DNA from: Thermoproteota archaeon
GTDB taxonomy: Archaea > Korarchaeota > Korarchaeia > Korarchaeales > Korarchaeaceae
DNA: 64,000 bases
Direction: 5' to 3'
Assembly: GCA_027491395.1 (NCBI GenBank)
Contig: JAOZFI010000041.1
Span: 32,001-96,000 of the forward strand
The notes below the pieces were generated by a model, which saw nothing but the letters and a program-made list of their open reading frames with translations, did not search any database and had not been told where the DNA came from. The translations under genes were made by a program, and so were the position numbers. Position 1 is the first letter of the stretch, and each line of letters opens with the position of its first letter. Below are positions 1 to 64,000 of this stretch, in pieces.

Positions 1-123
1 TCCATCCATATCTATTACCACGTCATTCTCGGCCCGATCAACGACCACGGGCTCCAACCTCTCAACGATAGAGGTGACGAGGTACTCCTCAGCCATACGA
101 ATGAGGTCTTCCCTCTCTCCCAT
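1..123 (-). CDS. Class-III PLP aminotransferase, N-terminal fragment (runs off the window)
   Basis: Manual translation from ATG at 123: MGEREDLIRMAEEYLVTSIVERLEPVVVDRAENDVVIDMDG, matching the P-x-V-x-R-x-E-x-x-x-x-x-D-x-D-G start of class-III aminotransferases. Confidence 0.65.
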   Translation of the reverse strand, partial: MGEREDLIRMAEEYLVTSIVERLEPVVVDRAENDVVIDMDG

Positions 124-348
124 AGCAATACCTGATAATGGATGGGGGGTCTTCTTAATAATCGTTGGGGGTCCTCCTGACCCTTGGAGTCGAGAAAGCC
201 CCCCTAGTAAACTATTTGACGAAATAAAAACACGTAGGTTCCCCTTGGAATATCAATATATCTCAGGGATCGGGCGATAAATGTTTACATATCAGACGGC
301 AGTGCTCTGCAAAATGGAAAAATAATTTAAGAAGAAAGGGGAGAGAGC

Positions 349-1395
349 TCACAGCATCTTGATGAACTCGGAGAGGAGAGCTCCTCCCCACGCGATATCA
401 TTCAGATTAACCACTTCTACTGGACTGTGCATGCTCCTGAGGGGTATAGAGATGAGCCCAGTCCTCACACCCCCTCTGGCAACCTGAATTGCCCATGTGT
501 CCGTTCCATACCCTCTGAAATCGGGTTCAATCTGATAGGGTATTTCGGCCTCTTTCGCGGCTCTTTCAAGGGCCTCCACGACTTCCCAGTGGTAGATCGG
601 ACCCTTGCTTATGGCTGGCCCCTTGCCTGTCCTGAGAACGAACTCCGCTGGCATCATGGGTTGTTTCGCGAATGTGACATCTATGGCAACTGCTATATCC
701 GGCTTGAGCCTGTACGCCACCATTTCCGCCCCCCTGAGTCCTATCTCCTCCTGTATGGTAGCGACGAAGTGAACCTCAGCATCTATCCTATCTCGGGACT
801 TCCAAGCGAGCTTGAGGGCCTCTATCATCGTGACAACTCCAGCGGCATCGTCCAAACCGGGGGATGAGAAGTGATGGCCGAGTAAGTCCTCTGGCTCGTA
901 ATCCGGCACCCCGTAGACCCCGGGTTTGATTCCAGCCCTCTCCGCATCTTCTTTTCTATCGGCACCTATATCAATGGCCAGATCCCTGACCTCCAGCTTC
1001 TTCTCAGCCAGCTCCTTGTAGGTCCTGAAAATATGGGGTGGAAGTACGCTCACAACCCCCTTGACCTCCCCCTTGTCCGTGAGGAGCTTCACCCTCATTC
1101 CATACAGCACCTTGGCGTCCCAGCCCACACCCTCGAACTTGACGAATCCGTCTTCCGTGACTTCCCTGACTATTATCCCTATCTGATCCACGTGGGCCGC
1201 CAGCATCACCACCGGCTTCCCACCCGGATTTATGATGGCTTCAGAGTTCCCCCAAGCGTCCACCTTGAATGCATCTGAGAAGGGAGACATGAGCTTCCTG
1301 AGAACAGGTACAACATTCCTCTCGATGCCGGTCACTCTAGGGACCCTTGTCAGTCTGAGCAGACTGTCTCGGACGCCCTCGATCTCAGGCTCCAA
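349..1395 (-). CDS. M42 family metallo-aminopeptidase (TET/Frv-like)
   Basis: AAHVDQIG, LDDAAG, QEEIGLRGA, AIDVT and MHSPVE metal-binding motifs. Confidence 0.9.
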   Translation of the reverse strand: MEPEIEGVRDSLLRLTRVPRVTGIERNVVPVLRKLMSPFSDAFKVDAWGNSEAIINPGGKPVVMLAAHVDQIGIIVREVTEDGFVKFEGVGWDAKVLYGMRVKLLTDKGEVKGVVSVLPPHIFRTYKELAEKKLEVRDLAIDIGADRKEDAERAGIKPGVYGVPDYEPEDLLGHHFSSPGLDDAAGVVTMIEALKLAWKSRDRIDAEVHFVATIQEEIGLRGAEMVAYRLKPDIAVAIDVTFAKQPMMPAEFVLRTGKGPAISKGPIYHWEVVEALERAAKEAEIPYQIEPDFRGYGTDTWAIQVARGGVRTGLISIPLRSMHSPVEVVNLNDIAWGGALLSEFIKML

Positions 1396-1413
1396 GTTAC
1401 CACCGAATTAATG

Positions 1414-1430
1414 GAAAGGTCCTTATAAAA
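1414..1430 (+). promoter_or_regulatory. Putative BRE/TATA promoter of eno
   Basis: GAAAGG..CTTATAAAA about 30 nt upstream of the eno ATG. Confidence 0.45.
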
Positions 1431-1454
1431 GAAAAAGGGGATGATCCGATCACC

Positions 1455-2723
1455 ATGTCCCTCAGGATAAAGGATATCAGGGCTAGACAGATCTTGGACT
1501 CCAGAGGGAATCCCACGGTCGAGGTATCAGTGTTACTGGATGGAGGTGCCTCAGGTAGGTTCTCGGTACCGAGCGGCGCCTCGAAGGGAGAGAAGGAAGC
1601 TCTCGAATTGAGAGACGGTGGAAAATGGCTGCACGGGAAGGGGGTTCTCAGGGCAATCAGGAACGTCAACGAGGTGATAAGGCCCGCCCTGATAGGGGTC
1701 GAGGCCACCTCTCAGCTGTACATCGACAGGATCATGCTGGAGCTGGATGGCACTCCCAACAAGAGCAGGTTGGGGGCCAACGCCATACTGGGTGTCTCCG
1801 TGGGTGTCGCGAAGGCTGCGGCAGCAGGGCTTGGAATTCCACTGTATCGCTACTTGGGTGGAATAAGCTCTAGGACGCTTCCAATCCCCTTCATGAACGT
1901 GTTGAACGGAGGGGTACACGCTGGCAATGATCTGGCCATCCAGGAGTTTATGATAGTGCCCGTCCGATTCGAAAGCTTCAGGGATGCCCTCTTCGCAGGG
2001 GTAGAGGTTTACATGGAGCTCAAGAGGCAGCTCCTTAGGAAGTACGGGAGGATAGCTGTGAACGTCGGTGATGAGGGAGGCTTCGCACCTCCTATGTCCA
2101 AGACTGAGGAGGCTCTAGATTCACTAACTGGAGCTATAGAGGAGATGGGCTATGCGGGGAAAGTGATGCTGGCCCTAGATTGCGCGGCCAACGAGTTTTA
2201 CTCCGATGGCAAGTACAGGATAGACGGTAGGGAGCTATCCCCACCGGAACTCATGGACTTCTACATAAATCTCGTAGATAAATACCCAATAATCAGTATA
2301 GAGGATCCCTTTATGGATGAGGATTGGGAATCCCTGTCGGAACTCACCAAGAGGATAGGGGGTAGGATACAGATAGTCGGGGACGATTACTTCGCCACCA
2401 ACCCCGTGTTCCTGCGCAAGGGGATAGAGGCCGGGGCGGCCAACGCCCTCCTGCTGAAGGTCAACCAGATAGGAACCCTGAGCGAGGCGCTGGAGGCAGC
2501 TAACCACGCCTTCAGTCACGGATACTCCGTCATGGTCAGCCATCGCTCCGGGGAGACGACCGATACCTTCATAGCTGACTTGGCTGTGGCCCTGAATTCC
2601 GGTCAGATAAAAACGGGAGCTCCGGCTAGGGGGGAGAGGGTGGCTAAATACAACAGGCTTCTAGAAATAGAGGAAGAGCTAGGACCTATTGCCCTCTTTC
2701 CAGGCCCTCGGCCAGTAGCCTGA
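1455..2723 (+). CDS. eno: Enolase
   Basis: ILDSRGNPTVE, PSGAS, GDEGGFAP, LLLKVNQIG, SHRSGET, GQIKTG. Confidence 0.98.
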   Translation: MSLRIKDIRARQILDSRGNPTVEVSVLLDGGASGRFSVPSGASKGEKEALELRDGGKWLHGKGVLRAIRNVNEVIRPALIGVEATSQLYIDRIMLELDGTPNKSRLGANAILGVSVGVAKAAAAGLGIPLYRYLGGISSRTLPIPFMNVLNGGVHAGNDLAIQEFMIVPVRFESFRDALFAGVEVYMELKRQLLRKYGRIAVNVGDEGGFAPPMSKTEEALDSLTGAIEEMGYAGKVMLALDCAANEFYSDGKYRIDGRELSPPELMDFYINLVDKYPIISIEDPFMDEDWESLSELTKRIGGRIQIVGDDYFATNPVFLRKGIEAGAANALLLKVNQIGTLSEALEAANHAFSHGYSVMVSHRSGETTDTFIADLAVALNSGQIKTGAPARGERVAKYNRLLEIEEELGPIALFPGPRPVA

Positions 2724-4146
2724 CGAAAAACTCCTCCTTCTTTAGTTCCTTCCAGATCTCATTCAGGGCCCACTGACCGAGGGAAGCTAGCTCCCTCTCT
2801 GTGAGGACCCTGATCTTCGCTCTTCCCCTAAGTATGGATGGTAACCTCTGCCCCCTGAATATATCGCTCGCGAGGAGCGTGGCCTCCCTGTACTTCCTCC
2901 GCCTGAATACGTACCACCTGTCCTCCCTAATGAAGGGGCCTCCCAGCGTCACCTCGCTTCCCACGTATTTGAGCAGGAAGTTGTCCTCATCTCTCATGCC
3001 GACCGGTGGGCCCTCACGCCTCTCCAGCGTGGGGAGGAGCAGGTATGGTATTTCGGCGGCCACCACTATCGTGGAGGACTCGTCAGTCCATCCGGAGGAC
3101 CACATCGGGTCGAAACCGTGCTTCCTCAACTCGTCCCCCAGAATTCTCCCCAGCTTCTTGGCCTGAGACCAGAGTAGCTCCCTGCTCAACTGGTCCGGCT
3201 CATCTAACTTGAAGAGCTCAACTAATACCAAATGGGTCCCTCTCCTCTTCAGCTCCTCCTCTATCACGCTGCTCCTGACCCTAACCTTAAGAGGTCTGAG
3301 GGCCCTCTCGAAGAACTCGATAGACGGGTTGATCAGGAAGGCCCGGGCTGCAATCCTGAATCGATTGAACTGAGTAAGAGTGAGGGCGGCAGCCACGTTC
3401 CTCCTCGGATCCACAGGATCTATGACCACCAGCGGATCCTTCGGAAAGAGGACGGACGCGTACTCCTCACCTAGGTGATCCTCAGGGTCTATGCAGATGG
3501 GAGGCTGCCAGTCCTTGGCCGCCCTCAGCACCTCGAGGAAACTACCGTAATGGATCACTAGGACCTCGCATAGGTACCCGCTGAACCCTCCGACCTTTTC
3601 TTCAGCACCGTAAGCCTCTATCGATTTGAGAAAGGCTTTCAGAAGCCTCACTTCAGTTGGAGAGCGAAGTTTAGACTTCACGTAGGAGTTGTGCAGTGGG
3701 GTCCTGTCTACCGAGCTAGCTATTCTCTCCCCCTTCCTTATCCTGTAAGCTGGAACGAGATCTATATCGAATTCCCCCAGCTTGACCATGACGTAGGGAT
3801 GCTCAGCGTAGTTCTGAATGTAATCACCGAAGGCCTTGGCCGCGATCTCCCTTATCAGCTCACCTAGAACATCCTTCCCCCCGACCCCCATGGGAAAGAG
3901 GACGAATATATCCAACTCATAGTTGCCCGGTAGCCAAGTGTCCCTCACTGCGGACCCTACCGGCACTACATCCGCATCGAATCCCAGCTCGTCGACCGCC
4001 CTCCTTACTCTACTCAATGCCTCCTCCAAGACACTCTGGAGCTTCCTTCTCTCTTCATCCGAGGGCGTGACGAGCCTCTTAGCCTGTTCCAGCACCACCT
4101 CTAAGTCACTCGATGGTCGCGTGCCTCTTGGCAAGATCCTCCTCAC
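2686..4146 (-). CDS. cca: Archaeal class I CCA-adding enzyme (true start may be ~4098)
   Basis: VGS..DTWL..ELDIF nucleotidyltransferase motif, YAEHPY, VDRTPLH, GFSGYLCE, DPVDPRRNVAAA. Confidence 0.93.
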   Translation of the reverse strand: MRRILPRGTRPSSDLEVVLEQAKRLVTPSDEERRKLQSVLEEALSRVRRAVDELGFDADVVPVGSAVRDTWLPGNYELDIFVLFPMGVGGKDVLGELIREIAAKAFGDYIQNYAEHPYVMVKLGEFDIDLVPAYRIRKGERIASSVDRTPLHNSYVKSKLRSPTEVRLLKAFLKSIEAYGAEEKVGGFSGYLCEVLVIHYGSFLEVLRAAKDWQPPICIDPEDHLGEEYASVLFPKDPLVVIDPVDPRRNVAAALTLTQFNRFRIAARAFLINPSIEFFERALRPLKVRVRSSVIEEELKRRGTHLVLVELFKLDEPDQLSRELLWSQAKKLGRILGDELRKHGFDPMWSSGWTDESSTIVVAAEIPYLLLPTLERREGPPVGMRDEDNFLLKYVGSEVTLGGPFIREDRWYVFRRRKYREATLLASDIFRGQRLPSILRGRAKIRVLTERELASLGQWALNEIWKELKKEEFFVRLLAEGLERGQ

Positions 4147-4675
4147 TCTTCCCTAGGAGCTCCACGAGCTCCGCAATGAGGGCGTCAAAGTAGATCATGG
4201 TACTCAGCTCGAACAGCGTGCCTAGAGGAGTCAAGGGCTCGTGTATTCCGAGTATCTGCCTAGTGAAGTAGTCCCTGCTGTTGTTCTTAGGGAGCACCCT
4301 CCCCCCGATCCTCACGACCAGATCCGCTATCTTACCGAGGCTCGACTCAGGATAGCTGGTGACGGCCACCACGTGAGCTCCAACCTTTTTAGCCACCTGC
4401 GCTGCTGAGAGAGGATATTTGGTCTCGCCAGAACCGCTCACTACCACCACTAAGTCCCCAGGAGCTACTGAGGGAGTGACCGTCTCGCCTATGACGTAGA
4501 CTTGGAAGCCAACATGCATGAGCCTCATGGCAAATGCCTTCGCTACTAGACCGGATCTACCAGCCCCGACCACGAAGATCTTCCCCTCTCCGAGCGTCCT
4601 CAGAAGGGCCTTTATGAACTTCTGAGTGGATTCCTCGTCGACATCGGACAGGTTCTCACCTATGACATCGAGCAA
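4106..4675 (-). CDS. hxlB: 6-phospho-3-hexuloisomerase (SIS domain); N-terminus may extend upstream
   Basis: GAGRSGLVAKAFAMRLMH, SGSGET, PLGTLFE, C-terminal RHATIE. Confidence 0.92.
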   Translation of the reverse strand: MLDVIGENLSDVDEESTQKFIKALLRTLGEGKIFVVGAGRSGLVAKAFAMRLMHVGFQVYVIGETVTPSVAPGDLVVVVSGSGETKYPLSAAQVAKKVGAHVVAVTSYPESSLGKIADLVVRIGGRVLPKNNSRDYFTRQILGIHEPLTPLGTLFELSTMIYFDALIAELVELLGKSEEDLAKRHATIE

Positions 4676-4800
4676 CCTACTAATAGTTTCCCCGATGGGC
4701 GTGGCGTCATCCCCTCGGATGCGCCCTCCGCTTTATTTAACAAATTAACTGAAGCGCACATGGTTTTATTTGAGGGATCCGTGACAAGTCTGGATAACTA

Positions 4801-5460
4801 ATGGGAGCCAGTACAGAGGATAACAGCGAGAAACGTCCACCTCCAATCGTAGAGAGGATAATAGAGCAATTTGAGGAGCTAGCCGACACAGTACGAGTAA
4901 TATCTAGGATAAGCGGGATGAGCGAGGTTGCTAGGAGGTATGCGGTCACCAATTCGTTCGACAGCCTCCTTACCATGCTGGGCGTCCTGATGGGGAGCTT
5001 CATATCGGGTCTGAAGGAGCCCTCTGTTATCATCAACACGGTGCTGGGCGGCGCGGTGGCCATACTCATATCCGGTACGATGGGCACGTATCTGACAGAG
5101 AGGGCGGAGAGGGCCTCTAGGATAAAGGAGCTAGAGGTGGCAGTTCTCATGGATCTGGACGAGACCCTCGTGGGAAAGGCCGAGAGCATATCGGCGGTGA
5201 TGGTAGCGGCAGCCAGCGGCCTGGCTCCCTTCTTGGTCATGATGTCCCTGACCGTTCCCTTCTACCTGTCCATTAGCGGCATGCTCTCCGTCATGGAGGC
5301 CTATGTGGTATCCTTCATCGAGGTCCTGACAATCCTCTTCACGCTGGGGGTATTCCTCGGCTCCCTATCGGGTGAGAACAGGCTGGTCTACGGGGCTATG
5401 CTTGTGGGGATGGGCCTCCTGATAGTGATGGTGATGCTTTGGCTGGGGATAAGTGGATAG
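4801..5460 (+). CDS. VIT1/CCC1-related membrane protein (TIGR00267-like)
   Basis: ARRYAVTNSFDSLLTMLG, GTYLTERAER, about 5 hydrophobic segments. Confidence 0.75.
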   Translation: MGASTEDNSEKRPPPIVERIIEQFEELADTVRVISRISGMSEVARRYAVTNSFDSLLTMLGVLMGSFISGLKEPSVIINTVLGGAVAILISGTMGTYLTERAERASRIKELEVAVLMDLDETLVGKAESISAVMVAAASGLAPFLVMMSLTVPFYLSISGMLSVMEAYVVSFIEVLTILFTLGVFLGSLSGENRLVYGAMLVGMGLLIVMVMLWLGISG

Positions 5461-6197
5461 CCCTGAGGGTCGCCTACATAGGGTGGGACTACTATGGAGC
5501 GGTCAGGCAGCCAGATCTCCCCACCATAGAGGAATCACTCGCTGAGGCATTGTCCGATCAGGGAATTGAGGCCAAGTTGAAATTCACCTCTAGAACGGAT
5601 AGGGGCGTATCGGCTCTGGATAATGTAGTCACCTACAGAGGGGCGCTCCCGAACATCTCTCGACTGAATGCTGATCTCCCGAAGGACATCGCAGTCTGGG
5701 GGCTCATTGAATCGGATAGCAGGGTGAAGGCGATCGAAAAGACCTATCTATACGTGGTCCCTATGGAACTTGACATCGAAAGGTTGCTCGAGAGATTGAG
5801 AGAGACCTCGCTCTCACCGGATCTCTGCAAGGAGGGAGAGGCGCCGAGACCGAGCTGTGATGCGAGGACTTATCGAGGTTTCACGCTGGTGCTCGTAACC
5901 GGGAGGTCGTTCTGCTGGCAAATGGTCAGGAGGCTTGTGGGAGGAGCCGTTGGTCCCATGATAGGCAAGAGGATGGATGTAGCTCCAGCTGAGGGGCTCA
6001 CGCTCCTCAGGACCAAGTTGGACAGACGGTGGGATGAACGGTGGGATGAGCTTCACACCCATAAACTCCAATTCATCCTGAAAGAGCTGGAAAAGAGAAT
6101 GTGGAGGTGGGGAACGGGTCTGTTCCTGCTGGATGTGATCGGAGGGGTTATCTCTTCAGGGCGACTACCGTCTTGGTCTCGGGGACGTACCACCTGA
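5439..6197 (+). CDS. truA: tRNA pseudouridine(38-40) synthase
   Basis: ALRVAYIG, QPDLPTIE, catalytic SRTDRGVSA, SFCWQMVRR, APAEGL. Confidence 0.88.
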   Translation: MAGDKWIALRVAYIGWDYYGAVRQPDLPTIEESLAEALSDQGIEAKLKFTSRTDRGVSALDNVVTYRGALPNISRLNADLPKDIAVWGLIESDSRVKAIEKTYLYVVPMELDIERLLERLRETSLSPDLCKEGEAPRPSCDARTYRGFTLVLVTGRSFCWQMVRRLVGGAVGPMIGKRMDVAPAEGLTLLRTKLDRRWDERWDELHTHKLQFILKELEKRMWRWGTGLFLLDVIGGVISSGRLPSWSRGRTT

Positions 6198-6426
6198 CCT
6201 TATCCCTGAACCACTTCCAGAACTTGGTGAATGCATCCATGCTCTCCGTCTCAACCTGTATGACCCCGTTGTACTCCGTTCCCCAAGCGTGATCGTAAAC
6301 ACCGATCAACCTGATCTCTGGAGGCCACTCCTCCATTATATCCTCCCACTGCCTCCTCGCTTTCTCCTCCTCTTCCTCGGTTAGCTCCCTAAGTTTGTAG
6401 AAGATCAGTAGCACGTAAGTTGGCAT
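6148..6426 (-). CDS. Small hypothetical protein, probable dimeric alpha+beta barrel fold
   Basis: 92 aa with typical codon usage and GGTGA SD upstream of the ATG; the fold guess is weak. Confidence 0.6.
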   Translation of the reverse strand: MPTYVLLIFYKLRELTEEEEEKARRQWEDIMEEWPPEIRLIGVYDHAWGTEYNGVIQVETESMDAFTKFWKWFRDKVRWYVPETKTVVALKR

Positions 6427-6438
6427 GAACTATCACCT

Positions 6439-8001
6439 CTAGAAGGGATTGTGGAACTTATATAAACTTCCTGACATGCCTAGCCGACGCTTCTGGGGGA
6501 GCCAGCACTTATGCATGCATCCGGTGCACGAGATATCGCATCCCGGTGTGGGTAAACCCTCCATGGCCCTCCTCAGCTCTTCAGATAGGAAGTCCCTACT
6601 CACCCCCGTGTCAACGTACTCCCACCAGGGTGCGTCCCTCTCCCCGTAGACTATGGAATCCAGATCTATTCCCATATTATTGGCTAGGGAGCGATAAGCT
6701 CCTCTATTGTAGGGAATTCTAGCCCCTCTCTTGAGGAGTTTCGCTATCTCCAAGCCTCCCACCGACATGAAAGTCTGAATGTACGCCCTGCCGTAGTGCA
6801 TGACGTTGACCTGTCCCCGGAAACTCCTCCTGAATATTGAGATCCTCCTCCTGATGTCCTCCTCGCGGGCGAGCGGGACCGTCTCGAAAGGCGTCCCGGC
6901 CTTGGGAATGAAGATGCTCACCGTGACCTTCGTGTTTACGAACTTCCCTACCCTGCTCGCCAGTCGACCCGATTCCTCCACATCCCGATCGGTCTCGGAG
7001 GGAAGGCCCACCATGAAGTAGAGCTTGAGATGTCTCATGCCTGAATCCTCGGCCTCTTCTGCCACCCTCACGAACTCCTCATTATCTATCGTCTTGTTCA
7101 CCACGGCCTTCATTCTCTCACTACCGGTCTCAGGGGCTAGTGTGAGCATGCTCTCGCCAACGCTCACCGCCAACTCTATGAGCTCTCTATCCACTTGATC
7201 AGCCCTGAGGGAGGGCAATGTGACGCGAAGTCCTTTTTCAGAGGCCCACTGAAGCAGATCCTTTATTAACTTTGAAGATGCAGCGTCACTACCTATGACG
7301 TATATTCCCTTGAATCCCAGCTCATGGGCCCTCTCGACGGCTACCTCCAAGTCCTTAGGATCCGGATCCAGCCGGGGTCTCCAGTGCCAGCCCAGCATGC
7401 AGAACCTACAACCCCACCCGCACCCCCTAGATATCTCCACCAGATAGCTGTTTACCGGTTCGTTCCCACGGAAGACTATTATCTGGTTTTCAAGGGGCTT
7501 CAAACTCCTTACTCTCTTGAATTCAGCTCTGTTCATGATACTTGGAAGGAAGAATCCATCGCCAGCCAATTCCTCAATAGAGCCCCCCGCCAACGAGTTC
7601 TCTACCAGCGAAGGGATGAGGACCTCCCCATCTCCCACACCGACCGCATCAACCAAGGAACTTATCGGCAGAGGGTTCGCTGAAACGGCTGGTCCGCCGA
7701 CCACAACTGGCTTGCGCGCTCCATCTAACATCCTGTACAGCACGGGATACTGACCCTCGAAGTGGATTGTAGCTAGTATTAGGTCGAACTCGTCGAGCGA
7801 TCTCCCGCTCTCCACCGATCCCTTCAGGTCGGTCACGAACCTCTCGGCCATGACATCATCGAAAGAGTTCAGGAGGAAGTAGAGTATCTGATGCCCCAAC
7901 GAGTTTATAGCCGCAAGGTAGGGCGCGGGGTAGACTAAAGCGATCTTCAGCCGATAATCCCGTGGATCCCTATCGTAGAATCCGCCTTCTTCCCTCAGCA
8001 A
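6439..8001 (-). CDS. B12-binding-like/radical SAM protein
   Basis: N-terminal ALVYP..GGP domain; EISRGCGWGCRFC (CX3CX2C), LAPETGS, YFMVGLP; C-terminal Cys cluster CDISCTGC. Confidence 0.85.
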   Translation of the reverse strand: MLREEGGFYDRDPRDYRLKIALVYPAPYLAAINSLGHQILYFLLNSFDDVMAERFVTDLKGSVESGRSLDEFDLILATIHFEGQYPVLYRMLDGARKPVVVGGPAVSANPLPISSLVDAVGVGDGEVLIPSLVENSLAGGSIEELAGDGFFLPSIMNRAEFKRVRSLKPLENQIIVFRGNEPVNSYLVEISRGCGWGCRFCMLGWHWRPRLDPDPKDLEVAVERAHELGFKGIYVIGSDAASSKLIKDLLQWASEKGLRVTLPSLRADQVDRELIELAVSVGESMLTLAPETGSERMKAVVNKTIDNEEFVRVAEEAEDSGMRHLKLYFMVGLPSETDRDVEESGRLASRVGKFVNTKVTVSIFIPKAGTPFETVPLAREEDIRRRISIFRRSFRGQVNVMHYGRAYIQTFMSVGGLEIAKLLKRGARIPYNRGAYRSLANNMGIDLDSIVYGERDAPWWEYVDTGVSRDFLSEELRRAMEGLPTPGCDISCTGCMHKCWLPQKRRLGMSGSLYKFHNPF

Positions 8002-8017
8002 ATGGGATCTCCCCTAG

Positions 8018-8090
8018 TGGGCCGGGGGGGACTCGAACCCCCGACCTCCGCCTCGTAAGGGCGGCGTCATAGCCGCTAGACCACCGGCCC
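8018..8090 (-). tRNA. tRNA-Val(UAC)
   Basis: GGGCCGG acceptor stem, anticodon arm CCGCC-CT TAC GA-GGCGG, GTTCGAG T-loop. Confidence 0.95.
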
Positions 8091-8098
8091 TGTGAAAG

Positions 8099-8201
8099 TG
8101 GCGCCGGGGGAGGGATTCGAACCCTCGCGGCCCAATGGGCCACTGGCTTTCCGCAGGAGGCTTTAGCAGGCCAGCCCCCTACCAGGCTAGGGCACCCCGG
8201 C
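8099..8201 (-). tRNA. tRNA-Ser(GCU) with 15-nt canonical intron (8149-8163) and encoded CCA
   Basis: GCCGGGG/CCCCGGC acceptor, G73+CCA, long variable arm, CTGGC-CT GCT A-[AAGCCTCCTGCGGAA]-A-GCCAG forming a bulge-helix-bulge. Confidence 0.93.
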
Positions 8202-8231
8202 CCTCCACCGCACCTATGGCGGAGCGGATTT

Positions 8232-8996
8232 TTAAACTTCACTTGAGCGAAGGAGATCCTCAACCCTCGCAGGAGAGAGGGTGGAAAGCACGGCTCCAGG
8301 GAGATGAGGGCCCAGCCTCGGGATCAGTCCCTTCGCTTGAGTCCCAAGCTTACACACGAGAGCGTGGGACAGGAAAGAGGTCCTTACAACGCTCACATCC
8401 CTCTTATGACCCGTCCTCGTGAGGGCCCTCCTGACCTGCTTCGGAGTCGCTCTAACGATGAAGAGGACATCCCGACCCCTGTTCATCCATCCCCTCACCA
8501 TCGCAACCTGTTTGGGTGACAGGGACACGTACACGCCGCTTTCATCCTTTCGGAGGACCCTCAACTCCAAGGCTAGGTCGTCAACGAAACCGTAGGCTCT
8601 GGCTATCTTCCTAGCGGGTAACCTCATTCCCTTAGCCAGCTGGTTTCTCATCTCGAAGAGCGGATAGAGAGCATCCTTTTCCTCCTTGAATGCCTTGAAA
8701 TAGACCCCGAAACCCACCTTACCGACATCTGTGAGGAAGCCCTTGAACGTGTCCCCGATCTTCACCTCGTGTATGCTGGGCAGCTTGCCGTAAGTCTTGA
8801 TTATCAGATTCTCCGCTATTCCCTCATCCGGACCTGACACAGAGACCTTCACCCACCCCCCTTCAGTGTCTAGATCCAGCTCTGGTACCTCCAAACCCTT
8901 CATGTAACCCAGCATCTCCCAACCGAGCTCCTCGAGGATGTCTTCCTTCGGAAGGCCCTTAGATATCCTCTCTTGGATGAGTAGGGTGCGCGTCAA
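8232..8996 (-). CDS. DUF2110 family protein
   Basis: GPDEGIAENL, GFLTDVGKVGFG, overlapping position directly behind tfe. Confidence 0.75.
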   Translation of the reverse strand: MTRTLLIQERISKGLPKEDILEELGWEMLGYMKGLEVPELDLDTEGGWVKVSVSGPDEGIAENLIIKTYGKLPSIHEVKIGDTFKGFLTDVGKVGFGVYFKAFKEEKDALYPLFEMRNQLAKGMRLPARKIARAYGFVDDLALELRVLRKDESGVYVSLSPKQVAMVRGWMNRGRDVLFIVRATPKQVRRALTRTGHKRDVSVVRTSFLSHALVCKLGTQAKGLIPRLGPHLPGAVLSTLSPARVEDLLRSSEV

Positions 8997-9550
8997 CTTG
9001 CCTCTCCTTCCAGCGACTCCAGCGCTCTATTAAGAACATCGAGCATTCTCTCTATCTCTTCCAGTATCTTCTCCCTGTCCACCGGTTCCAACATAGCGCC
9101 GCACACCGGACAAACGAGGCCAGATTCGTCCATTCGCGATATCACCTCATCGAAGCTCAGCCTTATGTGGGTGGGGTCGGCGGCGCATACGTAGTACTCC
9201 CCGGAGGACTCCTCCTCCTTCCTCGTGATGAGCATCTCCCTCACCTCCTTGAACCTCCTCAGGAGGAAGGATTTGGCTAAGTCGCTGTTTATCCTCCAGT
9301 AAGTGAGCCTGTTCCCCACCTCGTCCTCCTTTGTACCCAACTGCACGACCAAGTTGGAGTCCTGCATCCTATAGAGGAGCTGCCGCAGCTCTGTCGGTGG
9401 CAGTTTCAGTTTCTCCTGCATCTCTCCCTCCTCCAGAACACCGTCCTTGGCAAAATTGACCATCTTCCTAGCGAGGCTCAAGTCCCTAGCGACAACGGCG
9501 AGCGCTAGAACTATCAAGTCCTCTTCACTCATGTTTTTGGTCTCCCTCAT
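8993..9550 (-). CDS. tfe: Transcription factor E (TFE alpha)
   Basis: N-terminal winged helix (ELRQLLYRM..YWRIN) plus Zn ribbon C..H / CPVCG. Confidence 0.85.
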   Translation of the reverse strand: MRETKNMSEEDLIVLALAVVARDLSLARKMVNFAKDGVLEEGEMQEKLKLPPTELRQLLYRMQDSNLVVQLGTKEDEVGNRLTYWRINSDLAKSFLLRRFKEVREMLITRKEEESSGEYYVCAADPTHIRLSFDEVISRMDESGLVCPVCGAMLEPVDREKILEEIERMLDVLNRALESLEGEAS

Positions 9551-9590
9551 CTAGTAAAGTTTATTACCGGCCTTATCGATCTAACCAATG

Positions 9591-9665
9591 GCCCCGGTAG
9601 CTCAGCCCGGTCAGAGCGGCCGCCTCGTAAGCGGCAGGTCGCGGGTTCGAATCCCGCCCGGGGCT
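9591..9665 (+). tRNA. tRNA-Thr(CGU)
   Basis: GCCCCGG acceptor, GCCGC-CT CGT AA-GCGGC, GTTCGAA; TTTATTA box upstream. Confidence 0.96.
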
Positions 9666-9730
9666 CTCATTCAGAATATCCCTGAACTCTCAAATAAGTT
9701 TTACTAAATCTCATGGGGTCTCGGGGAGAA

Positions 9731-9804
9731 TGGGGCCGCCGGGATTTGAACCCGGGACCTCCGGCTCCCGAGGCCGGCATCCTACCAAGCTAGACCACGG
9801 CCCC
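9731..9804 (-). tRNA. tRNA-Pro(CGG)
   Basis: GGGGCCG acceptor, CCGGC-CT CGG GA-GCCGG, GTTCAAA. Confidence 0.96.
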
Positions 9805-9843
9805 AGTTCCAAGTAATCCACACCGTACGATAAAAAGCTTTTC

Positions 9844-10362
9844 TCAGGGACCACCTAATTCCTCTAAGATCTCGGAGAGGGCTTTCTTGAGCTCAGTGTA
9901 TGTATTCCTCAGGGCATCGCTGACGACCTTCGTATTGCCTATCACCGGCATGAAGTTCGTATCCCCGTTCCAGCGGGGGACTATGTGTATGTGCACGTGT
10001 CCCTCGAAACCGGCCCCGGCGGCCTTCCCTATATTTGCCCCAACGTTGAATCCCTCTGGATTCATGGCCCTCCTCAAGGTGAGCATGGACAGGCGTATCA
10101 GTCTCCACATATCTTTAGCTTCATCCTCCGTCAGGTCCTCTATGCTGGCTACGTGCCTGTAGGGCGCCACCATTAGGTGGCCCGGGTTATAGGGATATTT
10201 GTTCAGTATGATGAAGCAGTGCTCGGATCTGTGCAGGATTAGGTTCTCCTCATCCCTGCCCTCAGCTGGTAGGGTGCAGAATATGCACTCTTTTTCCCCC
10301 TCAGTGGCGAGCAACTTGATATAGGGCATCCTCCATACTGCCCAGAGTCTTCTAAGGCTCAA
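9844..10362 (-). CDS. HIT family nucleotide hydrolase
   Basis: LWAVWR, CIFC, NKYPYNPGHL, HVHIHIVPR triad. Confidence 0.92.
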   Translation of the reverse strand: MSLRRLWAVWRMPYIKLLATEGEKECIFCTLPAEGRDEENLILHRSEHCFIILNKYPYNPGHLMVAPYRHVASIEDLTEDEAKDMWRLIRLSMLTLRRAMNPEGFNVGANIGKAAGAGFEGHVHIHIVPRWNGDTNFMPVIGNTKVVSDALRNTYTELKKALSEILEELGGP

Positions 10363-10724
10363 CTAGCTCCCTCCGTGAGCCTCAAGATGGCCTCCGCTAG
10401 ATCACCACCAGCTTCTATAAGTGCCTTTCTGGCGGTCTCCCTGTCCACTCCCGCCTGTGAGGCGACCAGAGAGATATCCTCCTCAGTGGGTTCGTAGACC
10501 TCCTCACCCTTCTCCTCTATCTCAGAGACCTTCTCCACTTTCCCCATCACTTGATAGATCTCTTCCCCTCCCACTTTAGTCACCGAGACCTGAGGATCGG
10601 ATATGCGCAGGGCCGTTCCGTCCCTTAGCCTTATCAAGACCTCCTCCGCATCCAGCGTCCGGACCTTCACCCCTATGCTCCTCAGCATCTTTTCCAAGTC
10701 CTTAGGCCTGAACTTTCTCATCAT
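10359..10724 (-). CDS. nac: Nascent polypeptide-associated complex protein
   Basis: NAC beta-barrel plus C-terminal UBA-like EDISLVASQAGV..GDLAEAI. Confidence 0.92.
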   Translation of the reverse strand: MMRKFRPKDLEKMLRSIGVKVRTLDAEEVLIRLRDGTALRISDPQVSVTKVGGEEIYQVMGKVEKVSEIEEKGEEVYEPTEEDISLVASQAGVDRETARKALIEAGGDLAEAILRLTEGAS

Positions 10725-10790
10725 ATGGGCCTTGAGTTCGAGTAAAAGTAAAGTTTACCTTAGGCGGGAGGGGTATGGGAGCGAGGGACC

Positions 10791-11345
10791 TTGTCGGAGG
10801 AAGTCTATGTCTGTGAGATATGCGGCGGTACCTTCGTCGGTAAACCTGTGATAGTTGATCTGGATGGTTACAAGGCGATGGTCTGTCCGAGCTGCGCTAG
10901 AAAACTCTTGAGGAAAAGGGAAAAGAAGGAAATGAAGGTCGCCATAAGGGAGACCAAGGCAGAAGCGCCATTGAAGAGGGAACCTCCCAGAAAGCCTCCT
11001 AAAGGAGTCCCCACTCCCAAGAGGAGGAAAGTTGAGGAAATAGAGTACGTGGAGGGTTATGGGGCTAAGATAAGGGAGGCTAGGGAATCCTTAGGCCTAA
11101 CCATAGAGCAGGTGGCTGCGGCTTTGAACATAAAGGCATCTCTCCTCCGTAATATTGAGGCGGAGAAGGTCATCCCACCTTACGAGGTGGCTCGAGCTAT
11201 AGAGAAATTGCTGGAGATCTCCATAATACAGAGGAACCCCGAGAGGAGCGCGTCTGCCCTGCCAGAAACGGCCCCTCCCACATCCATAAAATCAATTACC
11301 TTGGGTGAGATAGTAGAGGTGAAGAAGAAGAGGAGGAAGAGGTAA
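10791..11345 (+). CDS. Archaeal multiprotein bridging factor aMBF1 (Zn ribbon + HTH)
   Basis: CEICG..CPSC, YGAKIREARE HTH, C-terminal TLGEIV. Confidence 0.9.
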   Translation: MSEEVYVCEICGGTFVGKPVIVDLDGYKAMVCPSCARKLLRKREKKEMKVAIRETKAEAPLKREPPRKPPKGVPTPKRRKVEEIEYVEGYGAKIREARESLGLTIEQVAAALNIKASLLRNIEAEKVIPPYEVARAIEKLLEISIIQRNPERSASALPETAPPTSIKSITLGEIVEVKKKRRKR

Positions 11346-12512
11346 ATGCCCACAAACATACCTCCCGAGGCTCAGGCCAAATGGGAGGAATATTCAAAGG
11401 CAAAAACACCGGAAGAGAAGCTTCAGAAGTTGAAAGAGTTCTACGCCCTGATACCGAAGCACAAGGGAACCGAGAAGATGGAGAAGTTCATCAAGAGGAG
11501 GATGGCCGAGCTGAGAGAGGAAATCGAGAGGAGAAGAACGAGCAAGAAGTCCAGAGGCCCATCCCTCATGATTGAGAAGAGGGGAGCAGCTCAGATGGTT
11601 CTAATAGGTTTCACTAACTCGGGACGGAGCACTATACTGTCGACCCTGACTAACGCCAGAGTTGAGATCTCCCCGAATCCTTTCACAACAATAAGGCCGG
11701 TGGAGGGAATGATGGAATTCAAGGGAGCCCAGATACAGATAGTAGAGGCTCCTCCCATAATACCTCAGGCCCAAGGGGGTCCCACCAATCTCTCGGTGGC
11801 CCTAGCTGGGAACGCGGACATCCTAGGCTTAGTCGTCAGCTCCATCGATGATCCGATCATCCAATTGAACGAGCTGGTCTCCCTCTTGGAGTCTAGGGGG
11901 ATAGTGCTGGAAAGGCCGAGTGGGAGGGTGAGGATAAGGAGGAGCAGGGCAGCCCCCACTATAATAATCGTGAACAAGGGCAGGATCTTGGACGGTAACG
12001 AGAGGGATATCAAGGAGATCCTGAGATCCTACGGCATTGAACGGGCTTGGGTCGAGATCGAGGGTAAAGTGACCCTCGAAGACGTGGAGGAAGCCGTTTT
12101 CGGCGAGAAGAAGTATAAACCATTCATAATATTCCTCACCAAGATGGATCTGACTGGAGACGATTACCTACTGCGAGAGGTGGAAGCTAGATATGGAGAG
12201 AAGGCCTTGGCCGTGATCTCCTTCCCGACCAAGCTGCCTAATAACGATGAACTGGGCGCGATGATCCTCAAGGAACTTGGACTCATAAGGGTGTTCACGA
12301 AGGCTAGGAATGAGAGGGAACCCTCCGAGAAGGCAGTCATCTTGGAGAGGGGATCCACCGTCTTGGATCTGGCCAAGTTCATCCACCAATCTTTCAAGGA
12401 GAGGTTCAGATACGCCAAGGTCTGGTCGGACAGGCTCCCCTACTCGCCAATGAAGGTCGGAGCTGACTTTGTCTTGGAGGACGGCGACGTAGTGGAGATA
12501 GTGGTCAGGTGA
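11346..12512 (+). CDS. DRG/OBG-family GTP-binding protein with TGS domain (degenerate G motifs)
   Basis: MPTNIPPEA, PKHKGTEK, PFTT, TKMD, C-terminal TGS (IH..FRYAKVW..LEDGDVVEI). Confidence 0.88.
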   Translation: MPTNIPPEAQAKWEEYSKAKTPEEKLQKLKEFYALIPKHKGTEKMEKFIKRRMAELREEIERRRTSKKSRGPSLMIEKRGAAQMVLIGFTNSGRSTILSTLTNARVEISPNPFTTIRPVEGMMEFKGAQIQIVEAPPIIPQAQGGPTNLSVALAGNADILGLVVSSIDDPIIQLNELVSLLESRGIVLERPSGRVRIRRSRAAPTIIIVNKGRILDGNERDIKEILRSYGIERAWVEIEGKVTLEDVEEAVFGEKKYKPFIIFLTKMDLTGDDYLLREVEARYGEKALAVISFPTKLPNNDELGAMILKELGLIRVFTKARNEREPSEKAVILERGSTVLDLAKFIHQSFKERFRYAKVWSDRLPYSPMKVGADFVLEDGDVVEIVVR

Positions 12513-12521
12513 TTCTATCCC

Positions 12522-13202
12522 ATGAGCGCCGAGCACGAGAAGAGGGTGGTCGCCAGAAAGGCGCTAGAGCTACTGAAAGAGGAGAAGGTTGAGTTACTCG
12601 GCCTCGGATCCGGTACGACAGTAGCAGTGTTCGTGGAGGAGCTTGCGAAGAGCGACCTAGGAGCCAAGATAAAGGCCATACCTTCATCCAGCCAGATAGA
12701 GACCGAGGCTAGGAGACATGGATTGACGCTGGTGAGTCCTGAGTACGGAAAGCCAGATCTCACCATAGACGGGGCCGATGAGATAGATGATGAGCTCAAC
12801 CTGCTCAAGGGGGGAGGTGGTGCCCTCGTCAGGGAGAAGATCTTGGCTATGAGTAGCAGCTACTACTTGGTGATAGCGGATCATTCCAAGGTGGTGAACA
12901 GGCTGTGCACTAATAGACCTTTACCGGTGGAGGTCCTCCCTTACGGGTATCTATGGACTAAGGAGCTTATAGAAGGCGCATTGAATTCAGAAGCTCGATT
13001 ACGCTACTCTGGAGACGGAATCTTCGTGTCGGATAATGGAAACTACATATTGGATGTACACTGCCAACCCCTAGAGGAACCGGAATCGGTCGAAAAGCTC
13101 TTGAAGCTATATCCCGGAGTCGTGGAGGTAGGCATATTCACTGAACTGACAGATGAGGCCTTAATAGCCTTCGGAGATGAGGTAAGGAGCTTCACCCCGT
13201 GA
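12522..13202 (+). CDS. rpiA: Ribose-5-phosphate isomerase A
   Basis: GLGSGTT, DGADEID, KGGGGALVREK, SDNGNYILD. Confidence 0.96.
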   Translation: MSAEHEKRVVARKALELLKEEKVELLGLGSGTTVAVFVEELAKSDLGAKIKAIPSSSQIETEARRHGLTLVSPEYGKPDLTIDGADEIDDELNLLKGGGGALVREKILAMSSSYYLVIADHSKVVNRLCTNRPLPVEVLPYGYLWTKELIEGALNSEARLRYSGDGIFVSDNGNYILDVHCQPLEEPESVEKLLKLYPGVVEVGIFTELTDEALIAFGDEVRSFTP

Positions 13203-13239
13203 AGCCACCCTTTTTATTTCGATCTGGGTGACTGTTAGT

Positions 13240-13561
13240 GGGCGGTGGGGTAGGGCCGGGGGAGTAGCCGTCCCCTGAGCCGGAAGGCTAATGCCGGGGC
13301 CAGTAACTCCCGGGGGCGGTAGCGGGCAAGGAGCTCCCTCCCTCCCTCGGACCGATGATCTTTGGCGCTGGCGGGCCGCCGGTGGGGCATCCCCGTCCGG
13401 AGGGGCGGGGTGAGCCCCTTTACCACCGAAACGGGTCAGGCCCGGAAGGGAGCAGCCCTAAGGTGGACGGTCGGCGCTGCCAGTGTGCTGGGGTGAGCGT
13501 CCGGGGGAGAATGAGGGGGGGCTCCCGAACCCGCTATCCACCTCGGGGGAGCCCACCGCCC
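13240..13561 (+). ncRNA. ffs: Archaeal SRP (7S) RNA
   Basis: Very GC-rich ~320 nt; complementary ends GGGCGGTGGG/CCCACCGCCC; helix-8 motif GTCAGGCCCGGAAGGGAGCAGC at ~13435-13456; TTTTTATT box upstream. Confidence 0.93.
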
Positions 13562-13575
13562 AAATAAAATAGAGA

Positions 13576-13803
13576 TCAGATGAGCTGGACCTCGGTTCCG
13601 TCCTCCTTGATCTCATATATGTGTATTATGTTGACGGGACAGGCCTGAGCCGCCTCCATGTTGCAACCAAGGTCGTCAAGCTCGGTCTTTATCGGGCTAG
13701 CTAGCCCGTCGTCCTCGATCACCCAGTTGTCCGGGCAAAGAGAGGCACAAACTCCATCGGCTATGCAGGACTCCCTATCATGGACTATCTTGTACTTAGC
13801 CAT
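13576..13803 (-). CDS. fdx: Monocluster ferredoxin (Asp-ligated type)
   Basis: CIADGVCASLCP...C..AAQACPV. Confidence 0.9.
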   Translation of the reverse strand: MAKYKIVHDRESCIADGVCASLCPDNWVIEDDGLASPIKTELDDLGCNMEAAQACPVNIIHIYEIKEDGTEVQLI

Positions 13804-13926
13804 ACCTAACACCCCCTAAGGGCGTGATAAGTGGGAGGAGATCCTATTTAACCTTTTTATGACAATAGGGGGAGCTGAATTACCCCACTGGGAGGATTGT
13901 TAGGCTAAAAATAGAATTCAAATTCG

Positions 13927-14376
13927 TTAACACGATCTACTCTCCAAAAATTTCTCGAATCTTTCCTTAAAATCATTTACGCATTCCTCGAGGAAGGACA
14001 TCAGCATCGAAATGCGGAGGATTGTCTCATCACCAACTCCGTGCTCCACCCAGCAGGCTTCCTCCCTAGCTTTCTTCTCTTCCATGCTTAAGATCTCCCT
14101 TAAAAACTTGTAAAACACCTCCTCCCTGTTGAGCGTGGAGGAGGCTATCCTCTCGCCCTCCGGGGTGAGGTCTATGTACCCGTACTTCTCGTAACTGATC
14201 AATCCCAGACCGGAAAGCCTCTTCGCAGCATCAGTGACGCTCGATAGCCTGACACCCATCTCCTCAGCTAATTCCTTCACTCTCACAACCTTCTTTCCCT
14301 TCCTCTTGAGTCTGTAAATAGCGGTCAGGTATTCTTGGAGCCCGGGAGTTATCTCTTCCTCCTTCCGATGGGTCAT
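13927..14376 (-). CDS. DtxR/MntR-family metal-dependent transcriptional regulator
   Basis: EYLTAIY, wHTH, YEKYGYIDLT, EACWVEH; no FeoA domain. Confidence 0.9.
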   Translation of the reverse strand: MTHRKEEEITPGLQEYLTAIYRLKRKGKKVVRVKELAEEMGVRLSSVTDAAKRLSGLGLISYEKYGYIDLTPEGERIASSTLNREEVFYKFLREILSMEEKKAREEACWVEHGVGDETILRISMLMSFLEECVNDFKERFEKFLESRSC

Positions 14377-14436
14377 TTCTAACCGAGGTTAAACTTGGTG
14401 CAAGAATATTAAGATGGTCTCCCCCACCACACCTGT

Positions 14437-14958
14437 ATGCCCGCTTCGGTCCCGGAGGAACACAAGGCCAGAGCGCCCAGGTCGGTATCTTTCTCCCTCT
14501 ACATAGTGAGTACCTCTAGATCCTCTGGAAAGGGCAAGGAAGACCTAACTGGAGATCTCGCTGAGGGCTTAATAAGGAAAGAAGGTCACAGACTGATCAG
14601 GAGGGAAATAATACCTGACAGACCTAGTGCTATCAGGAATGCCCTCCTCAAGGCAACCCGTGATTCGGATGTCATAATATTCAGCGGAGGGACCGGGCTG
14701 CATCCAACCGATGTAACCCCAGATACGGTGGAGCCTCTCCTAGATAGGAAGATACCGGGATTCGGGGAGCTGTTCAGGTGGTTGAGCTACGAACAGGTGG
14801 GCAGCGCGGCCATGGCAAGCAGAGCTTCCGCTGGGGTCTTCAATGGGTCGCTGGTCTTCCTCCTACCTGGATCTCCGGATGGAGTGGAGCTAGCACTCAC
14901 CAAACTCATACTTCCCGAAGCCGCTCATCTAGTGTACTTGGTCAGGGGAGACCACTAA
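14437..14958 (+). CDS. moaB: Molybdopterin adenylyltransferase MoaB/Mog
   Basis: GGTG..DVTP, IPGFGELFR, SRA, LPGSP. Confidence 0.92.
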   Translation: MPASVPEEHKARAPRSVSFSLYIVSTSRSSGKGKEDLTGDLAEGLIRKEGHRLIRREIIPDRPSAIRNALLKATRDSDVIIFSGGTGLHPTDVTPDTVEPLLDRKIPGFGELFRWLSYEQVGSAAMASRASAGVFNGSLVFLLPGSPDGVELALTKLILPEAAHLVYLVRGDH

Positions 14959-16919
14959 CTCCAGATCACCTCTCCCATATCTTCTCCAGCCACTATCCCC
15001 TCCAGTGAGTTGATCTCCTCCCTCAACCTTGGATCTCTGAGAAGTTCCAAGAACCGACTCACCGGCTTGCTCTCCAAGGAACTGCCCTTTATTAGGAAGT
15101 CGTAGTTCTCCTCAGCTAATTTGATGAAATCTAGGCCATAGAGGGATGAAGCAGTCCTTATACCGATACCTACATCTGCAATCCCGTGGTATACTGCTGC
15201 AGCGACTGCATTATGGGACTTAGCCTCGCTCCAGTAGCCCTTTATCCGCCTCCTAACCTCATCGAAATCTAGGCCCAGCGCCTCTGCTTCCCTCCTCAGG
15301 AGAGCATCCAAGAGTATTCTAGTACCCGAACCTTTATTCCTATTGATAAACATGAGATCTTGTCTCTCTATGAGATCTCTTATGGATTTTACGCCCTTTG
15401 GATTACCCTTAGGCAGAATGAGACCCTGCTCCCTTCTGTAGCCCCTTACGAGTATCGCCTTGCCCTTGAACTGGTAGCTGTCCATGAATGGAATGTTATA
15501 GGTCCAGCTATCCGGATCCAAAGCGTGAACTCCCGCTATATCAGCTTCTCTCCTGCTCACCGCTTTGAAGCCACCGGTGGATCCCACAAAAACGGCCTTG
15601 ACGTGGTAACCCTCCCTCCTCAGGTGCGATAGTATCCTTTCCAGTCCTAAGCAATGACTTCCCATGACTGAAACATCGGCTATCTTTGATCCCTTGTAAA
15701 GGTGAACCTCGACGACCTCACCCTCCTCTATTATCTCCTCGTTCTTCTCCATGATCACAAAACCATCCGCTCTGGAGAGCGTGGTTATTGCCTCGGAACC
15801 CGTGGGGACTGGGAAAGTGAGGTGGTGATCCCCTTCCTTCACTACGTGGACCGGTAGTAGATCCTTCCTTCCCTTCTCCCCGAAGATCCTCTCAGCTGCG
15901 ATTGCCTTTACGATTCCCTCGCTCTCCTCAAATCTACCACTCCACTTCCTAATGAGGGGAGAGATCAGGGATTGATAGATGGTCATCGCGCTGGTGGGGT
16001 ATCCGGGGAGTCCTATAATGAGTTTCCCTCTCGATTCCGCTATGACAGTCGGCTTACCCGGATGTATGGCGATGCCGTGAACTAGCACGCCGGGAGGTCC
16101 CAGCTCCTCGAGAATACGGTACATCACATCCCCGGCGCCCACGCTGGTGCTGCCGGAGAGTATCACCATATCGAAAATGTCCAAGGCCTCCTCCAATGCC
16201 CTCTTGATGGCGTCGTGATCATCGGGAAGTATGCCGAGCCTCTCTGGAATGCCACCATCCTCAACTATGGAGGAGAACACCGTGAAGGAATTGACATCAT
16301 ATATCTTCCCGAAGTCGAGAGGTTCGCCCGGTTGGACTATCTCATCGCCCGTCGAGAATATTCCCACCTTGGGAGGAGAAAGGACCTTCACCTTAGTCCG
16401 GCCAACCGCGGCCAGTACTCCTATCTCACGTGCGGACAGGAGCGTATCGGAGTAGATGACCGTCTCTCCCCTTCTTATATCTGAGCCAGCTCCGTGGATA
16501 TTCTCCCCCGGGGATATGGCCCTGAAAACGAGGAGCGAATTTCCGTCCCTGACTGTATGCTCCTCCATGACCACGGCGTTGGCCCCCTTAGGGATGGGGG
16601 CTCCTGTGGCTATCTCCACCGCCTCTCCCTCATCAACGATCCCTAGGAAGGGATGGCCGGCCGCAGCCTTACCGATGACTCTCAGCTTAGCTGGACGATC
16701 CTCATCGACCCAGAAGGTGTCTTCCGCCCTCAGAGCATAACCGTCAACGGCCGCACGGTCGAACCCCGGTACGTCCACATCCGATACCACGTCTTCAGCC
16801 ACCACCCTCCCTAGAGCACCTTCAATGGGAACCTCCTCGATGGTCTTGGGTCTAGAATAACTGATCAGGAGGTTTAGAACCTCTCCAAACTCCCTGAGCT
16901 CCCTGAAGACCTTCCTCAT
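14955..16919 (-). CDS. moeA: MoeA fused to C-terminal periplasmic-binding-protein-like domain
   Basis: DRAAVDGYA, IATGAPIP, STGDE, PGKP, LPGYP, then GSHC..NRNKGSGTR; ATG overlaps the upstream TGA. Confidence 0.93.
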   Translation of the reverse strand: MRKVFRELREFGEVLNLLISYSRPKTIEEVPIEGALGRVVAEDVVSDVDVPGFDRAAVDGYALRAEDTFWVDEDRPAKLRVIGKAAAGHPFLGIVDEGEAVEIATGAPIPKGANAVVMEEHTVRDGNSLLVFRAISPGENIHGAGSDIRRGETVIYSDTLLSAREIGVLAAVGRTKVKVLSPPKVGIFSTGDEIVQPGEPLDFGKIYDVNSFTVFSSIVEDGGIPERLGILPDDHDAIKRALEEALDIFDMVILSGSTSVGAGDVMYRILEELGPPGVLVHGIAIHPGKPTVIAESRGKLIIGLPGYPTSAMTIYQSLISPLIRKWSGRFEESEGIVKAIAAERIFGEKGRKDLLPVHVVKEGDHHLTFPVPTGSEAITTLSRADGFVIMEKNEEIIEEGEVVEVHLYKGSKIADVSVMGSHCLGLERILSHLRREGYHVKAVFVGSTGGFKAVSRREADIAGVHALDPDSWTYNIPFMDSYQFKGKAILVRGYRREQGLILPKGNPKGVKSIRDLIERQDLMFINRNKGSGTRILLDALLRREAEALGLDFDEVRRRIKGYWSEAKSHNAVAAAVYHGIADVGIGIRTASSLYGLDFIKLAEENYDFLIKGSSLESKPVSRFLELLRDPRLREEINSLEGIVAGEDMGEVIWS

Positions 16920-18157
16920 AGCTTGAGCCACCTCCTGTAAACGAGCACATCCACCTCACTGCCGGCCTCGTATCCCTCCACATCTTCCGGCACCACCACG
17001 AATCCATCGGCTTGGGTAAGTGAGGAGATTATTCCTGAGCCACTGACTCTCACGGGCGTAGCTAGTAAGGCATCACTCTCCCGCCTGAGCTTAACCCTCA
17101 CGTAATGTCTGACGCCAGGTCTCGAAGCTATCCTCCTGTCAAGGCGAGCCCTAACCCTCGGCCACTGGAGAATCCCTTCCACGCCTGAAAGCCTCGCCAA
17201 TACCGGGAGGAGCACCTCCATGGCCGCGACCATAGCCGCAACAGGGCTCCCCGGAAGTCCTACCAACGGGGTTCCGTCGATCATAGCTAGGAGAGTGGGC
17301 TTTCCCGGCATTATGCTCAATCCGTGAAACACTATCTCCCCACCCAAGGACCCCACGATCTTGGGGACTAGATCCCTCTCTCCGACGCTTGTACCGGCTA
17401 TCGTGACTATTAGATCTCCATCCATCCCCCTCTCTACCATTTCCCTTAGCTCCTCTTCATCGTCCTTAGCTATACCCAAGTATTTAGGAACGGCTAGATC
17501 CGAGATCATAGACTCTAGGGCATACCTGTTGGAGTTGACTATTTTACCCTTACCGAGAGGGGATCCAAGCTCCACAAGCTCGCTTCCCGTACTGATTATA
17601 GAGACTCTGGGCTTCTGAAATACCCTAACTTCAGTAATGTTCAGAGAGGCCAAGAGGAGCATCTCGAACGGACCTATAACCGTGCCCCTCTTCAAAACGG
17701 TATCTCCCCTCGACACATCGCTGCCCCTCCTATCAACGTTCGCACCGGGAGGAACCTGCCTTATTATCTCGACGTGGTTCCCAGATCTCTTCGAGAACTC
17801 CAGCGGTACTACGGCATCAGCCCCATCAGGTAAGTACGCGCCAGTGGCTATTTCCACTGCTTCTCCCTCTCTTATCCTCACTTCCGACTCGTCTCCTGGC
17901 CTGAGCCTCCCAACCACCTTCAGCACAACCGGATTGGATGCTGTTGCGCCGAAAGTGTCGGATGATCTAACCGCGTATCCATCGAAAGCGGCCCTATGGA
18001 AGGGGGGGATGTCGATGGGAGAGATCACGTCTTCGGCTAGAACTCGATTCCTTGCCTCATTCAGGACGACCTCCTCGGGTGAGGTTGGGTGAAGGTATGT
18101 TAAATAGGTAGCAAGCGCCTGTCCTATGGGAGTTAGCCTCTTGAAGATGCGGGTCAT
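16916..18157 (-). CDS. moeA: Molybdopterin/tungstopterin metal insertase MoeA
   Basis: RAAFDGYAV, STGSEL, PGKP, LPGSP. Confidence 0.94.
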   Translation of the reverse strand: MTRIFKRLTPIGQALATYLTYLHPTSPEEVVLNEARNRVLAEDVISPIDIPPFHRAAFDGYAVRSSDTFGATASNPVVLKVVGRLRPGDESEVRIREGEAVEIATGAYLPDGADAVVPLEFSKRSGNHVEIIRQVPPGANVDRRGSDVSRGDTVLKRGTVIGPFEMLLLASLNITEVRVFQKPRVSIISTGSELVELGSPLGKGKIVNSNRYALESMISDLAVPKYLGIAKDDEEELREMVERGMDGDLIVTIAGTSVGERDLVPKIVGSLGGEIVFHGLSIMPGKPTLLAMIDGTPLVGLPGSPVAAMVAAMEVLLPVLARLSGVEGILQWPRVRARLDRRIASRPGVRHYVRVKLRRESDALLATPVRVSGSGIISSLTQADGFVVVPEDVEGYEAGSEVDVLVYRRWLKL

Positions 18158-18216
18158 CGGGGGAAGGACGTGTTAATCTATAAATTAGCTTTCGCCCACA
18201 TCCGGGAGGATGTACT

Positions 18217-19032
18217 TTGGCGGAGGATAAGGAGGCGCCGCTGCAGGAGCACATCATTGAGCTGCTTGAGAGATTGAGAAGGGTGTTAATAGCCCTCATA
18301 ATAACCTCGGGCATCGTGGTCGTTATCCCCTCTCAGCTGGTGGAGTGGAGGTGGGATGGGTACACTCCCCTAGTGTTTTACGTGATGAAGAAAATGCAGG
18401 AGGATCTCACTAACGTCCACAATCCAGTAGTGGAGCCAATAGCTTCCTTTTTCGGGATAAAGGAGCTCCCTGTGGAACTTATAGCCCATAGCTGGCTGGA
18501 TTCCATAGAGGTAATTCTCCAGCTCTCCCTCCTGATGGGTTTAGTTATAGCATCTCCTTACGTGGCTAAGCAGATATATGAGTACTTGGAGCCGGCCCTC
18601 GAGGAGAGAGAAAAGAAGGTGCTCGTTCCATTTTCACTCCTCTTCTTCCTGCTGTTCGCCTTAGGTGTCGTGTACGCTTATTTCGTCATCCTTCCATTGA
18701 CGTTCTTCTTCCTCTCTTGGCTTTATCTCCTAGGCGGGGTTAAGCTCATATTCTCCGTCAAGGAATTCTACTCATTCGCCATAGTGGGGATGCTCACTAC
18801 CGGGCTATCGTTCACCTTCCCTCTAGTGGTCGCCTTGGCATCTTACTTGGACATAATAACGCCAGACACTCTGAAGAAGAACTGGAGGTACGTGGTGTTC
18901 GTGATAATGGTTGTGACCGCCGTAATAACTCCAGATCCCACTCCAGTCTCCATGATAGCGCTGGCTATCCCGTTCCTAGCGCTATACGTGCTCTCCTATC
19001 TACTAGCCAAAAAAGTGCACAGGAAAAGCTGA
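18217..19032 (+). CDS. tatC: Twin-arginine translocase TatC
   Basis: PLQEHIIELLERL, PAL..EKK, WRY, ITPDPT, multi-TM. Confidence 0.93.
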   Translation: MAEDKEAPLQEHIIELLERLRRVLIALIITSGIVVVIPSQLVEWRWDGYTPLVFYVMKKMQEDLTNVHNPVVEPIASFFGIKELPVELIAHSWLDSIEVILQLSLLMGLVIASPYVAKQIYEYLEPALEEREKKVLVPFSLLFFLLFALGVVYAYFVILPLTFFFLSWLYLLGGVKLIFSVKEFYSFAIVGMLTTGLSFTFPLVVALASYLDIITPDTLKKNWRYVVFVIMVVTAVITPDPTPVSMIALAIPFLALYVLSYLLAKKVHRKS

Positions 19033-19067
19033 AAGCTTGGAAATACGGCGAAAAGTTTAATGAGGGG

Positions 19068-19370
19068 TTACTCCTCCGACCCCTTCTTCTTAGCTGCTAG
19101 GGCCTTTATCTCCTCCATGAGCTCCTCATCAGTCTTACCGGTTACGTCTATTCCCAGGCTCAAGGCAAGCTCTCTGATCTCACTGCTGCTCTTCTTGGTC
19201 TTCTCCTCCTTCTCCTCCTTGGAGGTCACTCCGCTGCTGGCCTTTCTGAATTCGTTTATGGCCTCGCCCATGGATCTAGCCAGCTCCGGGAGCCTTCTGG
19301 GCCCGAAGAGAAGTAAAGCGATCACTATTATTATCAGGAGCTCAGTCCATCCTATCGGCCCGAACTGCAT
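19068..19370 (-). CDS. tatA: Twin-arginine translocase TatA/E
   Basis: GWTELLIIIVIALLLFGPRRLPELARSMGEAINEFRK; start uncertain. Confidence 0.93.
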   Translation of the reverse strand: MQFGPIGWTELLIIIVIALLLFGPRRLPELARSMGEAINEFRKASSGVTSKEEKEEKTKKSSSEIRELALSLGIDVTGKTDEELMEEIKALAAKKKGSEE

Positions 19371-19545
19371 TAGCTTAAGGGTCAAGCCCGCCATTCCAGA
19401 GAGCAAAGCATCACCCGAACCATATCCCACATGACACATATATCTCTTTTTCCCCAGCGGAATGGTCGCCAAGGTTTCTAACCGTCTCCATGGACAACGG
19501 CCTATATACAATCAAACTTTTTGTATGCTCCTTCGTGTGGAGAGG

Positions 19546-20556
19546 ATGCGTATAATCCTGATGGGTATGGGAGTCGTAGGACAAGCATTCTTGGAGCTGC
19601 TTGAGCTTGAAAAGGCGGATCTATACCGGAAATACGGCCTCCATCCTGTGGTGGTGGCGGCGTCGGACTCCAACTCGATGGTATACAATCCCAGGGGATT
19701 GGATGTGCAGAGGCTCCTGAACCATAAGAGGTCTGAAGGGACTTTGCACGGCTTTCCCGATGAGGTTCAAGGTATGGACTTGGTGAGGGAGGTGGAAGCG
19801 GAGGTGGTTATCGATGTCACGCCATCCAACTTCAGGACCGGAGAACCAGGGATCTCACATCTCAGGGCAGCACTGCAGACCGGTAAACACGTTATAACAG
19901 CAAACAAGGGCCCTCTAGCCCTAGAAATGCCCGCACTAGTGGAGATGTTTCAACACAAGGGCCTCAGACTTCTCTTCAGCGGGACGGTTGGAGGAGGTAC
20001 GCCTTTCCTCAGATTCGTTGGAAAGTGCCTGTCAGGTGAGAAGATAGTATCGATAAGGGGGGTGATCAACGGAACTACTAATTACATACTCAACCGGATG
20101 GAGGACGGAATATCGTTCCGAGAGGCGCTGAGAGAGGCTCAAGAGAAGGGATACGCCGAGGCAGATCCGAGTAACGATGTGGATGGGTGGGATTCCGCTG
20201 CCAAACTAGTTATACTCTCGAACTGGGCCATGGATCTAGGCGTGACATTGAAGGATGTGTCCGTGCGTGGCATCAGGGATGTGGAGATAACTGAGGATAT
20301 GCTCTCCAGAGGAAAGACCGTTAGGTTGATAGCTACGGCCGATGAATCTGGCCTCAGGGTCCAACCGGAGGAGATCGATAGGAGGGATCCGCTGGTGGTT
20401 CCAGGCGCCCTAAATGCCGTCTCTTTCATTGCAGAGATATCTGGGAGGCACACCTTGATAGGCAAGGGAGCGGGCGGGAGGGAAACCGCCGCCGCCCTGA
20501 TGAGGGATCTGGTGGAACTGAAGATGTACTTGGGAGGTGTCGAGCCTTGCTCATAA
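19546..20556 (+). CDS. hom: Homoserine dehydrogenase
   Basis: GMGVVG, TANKGP, GTVGGGTP, NGTTNYIL, AEADPSNDVDGWDSAAK, GAGGRETA. Confidence 0.95.
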   Translation: MRIILMGMGVVGQAFLELLELEKADLYRKYGLHPVVVAASDSNSMVYNPRGLDVQRLLNHKRSEGTLHGFPDEVQGMDLVREVEAEVVIDVTPSNFRTGEPGISHLRAALQTGKHVITANKGPLALEMPALVEMFQHKGLRLLFSGTVGGGTPFLRFVGKCLSGEKIVSIRGVINGTTNYILNRMEDGISFREALREAQEKGYAEADPSNDVDGWDSAAKLVILSNWAMDLGVTLKDVSVRGIRDVEITEDMLSRGKTVRLIATADESGLRVQPEEIDRRDPLVVPGALNAVSFIAEISGRHTLIGKGAGGRETAAALMRDLVELKMYLGGVEPCS

Positions 20557-21929
20557 TGAAGTTCGGAGGGTCCATACTTGAGGGGGCTGGGGATCTCCGA
20601 TCCATAGCGGATTATCTGAAGGGTTTGCTGGAGGAGGAGAGGATAGTAGCTGTAATCTCCGCCCTTAAGGGGGTCACTGACCATCTACTCAAGATCGGTG
20701 AGCTAGCTGCGTTAGGAGACGAACTTGCAGTCACGAAAGAGCTACAATCCTTGAGTGAGAAGCACCTGAGTATATGTGAAGACTTAGGACTGACTTGCCA
20801 GGCTGTCAGGAAGGAGTTGGAGAAGCTTGAGAAGATAGTGATAGGGATAACTTATATTGGGGAGATCACACCCAGACTGAGAGATCTTATAGCTTCTATG
20901 GGAGAGAACTTGTCTGGAAGCATTCTGTCCGAGCTGCTCCAGAAGGAGGGCGTTAAATCTAGGTTCCTAACGGGAGGAGAGGCCGGTATAGTCACGGATG
21001 ACTCTCATGGCGAGGCTAACCCGCTCCTCAAAGCCACTCGCGTTTACGTGAGGAGCAGGCTCCTCCCACTACTCGAAGACACACTGCCCGTTGTGGCTGG
21101 CTTCTCTGGTCTCTCCCAAGAGGGTAGAGTCACGACGTTGGGGCGGGGAGGGAGTGACCTGACTGCGGTCCTCCTCGGATCCTCTTTAGGGTCTAGGGAG
21201 GTTTGGTTATGGACCAATGTGGACGGTCTGCTTACCGCCGACCCGAGGATAGTTGAGGACGCCCGCCTGATCAAGCAAGTCTCTTACAGAGAGGCCATAG
21301 AGCTAGCGTACTTCGGTGCTAAGAGGATGCACCCCAGGTTCTTGGAGCCAGCTATGGCGACCTCCACCCCTGTGAGGATAAGGAACTTCCGTAACATGAA
21401 GTCCCCGGGCACTCTCATTTCCAGCAGGGAGGTGAGGAGCAAGGAAGTGGTTAAAGCCGTGGGTTTGAGGAGAGGAGTATCCATAATAACGGTCAGGGGC
21501 GTCGGGATGATCGGGCGTCCCGGAACGGCCGGTCGGTTGTTCTCACTCTTGGGGGATAATGGGATCAATGTGCTCATGATCTCCCAGAGCATCTCAGAGT
21601 CGGACATCTCGATAGTCTTGGAGGCAGAAGAGGCTGAGAGGGCGAGGGGTATAATGGAAGCTAGGCTCTTGGGGCCCATATTCAAAGAGGTCCTCTTGGA
21701 TAGGGGGTGCTCCGTAGTGGCCGCTATAGGATCTGGGATGAGGGGCACTCCCGGTGTCGCCTCCCGTGTCTTCGGAGCAGTCTCCGCGAGAGGCATAAAC
21801 GTGAAGATGATAGCTCAGGGATCCTCCGAGGTCAATATATCGTTCGTGGTCGATGAAACCGATGGAGAAGAGGCTGTGAGGGCATTACACGACGAATTCG
21901 AGCTGGGTAAGGAAGGAGAGGACCTCTGA
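20547..21929 (+). CDS. lysC: Aspartate kinase with two ACT domains
   Basis: MKFGGS, TTLGRGGSD, YFGAK, tandem ACT domains. Confidence 0.95.
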   Translation: MLIMKFGGSILEGAGDLRSIADYLKGLLEEERIVAVISALKGVTDHLLKIGELAALGDELAVTKELQSLSEKHLSICEDLGLTCQAVRKELEKLEKIVIGITYIGEITPRLRDLIASMGENLSGSILSELLQKEGVKSRFLTGGEAGIVTDDSHGEANPLLKATRVYVRSRLLPLLEDTLPVVAGFSGLSQEGRVTTLGRGGSDLTAVLLGSSLGSREVWLWTNVDGLLTADPRIVEDARLIKQVSYREAIELAYFGAKRMHPRFLEPAMATSTPVRIRNFRNMKSPGTLISSREVRSKEVVKAVGLRRGVSIITVRGVGMIGRPGTAGRLFSLLGDNGINVLMISQSISESDISIVLEAEEAERARGIMEARLLGPIFKEVLLDRGCSVVAAIGSGMRGTPGVASRVFGAVSARGINVKMIAQGSSEVNISFVVDETDGEEAVRALHDEFELGKEGEDL

Positions 21930-21974
21930 GTCTCGCTCGAAAACTTATATTTGATGAGTCATCCCTTATGTTTG

Positions 21975-22047
21975 GCCCCGGTAGCTCAGTTGGCAGAGCG
22001 GCCGCCTTGTAAGCGGCAGGTCGGGGGTTCGAGACCCCCCCGGGGCT
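21975..22047 (+). tRNA. tRNA-Thr(UGU)
   Basis: GCCCCGG acceptor, GCCGC-CT TGT AA-GCGGC, GTTCGAG; GAAAACTTATAT promoter upstream. Confidence 0.95.
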
Positions 22048-22050
22048 CTA

Positions 22051-22815
22051 TCACAGCTCTACCATGCCCTCGATCTCTACTCTCTTGACGACCTCACGGA
22101 CCCCGGCTACGATAGAGTACTCCCTATTCAGACCCTCTATTTGGTGTTTGTTCACCAAAACGGTTCCTCCTGCCTCCTTAACCATCAGAAGGCCAGCGGC
22201 CAGATCCACTATTCTTAAATCCCCTCTGAGATCGATGAGTGCGTCTATCCTACCCTCTGCCACCAGAGCTAAGCCCAAGGCAACAGACCCCAAATCCCTC
22301 CTTGCTATATGCTTGAATCCCAATCTCTCCTTGGTTACCGAGTCGTTCCTCTGACAAGGTGCGTAGATAACTGGTGTACCCCTGAAGTCTCTTGTCCTCA
22401 CCTCGTTCCCGTTCTTGAAGGCACCTCCTCCCTTGATGGCGTGATAGAGGTCTCCCCTGAACAGGTCCAGTATAACCGCCATCTCGAGGTCCTTCAGAGA
22501 GTAGGAGGAGGAATAGGCCACGGAGACACAGGCGAAAGGAATTCCCCTGTCGGCATTGGAACTACCGTCCACGGGATCGATGAGGATGATTCCTCTCTCT
22601 TGTCCCTCGATAAGTCCGCTCTCCTCGCTGAGTATGCTCGGATATCTTTCCCTCTCCTCTAACCATGCAGAGAGAGCCTCCTGCGCGGCCTCGTCCACTG
22701 CTCTAGCGGTGTCCCCTCCAGCGCTAACGTAGGAATATTCCCTGTCAGCTCCTATGAAGGGAAGAGCCTTCTCCTTTATTTTCAGGGTGAGGTCAACTAG
22801 CTCACTTAGGTCTAT
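22051..22815 (-). CDS. suhB: Inositol monophosphatase / FBPase (FIG superfamily); likely ATA start at 22815
   Basis: SEESG, IDPVDGSSN, GSVAL, DLAAG; in-frame SAGGDTARAVD motif upstream of the ORF-track GTG. Confidence 0.85.
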   Translation of the reverse strand: MDLSELVDLTLKIKEKALPFIGADREYSYVSAGGDTARAVDEAAQEALSAWLEERERYPSILSEESGLIEGQERGIILIDPVDGSSNADRGIPFACVSVAYSSSYSLKDLEMAVILDLFRGDLYHAIKGGGAFKNGNEVRTRDFRGTPVIYAPCQRNDSVTKERLGFKHIARRDLGSVALGLALVAEGRIDALIDLRGDLRIVDLAAGLLMVKEAGGTVLVNKHQIEGLNREYSIVAGVREVVKRVEIEGMVEL

Positions 22816-22838
22816 CCCCGAACCCCCCGAAAAAGGTG

Positions 22839-23099
22839 TTAGGAGGAGATACCCTTCACCCGACTGTCGAACCTGAGCCAGTTCTCGTAGGCGGAGGGTT
22901 CTCTCTCCTTGAGATAGTTAAGCACGAATTCCCTGATCTCTGAGCTATCCACTACATCTTTACCCTTGAATTTCTCCTGCACCGCCTTGGCAACCTCATC
23001 AGCCAACTCAACGGAAGCTCCGGCCTTAATTGCGGCCGCAACTATCTTTACGGGAAGGAACTCCTCCTCGGTCCCGGTGCTTCTCTTCCTCACCTTCAT
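22839..23099 (-). CDS. Stand-alone ATP-cone domain protein
   Basis: MKVRKRSTGTEEEF..KI...SSEIREFVLNYL; GGTGA SD upstream. Confidence 0.82.
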   Translation of the reverse strand: MKVRKRSTGTEEEFLPVKIVAAAIKAGASVELADEVAKAVQEKFKGKDVVDSSEIREFVLNYLKEREPSAYENWLRFDSRVKGISS

Positions 23100-23194
23100 G
23101 CCATCACCTGGGGAGCTGCCGACCTGAATACGAAAAACTTTCACTCCCCAGGGGTACGGTTAAAAGGGGGTGCGGGAAGGCCGAGGTGATCACC

Positions 23195-23611
23195 ATGAAC
23201 ATAGCCGTGAGGGTAATGAGGGTTCAGGCCGAGAGATACGTGGAGCCAGAGGATCCGCTGCCGCCTAACCTACAGATTTCCGTTAACATGAACCTAGGGA
23301 AGATGGAGGGTTCTAAGGAGAGAGCCAAAGGTAAGTTCCTCATAGATGTGAGTTACCAACCTTCCGTGGCCAGAATAACTGTGGAGGGCAGGGTCATCAT
23401 AACCGGCAAGAAAGACGAGATAGAGAGGATGCTGAGGGATATAGGAAACGGTAAGATGCCTCAGCCTGTGGTCCAAGCCGTATACGCGGCGGGCTTCGCG
23501 GAGGCGGTTATGCTATGTAGATCGGTGGGTGTGCCTCCACCCTTGCCGCCGTTACCCCAGCCGCAGCCCGAGGTCAAAGGTAAGGCAGAGGGAATGGAAT
23601 ACTCACTGTGA
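23195..23611 (+). CDS. Conserved archaeal hypothetical protein (possibly SecB-like fold)
   Basis: GAGGTGA SD before ATG 23195; beta-rich, YQPSVARI..G and GVPPPLP tail. Confidence 0.65.
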   Translation: MNIAVRVMRVQAERYVEPEDPLPPNLQISVNMNLGKMEGSKERAKGKFLIDVSYQPSVARITVEGRVIITGKKDEIERMLRDIGNGKMPQPVVQAVYAAGFAEAVMLCRSVGVPPPLPPLPQPQPEVKGKAEGMEYSL

Positions 23612-23620
23612 GGGATCCCC

Positions 23621-24262
23621 ATGTGGGTGGACTTTCATGTGCACACCAGGCGATCCCGGGACTCGATGGCCTCTCCCGGGGATGTGGTGAAATTAGCTGT
23701 GAGGAGGGGGCTGAGCGCCATAGCAATAACCGATCACAATGAGGTGATAGGGGTCCAAGAGGTACTAGAAGAGGTCAGGAGGCTGAGTGCGGATCTGACT
23801 GTCATCCCGGGGGAGGAGGTGAAGACGGCACAGGGAGATGTCATAGGGCTCTTCATAAACGAGAGAATACCCAAAGGCATGGACGCCTCAGAAACCGTGG
23901 ATAGAATAAAGGAGCAGGGAGGCCTAGTGGTGGTGCCTCACCCTTTTGACAGGAAGATGAGAGGGGCCTTGGGAAATGCGGTCTTGGATATCTTAGAAAA
24001 GATCGACTACATAGAGGTGATGAACGGAAGAACCCCCTCTTGGAATAACAGGAAGGCCGAGGAGTTCGCTAAACGGTATGGCATACCGGGTATAGGGGGA
24101 AGTGACGCTCACTGGCCTAGAGAGATAGGAAAGGTCAGGACACTAGTTTCCAAGTTGGATGAAGGAAAAATAGAGCCAATAAAAGTGGAGGGGAACGGGT
24201 GGCCCCCCATGATCTTTGGTGTCCTGTACTCCTCCATCGCCAAGGTATCTAAGGTGTTCTAG
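23621..24262 (+). CDS. PHP-domain metal-dependent phosphoesterase
   Basis: DFHVHT, AITDHN, PGEEV, PHPF, GSDAH. Confidence 0.92.
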   Translation: MWVDFHVHTRRSRDSMASPGDVVKLAVRRGLSAIAITDHNEVIGVQEVLEEVRRLSADLTVIPGEEVKTAQGDVIGLFINERIPKGMDASETVDRIKEQGGLVVVPHPFDRKMRGALGNAVLDILEKIDYIEVMNGRTPSWNNRKAEEFAKRYGIPGIGGSDAHWPREIGKVRTLVSKLDEGKIEPIKVEGNGWPPMIFGVLYSSIAKVSKVF

Positions 24263-24510
24263 CCCCCTCCTACCTCAGGCATTATGGTGATCTCGTCTTC
24301 AGGCCCCACCTCCGCATCCAGCCCGCCCTTTGACTCTGCGGATACCCCATTGATCAGGACTATCATCTTCAACCTCTTGCCATCAGTCACGAGCTCCCTT
24401 ACTTCCTCCGGAAGGACTTCGAGCACCTTCCTCAGCGTGGTCCTGCCTAGGTCCAGCTCTACCTCCTTGCCTAAAAGCTCCCTCGGCCTTCCCAGTAGCT
24501 TGAGCCTCAT
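24259..24510 (-). CDS. moaD: MoaD/ThiS/SAMP ubiquitin-like sulfur carrier
   Basis: 83 aa beta-grasp, VLING, C-terminal GGG. Confidence 0.88.
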   Translation of the reverse strand: MRLKLLGRPRELLGKEVELDLGRTTLRKVLEVLPEEVRELVTDGKRLKMIVLINGVSAESKGGLDAEVGPEDEITIMPEVGGG

Positions 24511-24521
24511 GAGGGCCCTCC

Positions 24522-26384
24522 TTACTCTGAGAGGCTCACCACTTTCTCCAGCTGAGGTATGACACTCTCCAATCCTAGGGATCTGAGCGTGCTCTTCCTC
24601 GGGATGCCGTTATTATCCCATCCCCTGAGCTCATAGTACCATGAGAGCATCTTGTCGTAAGAGTTCCTGTCGAGTTTGGCGCCGGCAAGCGGTCCTTTGG
24701 TCAGAGGCTCATCGAACCACTTCGCCGGTGGATAGTCCATGGTCCTACTCCAACCACCCTTCTCCCTTATCCAGAAAGCTCTTATCAGCGAGTATATCCT
24801 ATTGGAGATCCTGTAGATATCGTCCCAAGTGTACTCCAGTCCAGTAGCGGCCTTCAGAAACTTGGTGTACCATTCAAGATCGAAGCCGAGCTCGATCCAC
24901 GGTAATCTGCAGGTCACAGCGCTCTCAAAGAACCCTCCTCTCACGTTCTGCATCCAAATAAGCTTCTCCACTCTATCTCTGCTCGCTACACCTCTGCCTT
25001 CCCTGACTTCTATGGAGATGAACCACGCGTCTTTGTGGTGAGCTCCTATGGGGCTCGTTCCATAGGCTAGGGCCATCCCTATGTATGCGTGGCAGTCGTA
25101 TGCACTAGTCTCCAGCCCCTTAACGTGCATCGCGAACTTCTCGGCACCGTTTCCTAGCTTTGAGGCAGCGTAAGCCACTCCCTCAGCCAGCACAGCCCCG
25201 AATCCCTCCTTATTCACGATCTTCTTGGCCAGTTCCAGCATGGCAGGGGCGTTGCCCCACTCTAGGTCTACGCCAACCTCCTCTTTGCTCAGCATACCCC
25301 TCTGAACCGCCTCGGTCGCGAATGCCAAGGCCGAGCCCATGCTTATGGCGTCTAGACCGGTCTCGTCAGAGAAGAGATTCAGAGTCATTACCCAGCTCAT
25401 GTTGTCGATTCCTAAGTTAGAACCGTTCATTGCTATGTTCTCGTAGTCAACCTCAGTCCTCCTTCCCTGATACGGGCCTTCCTTTATCTCAGTTATGTTA
25501 CCGCAGGGCATGTTGCAGTTGGGGCAGCCCTTCTGGGAGACCTTGTATATCTTCTCCATGGCATTACCTCCTATCTTGTCAAACCCATCGAACACCCCCT
25601 CACTGAAGTTGTAGGTGGGGAGCGCGCTGTTCTCGTTGGCCCATTCCACGGTGAACATGGTTCCCTGCCGCACCCAGAAATCGTAGTTGTCCTTGGACTT
25701 CACATCCTTGTAGGCCTCAGCTCCCAGCTCGAGGACCTCCTTCGGATTATCCATCGGTATCTCCTTGGTTCCTCTCACTACCAAGGCCTTTAGATTCTTT
25801 GAACCCATGACTGCACCCATTCCGGGCCTTCCACCAGCCCTTCCCTTCTCCGAGGTGACCACAGATATCTTTACTAGGTTCTCCCCGGCGGGCCCTATCA
25901 CTAGAATCCCCGCATTCTTACCGTACTGGGACTCCAACTCGTCTTGGGCCTTGTAGGTGTCCAGCCCCCACAGGTCCTTGGCCGACTTTATCTCCACCTT
26001 GTCATCCTCAATTACTATCATGGACGGCTCCTCAGCCTTTCCGGAGACGATAACCGCATCATAACCAGCCTTCTTCAGCTGAACCGAGGCCCTAGTGCCT
26101 ATATTACCATCCCCGTATCCTCCTGTTAGGGGGGACTTGGCAGCTATGACCATCTTCCCGCTGCTCGGGAGCGTCAGTCCAGTGAGGGGTCCGGTAGCAA
26201 ATATGAGCAGGTTTTCTGGGGAGAGGGAATCCACGCCGGGTGGAAGCTCCTCCCAGAGTGTCTTTATGGCGAGGCCCCTTCCACCGAGGAAATCTACGGC
26301 AACTTTAGGGTCTAGATCCTGTACCACAGCCTTTCTCCGGGTGAGGTCCACCCTGAGTATCTTACCAGTCCAACCACCCTTCAT
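24522..26384 (-). CDS. aor: Tungsten-containing aldehyde:ferredoxin oxidoreductase (AOR/FOR family)
   Basis: GKILRVDL, KSPLTG, GRPGMGAVMGSKNLKA, CPNCNMPC, DYEN, YYELRGW. Confidence 0.95.
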   Translation of the reverse strand: MKGGWTGKILRVDLTRRKAVVQDLDPKVAVDFLGGRGLAIKTLWEELPPGVDSLSPENLLIFATGPLTGLTLPSSGKMVIAAKSPLTGGYGDGNIGTRASVQLKKAGYDAVIVSGKAEEPSMIVIEDDKVEIKSAKDLWGLDTYKAQDELESQYGKNAGILVIGPAGENLVKISVVTSEKGRAGGRPGMGAVMGSKNLKALVVRGTKEIPMDNPKEVLELGAEAYKDVKSKDNYDFWVRQGTMFTVEWANENSALPTYNFSEGVFDGFDKIGGNAMEKIYKVSQKGCPNCNMPCGNITEIKEGPYQGRRTEVDYENIAMNGSNLGIDNMSWVMTLNLFSDETGLDAISMGSALAFATEAVQRGMLSKEEVGVDLEWGNAPAMLELAKKIVNKEGFGAVLAEGVAYAASKLGNGAEKFAMHVKGLETSAYDCHAYIGMALAYGTSPIGAHHKDAWFISIEVREGRGVASRDRVEKLIWMQNVRGGFFESAVTCRLPWIELGFDLEWYTKFLKAATGLEYTWDDIYRISNRIYSLIRAFWIREKGGWSRTMDYPPAKWFDEPLTKGPLAGAKLDRNSYDKMLSWYYELRGWDNNGIPRKSTLRSLGLESVIPQLEKVVSLSE

Positions 26385-26427
26385 TCGACCACCGGGATTC
26401 ACGACAGCTGAAAATTAAAAGGCTTTA

Positions 26428-27384
26428 ATGTATGTGAATCCTGTGTGGCTCCACACAGGTTTGGCGAGGGATTCCAGTACTGTAAGAGCTTCAGTAGGGA
26501 CTCTAGTGAGACTCGGGCTCCTTCACATGAAGATGGCTGCGGCTCCCAAGACGGCTTATCTACTTATCCCAGGTGGATGTTTGGGCAAGTGCGCCTTCTG
26601 CCCTCAATGGATCGAGGAGGCCAGATTAGCTAGGCTGAGATGGCCGCTAGTTGACGTGGATAGCGTGGTCAAGGGCCAAGGACTCTTCGAGAGGGTATGC
26701 ATCCAATCAACGCTTAGAAGGGGATTTTCATCTGAGGTAGAGAGCTTGGCATCGCTGTTTAAAGGTCCTGTTTCAATCTCCATAAATCCTGCGCACCGAG
26801 ATGTACTGCAGCGCCTGAGGAGGTACGCTGAGAGGATAGGAATTGGGCTCGATGCCATGTCCCCTAGGGTATTCCGTAGAGTGAATAAGCCTGGATCTTG
26901 GAACTCATACATCAAGTTCGTTGAAAATGCCATCGACGTATTCGGCAGGGGAAAGGTACATGTTCACCTGATAGCCGGGATGGGAGAGTCTCTCGATGAA
27001 GCTATACACATAATGTCCTCTCTATATGAGATGGGGGCCGAGGTAGCCCTCTTTTCATTTACCCCCGTGCCCGGAACACCCATGGAATCCCGCCCTAAGC
27101 CAGATATCAAGTATTACAGGCAGCTTCAAGTGATACGACACTTCCTGAGCGAGGGGATCCCAGTCGAGGAGATCAAGTCCTACGATCCCGACGAATATAG
27201 GGATGCTTTCCTAACTAGCGGATGTCCCTCCTGCAACAGGCCCTTTTACAACGAGAGCCCTAAAGGCCCGATATACAACTTCCCCAGCACGGACCTGCTG
27301 AAGAAGGACTGGGAGAAGGTCAGGGGAGAGGTGATGACTGCCGTTGAAGACCTTAGGGTTCATTCCTACTGGAAAGTTCGCTGA
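26428..27384 (+). CDS. lipS2: Radical SAM protein, archaeal lipoyl synthase subunit LipS2-like
   Basis: CLGKCAFC plus C-terminal TSGCPSCNRP motif characteristic of LipS2. Confidence 0.8.
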   Translation: MYVNPVWLHTGLARDSSTVRASVGTLVRLGLLHMKMAAAPKTAYLLIPGGCLGKCAFCPQWIEEARLARLRWPLVDVDSVVKGQGLFERVCIQSTLRRGFSSEVESLASLFKGPVSISINPAHRDVLQRLRRYAERIGIGLDAMSPRVFRRVNKPGSWNSYIKFVENAIDVFGRGKVHVHLIAGMGESLDEAIHIMSSLYEMGAEVALFSFTPVPGTPMESRPKPDIKYYRQLQVIRHFLSEGIPVEEIKSYDPDEYRDAFLTSGCPSCNRPFYNESPKGPIYNFPSTDLLKKDWEKVRGEVMTAVEDLRVHSYWKVR

Positions 27385-28165
27385 GGTAAGCATAACTGGA
27401 CACTATTGTCCCCTGAATTGCCCAATGTGCCGTGGAAAATGGCTCAGAGGGATGATAACAGCTACTTCCCCAGCCGAATTAGTCCAGCTGGGTCGCAGCC
27501 TGAGAAAGAAGGGAATCGAGGGTATCTTGATAAGCGGTGGTTTGGGGATTGACGGAAAACTGCCGCTAAGACCATTCGCATCGGCTATCCGAGAACTTAA
27601 GGGGATGGGATTCTTCATCAGCGTTCACACCGGAGTGGTTGGTGAGGAGGAGGCCAAGCTGCTCTCCACGGCTCGGGTGGACTTGGCCGACTACGAGTTG
27701 ATCTTGGACGAAGAGGCCATAAGAACGGCAAAGTCGCTCAAACTCACACCTGAAGACTTCGTGAGGGGCATGGAGCTTCTAGTTGAATCGTCTATAGAGG
27801 TGGTTCCCCACATCACCGTGGGACTGCCTGGCTCCCGAGAGAAATGGTTCGAGGATGCAGCTAACATAATCAGGGAGCTTGGAATAAGGAGATCCGTTGT
27901 ATTAGTTTTCATACCAACCCCAGACACCCCCTTCGAGGACCAAGAACCCCCTTCGCTGGACAAGGTGGTCGAGGTAACCCGTGTGCTCAGCAGATCCTCG
28001 AAGGTCAGTCTCGGATGCATGAGACCCCCTTGGATGAAGAAGAGGTTGGACAGTGCTTTGAAGGGCTTGGTGGATAGGATAGCAAACCCCCATCCCAGCA
28101 TAAGGCTTGATATAGTTCATGCGTGCTGTTCGATCCCAGAAGAGCTGATAGGGAGATTCCTATAG
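27344..28165 (+). CDS. lipS1: Radical SAM protein, archaeal lipoyl synthase subunit LipS1-like
   Basis: SITG.YCPLNCPMC plus GCMRP and C-terminal CCS motifs characteristic of LipS1. Confidence 0.8.
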   Translation: MKTLGFIPTGKFAEVSITGHYCPLNCPMCRGKWLRGMITATSPAELVQLGRSLRKKGIEGILISGGLGIDGKLPLRPFASAIRELKGMGFFISVHTGVVGEEEAKLLSTARVDLADYELILDEEAIRTAKSLKLTPEDFVRGMELLVESSIEVVPHITVGLPGSREKWFEDAANIIRELGIRRSVVLVFIPTPDTPFEDQEPPSLDKVVEVTRVLSRSSKVSLGCMRPPWMKKRLDSALKGLVDRIANPHPSIRLDIVHACCSIPEELIGRFL

Positions 28166-28168
28166 CTT

Positions 28169-29887
28169 TCAACGAGTTAGGAAGCTTACTACTCCCCTCA
28201 GCAACGGGTTCTTGATGCATTGGGCGAGGTCCCTAGTGGGGTAGAGTGAGAGGGATTTCTTCACCTCTGCGTCAAGCTTTATCGCCACTTCCTCGATGGA
28301 TTCCTTCATCTTGTCCAGCGGAAGCCCCATTTCGACGTATTTCAAGACCTCTCTGTCCAACTGGACCCTCCTCTTTGCCAATTCATACGTCCTCTCATCT
28401 ATGAGTCCCACCTCGAGCTTAGCTCTGTTCAATTCCTCATACGCGGTCAAGGATGAAGATACTACATCCTGTCGATCCATCCAAGCGGTCCGGTAATTCA
28501 GCGAGTACTTCCAGTGATAGGAGGTTAAGGCCCTACGGTAACTCTCCAGGTCCCTGAATAGGATCTCATATCCGTGCACCTCGGGGTTGACGAAGGCCCT
28601 GCTGCCTGGGTCCACGAAGGGTGCTAGAGGTGAGACGAATGCGTTCACCCTGTTCGAGATTTCCCTCAATTTGAGGAAGTAGGAGGCCACTAGGTGGGCC
28701 TGATCCGGGGTTTGCCTCGGAAGACCCATCATGAAGTACAGATCTAACCTCTCGAATCCCAGCTCCTCCACATACCTAACCATCTTTTCCAGCCGCTCAT
28801 TGCCGTAAGGTCTTCCAAACGCCCTTCTAACTTCTTCCAGAGGACTCTCAGGAGATATCTGAAGGTAAACCTTGTGGGAAGTCCTCCTCAACTGCTCTAA
28901 CACTCTCTTCGGTGGGGGAGAGAAGAACTCGAATATCAGCTCGTTTTCCAAGTCTAACTCCTTAAGGAGCTTAGATACCTCCTCGACCCTATCTCCATAC
29001 CTGAGATCCCCGACAAAGAATATTGGCATTGAGGAAAGGTTTGCTATCCCTTCTACCTCGTCGGCTATCGCCCTAGGAGACTTCAGCGCCAGCCCGTCCC
29101 TCCGAAAGAACCTAGAGTAGGTGAACTTTGAACCACCGCACGTCACGCAGTTGAATGAGCAGCCCTTGACAGTGATGATCCCCGCGATGGGCGCCTCTAT
29201 GAAGGAGCAGAAGGGGACCCCCAGCGAGAGATCCCTACACCTCATCAAATTCTTCACTAAGATCCCGTGATCTATGATGAACTCGTCCAAGTTATCAGGG
29301 ATCCAGCTGAGCTCATTTTCCCTGATCCTCCCGTTATCTCTCCATACTACGTTAGGTGTCCTTGTAGGGCCCTCCTCCAAGAACTTGAGGAAAGGTACTT
29401 CAGTGCTGTCACCGAGCAGAACGGCATCCACGGAGTTATAGCTGGTCATGATCTCTCTTCTGAAGAATGTGGAGGATAGACCCCCCAACACGACCTTGCT
29501 GTCCGGATGGTATTCCTTCAAGATCCTCGCTATCTCCAGGGCTCCATGCGCGTGGACAAGCCAGTGGAGATCTATCCCAAAGACATCAGCCTCCAAGTCC
29601 TTCAAGAATTTCTCCACATCGAACTCCCTGTCCCTCAGCATCTTGGAGGCCAGATTGAATATCCCAACCTTGTATCCCTTTCTGCTCAGGTAAGTGGCTA
29701 ATGTGAGGAAACCATAGGGCATCATGTCGAAGACGAAAAGGGAAGGTACCACCTCGCTTATGACCGTCGCGTAGAGGTAGCGATCTCTGAAGTCATAGAC
29801 GCTAGGTGCATGAATTAGCGCCACGTCCACTTTCAAGCTCGCAGCACCCGAGACCAGACTAAATGCTTTTTTACTTAATGATTCCAT
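28169..29887 (-). CDS. B12-binding/radical SAM protein (Ta0216/TIGR04190-like)
   Basis: LIHAPSVYDFR, GIDLHWLVH, KGCSFNCVTCGGS, SPES, PFVDPGS. Confidence 0.82.
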   Translation of the reverse strand: MESLSKKAFSLVSGAASLKVDVALIHAPSVYDFRDRYLYATVISEVVPSLFVFDMMPYGFLTLATYLSRKGYKVGIFNLASKMLRDREFDVEKFLKDLEADVFGIDLHWLVHAHGALEIARILKEYHPDSKVVLGGLSSTFFRREIMTSYNSVDAVLLGDSTEVPFLKFLEEGPTRTPNVVWRDNGRIRENELSWIPDNLDEFIIDHGILVKNLMRCRDLSLGVPFCSFIEAPIAGIITVKGCSFNCVTCGGSKFTYSRFFRRDGLALKSPRAIADEVEGIANLSSMPIFFVGDLRYGDRVEEVSKLLKELDLENELIFEFFSPPPKRVLEQLRRTSHKVYLQISPESPLEEVRRAFGRPYGNERLEKMVRYVEELGFERLDLYFMMGLPRQTPDQAHLVASYFLKLREISNRVNAFVSPLAPFVDPGSRAFVNPEVHGYEILFRDLESYRRALTSYHWKYSLNYRTAWMDRQDVVSSSLTAYEELNRAKLEVGLIDERTYELAKRRVQLDREVLKYVEMGLPLDKMKESIEEVAIKLDAEVKKSLSLYPTRDLAQCIKNPLLRGVVSFLTR

Positions 29888-29902
29888 ACCCCCTGATCTC
29901 CT

Positions 29903-31048
29903 ATGGAAGATCTCTCCGCTGGTTTCAGGCTGCTGAGAAACGCTCTCCTCCTATCTCTAATAGCCTCCATAATACCTTTGATCTCCTTGGGAGCTATGGG
30001 AGCCGCGGATCTGGGTTCTCTCGGATTAGAACAACTCATGGTTACTCTGTCTACTGTGACGGCGGCAGGAGCCGTAGCAGGCATCCTAAGCTTAATCTCG
30101 CTATTCTTCATGTACAAGGGATGGACGGAGATGTGCTATGGGCTTGATGAGCTGTTCTGTACAGTAAGTCGGATAATAAAGTACGGTACCATAGCCTCTC
30201 TTGCTCTCCTCCTAATCTCCGTCGGAATGATGTACTCTTCCATCCAGAATACGATGAAAAATCCCGCTGGAGCCTTCTCCACAATTTTAGCAGCCTCCCC
30301 CTTACTCATACTATCCGGTCTAGCTGGTCTTGCGGTCTTCCTATCGATTGTCTACGCCTTCTACAAATTGGGCGCGATCTTGGAAATCAATAATCTCAAG
30401 GTAGGAGCTGCGCTTCTCCTGATAGGGCCTCTCACTTCAATCTCGAATGTAATCGCCCTATCACTAGGTTTAACTGTGCTGGGACTTATCCTCCTGACTA
30501 TCACCACAAATAAGCTGATCAATACCGAGATAGAGGTGGTGGAGGAGGGAGAGATAGATGAAGAGTACGATGAAATGGTGGAGCGCGGGGAACCGAGACC
30601 TCCGATAAAGGCGAGAAGGTCGAGGCGGAAGCCGGTCTACGAGGAAATGGAAGAACCTCGCAGGTACGAACCTATGGAGGAGTGGATGGAAGCTCCCGCC
30701 CCGCCTCCTAAGCGTAAGGAGGTTGGTGCGCAACTGGTGGGACCCAACGGTTTCGTCGCTAAGCTGGGTCCGGGAATAAGGACCTTCGGAAGGAGGGATT
30801 TCGCTGGCTTTGTCCCAGATGAGGATCTTGATTACATCTCTAGGAGGCATTTCGAGATAAGGGTGACTTCACAGGGGTACTTCATAAGGGATCTTGGCAG
30901 TCTGAACGGCACTTGGGTTAACGGCAGGAAACTTGCTAGAGGAGAATCCGTCAGACTAACCAACGGTTCAGTAATAGATGTGGCCGAAGTTGTCCGGTTG
31001 AGATTCGTCTCGAGCGAGCCTGAAGACCTAGGTGTCCCATCCCTATGA
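29903..31048 (+). CDS. Polytopic membrane protein (DUF973-like) fused to C-terminal FHA domain
   Basis: About 6 TM segments, acidic/Pro-rich linker, FHA motifs FGR..ISRRH..DLGSLNGTWVNG. Confidence 0.85.
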   Translation: MEDLSAGFRLLRNALLLSLIASIIPLISLGAMGAADLGSLGLEQLMVTLSTVTAAGAVAGILSLISLFFMYKGWTEMCYGLDELFCTVSRIIKYGTIASLALLLISVGMMYSSIQNTMKNPAGAFSTILAASPLLILSGLAGLAVFLSIVYAFYKLGAILEINNLKVGAALLLIGPLTSISNVIALSLGLTVLGLILLTITTNKLINTEIEVVEEGEIDEEYDEMVERGEPRPPIKARRSRRKPVYEEMEEPRRYEPMEEWMEAPAPPPKRKEVGAQLVGPNGFVAKLGPGIRTFGRRDFAGFVPDEDLDYISRRHFEIRVTSQGYFIRDLGSLNGTWVNGRKLARGESVRLTNGSVIDVAEVVRLRFVSSEPEDLGVPSL

Positions 31049-32142
31049 AGATCCAAGGATCCCTTGGCTCCTATCACGTGATAAAGAGGCTGGGAGGGGG
31101 AGGATTCGCCGACATCCTCCTAGCTAGAGCTGACGAGGAACTGGTCGTCATAAAACTACCTAAAGAAGATGAGATGTCTAGGATGCTCCTAAGGGAGGAG
31201 GCCTCCATCCTGAGGGAGGTATCCACTCCTTCTCCCCACGAGCACATAGTCGCATTCATCGAGTGGATTGACAGGGTGCCTGCTCTGGTGGAGGAATACA
31301 TCCCTGGACCCACTATAGGGGAGGCTTACAGGAGCAGGAGGGCTACACAGAACGATGCGATAAGGGTATCGTTGGGCGTTCTCTCAGCGCTGGAAAGGAT
31401 ACACTCACTGGGCGTGGTTCATGGGGATGTGAAACCCGATAACATAATCCTTCCACGCTCCCTGCACCCTGTTCTCATAGATCTTGGTGTAGCTAGGGCC
31501 GTGGGCAAGAGATCCGTTGCGGGAACCCCGGGATGGAGCGCTCCTGAATTTCTGAGGGGAGAGGTCTCACCAGAAGCTGATATCTACTCGGTTGGGGTTC
31601 TGATCCTCTTTCTAGTGTATGGAACTGATCCTAGAGAGCCTCTGGGACCGGAGGATCTCCCGAAGAATTTATCAGACCATCTCAGGTATGTGCTAGCCAG
31701 GGCACTGGATCCCGATCCCAAGAGGAGGTTCAGCAGCGCGAGGGATATGTCGCTCGCCCTGATGGGGATGAGGCTCCCCTCAGAGTCCGGGCCCAGAATA
31801 GTCGTTCAGGGGAAGACCATACCTCTGAAGGACAGGATAACGATAGGAAGGGTGAAGAGGCAGGGAGGCACGGGGAGAGCGGATGTTAACCTACAGGAGA
31901 TTGGATCAAGGAGATCTCTGCCTCTTGGACCACCTAATGGATGGATAGAGATAGTGAGGGTAGGGGGTGAGTACTGGATAAGCGATAGAGGGGCCCCGGG
32001 CGGGGTATGGGTCTACGAGGGTAATGGGTGGATCAAAGTGCTGGATTACCCATTGAAACACGGTCAGCTGATATCCTTCGGCCTCAGGAGGAGAGGGAGG
32101 GACGTACTCCCCTACATCCCGGCCAGAGTTTACTTAAGGTAA
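31045..32142 (+). CDS. Hanks-type Ser/Thr protein kinase with C-terminal FHA-like domain
   Basis: LGGGGFA, VVIK, HGDVKPDN, DLG, GTPGWSAPE, DIYSVG; C-terminal ITIGR...ISDRG..GGVWV. Confidence 0.9.
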   Translation: MKIQGSLGSYHVIKRLGGGGFADILLARADEELVVIKLPKEDEMSRMLLREEASILREVSTPSPHEHIVAFIEWIDRVPALVEEYIPGPTIGEAYRSRRATQNDAIRVSLGVLSALERIHSLGVVHGDVKPDNIILPRSLHPVLIDLGVARAVGKRSVAGTPGWSAPEFLRGEVSPEADIYSVGVLILFLVYGTDPREPLGPEDLPKNLSDHLRYVLARALDPDPKRRFSSARDMSLALMGMRLPSESGPRIVVQGKTIPLKDRITIGRVKRQGGTGRADVNLQEIGSRRSLPLGPPNGWIEIVRVGGEYWISDRGAPGGVWVYEGNGWIKVLDYPLKHGQLISFGLRRRGRDVLPYIPARVYLR

Positions 32143-32181
32143 TCTTTTTACCCGAGTCTAAGTAGATCGCATCGATCGATC

Positions 32182-33012
32182 ATGAGCAACATCAAGGCGC
32201 ATTTTACTCCTCCTAGAGCCGCTGGCATCCCACAACCACCTGAGAATGTTAAGAGGATAAGGAGAAGGATAGCAGTCATGAGCGGGAAGGGAGGCGTTGG
32301 TAAAACTACTGTGTCCGTTAATATAGCTGCAGAGCTGGCTAGGAGGGGATATTCAGTTGGCATACTGGATACAGATCTCACCGGACCTAATGTCCCCAAG
32401 GCACTAGGTCTCATAGATGTTCCCATATACGCTACAAATGAGGGGATCATTCCCGCAGAGGGACCTCTCAAGATGAAGGTCATGTCCTTGGGGTTGATGG
32501 TCAGGGACGGAGATCCCGTAATATGGAGGGGGCCTCTTAAAGCCAAGGCGATTCAAGAGTTCGTGGAAAACGTTAACTGGGGGGATCTCGATTATCTGGT
32601 TGTTGATCTCCCACCTGGCACGGGAGACGAGCCGCTCAGTGTTATGCAGCTCATTCCCCTCCACGGAGTTGTCTTGGTGACCACACCCCAGGAAGTCGCC
32701 CTAATGGATGTAAGGAGGGCCCTCCACATGGTAAGAAAGATGGAATACAAGCCCTTGGGAATAGTGGAGAACATGAGCTACTTCATATGCCCTGGCGGCG
32801 AGAAGGTTAGGATCTTTGGTGAGGGGGGTGGAAGGAAGCTCGCCGAGGAGGAAGGGGTACCCTTCTTAGGGGAGATACCCATTGACCCCAAGGTAGTGGA
32901 GTTCATGGACAGGGGGATGCCCATAGTGCTGGCCGATCCTGAGAATATAGTGTCCAAGGCATTCGAGGAGATAGTCGATAGGATAGAAGAACAGCTGACC
33001 GAAGCTCAATGA
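32182..33012 (+). CDS. mrp: Mrp/NBP35/ApbC Fe-S carrier ATPase
   Basis: SGKGGVGKT, VIWRGP, DLPPGTGD, VTTPQ, VENMS. Confidence 0.93.
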   Translation: MSNIKAHFTPPRAAGIPQPPENVKRIRRRIAVMSGKGGVGKTTVSVNIAAELARRGYSVGILDTDLTGPNVPKALGLIDVPIYATNEGIIPAEGPLKMKVMSLGLMVRDGDPVIWRGPLKAKAIQEFVENVNWGDLDYLVVDLPPGTGDEPLSVMQLIPLHGVVLVTTPQEVALMDVRRALHMVRKMEYKPLGIVENMSYFICPGGEKVRIFGEGGGRKLAEEEGVPFLGEIPIDPKVVEFMDRGMPIVLADPENIVSKAFEEIVDRIEEQLTEAQ

Positions 33013-33125
33013 TCCCTATGCATCGGGAAAGTTCCCCTATCAGGTTTTTCTGACCTTTTATTTCCTGCGCCAACCATGTATATGATTAAAAGAAAACGGG
33101 CCGAGCGCATTAGTGGTGATGCTGC

Positions 33126-34292
33126 TTGGCATCGGAGGTTCCTCCTGTATACATCGGTCTTAAGGGCATCTATGTCGCTAAGACGGCTCTCAGCTATATA
33201 GATGGGGAAAGGGGGAGGCTCATCTATAGGGGTTACTCCATTGAGGATCTAGCTGAACACTCTTCGTTCGAGGAGGTCACTTACCTGCTATGGTTCGGTA
33301 AACTACCTAACAGGAAGGAGCTGGAGGAGTTCAAGGAAAGCCTGTCTAAGGAGAGGGAAATACCGGAGGAGGTCGTAGAGATCCTGAAGAAGCTTCCAAA
33401 GAACTCCCATCCCATGGATGTCCTGAAGACCGGAGTAGCTGCCCTTGGTCCCTTCGATCCTGACCTGCCCAGCATATGGGGGCAGCACATTCACGAGAAG
33501 AGAGCGGAGAACCTGAGGATAGCTATCAGGATACTTTCAAAAATGCCTACCATAATGGCCTACTTCCACAGGATGAGAGAGGGTAAAGAAATAGTGCGTC
33601 CGAGGGCAGACCTCAGCCATGCTGCGAACTTCCTTTACATGATGTGGGGCAGGGAGCCCAAGGAGATAGAGGCAAAGCTAATGGATGTGGCCCTCATACT
33701 GCACGCCGACCACGGATTCAATGCATCGACCTTCGCATGCTTGGTTACGGCATCCACCCTCTCTGACCTCTATTCCTCAGTGGTGACAGGTATATCGACC
33801 CTGAAGGGCCCGCTTCATGGAGGTGCTAACGAGCAGGCATTGAAGATGCTGATGGAGATAGGATCCCCGGAGAGAGCCAGAGAGTACATTAAGGCCAAGC
33901 TTGAGAGGAAGGAGAGGATAATGGGATTCGGGCACAGGGTATACAAGGCTTACGATCCAAGGGCTAGAATACTCAAGAAGTACGCGGAGATGCTCGCGAA
34001 GGAAACAGGCCAAGAGAACCTGTTCAATACCGCCCTAGAAGTGGAGAAGGTGATGATCGAGCTCCTCGGGAAGAAAGGCATATTCCCGAATGTGGACTTC
34101 TACTCCGGTCAAGTATATCACATGTTAGGGATCCCCACTGATATCTTCACTCCCATATTCGCTATCTCTAGGACTTCCGGGTGGATAGGACATGTATTCG
34201 AGTACTGGGAGGAGAATGTACTTATAAGGCCAAGAGCTCTGTATGTGGGTCCGATGGAGGCCAAGTACATACCACTCGATGAGAGGCTATAG
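33126..34292 (+). CDS. gltA: Citrate synthase (archaeal dimeric type; 2-methylcitrate activity not excluded)
   Basis: HADHGFNAST, GPLHGGANE, GFGHRVYK, PNVDFYSG. Confidence 0.93.
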   Translation: MASEVPPVYIGLKGIYVAKTALSYIDGERGRLIYRGYSIEDLAEHSSFEEVTYLLWFGKLPNRKELEEFKESLSKEREIPEEVVEILKKLPKNSHPMDVLKTGVAALGPFDPDLPSIWGQHIHEKRAENLRIAIRILSKMPTIMAYFHRMREGKEIVRPRADLSHAANFLYMMWGREPKEIEAKLMDVALILHADHGFNASTFACLVTASTLSDLYSSVVTGISTLKGPLHGGANEQALKMLMEIGSPERAREYIKAKLERKERIMGFGHRVYKAYDPRARILKKYAEMLAKETGQENLFNTALEVEKVMIELLGKKGIFPNVDFYSGQVYHMLGIPTDIFTPIFAISRTSGWIGHVFEYWEENVLIRPRALYVGPMEAKYIPLDERL

Positions 34293-34473
34293 GGTCGAGA
34301 GCGAAATCCCTCCTCCTTTTTGTTAAAATAATTTCTATCTTTATGTGAATTCATTCATCCTATGATGATAAGATCCTATTAATATAGCATTATTACAAAT
34401 GAAACGGTTTCACTAGTAAATCAGAAGTTCATCCGCATCAACCTTTATTTAGGGCTACCAGAGCAATCACCTG

Positions 34474-35976
34474 ATGAGAGCAACGAAAATAACACTTATC
34501 TCAGCCCTGCTATTGCTTACGCTAATGACGGTGGCCGTTTCGGCTGATACAGGATGTCCCGCCGTGGACTCCTCAACCGACGTGGCACCTAGAGTTGTGG
34601 AGATAACGGTGTACAGGATTACCGGAAAGACGGTGGAGCTAATAGGAGTAGTAGAGGACCCGGACAGTGGCTTGAGGGAGTGGATCTGGGATTTCGGTGA
34701 CGGGACGATCGTGAAGAAGACCGGTGGATGGTCCAAGATCGGTGAATCTACCTACAAGATGATGGTGAAGCACACCTACCGCGATTACAGAAGCTACACA
34801 GTTAAGCTCCAAGTGACTGACGACTGGCTCAAGGAATCCAACGTCAAGACGAAGCTGGTCACCATTAAGAAGTCCAACTACAATCCCGTGGTAAAGCTCA
34901 AGAGAGTCTCACCCAATCCAGCCCAGCCCGGTGAAAAGATAGTATTCGAGGTGGAGGGGATAGATCCGGACGGGCATGTGGTTGAGTACTATTGGGACTT
35001 CGGTGACGGGAAGAAGGCTAAAGGGGCTAATCTCACTGTGGTGACTCACTCATACTCTAAGGAGGGTACGTACGTAGTCAAGGTGAAGGCAAAGGATGAT
35101 AAGGGCGCTTACTCCGATCCAGTTACTGAGGAGCTCTACATACGCTCTCAGACCAAACCGAAACCAAAGAACAAACCACCAGTCATAACCGCCGTCAAAT
35201 TCACCCCAGTGGAACCTTCTATGGGAGTTCCCGTGACCTTCAGGGCCACCGCCTCCGATCCGGAGGGAGATAGACTTACATTTCAGTGGAACTTCGGCGA
35301 CGGTACTATAAAGAACGGGGGTCCGCAGATGACTCATATATACAAGAAGGAAGGGGCCTACACGGTTAAGGTGAAGGCGATAGATTCTAAGGGTGTCTCT
35401 TCCCCGTATTACACGGTCAGCGTGGCTGTAAAGGGTAACAAGCCGCCTCAGGCATCCATAGTCGAGGTGAGAACTAGGGACAACATTACCTTCCTGTTCC
35501 AAGGCATGGGTGTTGACCCTGATGGTCAGGTAGTCGCCTACGAATGGGACTTCGGTGACGGGAAGAAGCTCAGAGGGGAGCTGGAGGGGAACTCCATCCC
35601 TCATAAGTTCATCAACCACACCTACACCTCTAGCGGCAACTACACCGTGAAGTTCAGGGTCAAGGATGATAAGGGCGCTTGGTCCCCTTGGATCTCCAAG
35701 AGAATTATGGCCTTCATCCCAGAGAAGGTCAGCTCGGCCTCGTGGGCTGGCTCCGACTTCGGTAACTTGGAGATCGCTGCCGGTCTGGGTACCCTAATAG
35801 TTGTAGGGGCCGGTTATCTAGCCTATAGGGACTCCAAGAGCAACGCCTTCGTCGAGAAATCTAGGGAGAGGGCTAGGAGATCCCGCAGATTGGCGGTGAA
35901 AAAGTCCACCAGAAAAAGACCGAGGAACGGATCTAACGACGCGAGAAGGAGAAGGAGGCCTTGGCCAGCCTCCTAA
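34474..35976 (+). CDS. Secreted, C-terminally anchored surface protein with four PKD domains
   Basis: Signal peptide; four W(D/N)FGDG motifs each followed by H-x-Y; C-terminal TM and basic tail. Confidence 0.88.
   Translation: MRATKITLISALLLLTLMTVAVSADTGCPAVDSSTDVAPRVVEITVYRITGKTVELIGVVEDPDSGLREWIWDFGDGTIVKKTGGWSKIGESTYKMMVKHTYRDYRSYTVKLQVTDDWLKESNVKTKLVTIKKSNYNPVVKLKRVSPNPAQPGEKIVFEVEGIDPDGHVVEYYWDFGDGKKAKGANLTVVTHSYSKEGTYVVKVKAKDDKGAYSDPVTEELYIRSQTKPKPKNKPPVITAVKFTPVEPSMGVPVTFRATASDPEGDRLTFQWNFGDGTIKNGGPQMTHIYKKEGAYTVKVKAIDSKGVSSPYYTVSVAVKGNKPPQASIVEVRTRDNITFLFQGMGVDPDGQVVAYEWDFGDGKKLRGELEGNSIPHKFINHTYTSSGNYTVKFRVKDDKGAWSPWISKRIMAFIPEKVSSASWAGSDFGNLEIAAGLGTLIVVGAGYLAYRDSKSNAFVEKSRERARRSRRLAVKKSTRKRPRNGSNDARRRRRPWPAS
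34993..35680 (+). repeat. Identical DNA repeats between PKD domains 2 and 4
   Basis: 24-mer TGGGACTTCGGTGACGGGAAGAAG at 34993 and 35545; 19-mer AAGGATGATAAGGGCGCTT at 35092 and 35662. Confidence 0.85.
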
Positions 35977-35990
35977 TATTCCACGCGTTA

Positions 35991-36581
35991 TCATATTTTT
36001 CCTTTAGATCTCCTCATCCTGTACTCCTTCACCAAAGATACGACTTCCCTGAATCTCGGGTGATTTGAGCTGCCTAAAAGCTCGTAAACTGCCGACTCCG
36101 AGGTCGTTAAGTAAACGCCTTCCTGTAGCAGCCTCGCGAGCGTTACCTCCTTATCCTCAGGAAATGTCGAGCCAGTGGCATCGCTGACTAAATGTACCTC
36201 CAGACCGTGGGCGGCAGCGCTCAGTGCGGTCTGAAGTACGCAAATGTGAGTTTCTATCCCAGTAAGTAGGACCTTTTTCCTCCCTAAGCTGAGCAGCCTT
36301 TCTTTAATCATCTCATCCCCGAACGCATCGAAGGAGGTCTTCTCGATCTTCTCGCCTAGCAGCTCATCCACCCCTTGGACGGTCTTGCCGAGTTTCTCGG
36401 GGGCCTGTTCAGTCCCCACCACGGGCATGCCTAAAAGCTTGGATACCTTGGCCAGTAAGGTTATGGCACCCACTATGGACGCAAATTCCCTGATTACCTT
36501 GGAGAAAGGCTCTTGCACATCTATAACAAGTAAAAAGGTGTTCTCAGGATCTAGTCTCCCGGGTAAATGGCTTCTAGGCAT
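35991..36581 (-). CDS. Isochorismatase/cysteine hydrolase family protein
   Basis: LVIDVQE, EKTSF, GIETHICV (D-K-C triad). Confidence 0.88.
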   Translation of the reverse strand: MPRSHLPGRLDPENTFLLVIDVQEPFSKVIREFASIVGAITLLAKVSKLLGMPVVGTEQAPEKLGKTVQGVDELLGEKIEKTSFDAFGDEMIKERLLSLGRKKVLLTGIETHICVLQTALSAAAHGLEVHLVSDATGSTFPEDKEVTLARLLQEGVYLTTSESAVYELLGSSNHPRFREVVSLVKEYRMRRSKGKI

Positions 36582-37144
36582 AAGAAGTTGGGAACCCCTT
36601 CTTCTATTAAGGTATGGCATTCACTCATCGGGAGGAAACCGCCTCCTCTGAGGAGAGAGAGGAGTTCTTCTCTACTTAGAAAGCTTGCGTAGGAATAAAT
36701 GGAACCAGATCTTCCTCTCTCAGAGTATCGTCTCCCTAGAGGTGAGTTCGAAGGAATTATACATACGTAAAGGCAGCCTCTCTTCTTAAGGACCCTAGCG
36801 ATCTCTTTAATGGCCGCATCCCTATCCTCTAGGAAACAGAGGGTGACCACTAGAATGATGCATGAAAAAGACGAGTCCCTGAAGGGGAGCGATTCCGCCT
36901 TACCTTGAACGACCTCTAAGCCCCTCCTACTTGCCAGCAACAGAGGAGAGTAAGCAGCATCCAACCCTACCTCCACTCGAAGAGGCCCCGCGAATCTCCC
37001 AGTCCCGACACCTATCTCTAAGCACGGGCCGTCCTTTCTTAGCAAGCTCTCCAGACAGGAGAGTTCAGTCAAGTAGATATCCCTATTCTCCTCGTACCAC
37101 TTGTCGTATCGCTCAACTATCTTCTCGAAGGCCTTCCAGCTCAT
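36551..37144 (-). CDS. Class I SAM-dependent methyltransferase
   Basis: YDKWY, LEIGVGTGRF, AESLPF, RVLK. Confidence 0.9.
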   Translation of the reverse strand: MSWKAFEKIVERYDKWYEENRDIYLTELSCLESLLRKDGPCLEIGVGTGRFAGPLRVEVGLDAAYSPLLLASRRGLEVVQGKAESLPFRDSSFSCIILVVTLCFLEDRDAAIKEIARVLKKRGCLYVCIIPSNSPLGRRYSERGRSGSIYSYASFLSREELLSLLRGGGFLPMSECHTLIEEGVPNFLCLEAIYPGD

Positions 37145-37406
37145 GGGGTACCAAGCACCTCAGTATGACTCTAACTTCCCTCCTCTCTGAGAGCCTATAT
37201 AATCTGACCCTACCTAGCCTGACTTCCTCCAGTATCTCCGCCGACTTCAAGGCTTCTAAGTTCCTCTCGGCTGAGCTATAAGATATATTAAGGGTCCTGG
37301 CTATCTTGCTTATGTTCATCCCTCCTTTTGCTGAGGACAGGAGCCTGAGGATCCTCACCCTGATCCTATTCGAGAAGGCCTCGACCAAGAGATCGTCCCA
37401 GTTCAA
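37113..37406 (-). CDS. ArsR-like winged-helix transcriptional regulator
   Basis: FSNRIRVRILRLL, NISKIAR, GRVRLYRL. Confidence 0.8.
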   Translation of the reverse strand: MNWDDLLVEAFSNRIRVRILRLLSSAKGGMNISKIARTLNISYSSAERNLEALKSAEILEEVRLGRVRLYRLSERREVRVILRCLVPHELEGLREDS

Positions 37407-37415
37407 GCGATCACC

Positions 37416-38477
37416 TTACGGGATTATCTCCGTAGTGTTATCGTAGGGAGGATAATATATCTCCTCTCGCTTCACCACGCCTTCCTCTATGAGAGATCTT
37501 ATTTCACCTACTCTTGACAAGACCTCGTCTATAGTCGCTTTAGTAACGGAGCACACGTCTCTGAAACCCTTCTCACCCCAATGTCTCTCCATGTAGGTGT
37601 AGAGGCATCTCCCTCCACAGTACTTGAAGTAGCTACAGCTCGTACAGGGCTCTCCTATGATAACCTTCCTCAGAATACCGCTCCTCACATCTCCCACAAC
37701 TGCCCACTCGGAGTCAACAGCGATGGGACAAGCCACTATCCTCCCGTCTGGGAGTAGGGTGAAAGTCTCAGAACCCGCGCCACAGGGAGGGCTCCTCCAC
37801 TCACCGAAGAGGGCCACCTTGGCTATCCCTAGAAACGGGACTATTCCTGTGACCTCCCCCTGCCTCATCCTCTCAACCCACAGGGAGACCAGTCTCCTTA
37901 TTCCAGGAAGGTATGAGTTATCAGCCCATTTCCTGAAATCCCACGGCTCGGTCCATATAACATTCAATTGCCAGTGGACATGGTCAAACAAACCAAGCTT
38001 GAGCAAATGAGTTACCTCCTCGAATATATCGCTGCGATCCCAGACAGTCATCCTAGCTATTAGGTCACCGCCATACCCAAGCTCCCTTAGGCGCTTGGCC
38101 GTTTTCAACACGGTATCGTAGTTCCCCTTGCCCCGGTAGTGGTCATTAACCTCCCTTCTTCCATCTATGGAGAGAAGTATGGCATCGAATCTCAACCAAT
38201 AATCCTCCTGCAGATTATCGAAGAGTGTCCCATTGGTTTGGATTATGAAACGCCTCCTAGGCCCTAGGGCATCCATGACATTCTCGATAAGTTTGGGATT
38301 GATCAGGGGCTCTCCACCATAAAAAGCGACATCCGCATCCAAGCTCTTGACTAGGGCTATCAGATCTTTTAGCTCGTACTGCTCCTTCGGGGGAACCAGA
38401 TGTGGAGGGAAGCTCCCTCCGCAGTAGGAGCACTTCAGATTACAGAGTCCGGTTGTGGTCACTATTAGGAGCGTCAT
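37416..38477 (-). CDS. Radical SAM/SPASM protein (AF0577/TIGR04084-like)
   Basis: CNLKCSYCGGS, FYGGEP, QTNG, CGAG..CP..CTSC..YCGGRC, C-terminal NTTEIIP. Confidence 0.85.
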   Translation of the reverse strand: MTLLIVTTTGLCNLKCSYCGGSFPPHLVPPKEQYELKDLIALVKSLDADVAFYGGEPLINPKLIENVMDALGPRRRFIIQTNGTLFDNLQEDYWLRFDAILLSIDGRREVNDHYRGKGNYDTVLKTAKRLRELGYGGDLIARMTVWDRSDIFEEVTHLLKLGLFDHVHWQLNVIWTEPWDFRKWADNSYLPGIRRLVSLWVERMRQGEVTGIVPFLGIAKVALFGEWRSPPCGAGSETFTLLPDGRIVACPIAVDSEWAVVGDVRSGILRKVIIGEPCTSCSYFKYCGGRCLYTYMERHWGEKGFRDVCSVTKATIDEVLSRVGEIRSLIEEGVVKREEIYYPPYDNTTEIIP

Positions 38478-38672
38478 AATCGAACGCTCCAAGTCCTCTC
38501 CACATAACTATAAGCTTTGCTTGTTTTTCTGAGGGAAATGGGCTGATTGAATGGTGAAATGGTGTACTGCTTACTCTTTAAAAATAATTTCATTTAATAT
38601 TCATATACCCCTATTATAAATCTAATTTACCGGTTTATCACATCTTTATTTTGCTAAATTGACGAAATGAAA

Positions 38673-38690
38673 CGAAAATCTTAAATATAA
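38673..38690 (+). promoter_or_regulatory. Putative BRE/TATA promoter driving the hairpin RNA
   Basis: CGAAAATC-TTAAATATAA, TATA about 25-29 nt before the hairpin 5' end (38710). Confidence 0.55.
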
Positions 38691-38709
38691 GCTCGGGATT
38701 AATAATCAC

Positions 38710-38820
38710 GGAGGAGGAATGGGGGGGTGAGAGGATGATCCCGGGGAGGAGGATCGGGCCTTAGATCCCCTCTCGGGGTGATCCTACCCTTCCACTCCTC
38801 CTCTCTGCACCAGCATTTTT
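38710..38820 (+). ncRNA. Putative unannotated structured ncRNA or 5' leader (long bulged hairpin)
   Basis: Nested pairings GGAGGAG/CTCCTCC, TGGGGGGGT/ACCCTTCCA, AGGAT/ATCCT, ATCCCGGG/CTCGGGGT, AGG/CCT, GGATC/GATCC; G-U pairs work only on the + strand; T5 tract at 38816-38820. Confidence 0.55.
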
Positions 38821-38880
38821 GGGTAATGTGGCCGATGGAAGATTTATCAATTTCTTATCCGGCCCTTAGTAGGTGATTTC

Positions 38881-40083
38881 ATGCTGAAGGTCTCCAAATG
38901 TAACAAGCTCCCCATGGACAGGCAACCCATTGAGATTGTTGAGAGAAAGGGCAAGGGCCATCCAGATACGATCACAGACGGTATAATGGAGAGGGTAGCT
39001 TTGGAGCTGAATAAGGAGTATCTCAGGAAGTTCGGTGGTATCCTCCATTACAACGCGGATAAGTCGCTGTTGGCTGCAGGCGTTACCGAGCCACAGTTCG
39101 GTGGAGGCAAGGTAATTGAACCCATGCTGATTGTTTTCGGTGACAGAGCCACTGTCTCCTATGCGGGAGAGTCCATAGACTTAGAAAAGATCGTCGTGAA
39201 CGCAGCTAAGAGCTGGATAAGGGAGAACCTACGGTTCGTCGATCCCGACGAGCATGTCCGCTATCAGATAGAGCTAAAACAGGGGAGTGCTGAGCTGACA
39301 GACATATTCAGGCGAGGCTCCGAGATAATGGGCGCCAACGATACATCAGCAGCTGTGGGCTATGCTCCACTCTCCAGAACTGAGAGGGTGGTTTTGGAGC
39401 TGGAGAAGTATCTGAACTCCCCAGAGTTCAAGAAGGAATTCGAGGAGACCGGTGAGGATATAAAGGTCATGGGAAGCCGGCACAACAATCACTTGGATCT
39501 GACCATAGCGCTCGCTTTCGTGGACAGGTTCGTTTCCAGCGAGCCAGAGTACTTCAGGAGTAAGCAAGAGGTCTTGGACAGGATTAACTCCTTCCTGAAG
39601 GAGAGGTTCGCGAATGACTTCGATAAAATCGATGTTCACATTAACACGCTAGATGTGGAGGGCAGGGGAGTACACGGTGTGTACCTGACCGTCTTAGGCA
39701 CTTCTGCCGAGGGAGGCGATTCGGGCCAGGTCGGCAGGGGGAACGGGGTCAACGGAGTCATCCCCCTGATGAGACCTAGGAGCTCGGAGGCGGCTGCCGG
39801 GAAGAACCCCGTCAGTCATGTAGGTAAGATATACAATGCATACACACACGAAATAGCTAGAAAGATAGTTAAGGAAGTGGAAGAAGTTCAGGAAGTCTAC
39901 GTCTGGCTGCTGAGCAGGATAGGAAAACCGATAAATGAGCCAGCGCTGGCCGCGGCGGAGGTGTACACCGAGGCGAACTTTGAGGACATAAAGGGGCAGA
40001 TAGAGGAGATCATTGCGTCAGAACTCGATAACATAGGGGAGTTCGTCAACAGGCTCATAGACGGGATGGTCCCCGTCTATTGA
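38881..40083 (+). CDS. mat: Archaeal S-adenosylmethionine synthetase
   Basis: EIVERKGKGHPD, ANDTS, GEDIKVMG, GTSAE.GDSGQVGRGN, AGKNPVSHVGK. Confidence 0.96.
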   Translation: MLKVSKCNKLPMDRQPIEIVERKGKGHPDTITDGIMERVALELNKEYLRKFGGILHYNADKSLLAAGVTEPQFGGGKVIEPMLIVFGDRATVSYAGESIDLEKIVVNAAKSWIRENLRFVDPDEHVRYQIELKQGSAELTDIFRRGSEIMGANDTSAAVGYAPLSRTERVVLELEKYLNSPEFKKEFEETGEDIKVMGSRHNNHLDLTIALAFVDRFVSSEPEYFRSKQEVLDRINSFLKERFANDFDKIDVHINTLDVEGRGVHGVYLTVLGTSAEGGDSGQVGRGNGVNGVIPLMRPRSSEAAAGKNPVSHVGKIYNAYTHEIARKIVKEVEEVQEVYVWLLSRIGKPINEPALAAAEVYTEANFEDIKGQIEEIIASELDNIGEFVNRLIDGMVPVY

Positions 40084-43000
40084 CCGCTCAGCGCCAAGTA
40101 GGTGAGGTATAGAGACCTCACTCTATCCTCCACTATTTCTCTGACCTTCTCCCTCAAGTACTTGGTGTATCTCCTCCAGTCGACCCCACTCCTCTCCTCA
40201 ATCTTACTCACAGACCTCTTGATCTCAACCAAAGCATCTTTTAGAGAGCGCTTTATCCCCCACATTCTCTTCGCTACCTCTTCCAAGGAGACGGGCGAGA
40301 TCCCTAGGAAGTCCTCCACCAATGGTCTCAATTCAACTACCTTTCCCTCGGATCTCAGTCCTTGGAGCACATAGACTAGGGTCTTCTGCCCCAGCATGGT
40401 TAGATCTCTAGTAAGGGAAGCGAAGTCCCAGCATATCAGTGCGAAACCCTCGTTAACGGCTTTCTCCAACCCAGATAGATCATAACTCTGCCCTTCAAAG
40501 AATTCCTTGGCTATCGTCTGGATACCCACATCCTCACCATCGAACACGGCTATAACCCCGAGGGTCACCGCGTCGGAGATGGGCATAACCACAGCATCCA
40601 TCGTCAGGATCTTGTGGGCCCTAGACGGCTTCGGAACGAGAAACTCCCTTCCCTCTAGGATCACAGATATTCTCTGCTTCAACAGGAGATAGCCAAGCGC
40701 CCTCTCGGCGAACTTCATGGCCAGATCCCACCTCAACCCCGAGACCACTAGCTCGTAATGGGCCTGATCATCTATCAGCATCATCAACACTTCAGATAGA
40801 TCGTCTGGCTGGAACCTTTCCACGTCCTTAAGCACCGCTGACCAATCTAACTGCTCGAGAAGACCAGCTGATTCAGGTTCGTGGAGAAGCAAAATTTTCT
40901 TATCCCCGATGTTCGTTACCTCGTAGGCTATTGCATCTATGGGTATCCCCTTCGAGACCCTCATGACCAGCATTAGAGTCGCTAGGCCTATTCTCAGCCA
41001 AGTCAGGTCCTCGCCGGGATCGAGCTCGATCGATAGTCCATAGGTGTAATCCCTATAAACACCCCCGGTGGGTCCTATGACCGGGAGGGACTTGCTCTCC
41101 CTTATGAACAGGGTCTTACCATCTAGGGGGACTGGCCTAACCTTGGAGGAGGTCACCTTCCAGTAGACCCTGTTAGGGACCTTCGTTTTCACTCCGAACC
41201 CGTCGGTGGGAGGATCCACAACGCACACCACCTCACTCCCGATCCTCCCTCTGTAATAATCGTCTATCATGTCCGCTCTCTCTCCCCACTCCGCCTTGGT
41301 CCTCTCGTACTCCTCTATCACGAAGGCGAGCGGATCGAAGGAGTAGATCGTAGAGTAGTTCAGGGGCTCCTCTATTATCCCTGTTATGACCCTCCCCCTC
41401 CTGAGGAAGTCAACCACCACAGAATCGTTGCTATAGTCTATGGATCCCGGCTGAAATCTCTCGACCAAGTCGCAGTGCCCTATGTCTTCCAAGTATCGGA
41501 GATTGCCGTCCTCCCTCAGCGCTCGCTTGAACCCGTAGGGCGGCCCGAACTCATAGAAGTTGAGGTTATCCCAGACCCTCTTCCCACGCTGGGTGAGGCC
41601 TGATGGGGAAATGAGCCCTAACTCCTTTAGGAGATTTATCTCCTCCTGATCCAGTTGATCCCGGAGCCGAGGATGGACGAACTTGTAGAGCCCCTCGAAT
41701 AGTATGGAGTACTTGTTCTTCGGATTGACGAGGGCGACCTCCAGGGGGAGCTGAAGCCACTGCTCCACGGCCTCCACGCCTCTCAGAAGGAGCTCCTTGT
41801 CCCATCTGTACATGGGAAAGATCACCGTCTCCGTCCAACCCAACTCCTCTCTCCTGCCCTTCCTGCCCTCTCTCTGCTTGAATTCGCGGACACTCTCTGG
41901 CATGCCCAAGTGGACTACCCTCACCACCGTTCCGATGTCCAATCCTTGGGATAGCGTTCTGGGGCTTATCAGGACCTTGATCCCTCCCCTCCGAGCCGCT
42001 TCCTCTATCTCCTCCCTCTCCTCCTTAGAAACTAAGTGATGATGAGAGGCGACATCCTCCATTCCAAATTCCGTTTTGAGTCTCCTCTTCAGACTTTCCG
42101 CAGACCTTATGCCCCTAGTGAAGACTAGAGTGACCCCATCGTCCTCGGAGTAGTGGTATATCACCTCAGCCGGATCCATCTCGGGCTGGGGAACTTCAAT
42201 GCCAACGGATCTTAAGAGTTCAACCACTCGATATACATCCCTTTCAAACCTCTTATAATCGGCGATCGCCTCCCTCAGGTCCCCACCTATTGGAAGACTA
42301 AGGAGCTCATCCCTGTACCTCTGAACGACCTCCCAGATCCGCTCCATGTTCTTGCCCAGGACGAGGTAGACCTCGTTTCTCACCCTGAACGGTTTTCCCC
42401 TTATGATCACGGTCTCCCTAGCGTTTATCGACGTCAAACACTCAGCAAGTTCCTCTGGATTCCCCAGCGTCGCGGTGAGGATCACGAATTGGGGGGACTT
42501 CTCCACCAAGAGGGAAATTATCCTCATCATGGAGACTATGAGGGCGAGCTCCCTAGGCCCGTAGAAATCGAGCTCGTCCACCACCAGTAGGTCCATACCT
42601 CTCACGAAGTCAGATAAGTAGGATCCCTTCGTGGCCATCCTCTTTAGATCCGTCATGAAAAAAGCCGGATTCGTTATCAGGAGATCGATATTCGAGATCT
42701 TGGTCCTCAAACCGCTCCTCCCCAACTCCTTGATCAAGATGGTCCTCCTCCTCGCATCTATCACTTGGGAGCTGATGCCCAGCGCCTTGGAGTACTCCTC
42801 GAGCCTCCTTACCTGGTCGTTAGCTAATGCTAGGGTCGGGTATATGGCCAGTGCCCGCTTGCCCTTAGCGGCGTAGAAGAACCAAGCCTCCGTCTTGCCG
42901 CTACCGGTCCCGGAAATCAGGATGACGTTTTTACCCTCCTCCAGTGCCTTGAGAGCTTCGACTTGGTGCGAGTAGAGTCTCATGTCAGCGATCTCCGAGG

Positions 43001-43142
43001 GTTTACCAGGATAGGATCTAAGTGAGGGGGCTAGGTCCCCGAAGGTCAGGTCGATCCTCTCGGGTTTGATCTCTTCCTCTGAATAGGTCCTGTAGTTGTA
43101 ACCTAGGAACTCCAAGAGGGTTGAGGAGGATACGCGAGTCAA
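40077..43142 (-). CDS. SF2 helicase, SftH/Hrq1/YprA-like, with long C-terminal extension
   Basis: LYSHQ, GTGSGKT, YPTLALANDQ, DELD, TATLGNP, QREGRKGR. Confidence 0.85.
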   Translation of the reverse strand: MTRVSSSTLLEFLGYNYRTYSEEEIKPERIDLTFGDLAPSLRSYPGKPSEIADMRLYSHQVEALKALEEGKNVILISGTGSGKTEAWFFYAAKGKRALAIYPTLALANDQVRRLEEYSKALGISSQVIDARRRTILIKELGRSGLRTKISNIDLLITNPAFFMTDLKRMATKGSYLSDFVRGMDLLVVDELDFYGPRELALIVSMMRIISLLVEKSPQFVILTATLGNPEELAECLTSINARETVIIRGKPFRVRNEVYLVLGKNMERIWEVVQRYRDELLSLPIGGDLREAIADYKRFERDVYRVVELLRSVGIEVPQPEMDPAEVIYHYSEDDGVTLVFTRGIRSAESLKRRLKTEFGMEDVASHHHLVSKEEREEIEEAARRGGIKVLISPRTLSQGLDIGTVVRVVHLGMPESVREFKQREGRKGRREELGWTETVIFPMYRWDKELLLRGVEAVEQWLQLPLEVALVNPKNKYSILFEGLYKFVHPRLRDQLDQEEINLLKELGLISPSGLTQRGKRVWDNLNFYEFGPPYGFKRALREDGNLRYLEDIGHCDLVERFQPGSIDYSNDSVVVDFLRRGRVITGIIEEPLNYSTIYSFDPLAFVIEEYERTKAEWGERADMIDDYYRGRIGSEVVCVVDPPTDGFGVKTKVPNRVYWKVTSSKVRPVPLDGKTLFIRESKSLPVIGPTGGVYRDYTYGLSIELDPGEDLTWLRIGLATLMLVMRVSKGIPIDAIAYEVTNIGDKKILLLHEPESAGLLEQLDWSAVLKDVERFQPDDLSEVLMMLIDDQAHYELVVSGLRWDLAMKFAERALGYLLLKQRISVILEGREFLVPKPSRAHKILTMDAVVMPISDAVTLGVIAVFDGEDVGIQTIAKEFFEGQSYDLSGLEKAVNEGFALICWDFASLTRDLTMLGQKTLVYVLQGLRSEGKVVELRPLVEDFLGISPVSLEEVAKRMWGIKRSLKDALVEIKRSVSKIEERSGVDWRRYTKYLREKVREIVEDRVRSLYLTYLALSGQ

Positions 43143-43147
43143 GGGAT

Positions 43148-43624
43148 CTACCTTTTGGAGATCCTCACCTCTAGGATGCCATTCCTGTATGTGGCCTTTG
43201 TTCTCTTGGGATCTATCTCGATAGGAAGCTGGAACCTCTTGTGGAGATCACCGGCCCTTATGGTGATCTCCCTTCCCTTCACCCTGACCGATATGTCCTC
43301 CTTCCTTATGCCTGGTACATCGGCGACTATTATTATCTCCTCATCAAGCTCGATCACATCAATCCTCTGCTCCTCCAGCTCCAAAGGAGCACCTCCCCCC
43401 TCAACACCCTCACCACCGAGATCACCCGTGTCAGAGGGGTATCCCACATCGAACCCCCCTGAGGGGAGATCCTCGTTCCAACCAGATACATCGCCATTGA
43501 CGAATCTTGAGAGATCCTCATCCATCTTCTTGAGTAGATCTATCATGTCCTTTATGAAGTGATCGAAGGGATCGTCGTAAGGCCTCTTCTTTTTTTCGTC
43601 GCCCAAGGGATTCCCCGCCAACAA
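43148..43624 (-). CDS. hsp20: Small heat-shock protein Hsp20
   Basis: alpha-crystallin domain ADVPG..KEDI..ATYRNGILEV. Confidence 0.92.
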   Translation of the reverse strand: MLAGNPLGDEKKKRPYDDPFDHFIKDMIDLLKKMDEDLSRFVNGDVSGWNEDLPSGGFDVGYPSDTGDLGGEGVEGGGAPLELEEQRIDVIELDEEIIIVADVPGIRKEDISVRVKGREITIRAGDLHKRFQLPIEIDPKRTKATYRNGILEVRISKR

Positions 43625-43641
43625 TGAGCCGGAGGACCTAT

Positions 43642-46359
43642 TTAATCACTAACATGGGTGCCCTCATCGACGACCTCGACGGATGACACCTCTCCAGACT
43701 TGCTGACCAGTATGGAGTGGGAGGCTATGTCCCTGAACCTAGGAGAGTGCGTGACCACTATCAGCTGGGGTACATTGAGGGAGGACATGGTTTCAACTAG
43801 TGCATTGATCCTCTCCTCATCTAGGTGAATGGTCGGCTCGTCCAAGAGGAATGTCTCTACCCTCGACATCATGAGAAATCGAGCTATCGCCAGCCTTAAC
43901 GCCAAGGCGAGGGATATCTTCTCCCCACCGCTCAACCTGTCGAAAGAGAACACCGTTCTTCCTCGTTTCAGGCTTGGAGTGAAGTCATCATCCAGCGTCA
44001 CGGAGTCGTATTCGAAGTTAAATGAGCTGAATATGATGTTAAGTTCCTCCTCCACGGCGGGTCTCGCCCTGTCCCTTATCAGAGGCTGGATCCCCCTATC
44101 CCTGCTGAAGACCTCCCTGACCTTGAGGATCTTCAGCCTGAAGGCCTCTAACGACTCTTTCTTCCCCATCAACTCCCTCAATCTGGATTCCTTCTTCTTG
44201 ATAATCTCCGTCCTCTTATCTATCTCCTCAATCTTCCCCCGAATTCGGCTCCTCTTCTGAGTGAGGGAGTTAAGCTTACTCTTCAGGTAATCTATCTCTC
44301 TCTTGATTTTCTCAAGCTCTGAGAGATCGAAGGAAAGCTCTTCTATCTCTCTCTGGATGGACGAAAGTTCTCCTTCCAATTCGAGCTTCCTCTTCTCCAG
44401 TTCTTTCACCTCGGAGGCAAGTCCATCCTTCGTGGACAGGATACCTCTGAGCCTCTGTACCTCCTTCACAGCGGAAAGAGCCTCCCTGTATTTCCCCTCA
44501 ACTGACTCCAGTTGCAAGCCCAAGGACGTGAGCTTCTCTTCTAAATCCTTCTTGAGCCTCTCCAACTTTTCTCTCAATTTATCCACGTCTCTCTCACTCA
44601 GTTCTTCTCTAATTTCCTCTATCCTGATCAGCAGGGCTTCCCTTTCCGCTAGATCCCTCCTGAGGGTCTCTAGTTCGGCCCTCAACGCGCTCAGGCGAGA
44701 CACCTTCTCCCTCAGAGGGAATATCTTCTCCCTGAGTGAGGTAAACTGATCGCTGATCTCCGATATTTCCCTCTCCAAGGACTCAAGCTCATTCTTCTTG
44801 GCGATGATTCCTTCCAAGTTAAAGGAGCTCAGCCCCTTGTATTTCGATAAGATGTTTTCCTTTCTCTCCCTTATGGATCTAAGCTCCCTCTCCTTATCCA
44901 TTATCAGGGAATCTATTTCCCCTATCTCGCGCTCCAATTCGTCCTTCAGCTTCTCCACGGAACTGGGATCTAGCTTGGACCCGCAGAGGGGACATCTGTC
45001 GATATCCCCCTCCAGATCCGAAAGATACCGGAATGCCTGTTCCTTCCTCTGAAGTAATCTCGACCTCTCCTCGATGATACTACTTAATTCCTTATCCAAG
45101 TAGTCCAACTCACCCTCTAACTTGGAAAGTTCCTCGGAGAGGATCCTTTCACCCTCCTCCGGATCCTCTATCCACCTGCCAAGCAGCTCGGACAGGCTTG
45201 AGAGGGCCTCCTTAACCTCACGCCTGTGCTCCACCATCTTGCGCTCTAGCTGAGATCTCTTACTCTCTAACTGCCTGAGACGTTCCTCCATGCCGGCTAG
45301 AAGAACCTCCTCCTGCTGGAGCCTTTCAATTTCCCGGCTGAGTTTGGACACCTTCTCCCTAAGGATGCTCAAAGAGGAGACCCTCTCCTCATACTTCGCG
45401 AGTTCTCGTCGCATCCTCTCTAAACGCCTGACCTCCTCATCTAGCGGAGCGATCTCAGCCAAGAGACCCCTCACGTACTCGAGCTCCTCGTACATGGAAG
45501 CCTTGATCTCCAGATCTCTCATTCTAAGGAGCTCACGCTCCAGATCCATCAATCTCTTCTTCTTAACATCGAACTGTTTCGATACCTCGCTTAGTCTCCT
45601 CCTTAAAGACTCTTCCTTGGTCTTGAGCTCCCTATACTTGAGATTCTTTTGTTCCAAATCCTCTCTAGTTTTCTCCAGCCTCTCCATCTCCCTGTTCAGT
45701 AGTTCCTCCTCCTTTGAAGTTTTCTGGAGATCCTCAAGCAGTTCCTCCTTCTCAGATTCTAGGGATGCTCTCTCTTTGAAGACATCCCCGATACCTTTGA
45801 TCTCACTATCTACCGACTGGAGATCGGCGTCCAAGCGACTTATCACATCCCTCAGCCCCTCCCATATCCTCTCCAGCATCTCTATGCCGAGGAGCCTCCC
45901 CACCAACTCCCTCCTTCTCGAAGGAGTCTGTTCGAGGAGCTGGGCTATCTCGCCCTGCCTGACGTAGATGGCTTGGAGGAATGTCTCTCTGCTTATACCC
46001 AGCAGGGCCTCGATCTGCCTGTTCACCTTACTTTGATCCCTCTGGAGGAGTCTTCTCCCATCTGTCACATCGTGTATGGAGGCCGATGAAATCCCTCCCC
46101 TCTCCCTCTCCCTGATCAGGAGATACCTCCGGCCATCCAGCTCGAACTCGAGTTGAACCCTCATCCTACGCGCGCCGGATCTGATCAGGTTCTCATGCTT
46201 GCCCACGCTCCTAGGATACAGGGCGTAAGCTATCGCCTCCAGTATGGTCGTTTTACCCGCGCCGTTCTCCCCTATTATCGCATTTATCCCGTCCGAGAAC
46301 GTTACCTCTGTCTTCTCGTGCGAACCAAAGTTCTCCATTACTAATCGCTTTATCCTCAT
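43642..46359 (-). CDS. rad50: DNA double-strand break repair ATPase Rad50
   Basis: GENGAGKTT, QGEI, coiled coil with CPLCG zinc hook, LSGGE, LDEPT. Confidence 0.95.
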   Translation of the reverse strand: MRIKRLVMENFGSHEKTEVTFSDGINAIIGENGAGKTTILEAIAYALYPRSVGKHENLIRSGARRMRVQLEFELDGRRYLLIRERERGGISSASIHDVTDGRRLLQRDQSKVNRQIEALLGISRETFLQAIYVRQGEIAQLLEQTPSRRRELVGRLLGIEMLERIWEGLRDVISRLDADLQSVDSEIKGIGDVFKERASLESEKEELLEDLQKTSKEEELLNREMERLEKTREDLEQKNLKYRELKTKEESLRRRLSEVSKQFDVKKKRLMDLERELLRMRDLEIKASMYEELEYVRGLLAEIAPLDEEVRRLERMRRELAKYEERVSSLSILREKVSKLSREIERLQQEEVLLAGMEERLRQLESKRSQLERKMVEHRREVKEALSSLSELLGRWIEDPEEGERILSEELSKLEGELDYLDKELSSIIEERSRLLQRKEQAFRYLSDLEGDIDRCPLCGSKLDPSSVEKLKDELEREIGEIDSLIMDKERELRSIRERKENILSKYKGLSSFNLEGIIAKKNELESLEREISEISDQFTSLREKIFPLREKVSRLSALRAELETLRRDLAEREALLIRIEEIREELSERDVDKLREKLERLKKDLEEKLTSLGLQLESVEGKYREALSAVKEVQRLRGILSTKDGLASEVKELEKRKLELEGELSSIQREIEELSFDLSELEKIKREIDYLKSKLNSLTQKRSRIRGKIEEIDKRTEIIKKKESRLRELMGKKESLEAFRLKILKVREVFSRDRGIQPLIRDRARPAVEEELNIIFSSFNFEYDSVTLDDDFTPSLKRGRTVFSFDRLSGGEKISLALALRLAIARFLMMSRVETFLLDEPTIHLDEERINALVETMSSLNVPQLIVVTHSPRFRDIASHSILVSKSGEVSSVEVVDEGTHVSD

Positions 46360-47543
46360 GATCCCTCCTCCATGAGGCCGAGAACCCCATTGACGAACGC
46401 CTCTCCCCTCTTGCCCTCCCTGTACCAGAGATCGAAGATCCTCAGGGCCAGAGCTCTCACCTCTTGGTCCAGATCTAGAGATGCTACTGCGTTCTGGACC
46501 AGCTCCTCCAAGCCAACTCCGGTGAGGAGACCCTTCTCCTCACCCTCCTCAGTGATTCTGCTCTCCCTGACGATCACGTAGAGAGAGAGGTCCATTAGAG
46601 CCCTCCTGATCTCGAGAGTAGGCATGCCCGGCCTCACGTCTCCCTTCAACGAGAGCTTTCCATACACCACGGGCCTCTCATCGAACTCTTGGGACGTTAA
46701 CTGCTTTTTCAATCCCTCTATCAGGACGTATAGGTCTTGGGTATTGATCAGGGTCTCTGAGAAGTACAGGAAAGGCCTAGTACTCAACCTCAACTCCTCC
46801 ATTTCGATGCAGCCCTTGTCGATCTTCACGGAAAGCACGTACTTCCCCTCTCCAGCTAGGGGGATCTCCCTGGTCTCTATGACCTCCGTGGATCCCGAAT
46901 AGGCGAATATCCTTTTACCACTCCTCCTGACCACCTTATTATGGTAGTGACCCATGGCGACGTAGTCGAAGGAACTCTTGGCTATCTCGGAGAAATCGAC
47001 TTCCGGATAGATGGCTTTTATCATCCCTCTTACGCCCTGATGGAGCATCAAAACCTTGGGACAGCTCTCACAGAGATTCTTGGCTTTTCTGTCTAAGCTC
47101 TCTACTGTGTCAGCTATCTTGACTCCCCTGCTGGCGTAGGGGGCGCCAGCCACCACTACATCACCGATCCTGACCGCGCCGGGCCCCAGTCTCACGAAAA
47201 GCTTCCCGTACCCTAACCTCTCGAAGAGCTTCCTCAGGTTTATCAGAGGTGAGGCTATCCTCTTCCTGACGGTATCCGGTCCCAGTTCGTGGTTCCCTTC
47301 TACTATCGCGATGGGTATGTCTCTCTCCACTATCCTCAGCAAGCCCTCGAAGGCCCTAACGAAGGCCCTGGGATGGGGTCTGTAGCTGTCGAAAAGGTCT
47401 CCGGTATGTATCACAAGATCAGGATCCTGCTGGAGCGCCAGATCTACAGCCATGTCGAACGCCTTGTAGAGGTCCTCCTCCCTCTCGGCCAGATGGAACT
47501 GGGCCTTCCCGAGGTGATTATCGGACATGTGGACTATCCTCAA
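46356..47543 (-). CDS. mre11: Mre11 nuclease (likely TTG start at 47543)
   Basis: SDNHLG, TGDLFD, GNHE, LHQ, GHYH, YSGS. Confidence 0.94.
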   Translation of the reverse strand: MRIVHMSDNHLGKAQFHLAEREEDLYKAFDMAVDLALQQDPDLVIHTGDLFDSYRPHPRAFVRAFEGLLRIVERDIPIAIVEGNHELGPDTVRKRIASPLINLRKLFERLGYGKLFVRLGPGAVRIGDVVVAGAPYASRGVKIADTVESLDRKAKNLCESCPKVLMLHQGVRGMIKAIYPEVDFSEIAKSSFDYVAMGHYHNKVVRRSGKRIFAYSGSTEVIETREIPLAGEGKYVLSVKIDKGCIEMEELRLSTRPFLYFSETLINTQDLYVLIEGLKKQLTSQEFDERPVVYGKLSLKGDVRPGMPTLEIRRALMDLSLYVIVRESRITEEGEEKGLLTGVGLEELVQNAVASLDLDQEVRALALRIFDLWYREGKRGEAFVNGVLGLMEEGS

Positions 47544-47545
47544 GT

Positions 47546-49162
47546 TTACCCCCCTATGGAGTCGTAGTACTCGTCGGTAGATGCGCTCAACCTCTTCCTC
47601 AGGCCTTCCCTCCACATCTCATAGGCTTTCAGGCTCTCCCCTCCCCTCTTCCCCTCGAACAGCCTCACCTTGACTAATGCTGGTATCCTCACCATAGGCC
47701 CCACCACCACGGCCTCGCCCACATCGAGGGAGGGCAGATAGGAGACCATCTCCTCGCTCAGGAACTCGGTTGCCCTCCTCACGTATGCCTGGTCTTCGGG
47801 TTCCACGACCCTCAGTATTATCTTGTTGACCATCTGGGAGAGGACATCGGAGTTGAGCCTCTTGGGCCTCTGACTGACGAGGCACAGACCGACCCCGAAC
47901 TTCCTGCCCTCCTTGGCTATAGATGCAGCAGCTGACGACGTGTAGGTATGCTCCACCGATGGTATGAGGGCGTGAGCCTCTTCCAAGACCGCGAAGACTG
48001 GTGTTGGAAAGTCCTCGTACCCCTTCTGTATCCTCTTCAGCTTCGCCCTCATGAGGATGGTATATAAGGTCTTCCCCACCACGACGTCGGTGAGATCCGA
48101 ATCCAAATGACCTAGATCCACTATTACCAACTTCCCGTAGTTCAGGTGGTCCACCAGTTCGCCGGCAGCCGGCCTGAGGACCCTCCCGTACTTCGACCTC
48201 ACGAAGTCCACCTTAGCTAGGAGGCTCTCGACGCTCCCCCTGTCGCTGCTAGGAAATGCTATGAGAAATCTATCATCGGAATCCTTCTCCCTTAAGGACA
48301 GCTGTATTATGGCCTGCATACCGGCCAGGAAGTTATCCATCTCAGCTTCGATCTCAGCCCTCCTCAGGTACTCTCCAAGCCTTTCCCTGATGAGGAGCTC
48401 CTTTGCCCTCTTGTAAGCGGCCTTCAGGTAGATGAACTGCTTGGGTGCATTATCGTAGGTAACTCCCAGCAGACCACCTAGCTCCTCGACTGTGAGAGTG
48501 TTGGGATCTAGGACGGGATCCACTGTCTCTACCTCGCAGTGGGGACATCCGAACGTCATGCCCGTATACTCCGAGTGCACATCGAACAGTATGGCTACTC
48601 CTCCCATCCTGACTATCTCCTCCAAGATTACGGCCACCGAGTTGGACTTACCGCCACCAGTAACGGCCAGCACGGCTAGATGCCTAGAGATAAGCTCATC
48701 TGGATCCAAATGGACGACTACATCGCCCCTCGTCAGGAGATTCCCCAGCTTTATCCCCTCTCTACCCTCAGGAGGGGCGAAGATCCTTCTCAAGAGGTCT
48801 GCCGGGGCCTTCCTCACGAGAGCCCCCGTTGGAGGAGGCGCCCTAGGGAGGCCAGCTAAATCGCTTCCCGAGAGCACCCCTATCATTCTTATGGTCGCCT
48901 TCAACCAGTCGGATGGTGATCCCACCACTTCAAGTATCGTATCGTAGTAGTTCGCTTGGAGGAGATCACTCCTAGCCAGCTCCAACGCCCCCCTAACCAC
49001 GTTACTGATCATACCCATCAGTTGGGACTCCTCGCTGTCTATCACAACGTAGTCCCCCACCTTGGGCACCACACCAGCATAGGCTATCATCTCGGCCTGC
49101 ACGGGCGTGGAGTTAGGAGCGATTCTCCCCAAAACGTCACTCTCCAATTCTCTCCCTCCCAC
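47546..49162 (-). CDS. herA: HerA DNA translocase
   Basis: HAS-barrel N-terminus, HLAVLAVTGGGKS, EEAH, EGRKFGVG, SQRP. Confidence 0.93.
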   Translation of the reverse strand: MGGRELESDVLGRIAPNSTPVQAEMIAYAGVVPKVGDYVVIDSEESQLMGMISNVVRGALELARSDLLQANYYDTILEVVGSPSDWLKATIRMIGVLSGSDLAGLPRAPPPTGALVRKAPADLLRRIFAPPEGREGIKLGNLLTRGDVVVHLDPDELISRHLAVLAVTGGGKSNSVAVILEEIVRMGGVAILFDVHSEYTGMTFGCPHCEVETVDPVLDPNTLTVEELGGLLGVTYDNAPKQFIYLKAAYKRAKELLIRERLGEYLRRAEIEAEMDNFLAGMQAIIQLSLREKDSDDRFLIAFPSSDRGSVESLLAKVDFVRSKYGRVLRPAAGELVDHLNYGKLVIVDLGHLDSDLTDVVVGKTLYTILMRAKLKRIQKGYEDFPTPVFAVLEEAHALIPSVEHTYTSSAAASIAKEGRKFGVGLCLVSQRPKRLNSDVLSQMVNKIILRVVEPEDQAYVRRATEFLSEEMVSYLPSLDVGEAVVVGPMVRIPALVKVRLFEGKRGGESLKAYEMWREGLRKRLSASTDEYYDSIGG

Positions 49163-50264
49163 TCACCTCCGGAACTAGGAGGTTCCTCGCTAGGTGGGAC
49201 ATGAGATCTCTCCCTATCTTGGCGAGCTCGTGTACCCTCCTAAGGTGATAAGGGTACCCCCTCACAGAGTATCTAGCTAGAGAACCCAGCAGCTCTTCCA
49301 AGAACGATTCATCAGCATCCCCGAGTACCTCCACCCTCAGCGGGTTGGTAGCCCTCTCGAGCCTAGCGTAGGTCAACGTGATCCGGTAGGTATCTTCGAT
49401 TCCCGAGTACTCAGGGAATCGAAGTTCGGCTGACTTAGGGCTCAGGTAGCCAGATTCCAGGCTGGTATATCTCCTCACAACCTCCATATCTGGTAGGCGC
49501 GAGTTAAAGTAGAGCCTGCTGCCTGATCTCTTCGCCACAGCCACCAGAATACCCCCTCCTCTCCTCAGAAGTTCGTTCAGGCTGGAGAGCATCTCGTACC
49601 TTTCTATGAAGGCCATCGTCCTCCTAACCTCGTCCCTCTCGGGCGGTCTCCCCTTCTCATCCTCCAGCACCGAGGTCACGATCTCCTCTATCATGCTCGA
49701 GATGTCCATGAGGTGCGTGTGGGAGAGCAGTCCTTGGGTGAGATCCACGCCCAAGGCCGACTCAACCTCCCTCAAGATCCTCCTCATGGGGTAGGGCACC
49801 TTCTGACCGTAAGGAGTGGACCACAACCCCCTGTCGACCATGGCCAAGAAGGAGCCATCCATGAGCAGGATCTCCGGCTCTAGCTCTAAGGATCTGAGGG
49901 CCATCTTGATCTCCATGGTCTCTCGGCAGAAGGAGACCCTCTCCCTGTAGTGATAGTCGTCCATCACCCCTATCTGGTACTTTCTACCGATCACAGGCTC
50001 GCTATCCTTCATGAAGAGGGAAGCTGAGACCACGAAGATCACCTGGCCTAGGGTGAGGTAGTCGCTGTTGTTGCTCCCATCGACGGCAGCTATCCTCTCC
50101 ATCTTCCCCCGCCCTATACCGCTCCTCCACTCCCTTCTTATCACCGAGAGCAGGGCGTCACCTTCCACTCCGCTTTTCGGGAAGAGAAAGGAGGACACCC
50201 GTGATCTGGCCTCGATCAATGCCTCCTCTATTGACTCAAAGGGCAGCCCTGACTCAACCACCAT
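49137..50264 (-). CDS. nurA: NurA nuclease
   Basis: AAVDGS, LMDGS, VAKRS, GYPYHL..VHELAK; position next to herA. Confidence 0.9.
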   Translation of the reverse strand: MVVESGLPFESIEEALIEARSRVSSFLFPKSGVEGDALLSVIRREWRSGIGRGKMERIAAVDGSNNSDYLTLGQVIFVVSASLFMKDSEPVIGRKYQIGVMDDYHYRERVSFCRETMEIKMALRSLELEPEILLMDGSFLAMVDRGLWSTPYGQKVPYPMRRILREVESALGVDLTQGLLSHTHLMDISSMIEEIVTSVLEDEKGRPPERDEVRRTMAFIERYEMLSSLNELLRRGGGILVAVAKRSGSRLYFNSRLPDMEVVRRYTSLESGYLSPKSAELRFPEYSGIEDTYRITLTYARLERATNPLRVEVLGDADESFLEELLGSLARYSVRGYPYHLRRVHELAKIGRDLMSHLARNLLVPEVSGRERIGE

Positions 50265-50323
50265 TCCAGCTAACTCACGACTGCTAAATTTTAACGTGTT
50301 CCAGTGATTACCTAGGGGATAAT

Positions 50324-51706
50324 TTGGGAGAGCTGGACGTCTTCTTCAAGCCGAGATCGGTGGCTGTCATAGGCGCATCTAGGAACCCTGAGAGAGTTGG
50401 ACACGTCATCCTGAAGAGGCTGATAGAGATAGGGTTCCCGGGGAGGATATACCCAGTGAATCCGAAGGCAGACCAGATACTGGGGCTCAACTGCTACCCT
50501 AGGGTCTCGGACATACCTGGCGATATCGACTTGGCGGTCATAGCTCTGAGGGCCGACCTCACCCCCTCAGCCCTAGAGGAGGCGGCTGAGAAGGGGGCCA
50601 AGGGCGCCATCGTGGTGTCTGGGGGATTCTCCGAGATAGGGAATGAACAGTTGGAGAGGAAACTGCTTGAGGTGGCGAAGAGGCATGGTGTGAGGGTGAT
50701 AGGCCCGAACTGCTTGGGGGTATTTGACCCCAAGGACAGGATAGATACCCTTTTCCTCCCGGAGGAGGTCATACCCCGGCCACGCCCCGGGGAGGTCTCG
50801 ATAATTACGCAGAGCGGAAGCCTGGGAAGTACCCTCCTCACGATGATCAGGAAGGAGGGGAGGGGGATGAGCAAGTTCGTGAGCTACGGCAACAGGCTGG
50901 ATGTGGATGAGGGGGACCTGATTTTGTACTTGGCGGAGGACGATGACACCAAGGTCATCGCGGCCTACATAGAGGGTGTGGCCGACGGGAGGAAGTTCAT
51001 GGAGTCTATAAGGGAGGCTTCAAAGAGGAAACCCGTGGTCGTCCTTAAAGGTGGAAGGACCTCGTCAGGAGACAGGGCCGTGAGGAGCCACACGGGATCC
51101 TTAGCCGGGAGGAGCGATATATTCCAGGCAGCGGTCCTTCAGAGCGGAGGGATCTTAGTCAGCACTTTGAACGAGTTTGTGGACGTTCCGGTGGCCCTAG
51201 CGACCCAACCACCCATGTTCGGGGACAGGGTAGCAGTACTGACGAACGGTGGCGGATTCGGGATACTGGCGGTGGATGCCTTGGAGGTCAGGGGCTTCAG
51301 GGTAACTCCCCCCTCCGAGCAGCTGATGAGGAAATTGAGGGAAATGCTTCCCTCGTACTACCCAGTGGGCAATCCGACGGACCTTACCGGCGACTCCACA
51401 CCGGAGCAGTTCTTGGAGGCTGGACTAGCCTTCGTTGAGAGCGGCGAATATGATGCCCTTTTCCTCATACCCCTGTTCGGGGTCCCCGGGATGGTTCCGG
51501 ACAAGACCGAGAGGCTATTGCTGGAGTTGGTCGAGAGATCCAATATACCAGTGGTGGCCACTGCAGTCCCTACAACCCCTGACGTCGAGGAGGTACTTCA
51601 CAGGATGGAGAAGAGGGGGATACCGATCTACCCGACCCCAGAGAGAGCAGCTGCAGCACTTTACGGGCTCAGGCAGTACGGTCGCTCGGTAGCCCGATCC
51701 CGATGA
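50324..51706 (+). CDS. acdA: ADP-forming acyl-CoA synthetase alpha subunit
   Basis: PRSVAVIGAS, GPNCLG, QSG, SHTGSLAG (phospho-His), TNGGG, NPTDL. Confidence 0.92.
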   Translation: MGELDVFFKPRSVAVIGASRNPERVGHVILKRLIEIGFPGRIYPVNPKADQILGLNCYPRVSDIPGDIDLAVIALRADLTPSALEEAAEKGAKGAIVVSGGFSEIGNEQLERKLLEVAKRHGVRVIGPNCLGVFDPKDRIDTLFLPEEVIPRPRPGEVSIITQSGSLGSTLLTMIRKEGRGMSKFVSYGNRLDVDEGDLILYLAEDDDTKVIAAYIEGVADGRKFMESIREASKRKPVVVLKGGRTSSGDRAVRSHTGSLAGRSDIFQAAVLQSGGILVSTLNEFVDVPVALATQPPMFGDRVAVLTNGGGFGILAVDALEVRGFRVTPPSEQLMRKLREMLPSYYPVGNPTDLTGDSTPEQFLEAGLAFVESGEYDALFLIPLFGVPGMVPDKTERLLLELVERSNIPVVATAVPTTPDVEEVLHRMEKRGIPIYPTPERAAAALYGLRQYGRSVARSR

Positions 51707-51747
51707 ACAAATTTTTTATCCCGTCCCTCGAGGATTCACGGTGATGC

Positions 51748-52458
51748 ATGTTGCCCGGTTTTTGGGAGAGACTCAAGACGAGCATCGAGGCCAAGTTGAA
51801 TAAGCTGTTGGACAACTTCGAGGACCCCCGAGAGCAACTGGATTACGCGTACGACAAGCTCGTACAGCAGCTCCACGATGTGGAGATGGCCCTATCTAGG
51901 GCGATCACCGCTAGGAAGAAGCTGGAGTTCGAGCTGGAGAGGATAGATGAGAAGATAGAGGACCTCGATGATAAGGCCAAGAGGGCCCTCAAGGCCGGTA
52001 GGGAAGATCTGGCCAGGAAGGCCCTAGAGAGAAAGCTCATTCTGGTCAGACAGAAGAAGATATTGGAGGAAAGGATAGCTGACATGAAGGAGGACGAGGA
52101 GAAACTGCTGGAGGTGAGGGACAAGCTCAAGACGAAGATAGACCTGTTCAAGGCAAAGAAGGAGCAGCTCAAGGCGGAATACGAGGCCTCCAAGGCTCAG
52201 GTGGAGGTTCAGGAGATGGTCACCGGACTGTCCGAGGACTTCACATCGGCTGCCGAGATAATAGAGAGGGCCGAGGACAAGGTCAACGAGATGAAAGCTA
52301 GGGCCGCAGCTCTGGACGAACTGGTTGCCACCGGAGGGGCTCTCGATGTCTTGGAACCTGAGGAGAAGGACGAGATAGAGAGGGAACTGGGTAAGATTGA
52401 GCTCCAGAGCGAGCTCGAAGAAGAATTGAGGAGATTGAAGGAGGAAGTTGGGGGCTGA
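51748..52458 (+). CDS. pspA: PspA/IM30 (ESCRT-III superfamily) protein
   Basis: N-terminal amphipathic helix, EDP, A.RAL.AGREDLARKAL, ARAAALDEL; all-helical. Confidence 0.9.
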   Translation: MLPGFWERLKTSIEAKLNKLLDNFEDPREQLDYAYDKLVQQLHDVEMALSRAITARKKLEFELERIDEKIEDLDDKAKRALKAGREDLARKALERKLILVRQKKILEERIADMKEDEEKLLEVRDKLKTKIDLFKAKKEQLKAEYEASKAQVEVQEMVTGLSEDFTSAAEIIERAEDKVNEMKARAAALDELVATGGALDVLEPEEKDEIERELGKIELQSELEEELRRLKEEVGG

Positions 52459-52464
52459 TCCCAG

Positions 52465-52872
52465 TTGCCCTCTCTCAGGGATTTTTTAGCTTATGGAGCG
52501 GGAGCTATCCTGATTTTCTTCGGCTTGGTCTTCCTGATAGCAAGTTCCTACAACCCCTCTAGGGTCTTGCCGGGATTTACCATGCTGCTCTTGGGAGGAG
52601 CAGCCATATACGCTAATATGATGGTTAAAAGGGCCCAAGTATCTGAGGAACTTCTCGAGGCGAGGGTGATAAGGCTCGCTAGGAGGAAAGGAGGGTACGT
52701 GACCGTTGCAGATGTGGCAGCTGACCTGAACCTCCCAGTCGACACGGCCAAGCAGGTCTTGGAGAGGCTAGAGAGGAGGGGCCTAGCATTTCTGGACTTC
52801 AAAAGGATAGGAGATGAGGGGGTAGAGGTGTACAGGATACTGGGCACCAGCAGCTCCGATGAGGAATCATGA
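52465..52872 (+). CDS. Membrane protein: two N-terminal TM helices plus C-terminal winged-helix domain
   Basis: Two hydrophobic segments, then VIRLARRKGGYVTVADVAADLNLPVDTAKQVLERL..GVEVYRI. Confidence 0.75.
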   Translation: MPSLRDFLAYGAGAILIFFGLVFLIASSYNPSRVLPGFTMLLLGGAAIYANMMVKRAQVSEELLEARVIRLARRKGGYVTVADVAADLNLPVDTAKQVLERLERRGLAFLDFKRIGDEGVEVYRILGTSSSDEES

Positions 52873-53196
52873 GACCGGTGTGCCCGGCGGGACCTTCTCC
52901 TCAGGGGTCAGCAGAACGGGTCTGCCCCCTCCCACCACCGCGGCGAGTAGCATACCCTGCGACTCTATGCCCATGAACTTCCTCGGTTGCAGGTTCGTCA
53001 CGACGACTATCTGTTTACCCATTAGGCTCTCGGGCTCGTAGTGCTCTGCCAGGCCCGCGACCAGCTGTCTTCGTTCATTGCCTAAATCCACTACCAACTT
53101 TATGAGCTTCCTGCTGCCTTCAACCCTCTCTGCCTCTATTATCTCTCCAACCCTCAAATCCAGTTTTTTAAAGTCCGAAAACGAGACGTAACCCAT
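52867..53196 (-). CDS. Stand-alone tRNA-binding OB-fold protein (Trbp111/MetRS C-terminal/CsaA-like)
   Basis: DFKKLDLRVG, NLQPRK.MGIESQGMLL. Confidence 0.9.
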   Translation of the reverse strand: MGYVSFSDFKKLDLRVGEIIEAERVEGSRKLIKLVVDLGNERRQLVAGLAEHYEPESLMGKQIVVVTNLQPRKFMGIESQGMLLAAVVGGGRPVLLTPEEKVPPGTPVS

Positions 53197-53304
53197 GGAA
53201 CCCACCCACTCTACGTGAAAGGTACTATTTTTAAATCAGTAAGAAGAACGTTACTCCTGTAAAGGACCGCTAGAAACGGTCCGAGATAAGAGGTGAGAAA
53301 GAGA

Positions 53305-54576
53305 ATGGGAAAGATATCTGTGACTGCGCTGGGTGGAACCCGTGAAGTAGGCAAGAGCGCACTCTTGCTTGAGGCAGGAGGTACGAGGGTGCTGCTGGAT
53401 TACGGCATGAAGCTAATACCCAAGGAGCACCCCGAGTTCCCTCCTATACCTGAGAAAGTGGATGCTGTCCTGCTGACTCACGCGCATTTGGATCACTCTG
53501 GATCGCTGCCCAGGCTGGTTAGCCATGGACACGACGTACCCATCTACGGGATAGACATCACTAGGGAGTACTCCGAGCTTCTGCTGTACGATGCCATAAA
53601 GGTGGCGAAGCTGAAGGGCCATCACATAGGGTACGGACCGAAAGAGGTGAGGAGGATCCTGAATAATTTCAGGCCAGTGGAATTCAACGTTCCCTTCAGG
53701 GTGGGCGACTTGGAGGTCACCGCCGTAAATGCTGGCCACATACCCGGCAGCGCCATGTTCCATATAAAGTACGACGGGACGAGCGTCCTGTACACGGGAG
53801 ACTTCAATACAGTATCTTCTAGGCTGATGCCTCCAGCTGGCATCGATGACATACCGCCGGTAGACATACTCATAACGGAATCCACCTATGCTAGGAAGGA
53901 GCACCCGCCCAGAGCGAAGCAGGAACTCCTACTCAAGGAGATAGTGATAGAAACCCTGAAGTCCAGCGGGACGGCCATAGTCGCTGGATTCGCGATAGGC
54001 AGGCTTCTGGAGGTCGCCATGGCTCTGAGGGCTAGGGGGTTCAAGGGAAGGCTCTTCCTAGATGGGATGGCCCGGAAAAGCACGGAGATAACAGAGTACT
54101 TCTCGAACAGGGTTAGGGACGCTGACGACCTGAAGCTAGCCGTGAGGACCATAACTTCCGTGAGGAACTGGCACATGAGGAAGAAGATAACCAAGAGGCC
54201 CAATGTGGTGCTGACCACTTCAGGTATGCTCGAGGGCGGCCCAGTTCACTACTATGTGAAGGAGAGGAAGGAGGACGAGAACAGCACCATAACCCTGACA
54301 GGCTACCAAGTGGACGGAACCGAGGGAAGGAGGCTGATAGAGGAGGGCAGGATGGAGATAGAGGGAGAAGAAACGTGGATAATGATGAAGGTAAACCAGC
54401 TCAACTTTTCTGCCCACGCCAGTAGGTCCGGTATACTCAAGCTCATCAGGGAACTGAAGCCAGAGAGCATAATGGTGGTCCATGGGGAGGAATCGGAAGA
54501 GTTCGCCAACGAGCTAGAGGATAAGATGGGAATGGCGGCCTTCTCTCCAGAGCTAGGCGAGGAGGTCATATTCTAA
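53305..54576 (+). CDS. beta-CASP metallo-beta-lactamase ribonuclease lacking KH domains (aCPSF2/aCPSF1b-like)
   Basis: THAHLDH, AGHIPGS, TGDF, ESTY, SGML.GG, FSAHA, VHGE. Confidence 0.9.
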   Translation: MGKISVTALGGTREVGKSALLLEAGGTRVLLDYGMKLIPKEHPEFPPIPEKVDAVLLTHAHLDHSGSLPRLVSHGHDVPIYGIDITREYSELLLYDAIKVAKLKGHHIGYGPKEVRRILNNFRPVEFNVPFRVGDLEVTAVNAGHIPGSAMFHIKYDGTSVLYTGDFNTVSSRLMPPAGIDDIPPVDILITESTYARKEHPPRAKQELLLKEIVIETLKSSGTAIVAGFAIGRLLEVAMALRARGFKGRLFLDGMARKSTEITEYFSNRVRDADDLKLAVRTITSVRNWHMRKKITKRPNVVLTTSGMLEGGPVHYYVKERKEDENSTITLTGYQVDGTEGRRLIEEGRMEIEGEETWIMMKVNQLNFSAHASRSGILKLIRELKPESIMVVHGEESEEFANELEDKMGMAAFSPELGEEVIF

Positions 54577-54578
54577 AA

Positions 54579-54830
54579 TCACACCCTTATCCCCACTATC
54601 CTAACCTTGGCCTCCTTCACCCCCTCAACGCTCTCCGCCGCCTTCTTTATCGCTAACGCGAGAAGATCTGCATAAGGGCAGAAAGGAGTCGTGAGAGTGA
54701 ACTCCACTGTCACCACACCGCCTTTCTCCTCTACTTTCTTTATCAGGCCAGCATCCACCATGCTCACTTTGAGCTCCGGATCCTTGACCTTCCTCAAAGC
54801 CTCCCATACCTTCCTCTCAATCTCCTTCAC
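54579..54830 (-). CDS. DUF59/SufT (MIP18-like) Fe-S assembly protein
   Basis: VKDPEL..VD.GLI, LTTPFCP. Confidence 0.88.
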   Translation of the reverse strand: MKEIERKVWEALRKVKDPELKVSMVDAGLIKKVEEKGGVVTVEFTLTTPFCPYADLLALAIKKAAESVEGVKEAKVRIVGIRV

Positions 54831-55905
54831 TCCTCCTCATCTCCCTCAGGATGAAATCTAGGGGAAAGATTTGCAACACCTTCCTGTCGTCTGTGGGCAT
54901 GACCTCCACGAGCCTCCCATCCAAACCGAATTCCCGAACTTCCTTGGCGATATCTTGGAAGGTGTATGGATCTATGAGGAGCTTACCTCCGGAGATCACG
55001 CCTCCGTATTTGGTTGAGAGATATAGGAGAGCCTCCTCCGGGCCCTCGATCTCCCCGTAGATAAGGGTGCCCTCATCAGTCGGCTCTTCATACTCCTTCG
55101 CGACATTCTTGGCCCTCCTAGCCCACCTCATCCTCACCTGATATTCCTTCTGGAGGGCCGGGCAATAGTAACCCATGATGCCTGTCTCCCTCTCGACGAA
55201 CTCCAACACCTCCCTCGCAGCCTCCGCACTTCCCTGAACAGCAACCTCGCTGTCCGTCTTGGGCCTTAAACCCATCTTTAGCAATCTATTCCTGTTAGAT
55301 GGCGTGAATTCCAGCTCGTTGAGGTTTATGAAGCTGGCGCCTATCCTGTCTAGGTAGGAAGCGAGTTCCTTCAGCTTCGACACCCAAGGCTCTCTAGGTA
55401 TAGAGGGCATCTCCGCTCCTACGGTGAATCCCTCGTCTAAGGCTAGTACCATCCTCTCCCAGATCCTCCTATCCCAGCTGTGAAATCTGATCTCATCCAA
55501 CCCGGCATCCCTCAGAATGGACAGACTTCTCTCATCTATCCCCACGGCGTTGGTGTACATGTGCGTATGGAAAGAGTCGCCAAACCTGTCCTTCAAGATC
55601 TGGACGTAGTGGGCCACTTTGTCTACTACTAGCGAGGGTTCTCCGCCAGTGATCCCAGCACCTAAGGCGGAAACGAGTTCCGCCTCCCTGATCACATCTT
55701 CATCGCTAGATACTGGGTTCTCGTCAACCAGCACCAAGTCCTTGTCGCGGCGCCACTCGGAGATCGTGCAGTATGGACAGGACTCGTAGAGGGGGCACTT
55801 ACCGGTCACGAATAGGACTATCTTAGCCCCTTCCCAGCAGAGCCCGCAGCCCCTGCTCCAGCCCCTAACCCTGAGCGCACCTAGAGGAAGTTCCTCCATG
55901 ATCAT
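54817..55905 (-). CDS. Radical SAM protein (COG2108-like)
   Basis: [43 protein letters not shown]. Confidence 0.82.
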
Positions 55906-57140
55906 CCACGCCAGCTCTTCAAGTATCTCTCCTGCTCTTTTGTTAGGGTATCTATCTCTATCCCCATGGACGCCAGCTTGAGCCTAGCCACCTCCTCATC
56001 TATGCTCCTCGGAACCGAGTGCACCTCTGGCTTTAGGTTCCTCCCCTCTTTGATCAGGTACTCGACAGCTAGGGCCTGATTGGAGAAGCTCATGTCCATG
56101 ACCTCGCTTGGATGCCCCTCCGCAGCAACCAGATTCACGAGTCTGCCCTCCGCCAACAGGTAGATCCTCCTCCCGTTGGGAAGCAAGTACTCTTTCACGT
56201 TATCCCTCATCCCCCTCTTGGAGAGGGCCATTAGCTCCAAGTCCTTGACCGATACCTCCACATCGAAGTGTCCCGCATTAGCCAGAATGGCTCCGTCCTT
56301 CATCAGGCTTATGTGCTCCGCTTTAATTACATCCTTGTTTCCCGTGGCGGTTACGAAGATGTCCCCTACCTTAGCCGCCTCCTTCATTGGCATAACTAAG
56401 TAGCCGTCCATGGCAGCCATCAGGGCCTTTATGGGATCGATCTCCGTTACTATGACCTTGGCACCCATTCCGCGGGCTCTCATGGCTATTCCCCGACCGA
56501 CATGTCCGTATCCGGCTACCACGAAGTATTTACCGGCTATCATAACATTAGTCGCCCTCAGAATACCGTCGATCGTACTCTGGCCAGTTCCATAGACGTT
56601 ATCGAAGTTCCACTTAGTCTCCGCGTTGTTAACCGCTATAACCGGGTACTTGAGCACCCCATCCCTAGCTAGGGACTCTATCCTGAGGACACCAGTGGTG
56701 GTCTCCTCGGTCCCGCCGATCACATCGTCAGCGAATCCCTTCTCGTGGGCCATCACCGTAATGTCCCCACCATCGTCCATCGTGATGTGAGGTTTGCAGC
56801 TCAACGCTTTCTCTATTGCCCAGAAGTACTCTTCCTCGCTCATCCCCCTCCAAGCGTACACATCTATTCCCCCCTCTGAGAGGGCCGCCGCGACGTCATC
56901 CTGAGTGGAGAGGGGATTCGATGCCGACAGGCAGACCTCCGCCCCACCCTCCTTCAATGTCAATACTAGGACAGCCGTTTCCTTGGTGACATGGAGGCAC
57001 GCAGCTATTCTGATGCCCTCTAAGGGCCTCTCCTTGGAGAATCTCTCCGATATTGTGTCCAACACGGGCATATGGGCCTTGGCCCATTCTATTTTCAACG
57101 CGCCCTTCTCAGCTAGGCCGGGATCCTTGACCTTAGGCAT
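55902..57140 (-). CDS. ahcY: Adenosylhomocysteinase
   Basis: [46 protein letters not shown]. Confidence 0.97.
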
Positions 57141-57176
57141 GTCGCATCGCTTAGCTAGTAGGTGAGGAAATAAAAA

Positions 57177-57398
57177 TCACTCCCTCTTTGCTATCTGGAC
57201 CAGCCAGTGATCCCCTCTCTTCACGACGGCCTTTAATATGTGACCGGTCCTCTTTACCCAGTCGTAAACCTCGTCTACCGATTCCTTATCATTAATGAGA
57301 AAGTTTACCGTCTCACCTGGGGAGGCTTTCTTCACGGTCTTCGCTATCTGTATTATCGGATAGGGGCTCCTCTTACCCCTCAGATCGATGGTCCTCAT
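57177..57398 (-). CDS. TusA/SirA-family protein lacking the catalytic Cys
   Basis: IDLRGKRSPYP (CPxP becomes SPYP), W..RTGH, 73 aa. Confidence 0.82.
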   Translation of the reverse strand: MRTIDLRGKRSPYPIIQIAKTVKKASPGETVNFLINDKESVDEVYDWVKRTGHILKAVVKRGDHWLVQIAKRE

Positions 57399-57925
57399 AT
57401 TCTCACAACCCTCCTCCCTAGCACCTCCTCAACGAGGGCCTCCTCCACCCCTTCATCTAACATCTTGTACATCAGATAGGCATCCTCCCCATCAGCATAG
57501 TAGGCGGGAATTATCCCGAGCTTCTTGTAGCCCATACCGTCGTACAGTTTTATCGCGGGCTCGTTGGAGACCCTTACCTCGAGGTAAACCGCGTCAGCCC
57601 CGTATCCCTTCAGACCCTTCTCCGCTCCCTCCATTAGTGCCTTGCCTATACCCTTCCTCCTGTGCTTCTTGCTCACAGCTATGGAGAGGACGTGGCCAAG
57701 CAGGATAGTCTGATCCCTAGCGTAATAGCTCTCGACCCTGCACATCACGTATCCAACGACCTTACCGTCATCGTCTTCCGCCACCAAGAAGCTGTTCGGG
57801 AACCTCCTGTAGTTCTCTATGAAGAAATAGCTGGGGTAGTTCTCAGGCAAGAAGACCCTGTTGATGCGCTCAACCTCCTCCAAGTCCTCGGGCTTGAAGG
57901 GTCTTATCCTGTAGCCTTGGAGCAT
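57395..57925 (-). CDS. rimI: N-terminal acetyltransferase (Ard1/RimI family)
   Basis: LPENY, GHVLSIAV, RRKGIG, LEVRVSN, YYADGEDA. Confidence 0.92.
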   Translation of the reverse strand: MLQGYRIRPFKPEDLEEVERINRVFLPENYPSYFFIENYRRFPNSFLVAEDDDGKVVGYVMCRVESYYARDQTILLGHVLSIAVSKKHRRKGIGKALMEGAEKGLKGYGADAVYLEVRVSNEPAIKLYDGMGYKKLGIIPAYYADGEDAYLMYKMLDEGVEEALVEEVLGRRVVRI

Positions 57926-57979
57926 CACATGGAATTTCAACGAGATCATATATTTTAAACGAATGGTGCAGGATCTCTT

Positions 57980-59050
57980 ATGTCGAAAATACCACCCTCA
58001 GTGGAGGATGTAGTGGCTAAGAGTTTCGAAGTGAAAGATGTGGTCTATTATGAGGATAAGGTGGAGTTCTTACTGCAGGAGATAAGCCCCTTCGAGACCG
58101 GGCCCCTTTTCAAGAGTCTGTATATGAAGTTAACCGAGATGGACCTTCTCCCCAAGCTGTTTCACGATGGGGAGAATCTCAAGTTGCTCGTATTCCCCAT
58201 TCCCGAAAAGCTGGGTGTCAGTGATAAGTTGAGATATGCCCTCTCTGCGGTTACCGTCGCTGCTGTCCTCTTCTCTGCTTGGATTATCTCAGATGGAACT
58301 GCCTCTCTCTTGAGAGAATTAGGGATGCAGGTGGATATACTCAGCTCCACAATCTTCCACTCGCTCGGGATACTGGCCTTCCTGCTGGTGCACGAGCTGG
58401 GCCACTCGCTCAGGTGGGAGGGCAAGTACAAGGTGGACCTGATGATTCCGGCGCCTCCCCCTCCCCTCGGATTCGGCACCTTGGGGGACCTGCTCGTGAG
58501 GGACAGGCCCTTCATCAACAGGGAAGAGCAGCAGGATGTGGCGCTTTACGGTTTACTAGCGGGCCTCTCGATCGGTTTGATAATCTCCCTCTTGGGGCTC
58601 CTCCAATCGGTTCCCGTTCCATCGGATGTAGCTTCAACTTGGATAGAGGAAGGGAAAGCTGGAATGCTACCGACCCCCCTCGTCTTCCTGCTGATGGAAG
58701 TCGCCCTCTCTCCTGGCGGCGGGAACATGTTCCTGCTGTCACCTCTGGCGCTCGCCGGTTTGGGTGCCCTGCTGATATCTTTCTTCCTGTCAATGCCCAT
58801 CATCCCATGGGACGGAGGTCACGTAGCCAGTTCACTCACCGGAGGCAGGATGAGATGGCTCGAATGGATAGCAGTCTTGGGGATGATACTCATCAACCCA
58901 CTATTGGGCGCCCTGATGCTGATAGCCAAGTTGATGCCAGCCTATCCTGCGGTGTTGGATGAGTATAGTGAGGTACCGCAGAGAAAGAAGAGGAGAGGAT
59001 TATTCCTTTACCTGCTAATATTAATGATCTCGGTGCCCGTCCTCCAATAA
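57980..59050 (+). CDS. Site-2 protease (M50 intramembrane metalloprotease)
   Basis: HELGH, GTLG, P..PWDGGH, multi-TM. Confidence 0.87.
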   Translation: MSKIPPSVEDVVAKSFEVKDVVYYEDKVEFLLQEISPFETGPLFKSLYMKLTEMDLLPKLFHDGENLKLLVFPIPEKLGVSDKLRYALSAVTVAAVLFSAWIISDGTASLLRELGMQVDILSSTIFHSLGILAFLLVHELGHSLRWEGKYKVDLMIPAPPPPLGFGTLGDLLVRDRPFINREEQQDVALYGLLAGLSIGLIISLLGLLQSVPVPSDVASTWIEEGKAGMLPTPLVFLLMEVALSPGGGNMFLLSPLALAGLGALLISFFLSMPIIPWDGGHVASSLTGGRMRWLEWIAVLGMILINPLLGALMLIAKLMPAYPAVLDEYSEVPQRKKRRGLFLYLLILMISVPVLQ

Positions 59051-59082
59051 ATTAAAAACTAACTTTCCACAGGCAGGATTGG

Positions 59083-59898
59083 ATGGACCACGAAGATTAC
59101 GACGAGAAGCTAGCTGAAAAGGAGGAGCTAGAGGAGAGGATAACCGAGCTCAGAGATCTGGTCACTAAATTAAGCGCCGAGACCGAGAAGCTAAACACGA
59201 GACATGAGACCCTCCTAAAGGGTATAGAGGACCTCCAGAGAAGGAAACTATCATTGGAGGACGAGATAACAAGGAGAAGGGCTGAACTGAGCCATCTAGA
59301 ATCCCAGATCGAGGAGTTGGAGAGGGACTTGGATGTTCTCAAGGAGGGGAGGGAGAGACTCAGGTCCGAGTACAACTCCCTAGAGTCCAGAAAATCGGTG
59401 CTGGAATCGGAGGTGTCTTCGCTTGGGGCTAAAATAGAATCCATGAGGAGAGAGGAATCTTCCCTGAAGGAGAGGATAAAGGAGCTCAGAAACCAAGTGA
59501 GGAAGCTTGAGAGCCAGAAGACTGTCCTGCTGGGAGAGATAGAGGAGCTCAGAAACATAAGGAACGACCTAGCCGAGGATATAAGGAAGATGGCCGAACA
59601 CATAAAGGAAGCCGCTCGAAACCTTACATCAGGCAGTGGACCACTGATCGAGGAGCTAAGGAAGATGTCCGACACGCTCAGGGACTACAAATCCGGACTG
59701 AATGGTCTGTCAGAGGAGTTGAGGGACCTCTCATCCTTCTTATCCAATCTTGAGTCTAGGCAGAGGCTATTAGAAACTCTGGATAGGGAAATCGAGGCGA
59801 GGAGAGCTAGGATAGACCTACTAAGGGCGGAAGAGGAGAGGTTGAGGAGATCCATATCCCAACTGGGCGGGCGCGGACTCGAGCCCCAAGAGGGATAA
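59083..59898 (+). CDS. Long coiled-coil protein, unknown function
   Basis: 271 aa of near-continuous L/I heptads, E/K/R-rich, no TM or ATPase motif. Confidence 0.75.
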   Translation: MDHEDYDEKLAEKEELEERITELRDLVTKLSAETEKLNTRHETLLKGIEDLQRRKLSLEDEITRRRAELSHLESQIEELERDLDVLKEGRERLRSEYNSLESRKSVLESEVSSLGAKIESMRREESSLKERIKELRNQVRKLESQKTVLLGEIEELRNIRNDLAEDIRKMAEHIKEAARNLTSGSGPLIEELRKMSDTLRDYKSGLNGLSEELRDLSSFLSNLESRQRLLETLDREIEARRARIDLLRAEEERLRRSISQLGGRGLEPQEG

Positions 59899-59937
59899 GT
59901 TAAAAATGAGGCATCCGACTAACACGGGGTATCTGCT

Positions 59938-60195
59938 ATGAGCGCGGAAAAGGCAGAGAAGGTAATCAGGGAAATAGAGGTTAAACCCTCCGTCCTAGAG
60001 CAGATCAAGAAGGAGGTCCAGAGATCCAAGGTAGTCACGCCTCAATCCCTCGCCCTGAAGTATAATATCCGGGTGAGTGTCGCTAGGAGATTACTGCGCG
60101 AGTTCGAGAAGGAGGGGCTCGTAATATATGTCGATGGCAATTCGAGGATAAGGATTTATAGGGGAACCAAGGCTAAGGCCCCGAAGGAGGGGTGA
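59938..60195 (+). CDS. rps25e: Ribosomal protein eS25
   Basis: KVVTP..LA.KYNI.VSVARRLLR.....G...RIY. Confidence 0.88.
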   Translation: MSAEKAEKVIREIEVKPSVLEQIKKEVQRSKVVTPQSLALKYNIRVSVARRLLREFEKEGLVIYVDGNSRIRIYRGTKAKAPKEG

Positions 60196-60212
60196 ACTCT
60201 TAACCCTTCTTT

Positions 60213-60632
60213 GTGAATTTTCCCTCCTCGGGGGTGAAACTATATTTGAGGAATAGATCAGAAGGGGTAGAGAAGTATCTTATATACATCAGATCCGGCA
60301 GTTTATTAAAAGAAGTTTCCGTAGAATTCCTGAGGCACCTCTCCCCTATAACGATAGAGAGGCTCTACAGGAACCTCCCGCTGCAGGGCATGGTGGTAAG
60401 GGACAACAACCTGATATACATCTCAGCCCCCATAGATACGAGGTTGGAGAAACCGAGGAATCGACTGAGGAAAGGGCATGTGGCCTATTCTCCCTCTAAG
60501 AAGATGATAATGATAGCATTGGAGGACGTTAGACTCAATGAAAGCGTTAACTCGCTCGGTAGAGTGGTCGAGGGGCTGGAAGAGCTTGAAAAACTGAGAA
60601 CCGGCAATATGGTGAGGTTGGAGAGGGAATGA
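60213..60632 (+). CDS. Cyclophilin-like fold protein (DUF369/TM1367-like); start uncertain
   Basis: HLSPIT....LP, EKPR..L.KG.VAY, VN.LGRV. Confidence 0.7.
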   Translation: MNFPSSGVKLYLRNRSEGVEKYLIYIRSGSLLKEVSVEFLRHLSPITIERLYRNLPLQGMVVRDNNLIYISAPIDTRLEKPRNRLRKGHVAYSPSKKMIMIALEDVRLNESVNSLGRVVEGLEELEKLRTGNMVRLERE

Positions 60633-61282
60633 TCTCCTTTCTCTGGAAGGGATGCTCGGCGATCCTACTCAGGGTGCAGGACCTCAACCTGCTGATGGAT
60701 CCGGGCGATCACTTCGCCATAGAGGAGCTACACAGCATCGCTGCTTGGGTGGATGCCGTATTCTATACCCACGAGCACACCGGGCACTTCGATCCGGATT
60801 TTCTCAGCTCTCTGATAAGGGAATTCTCCCCGTACATGATCGTGAATAAGGGGGTCTTCAGGACCATAAGGAGGTGGGTGGACTGGGATCGACTGATCAA
60901 GCTGAAGGAAGGGGAGAGTACCGAGGTTCTAGGGATTAGAGTTCACGCGCTCAGGGCCGTGCATCCCGGAGTTCATCCCGTGGTGTTCCTGCTGGAGATC
61001 GGAGGTAAAGCAATATTTCACGGCGATAGCTCGGGATTCTCCCACATGTTCGAGGCCTTTTCCCCTGTGGATCTGGCCTTCGTACCCTCAGGGAGTCCCT
61101 CCCCAAATGCCAATCCTAAGGAGGCAGTGAGGATAATCAGGGCCCTAGTACCTAGAGTAGTAGTACCTTTCCACGGGGACTCCTCGGAGCTCCAAGAAGT
61201 GGAGAAGAGGGTGAGGTTGGCGAATCTCAACACCGAGGTGGTCTTGCCCGAGCCCGGCGAGCTGATCACGCTCGAGATTTGA
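60629..61282 (+). CDS. Metallo-beta-lactamase-fold hydrolase (UlaG-like)
   Basis: LMDP, THEHTGH, FHGDS, VVPFHG. Confidence 0.82.
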   Translation: MISFLWKGCSAILLRVQDLNLLMDPGDHFAIEELHSIAAWVDAVFYTHEHTGHFDPDFLSSLIREFSPYMIVNKGVFRTIRRWVDWDRLIKLKEGESTEVLGIRVHALRAVHPGVHPVVFLLEIGGKAIFHGDSSGFSHMFEAFSPVDLAFVPSGSPSPNANPKEAVRIIRALVPRVVVPFHGDSSELQEVEKRVRLANLNTEVVLPEPGELITLEI

Positions 61283-62237
61283 AGTGTTCCCATCCCCCCT
61301 CCTCAACTTCCTCTACCTTACCATCCAGTCTCACGAAGACTCCCCTATCCTCCACCACTCTACCGATCCTGATTAGGGAGAGGCCCTCCTTGGAGAATTC
61401 CTCCTCTAGAGAATAGACCCTGTCTTGAGGAACGGAGAATACTATCTCATACTCCTCTCCTCCATGAAAAGCTACCTCCACCGGATCGATCCTTCCCTTA
61501 GAAGCGAGCATCTCCACCATTGGGTGGAGAGGAATCCTCTCAACTAAGAATCCAAATCCACTCGCTCTAGAGAGTTCCTCGAGCGACCAATAGAGCCCGT
61601 CGCTGCTATCAACTGATGATGAGGCATAAGCTGATGCAGCGATACCCTCTTGGATTCGAGCTATCGGTTCGTAAGCCGCCTTCAAGGCTTCAACCCTCAC
61701 ATCGCTTGGCAAGTCCATGCCCCCGAGGAGGTGCTGGAAGGCCAGCCAAGTGAGTCCAAACCAACCCGTAGTGAACAGCACATCTCCCGGCTTTGCTCCA
61801 GACCTCTTCACCAAGTTACTCTCGATTTTACCCACTGCGAAGCCTGCAATCACGAGTTCTCTCGATTCTCCAAGGTCCCCACCGACGAAGTAGGCGCCGA
61901 ATTCCCTAGATCCCTCCTCCAATCCCTTCACCACAGAGATAAACTCCTCGTCGCTCATATCCCTGCTTAGTCCAGCGGAGGCCATGAAGAAGAGAGGTCT
62001 AGCTCCCTTAGCAGCCAGATCTGAGAAGTTGGAGACCACGCACTTCCTGGCCAACTGCCTGAGGCTCATCCCCGGTAATAGATCGGTCGCCTCAGCCACC
62101 ATGTCGGTATTAAACACGTAGATCCCATCGACCAGCCTCCTAGCTGAAGCATCATCTCTACCGGGTTCTAGAAGCTCCTCAGGATCCCTACTGATGATCT
62201 CTCTGATCAGATCGATGAGTTCCCTTTCCGGTCTCAC
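61266..62237 (-). CDS. thiL: Thiamine-monophosphate kinase
   Basis: DDA, NFSDLAAKGARP, GGD, RSGAKPGD, DSSDGL, GGEEYE. Confidence 0.94.
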   Translation of the reverse strand: MRPERELIDLIREIISRDPEELLEPGRDDASARRLVDGIYVFNTDMVAEATDLLPGMSLRQLARKCVVSNFSDLAAKGARPLFFMASAGLSRDMSDEEFISVVKGLEEGSREFGAYFVGGDLGESRELVIAGFAVGKIESNLVKRSGAKPGDVLFTTGWFGLTWLAFQHLLGGMDLPSDVRVEALKAAYEPIARIQEGIAASAYASSSVDSSDGLYWSLEELSRASGFGFLVERIPLHPMVEMLASKGRIDPVEVAFHGGEEYEIVFSVPQDRVYSLEEEFSKEGLSLIRIGRVVEDRGVFVRLDGKVEEVEEGGWEHFKSRA

Positions 62238-62297
62238 GATACGAAGATCCCGACTAAATGTTAAATCTCTTTCCTAATGAGGAGGCTAGGTGGTCGC

Positions 62298-63619
62298 ATG
62301 GTTAAGAAGGTCGTCATAATGGGGGCCGCAGGCCGCGATTTCCACAACTTCAACGTCTTCTTCCGGGACAATGAGGATTACCGGGTGGTCGCCTTCACGG
62401 CGGCCCAGCTACCCGATATAGCAGGCAGGATATACCCGCCCGAGCTGGCAGGTAGGCTTTACCCAGAGGGCATACCCATAGTCCCGGAGGAGGATCTCCC
62501 TAGGCTGATAAGGGAGCAGAGAGTTGACTTAGTCGTCTTCTCTTACAGCGACGTCTCTCACCAGTACTTGATGGAAAGGGCTGCGGTAGCTCAGGCCAAC
62601 GGCGCCGATTTCATGCTGCTAGGTCCTAAGAGCACCATGCTTGAGTCGGAGAAGCCCATCATTGCTGTCACAGCCGTCAGGACGGGGGCTGGGAAGAGCC
62701 CAACCAGCCGGAGGATATCCAAGATACTGAAACAGAGAGGGCTCAAGGTAGCGGTAGTCAGGCATCCTATGCCCTACGGAGACCTGAAGAAGCAAGTGGT
62801 CCAGAAATTCACCTCCCTAGGGACCTAGACAGGTATAACGCCACTATTGAGGAGAGAGAGGACTACGAACCTCATCTGAAGCTGGGCAACGTGGTTCTGG
62901 CTGGAGTGGACTACGAGAAGGTGCTAAGGGAAGCGGAGAAGGAGGGAGACGTGATCCTGTGGGACGGTGGAAACAACGACTTCCCGTTCTTCAAGCCGGA
63001 CCTGATGATCACGGTAGCCGATCCCCTCAGAGCAGGGCATGAGCTTACATACTGGCCTGGCAGCGTGAACATCAGGATGGCGGATGTGGTAATAATAAGC
63101 AAGGTGGACACGGCAAGCTACACCCAAGTAAACGAGATCCTTGAGAACTTAGAGAGGGTCAACCCTAAGGCTAGAGTGATCACCGCCGCCATGCCCTATA
63201 TGGTCGAGGAGCCCGAGCTGGTGGAGGGCCGGAGGGTAGTGGTGGTGGAGGACGGCCCGACGGTCACCCACGGCGAGATGGGCTACGGTGCTGGATATTT
63301 GATGGCGAAGAGGCTTCATGCTGAAGTAATTGATCCCAGACCCTACGCAGTCGGGTCCATAAAGGAGGTATACGATAAGTACCCGCATCTGGGACCCGTG
63401 CTACCGGCGATGGGCTACAGCAATAGGCAGATGCGTGAGCTGGAGGAGACGATTAACGCGATACCTGCGGAAGCGGTTGTCCTAGGAACACCAACTGACT
63501 TGGGCAGGTATCTGAAGATAGACAAGCCAACGGCCCATGTGAAGTATGAACTACAAGAGATAGGGCCACTCACCTTGGACAAGGTAATCGACGATTTCCT
63601 AGAAAGGGTGAGACTTTGA
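62298..63619 (+). pseudogene. COG2403 cDPG-synthetase-like P-loop protein (arginine synthetase ArcE-like), split by a 1-nt frameshift at ~62820
   Basis: MGAAGRDFHNFN, RTGAGKS, RHPMPYG in frame 1; DLDRYNATIEEREDYEPH, WDGGNND, VEDGPT in the -1 frame; could be an assembly error. Confidence 0.75.
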
Positions 63620-64000
63620 ATGGAAGGGAGAGGAGGATCTGGCTCCTCACATGGAAGGAGTTCAAGGAAGCTTTGGAGGATACGGACCTAGTTATACTAC
63701 CCATGGGCGTCAGCGAGGCTCATGGAAACCACCTGCCTCTGGGCACTGACTTCATCATACCTGAATGGATAGCGGAGTGGCTGGCCGAGGAGCTGAATGC
63801 ACTGATCGCACCCCCCATAAGATACGGGGTCGTTACTGGCCTCTCTGGGTATTGGGGGTCTATGAGCGTGAGGGAGAGCACCTTGGAGGCGCTCACGTAC
63901 GACGTACTGACCGAACTCTCCAACAACGGATTCGAGCGGGTGATAATACTCAACGGTCACGGTGGTTCCGGTCAAGTTAGGGCGATCACCAATGCCATGA
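63616..64000 (+). CDS. Creatininase/creatinine amidohydrolase family protein (partial, runs off the window)
   Basis: Manual translation from TTG 63616: ..LTWKEF..ILPMGVSEAHGNHLPLGTD..ILNGHGG. Confidence 0.85.
   Translation, partial: MNGRERRIWLLTWKEFKEALEDTDLVILPMGVSEAHGNHLPLGTDFIIPEWIAEWLAEELNALIAPPIRYGVVTGLSGYWGSMSVRESTLEALTYDVLTELSNNGFERVIILNGHGGSGQVRAITNAM

Follow-up and report, generated by a model that had tools for sequence, protein, structure and literature searches.

A predicted rod-like small RNA family of uncultured archaea with a conserved Shine-Dalgarno sequence and nine-codon reading frame inside its hairpin

The window analysed here is the whole stretch of 64,000 nt of korarchaeal DNA, and the element that we describe lies in it between the gene for a divergent radical SAM/SPASM protein and mat, the archaeal S-adenosylmethionine synthetase gene (Table 1). 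The genes of this neighbourhood encode, besides these two, a methyltransferase, an isochorismatase and a helicase, and none of them is MccB-like. The mat gene has a TATA box (placed at ~38843 by an earlier note on this DNA) and the Shine-Dalgarno (SD) sequence AGGTGA at 38871-38876 (GGTGA at 38872-38876), 4 nt ahead of the ATG at 38881, both as that note had read them. Its TATA box stands 38-39 nt from the ATG in members of the genus both with and without the hairpin. In nine hairpin-less congeners the region upstream of mat consists of a spacer estimated at ~90 nt, followed by a minus-strand coding sequence that aligns with the start of the radical SAM gene; relative to these, the window has an AT-rich insert of ~315 nt, including the hairpin, between the radical SAM gene and mat.

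Table 1. Features of the element and its two flanking genes (positions in the window)
Feature	Position	Strand	Remarks
Divergent radical SAM/SPASM protein, TIGR04084	37416..38492	-	468 bits against a cutoff of 225; context gene
Putative small-RNA promoter	38673..38687	+	A-rich BRE CGAAAAT and TATA box CTTAAATA; TATA of relatives TTTAAATA
Rod-like hairpin RNA	38710..38804	+	unbranched, 39 pairs, 8-nt apical loop GGGCCUUA at 38756-38763 (MFE)
Extended Shine-Dalgarno GGGGGGGUGA	38721..38730	+	base-pairs with the 3' side of the rod
Micro-ORF, 9 codons	38735..38764	+	ATG ATC CCG GGG AGG AGG ATC GGG CCT TAG = MIPGRRIGP*
T5 tract	38816..38820	+	likely archaeal terminator of the small RNA
mat TATA box TTTATCAA	38843..38850	+	GGAAGA as BRE just upstream
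mat, archaeal S-adenosylmethionine synthetase	38881..40083	+	PF01941 E 8.8e-161; NF003363 628 bits; context gene

The hairpin is predicted to fold as a single unbranched rod without a junction in both its MFE and centroid structures, and the folds of its relatives are likewise unbranched. Its MFE of -70.1 kcal/mol compares with a shuffle mean of -50.2 (z -5.06; none of 200 shuffles equals it), the rods of two relatives have -49.9 kcal/mol (G003; z -6.6) and -58.5 kcal/mol (G028; z -4.2), and for the window the same fold is still predicted at 85 °C (-17.2 kcal/mol). The earlier note had drawn a hairpin of ~37 bp at 38710-38801; the long rod is real, but in the MFE it has 39 pairs and extends to 38804. 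The GAG bulge of that drawing (3 nt, 38729-31) and its G-G mismatch (38737/38780) are kept in the MFE, whereas a second bulge, GAA, is replaced by a 1x1 A/C mismatch at 38719, and there are two single-A bulges in addition.

Homologs were sought in 43 genomes of the phylum, 40 of which made up the class-level scans, and 16 of the 43 carry a family member: 11 genomes of genus g1 with a copy linked to mat, the congeneric genome G003, and four species of the sister genus g2. The mat-linked copy is present in 11 of the 20 g1 genomes in which mat was found (the source genome, G000, included), and nine have no copy there. Covariance model R2 gave one extra match at E<=0.01 in 40 genomes (G028:C65:5518-5599, 27 bits), and a BLAST search from that locus led to G031, G021 and G025; model R3, built from these four g2 copies, matched G003:C16:155175-155270 (29.2 bits, E 2.5e-4). 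The homology of the g1 and g2 forms is drawn from weak model scores (17-29 bits) together with the G003 copy, which bridges the two forms: an identical 16-mer, GGGGGGTGAGAGGATG, and GGACCTTAG link it to the window, and GTGGGAGG-CC links it to genus g2. The model alignment sets the AUG of G028 against a GUG of the window. The 16 copies amount to about eight lineages in three deep groups.

The surroundings of these copies differ. In G003 the element lies upstream of aEF-2, and in the four g2 species it lies downstream of a mechanosensitive-channel-like gene (PF05552), with varying genes 3' of the copy. No g2-type copy was found downstream of the channel-like gene in the g1 genomes G002, G012 and G008; in G000 this gene reaches the contig end. 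A pattern scan of metagenomes returned four loci, three of them contigs of G002, G012 and G011 and one regionally identical to G009, and so gave no lineage beyond the known members. Additional matches to GGTGRGAGG(N)ATG in the 40 class genomes were rejected as family members, those in G013 and G016 being ordinary gene starts (483 and 253 aa) and those in G000:C21, G027 and G039 having no rod. Judged by these sequence comparisons, the element is a lineage-restricted RNA family with at least three unrelated neighbourhoods, and its adjacency to mat would therefore be an accident of descent within one sub-clade.

Comparison of the mat upstream regions shows conservation of the hairpin in 11 species, with compensatory changes beyond those of the controls. 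Two-sided changes affect 12 pairs, whereas shuffles give 5.4 +/- 1.6, with none of 500 attaining 12, and slid controls give 1-6. When the alignment is fitted to the structure, pairing holds in 365 of 387 cells and two-sided changes fall in 13 of the 39 pairs (slid controls, 0-3). The earlier note had argued from the G-U pairs that selection acts on RNA, and this argument is borne out by the 11-species structural alignment, in which 57 G-U cells against 9 A-C cells indicate that selection acts on the plus-strand RNA. The covariance model agrees, scoring 123.6 bits on the plus strand and 37.0 bits on the minus strand, and the opposite strand of 38710-38804 folds more weakly (-58.3 kcal/mol).

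This strand asymmetry also bears on whether the element could be a mobile-element relic (a MITE-like palindrome), a DNA cruciform or an operator. The AT-rich hairpin insert relative to congeners would fit such an origin, as would the fact that the gene changed location during evolution, but the excess of G-U over A-C cells speaks against a DNA-level element. So does copy number: a BLAST search of the source genome returns only the element itself and the covariance models find one locus per genome, which gives the count of genomic copies that the earlier note had asked for and leaves none of the dispersed copies expected of a MITE. Flanking direct repeats were looked for and none were found, no family match was found in phage and plasmid collections, and 13 viral-contig matches to patterns of the 5' core proved not to be members (<=12.8 bits). 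We consider a mobile or purely DNA-level element highly improbable.

No Rfam family matches at gathering score in the window, and none matches the element in the loci of five relatives. When the threshold was relaxed to E<=10 for 38500-38950, only generic miRNA-precursor models (14-23 bits) and ylbH-leader fell on the hairpin, the latter at 38682-38779 over the hairpin 5' half with 20.5 bits where the gathering score is 50. All of these fall far short of gathering, and the remaining weak matches, few in number, lie off the hairpin. The suggestion of a new small RNA is supported by an element that is single-copy, has no Rfam family and is conserved with compensatory changes, and the observation that it has no SRP, C/D or H/ACA layout agrees with the lack of such model matches on the hairpin even at E<=10.

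Several specific classes were considered and set aside. For a box C/D sRNA, the C/D-type matches only flank the hairpin (snoR22 at 38643-38715, 20.1 bits; sR47 at 38831-38900, 12.1 bits), and the UGAU words of the window are missing from the 3' strand in G009, G014, G004 and G008. There is no large internal loop as in an H/ACA sRNA, and the variable sequence 3' of the rod has no conserved ANA box. A K-turn/L7Ae motif was rejected because A-U/G-C pairs come next to the GAG bulge, which itself becomes Watson-Crick pairs in G008 and G011; a 4x2 GGGA/GA loop occurs in genus g2 only. A type I toxin mRNA requires a hydrophobic peptide of ~19 aa or more, and the peptide here has 9 aa and is not hydrophobic. 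There is a likeness to the Hgc RNAs, reportedly described by Klein, Misulovin and Eddy in 2002 as GC-rich-island small RNAs of hyperthermophilic archaea: these too are GC-rich structured islands in an AT-rich spacer with their own promoter, the trait by which the earlier note had picked out the element, but neither our window nor the loci of the five relatives gives an Rfam match at gathering score.

The earlier note had considered a SAM-responsive leader or attenuator, and the hairpin does lie directly upstream of mat on the same strand. The idea of such a leader is not supported. No SAM riboswitch model matches in the window at gathering score, nor in 38500-38950 even at E<=10, and neither a multi-helix junction nor a pseudoknot ligand pocket was found in the MFE and centroid folds of the hairpin or in those of its relatives, whereas the SAM riboswitch classes have a multi-helix architecture; position upstream of a SAM synthetase gene is the only likeness. 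The RNA has a putative terminator of its own and mat a putative promoter of its own. Association with methionine or SAM genes is not consistent either, with copies also at aEF-2 and at the PF05552 gene. Since its relatives stand beside unrelated genes, the family is probably not a SAM sensor, and a SAM (or SAH) riboswitch controlling mat is in our view barely conceivable.

The small RNA instead appears to be a complete gene of its own. The earlier note placed a BRE/TATA at the right distance from the hairpin and a T5 tract after it, and candidate elements of both kinds are indeed present (38673-38687 and 38816-38820). The BRE/TATA lies 31 nt upstream of the expected start, the first G of the stem. 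A TATA-like box after a GAAA-type stretch occurs in all 15 members with upstream sequence at hand, and in all three genomic contexts 31-32 nt separate its first base from the first structured base, a spacing at which transcription would start at the first base of the stem. Past the rod there is a run of T5 or longer in G003, in three of the four g2 copies and in seven of the 11 copies at mat; the copies of G010 and G031 have T4 only, and those of G014, G020 and G004 have no T5 run ahead of the mat TATA. The strong archaeal BRE/TATA would give a rod hairpin of ~95 nt followed by an oligo-T terminator, and an RNA of ~110 nt.

The feature most conserved across the family was absent from the earlier note: the hairpin contains an SD sequence and, after it, an AUG that opens a frame of nine codons. 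All 16 copies have an extended SD GGGRGGUGR, 4-5 nt, an AUG and a nine-codon frame that ends in Pro-stop or Gly-stop; in the window the core of this arrangement, GGUGA-N4-AUG and nine codons, occupies 38726-38764. The sequence GUGRGA is invariant in the 16 members, and the SD is weaker in G004 (AGTGA). The number of sense codons is nine in 15 of the 16 and eight in G008, where 3 nt are deleted in frame, while the first stop in the other two frames varies from 0 to 43 codons. The peptide itself is loosely conserved (MIPGRRIGP, MWVGGPIGP and MRVGGPVEG are examples), with replacements at seven of the eight positions after Met, and is rich in Gly, Arg and Pro; residue-keeping third-position variants were read by eye at seven codons (GGG/GGA, CTC/CTT, AGG/AGA, ATC/ATT/ATA, GGG/GGA, CCG/CCT and GGC/GGT).

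The spacing between SD and AUG is the 4-5 nt preferred by the source genome, in which 117 of 161 occurrences of GGTGA-N4-ATG open an ORF of at least 60 aa, as do 92 of 163 with a 5-nt spacer and 11 of 92 with a 3-nt spacer. We took the anti-SD from the 16S rRNA 3' end of a close relative, G002 (GGATCACCTCC), because the 16S rRNA is not assembled in the source genome. The 3' strand of the G003 rod literally includes UCACCUCC, a look-alike of the anti-SD.

Is this frame a gene, or a by-product of the structure? The latter would hold if the RNA were purely non-coding, with the rod itself functional, for example in binding a protein or as a 30S-binding decoy; GGGRGGUGR...AUG would then be a recognition site, and the frame would come from a G-rich strand and a loop that holds UAG or UGA. 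Strong, strand-specific covariation of the rod is what such an RNA should have. Conservation of the peptide is loose, most of the SD and AUG is base-paired in a rod for which stability at 85 °C is predicted, and the independent lineages are few. Against this, the AUG is an invariant island (16 of 16) where the positions around it vary, and what it pairs with is not kept: the window has it base-paired, G003 has it in an internal loop, and in G009 it is unpaired. The stop is kept 27 nt from the AUG despite a shifting structural place, in the loop in g1 (it straddles the apical loop in the window), in the apical stem in G003 and beyond that stem in g2. The in-frame deletion in G008 and the TAG-to-TGA change at the stop of G009 likewise fit a frame better than a recognition site, as does the exact agreement of the SD-AUG spacing with that preferred by the genome. 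The strand that carries the ORF is, moreover, twice as conserved as its partner in the upper stem (25 against 50 non-majority cells, of 231 each), and the strands of the basal stem are nearly equal (36 and 39 of 198); in G014 and G020, ~10 nt of the 3' strand are lost with the SD and ORF intact. A purely non-coding RNA is in our judgement a serious but doubtful alternative.

We infer from these patterns that the frame is translated and that the peptide product, or the act of translating it, has a role. The RNA would then be a mini-mRNA, or a dual-function RNA, of which the family keeps the ribosome-loading site and the tiny frame. In the finished molecule the 3' strand, with its anti-SD look-alike, would pair with the SD and lock it, so that loading of a ribosome would be limited to nascent RNA that still has no 3' strand, or to a melted rod. 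We would give an even chance to this reading of the family as independently transcribed mini-mRNAs with a ribosome site locked by an anti-SD-like strand. Nine residues are fewer than in almost any known functional peptide, and this, together with the loose conservation of the peptide, counts against it; so would an RBS buried in a rod of the predicted stability at 85 °C, which should hinder translation. With about eight lineages in three deep groups, conservation of the frame could in part reflect inheritance and a constant-size hairpin, and in a G-rich 5' strand chance more readily yields words that resemble an SD and long stretches free of stops.

Short SD-led frames in RNA structures upstream of genes are familiar from the leader and arrest peptides of bacteria (trpL-type attenuators, ErmCL, TnaC, SecM) and, in eukaryotes, from the MAGDIS uORF of AdoMetDC. 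By analogy, the element might be a cis-acting leader or attenuator coupled to translation, in which transcription from the strong distal promoter either stops at the T tract or reads through into mat or aEF-2, in a proportion governed by how ribosomes load or stall on the nine-codon frame with its Pro-stop or Gly-stop end. An SD-led short ORF of this kind is conserved within the hairpin in all 16 members, and its layout, with a T tract to follow, resembles that of bacterial leader peptides. In the contexts that were examined, the gene downstream lies on the strand of the element: it is mat for 11 genomes, aEF-2 for G003 and another gene for G028, G031 and G025, though in three contexts chance would give this about 1 time in 8. 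The mat-linked copies without a T5 run ahead of mat (G014, G020, G004) also fit read-through, and a strong GGTGA SD at mat, as expected for translation from a long leader, is found only in the 11 element-bearing species, the other nine having none or only GGTG (G003). There is precedent in the microcin C operon, where ribosome binding to the 7-codon ORF of mccA can control termination (PMC4231749).

Other properties fit attenuation poorly. The conserved promoter of mat itself stands between the T tract and the ATG, the downstream genes differ by context and are unrelated in g2, and the T tract lies 11-60 nt past the rod end and does not abut it. No conserved alternative terminator and antiterminator hairpins, as in the leader peptides, were seen. 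A three-segment switch (GAUCC / GGAUC / GAUCC) was considered; the local hairpin that it would use, GAUCC.../...GGAUC, wins as the free MFE in G014, G020 and G004 and not in the others, and elsewhere one dominant rod is predicted. A look by eye for pairs that the 3' strand, once freed, might form with the RBS of mat gave 5-6 at most and is unconvincing. Nor does the frame have a run of cognate codons that would point to a metabolite: Met is coded only at the start, and the members share no repeated codon. A limited literature search found neither an archaeal leader-peptide precedent nor a description of this RNA. We regard a leader or attenuator as unlikely.

A more particular version of this idea is that the cassette senses translation. 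A very strong SD would load a pioneer ribosome on the nascent RNA, and the time that it spends at the Pro-stop or Gly-stop would decide whether the anti-SD strand closes the rod, with termination at the T tract or run-on into mat or aEF-2. Pro-stop and Gly-stop are described, in PMC13672221 citing Pierson 2016, as contexts of slow peptide release in which release depends most on the SAM-dependent GGQ methylation of the release factor. If true, the cassette would read SAM supply through the translation apparatus instead of a riboswitch, and no attenuator of the leader-peptide kind would have been described from Archaea before it; we consider this quite improbable.

The mccA mini-gene, whose ORF length is reportedly conserved across relatives, is otherwise a close bacterial likeness, with an SD-led ORF of fewer than 10 codons, a short transcript and a terminator soon after the ORF. 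It is plasmid-borne and followed by the peptide-modifying MccB, whereas the family here is archaeal, no such enzyme adjoins the element, and the ORF is embedded in a rod of 39 bp that conceals the RBS. Maturases of the SPASM type normally recognise a leader in the peptide, and nine residues leave no room for one. These points bear on the idea, made by analogy with mccA, that the frame encodes the precursor of a peptide modified by the neighbouring radical SAM/SPASM enzyme. That neighbour belongs to TIGR04084, with weaker similarity to many SPASM peptide maturases, but the nine congeners without the RNA still have a radical-SAM-aligning coding sequence directly upstream of mat, and no such enzyme was found among the neighbours examined in G003 and g2. 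Although microcin C does have a precursor gene of 7 codons, carried by a short and abundant transcript (PMC4231749), we think a modified-peptide precursor very improbable here. What mccA does illustrate (Zukher et al. 2014; PMC4231749) is that ribosome binding to a tiny ORF can itself be functionally important in E. coli.

A mini-mRNA of the kind that we favor also invites comparison with the dual-function small RNAs SgrS/SgrT, RNAIII/hld and SR1/SR1P, which encode peptides of 26-43 residues and have known base-pairing targets. Like them, the family combines a structured RNA, here predicted to be transcribed independently, with an embedded short ORF; it differs in its frame of only nine codons.

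All hosts of the family are uncultured and known from assemblies alone. Few small RNA families supported by covariation are known from uncultured archaea, and the present one, while adding to them, removes the tempting false lead of an archaeal SAM riboswitch. To our knowledge no conserved SD-led nine-codon reading frame has been described for Archaea, and our limited literature search likewise found none. If translated, the frame would rank with the shortest of known conserved genes, and the RNA would be a clear example of a ribosome-binding site that a mimic of the anti-SD locks. Such an arrangement would couple translation to transcription, a coupling that is still poorly mapped in Archaea.

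The element folds into one unbranched hairpin (a rod), 39 pairs long and closed by an 8-nt loop, at -70.1 kcal/mol; 200 dinucleotide shuffles average -50.2 (z -5.06; 0/200 as stable), and the complementary strand of the element reaches only -58.3 kcal/mol. The long single fold described in the earlier note stands, with slightly different bulge details, and the BRE/TATA box, T5 run, second TATA box and AGGTGA that it placed around the fold are all present. The position of the BRE/TATA box puts the expected start at the first G of the stem. At gathering score no Rfam family is found on the element; at E ≤ 10 the hairpin is matched by generic miRNA-precursor hairpin models and, over its 5′ half, by ylbH-leader, all far below gathering score, and the other weak matches all lie beside it. 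The 1.72-Mb assembly contains just one copy of the element, and we give hardly any credence to the idea of a mobile relic.

Features of the window around the small RNA, with other RNA genes
Feature	Position	Strand	Detail
Five tRNA matches	8018-8201 (-); 9591-9804; 21975-22047		match 8102-8201 spans 100 nt, long enough for an intron
Archaeal SRP RNA	13243-13558	+	155.6 bits
Radical SAM/SPASM protein gene	37416-38492	-	TIGR04084, 468 bits (cutoff 225); divergent from mat
Direct repeat, first copy	38505-38516		TAACTATAAGCT
Small RNA promoter	38673-38687		A-rich BRE + TATA box, CGAAAAT CTTAAATA
Direct repeat, second copy	38682-38693		TAAATATAAGCT; the small RNA's TATA box
Hairpin	38710-38804	+	39 pairs
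T5 run	38816-38820		3′ of hairpin
Imperfect inverted repeat	38830-38865		GGCCGATGGAAGA ... TCTTATCCGGCC; brackets mat TATA box (by eye)
Second TATA box	38843-38850		TTTATCAA
Strong GGTGA Shine-Dalgarno (SD) of mat	38871-38880		AGGTGA, 4 bases 5′ of the ATG (38881)
mat	38881-40083	+	archaeal AdoMet synthetase
DEAD/DEAH-box helicase gene	40077-43142	-	1021 aa; convergent with mat, ORF overlaps its last 7 nt

Upstream regions of mat were gathered from the family for comparison. The hairpin precedes mat in 11 species of the window's genus (G000, the window genome, and G002, G004, G006, G008, G009, G010, G011, G012, G014 and G020) and is not upstream of mat in nine other members, where only a short spacer of an estimated ~90 nt lies between mat and a coding sequence on the minus strand, which can be aligned to the divergent radical SAM gene at its start. 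The mat and TIGR04084 genes look like a conserved pair, a SAM maker and a SAM user; that coding sequence adjoins mat even in congeners without the small RNA. That the element is a precursor for this neighboring enzyme is very improbable.

Covariation among the mat upstream regions, which the earlier note had proposed examining, is supported by two counts. In alignment A4, which is model-derived and still has the 3′ strand of three divergent species misplaced, two-sided changes occur at 12 pairs, against 5.4 ± 1.6 in column shuffles (0/500 reach 12) and 1-6 in slid controls, and the share of paired cells is 85.0%, which falls to 50-66% on sliding. Removal of three reverse-strand rows gave the 11-row alignment A6, in which 365/387 cells pair (94.3%; slid controls 54-65%) and two-sided changes occur at 13 of 39 pairs (0-3 in slid controls), figures that lean towards the model's structure because A6 was fitted to it. 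The basal stem has been rewritten between species, for example from GGAGGAGGA/UCCUCCUCU in the window to GGAAGAUUGA/UCAAUCUUCC in G009. The structural alignment holds 57 G-U cells against nine A-C cells, and the covariance model gives the + strand 123.6 bits and the - strand 37.0; this tally and the strand-specific score indicate that selection acts on the + strand RNA. The first base of the promoter box lies 31-32 nt from the first structured base in 15/15 copies with upstream sequence. We also note that the two direct repeat copies are 177 nt apart, and that the first, in the AT-rich spacer, has the look of a second box of promoter type.

By comparison across genomes, the element is not tied to mat, whose own BRE/TATA lies 38-39 nt 5′ of the ATG in every genus member, hairpin present or not. 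Covariance model R2, built from the mat-linked copies and searched against 40 genomes of the class, gave one further match (27 bits) in G028, a species of a sister genus, and a BLAST search started from that locus turned up the element in G031, G021 and G025 as well. Model R3, built from these four copies, in turn matched G003:C16:155175-155270 (29.2 bits, E 2.5e-4), in a member of the window's genus that lacks the mat-linked copy. The scores joining the two genera are weak, and one model alignment sets the AUG of G028 opposite a GUG of the window. The G003 copy is a sequence bridge between the two forms: it shares GGGGGGTGAGAGGATG and GGACCTTAG exactly with the window and GTGGGAGG-CC with the sister genus, its promoter ACGAAAG ATTTATAAGCT resembles the window's ACGAAAAT CTTAAATATAAGCT, and its terminator is GGCTTTTTTG. 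Folding of the rod gives -49.9 kcal/mol (z -6.6) in G003 and -58.5 (z -4.2) in G028. In G003, aEF-2 lies ~120 nt downstream of the RNA, and in G028, G031 and G025 the gene before the RNA is a channel-like one of PF05552, and the genes beyond the RNA vary. The region 3′ of the channel gene holds no such RNA in the members of the window's genus compared (G002, G012 and G008); the window genome's orthologue (locus L142, G000:C3:3-590, minus strand) runs off the contig end. A SAM riboswitch, the direction in which the earlier note's SAM-responsive leader pointed, has next to no probability. In all, 16/43 genomes of the phylum searched carry one copy each, the rest counting as "not found" rather than "absent", as some are incomplete and only ~100 first-look candidates were scored per genome.

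The sister-genus RNAs have embellishments of their own. In G031, G021 and G025 (L135:1487-1500, L136, L137) the RNA begins with an additional hairpin, GGGGCGAAAGCCCC, capped by a GAAA loop, which is missing from G028, G003 and the mat-linked copies; in G028, rod and T tract are instead separated by ~45 additional nt that include a small CUCUCGCGAGAG hairpin. Under the apical stem, sister-genus rods (G028 L133:5560-5575, minus strand, and equivalents) carry an asymmetric 4x2 internal loop, GGGA opposite GA, K-turn-like with only two loop bases, which the window's genus does not have.

The family's invariant block, a G run, GUGRGA, 2-3 variable bases and AUG, is not a structural motif. The RNA copy of G002 shares 95% identity with the one in the window, and the 3′ end of the 16S rRNA of G002 reads GGATCACCTCC, so GGGRGGUGR can form about nine pairs with it. 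Spacing between SD and AUG in the hairpin is 4 nt, as at mat; in this genome an ORF of at least 60 aa follows GGTGA-N4-ATG in 117/161 occurrences, against 92/163 with 5-nt and only 11/92 with 3-nt spacing. From AUG to stop the frame has nine codons in 15/16 copies; in G008 an in-frame deletion of 3 nt leaves eight, G009 uses TGA in place of TAG, and the other two frames have stops at scattered places. This distance is constant while the stop falls in the apical loop (window), in the apical stem (G003) or beyond it (sister genus). The frames would encode MIPGRRIGP and variants (mat-linked copies), MWVGGPIGP (G003) and M[RS]VGGPV[ER]G (sister genus), always ending in Pro or Gly. Non-majority cells in the upper stem number 25/231 on the ORF strand against 50/231 on its partner, and are equal in the basal stem (36/198 and 39/198); SD and frame are intact in G014 and G020 even though ~10 nt of the 3′ strand are gone. 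The evidence for the frame is weakened by the G-richness of the strand that bears it and by the small number of lineages behind the 16 copies (about eight, in three deep groups), and amino-acid replacement changes occur at most peptide positions. We consider it rather improbable that the element is a rod without any coding role, in which the conserved block is recognized by its sequence.

We give an even chance to the reading of the element as a small independent gene that produces a mini-mRNA. In such an RNA the 3′ strand would be an anti-SD look-alike (UCACCUCC occurs verbatim in G003) that pairs with the SD, so that the ribosome site would be locked in the rod of the finished RNA, and the rod is predicted to persist at 85 C. 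Ribosomes would then have to load while the RNA is still being made and its 3′ strand is yet to appear, or else once the rod has melted.

An attenuator that acts in cis on the next gene and is coupled to translation would agree with the co-directional downstream gene in the contexts examined, with three copies that lack the T5 and with the strong mat SD, confined to the 11 species with the small RNA (the nine congeners without it have none, or only GGTG in G003), a distribution within a single clade that counts as one event. We nevertheless think it unlikely: mat has its own promoter, downstream genes vary, and no conserved alternative structure was seen. Of the features that define attenuators (alternative hairpins, cognate codons, one transcript with the regulated gene), none is established for the element. 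Given the SD distribution, mat could also be translated from a long read-through leader. The inverted repeat around the mat TATA box might be an operator for a regulator; a repeat search at seed 7 did not recover it, and G008, G009, G014 and G004 keep it only in part.

For the mini-mRNA, the nearest documented counterpart is the 7-codon mccA gene, whose transcript is short, abundant, terminator-bounded and dependent on ribosome binding (PMC4231749); that system, however, comes from bacteria, and the gene has its own dedicated modifying enzyme beside it. Leader and arrest peptides share with the element an SD-led short frame inside structure, ending on slow-release residues. According to PMC13672221 (citing Pierson 2016), release at such residues is slow and depends most on methylation of the release factor's GGQ motif; in a reconstituted yeast system the same paper did not see this effect. 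The literature searches showed no archaeal case. The family is real, and the finding is a small RNA carrying a tiny ORF, a known kind; what is unusual is a nine-codon frame with a self-locking SD, in a family confined to uncultured organisms.
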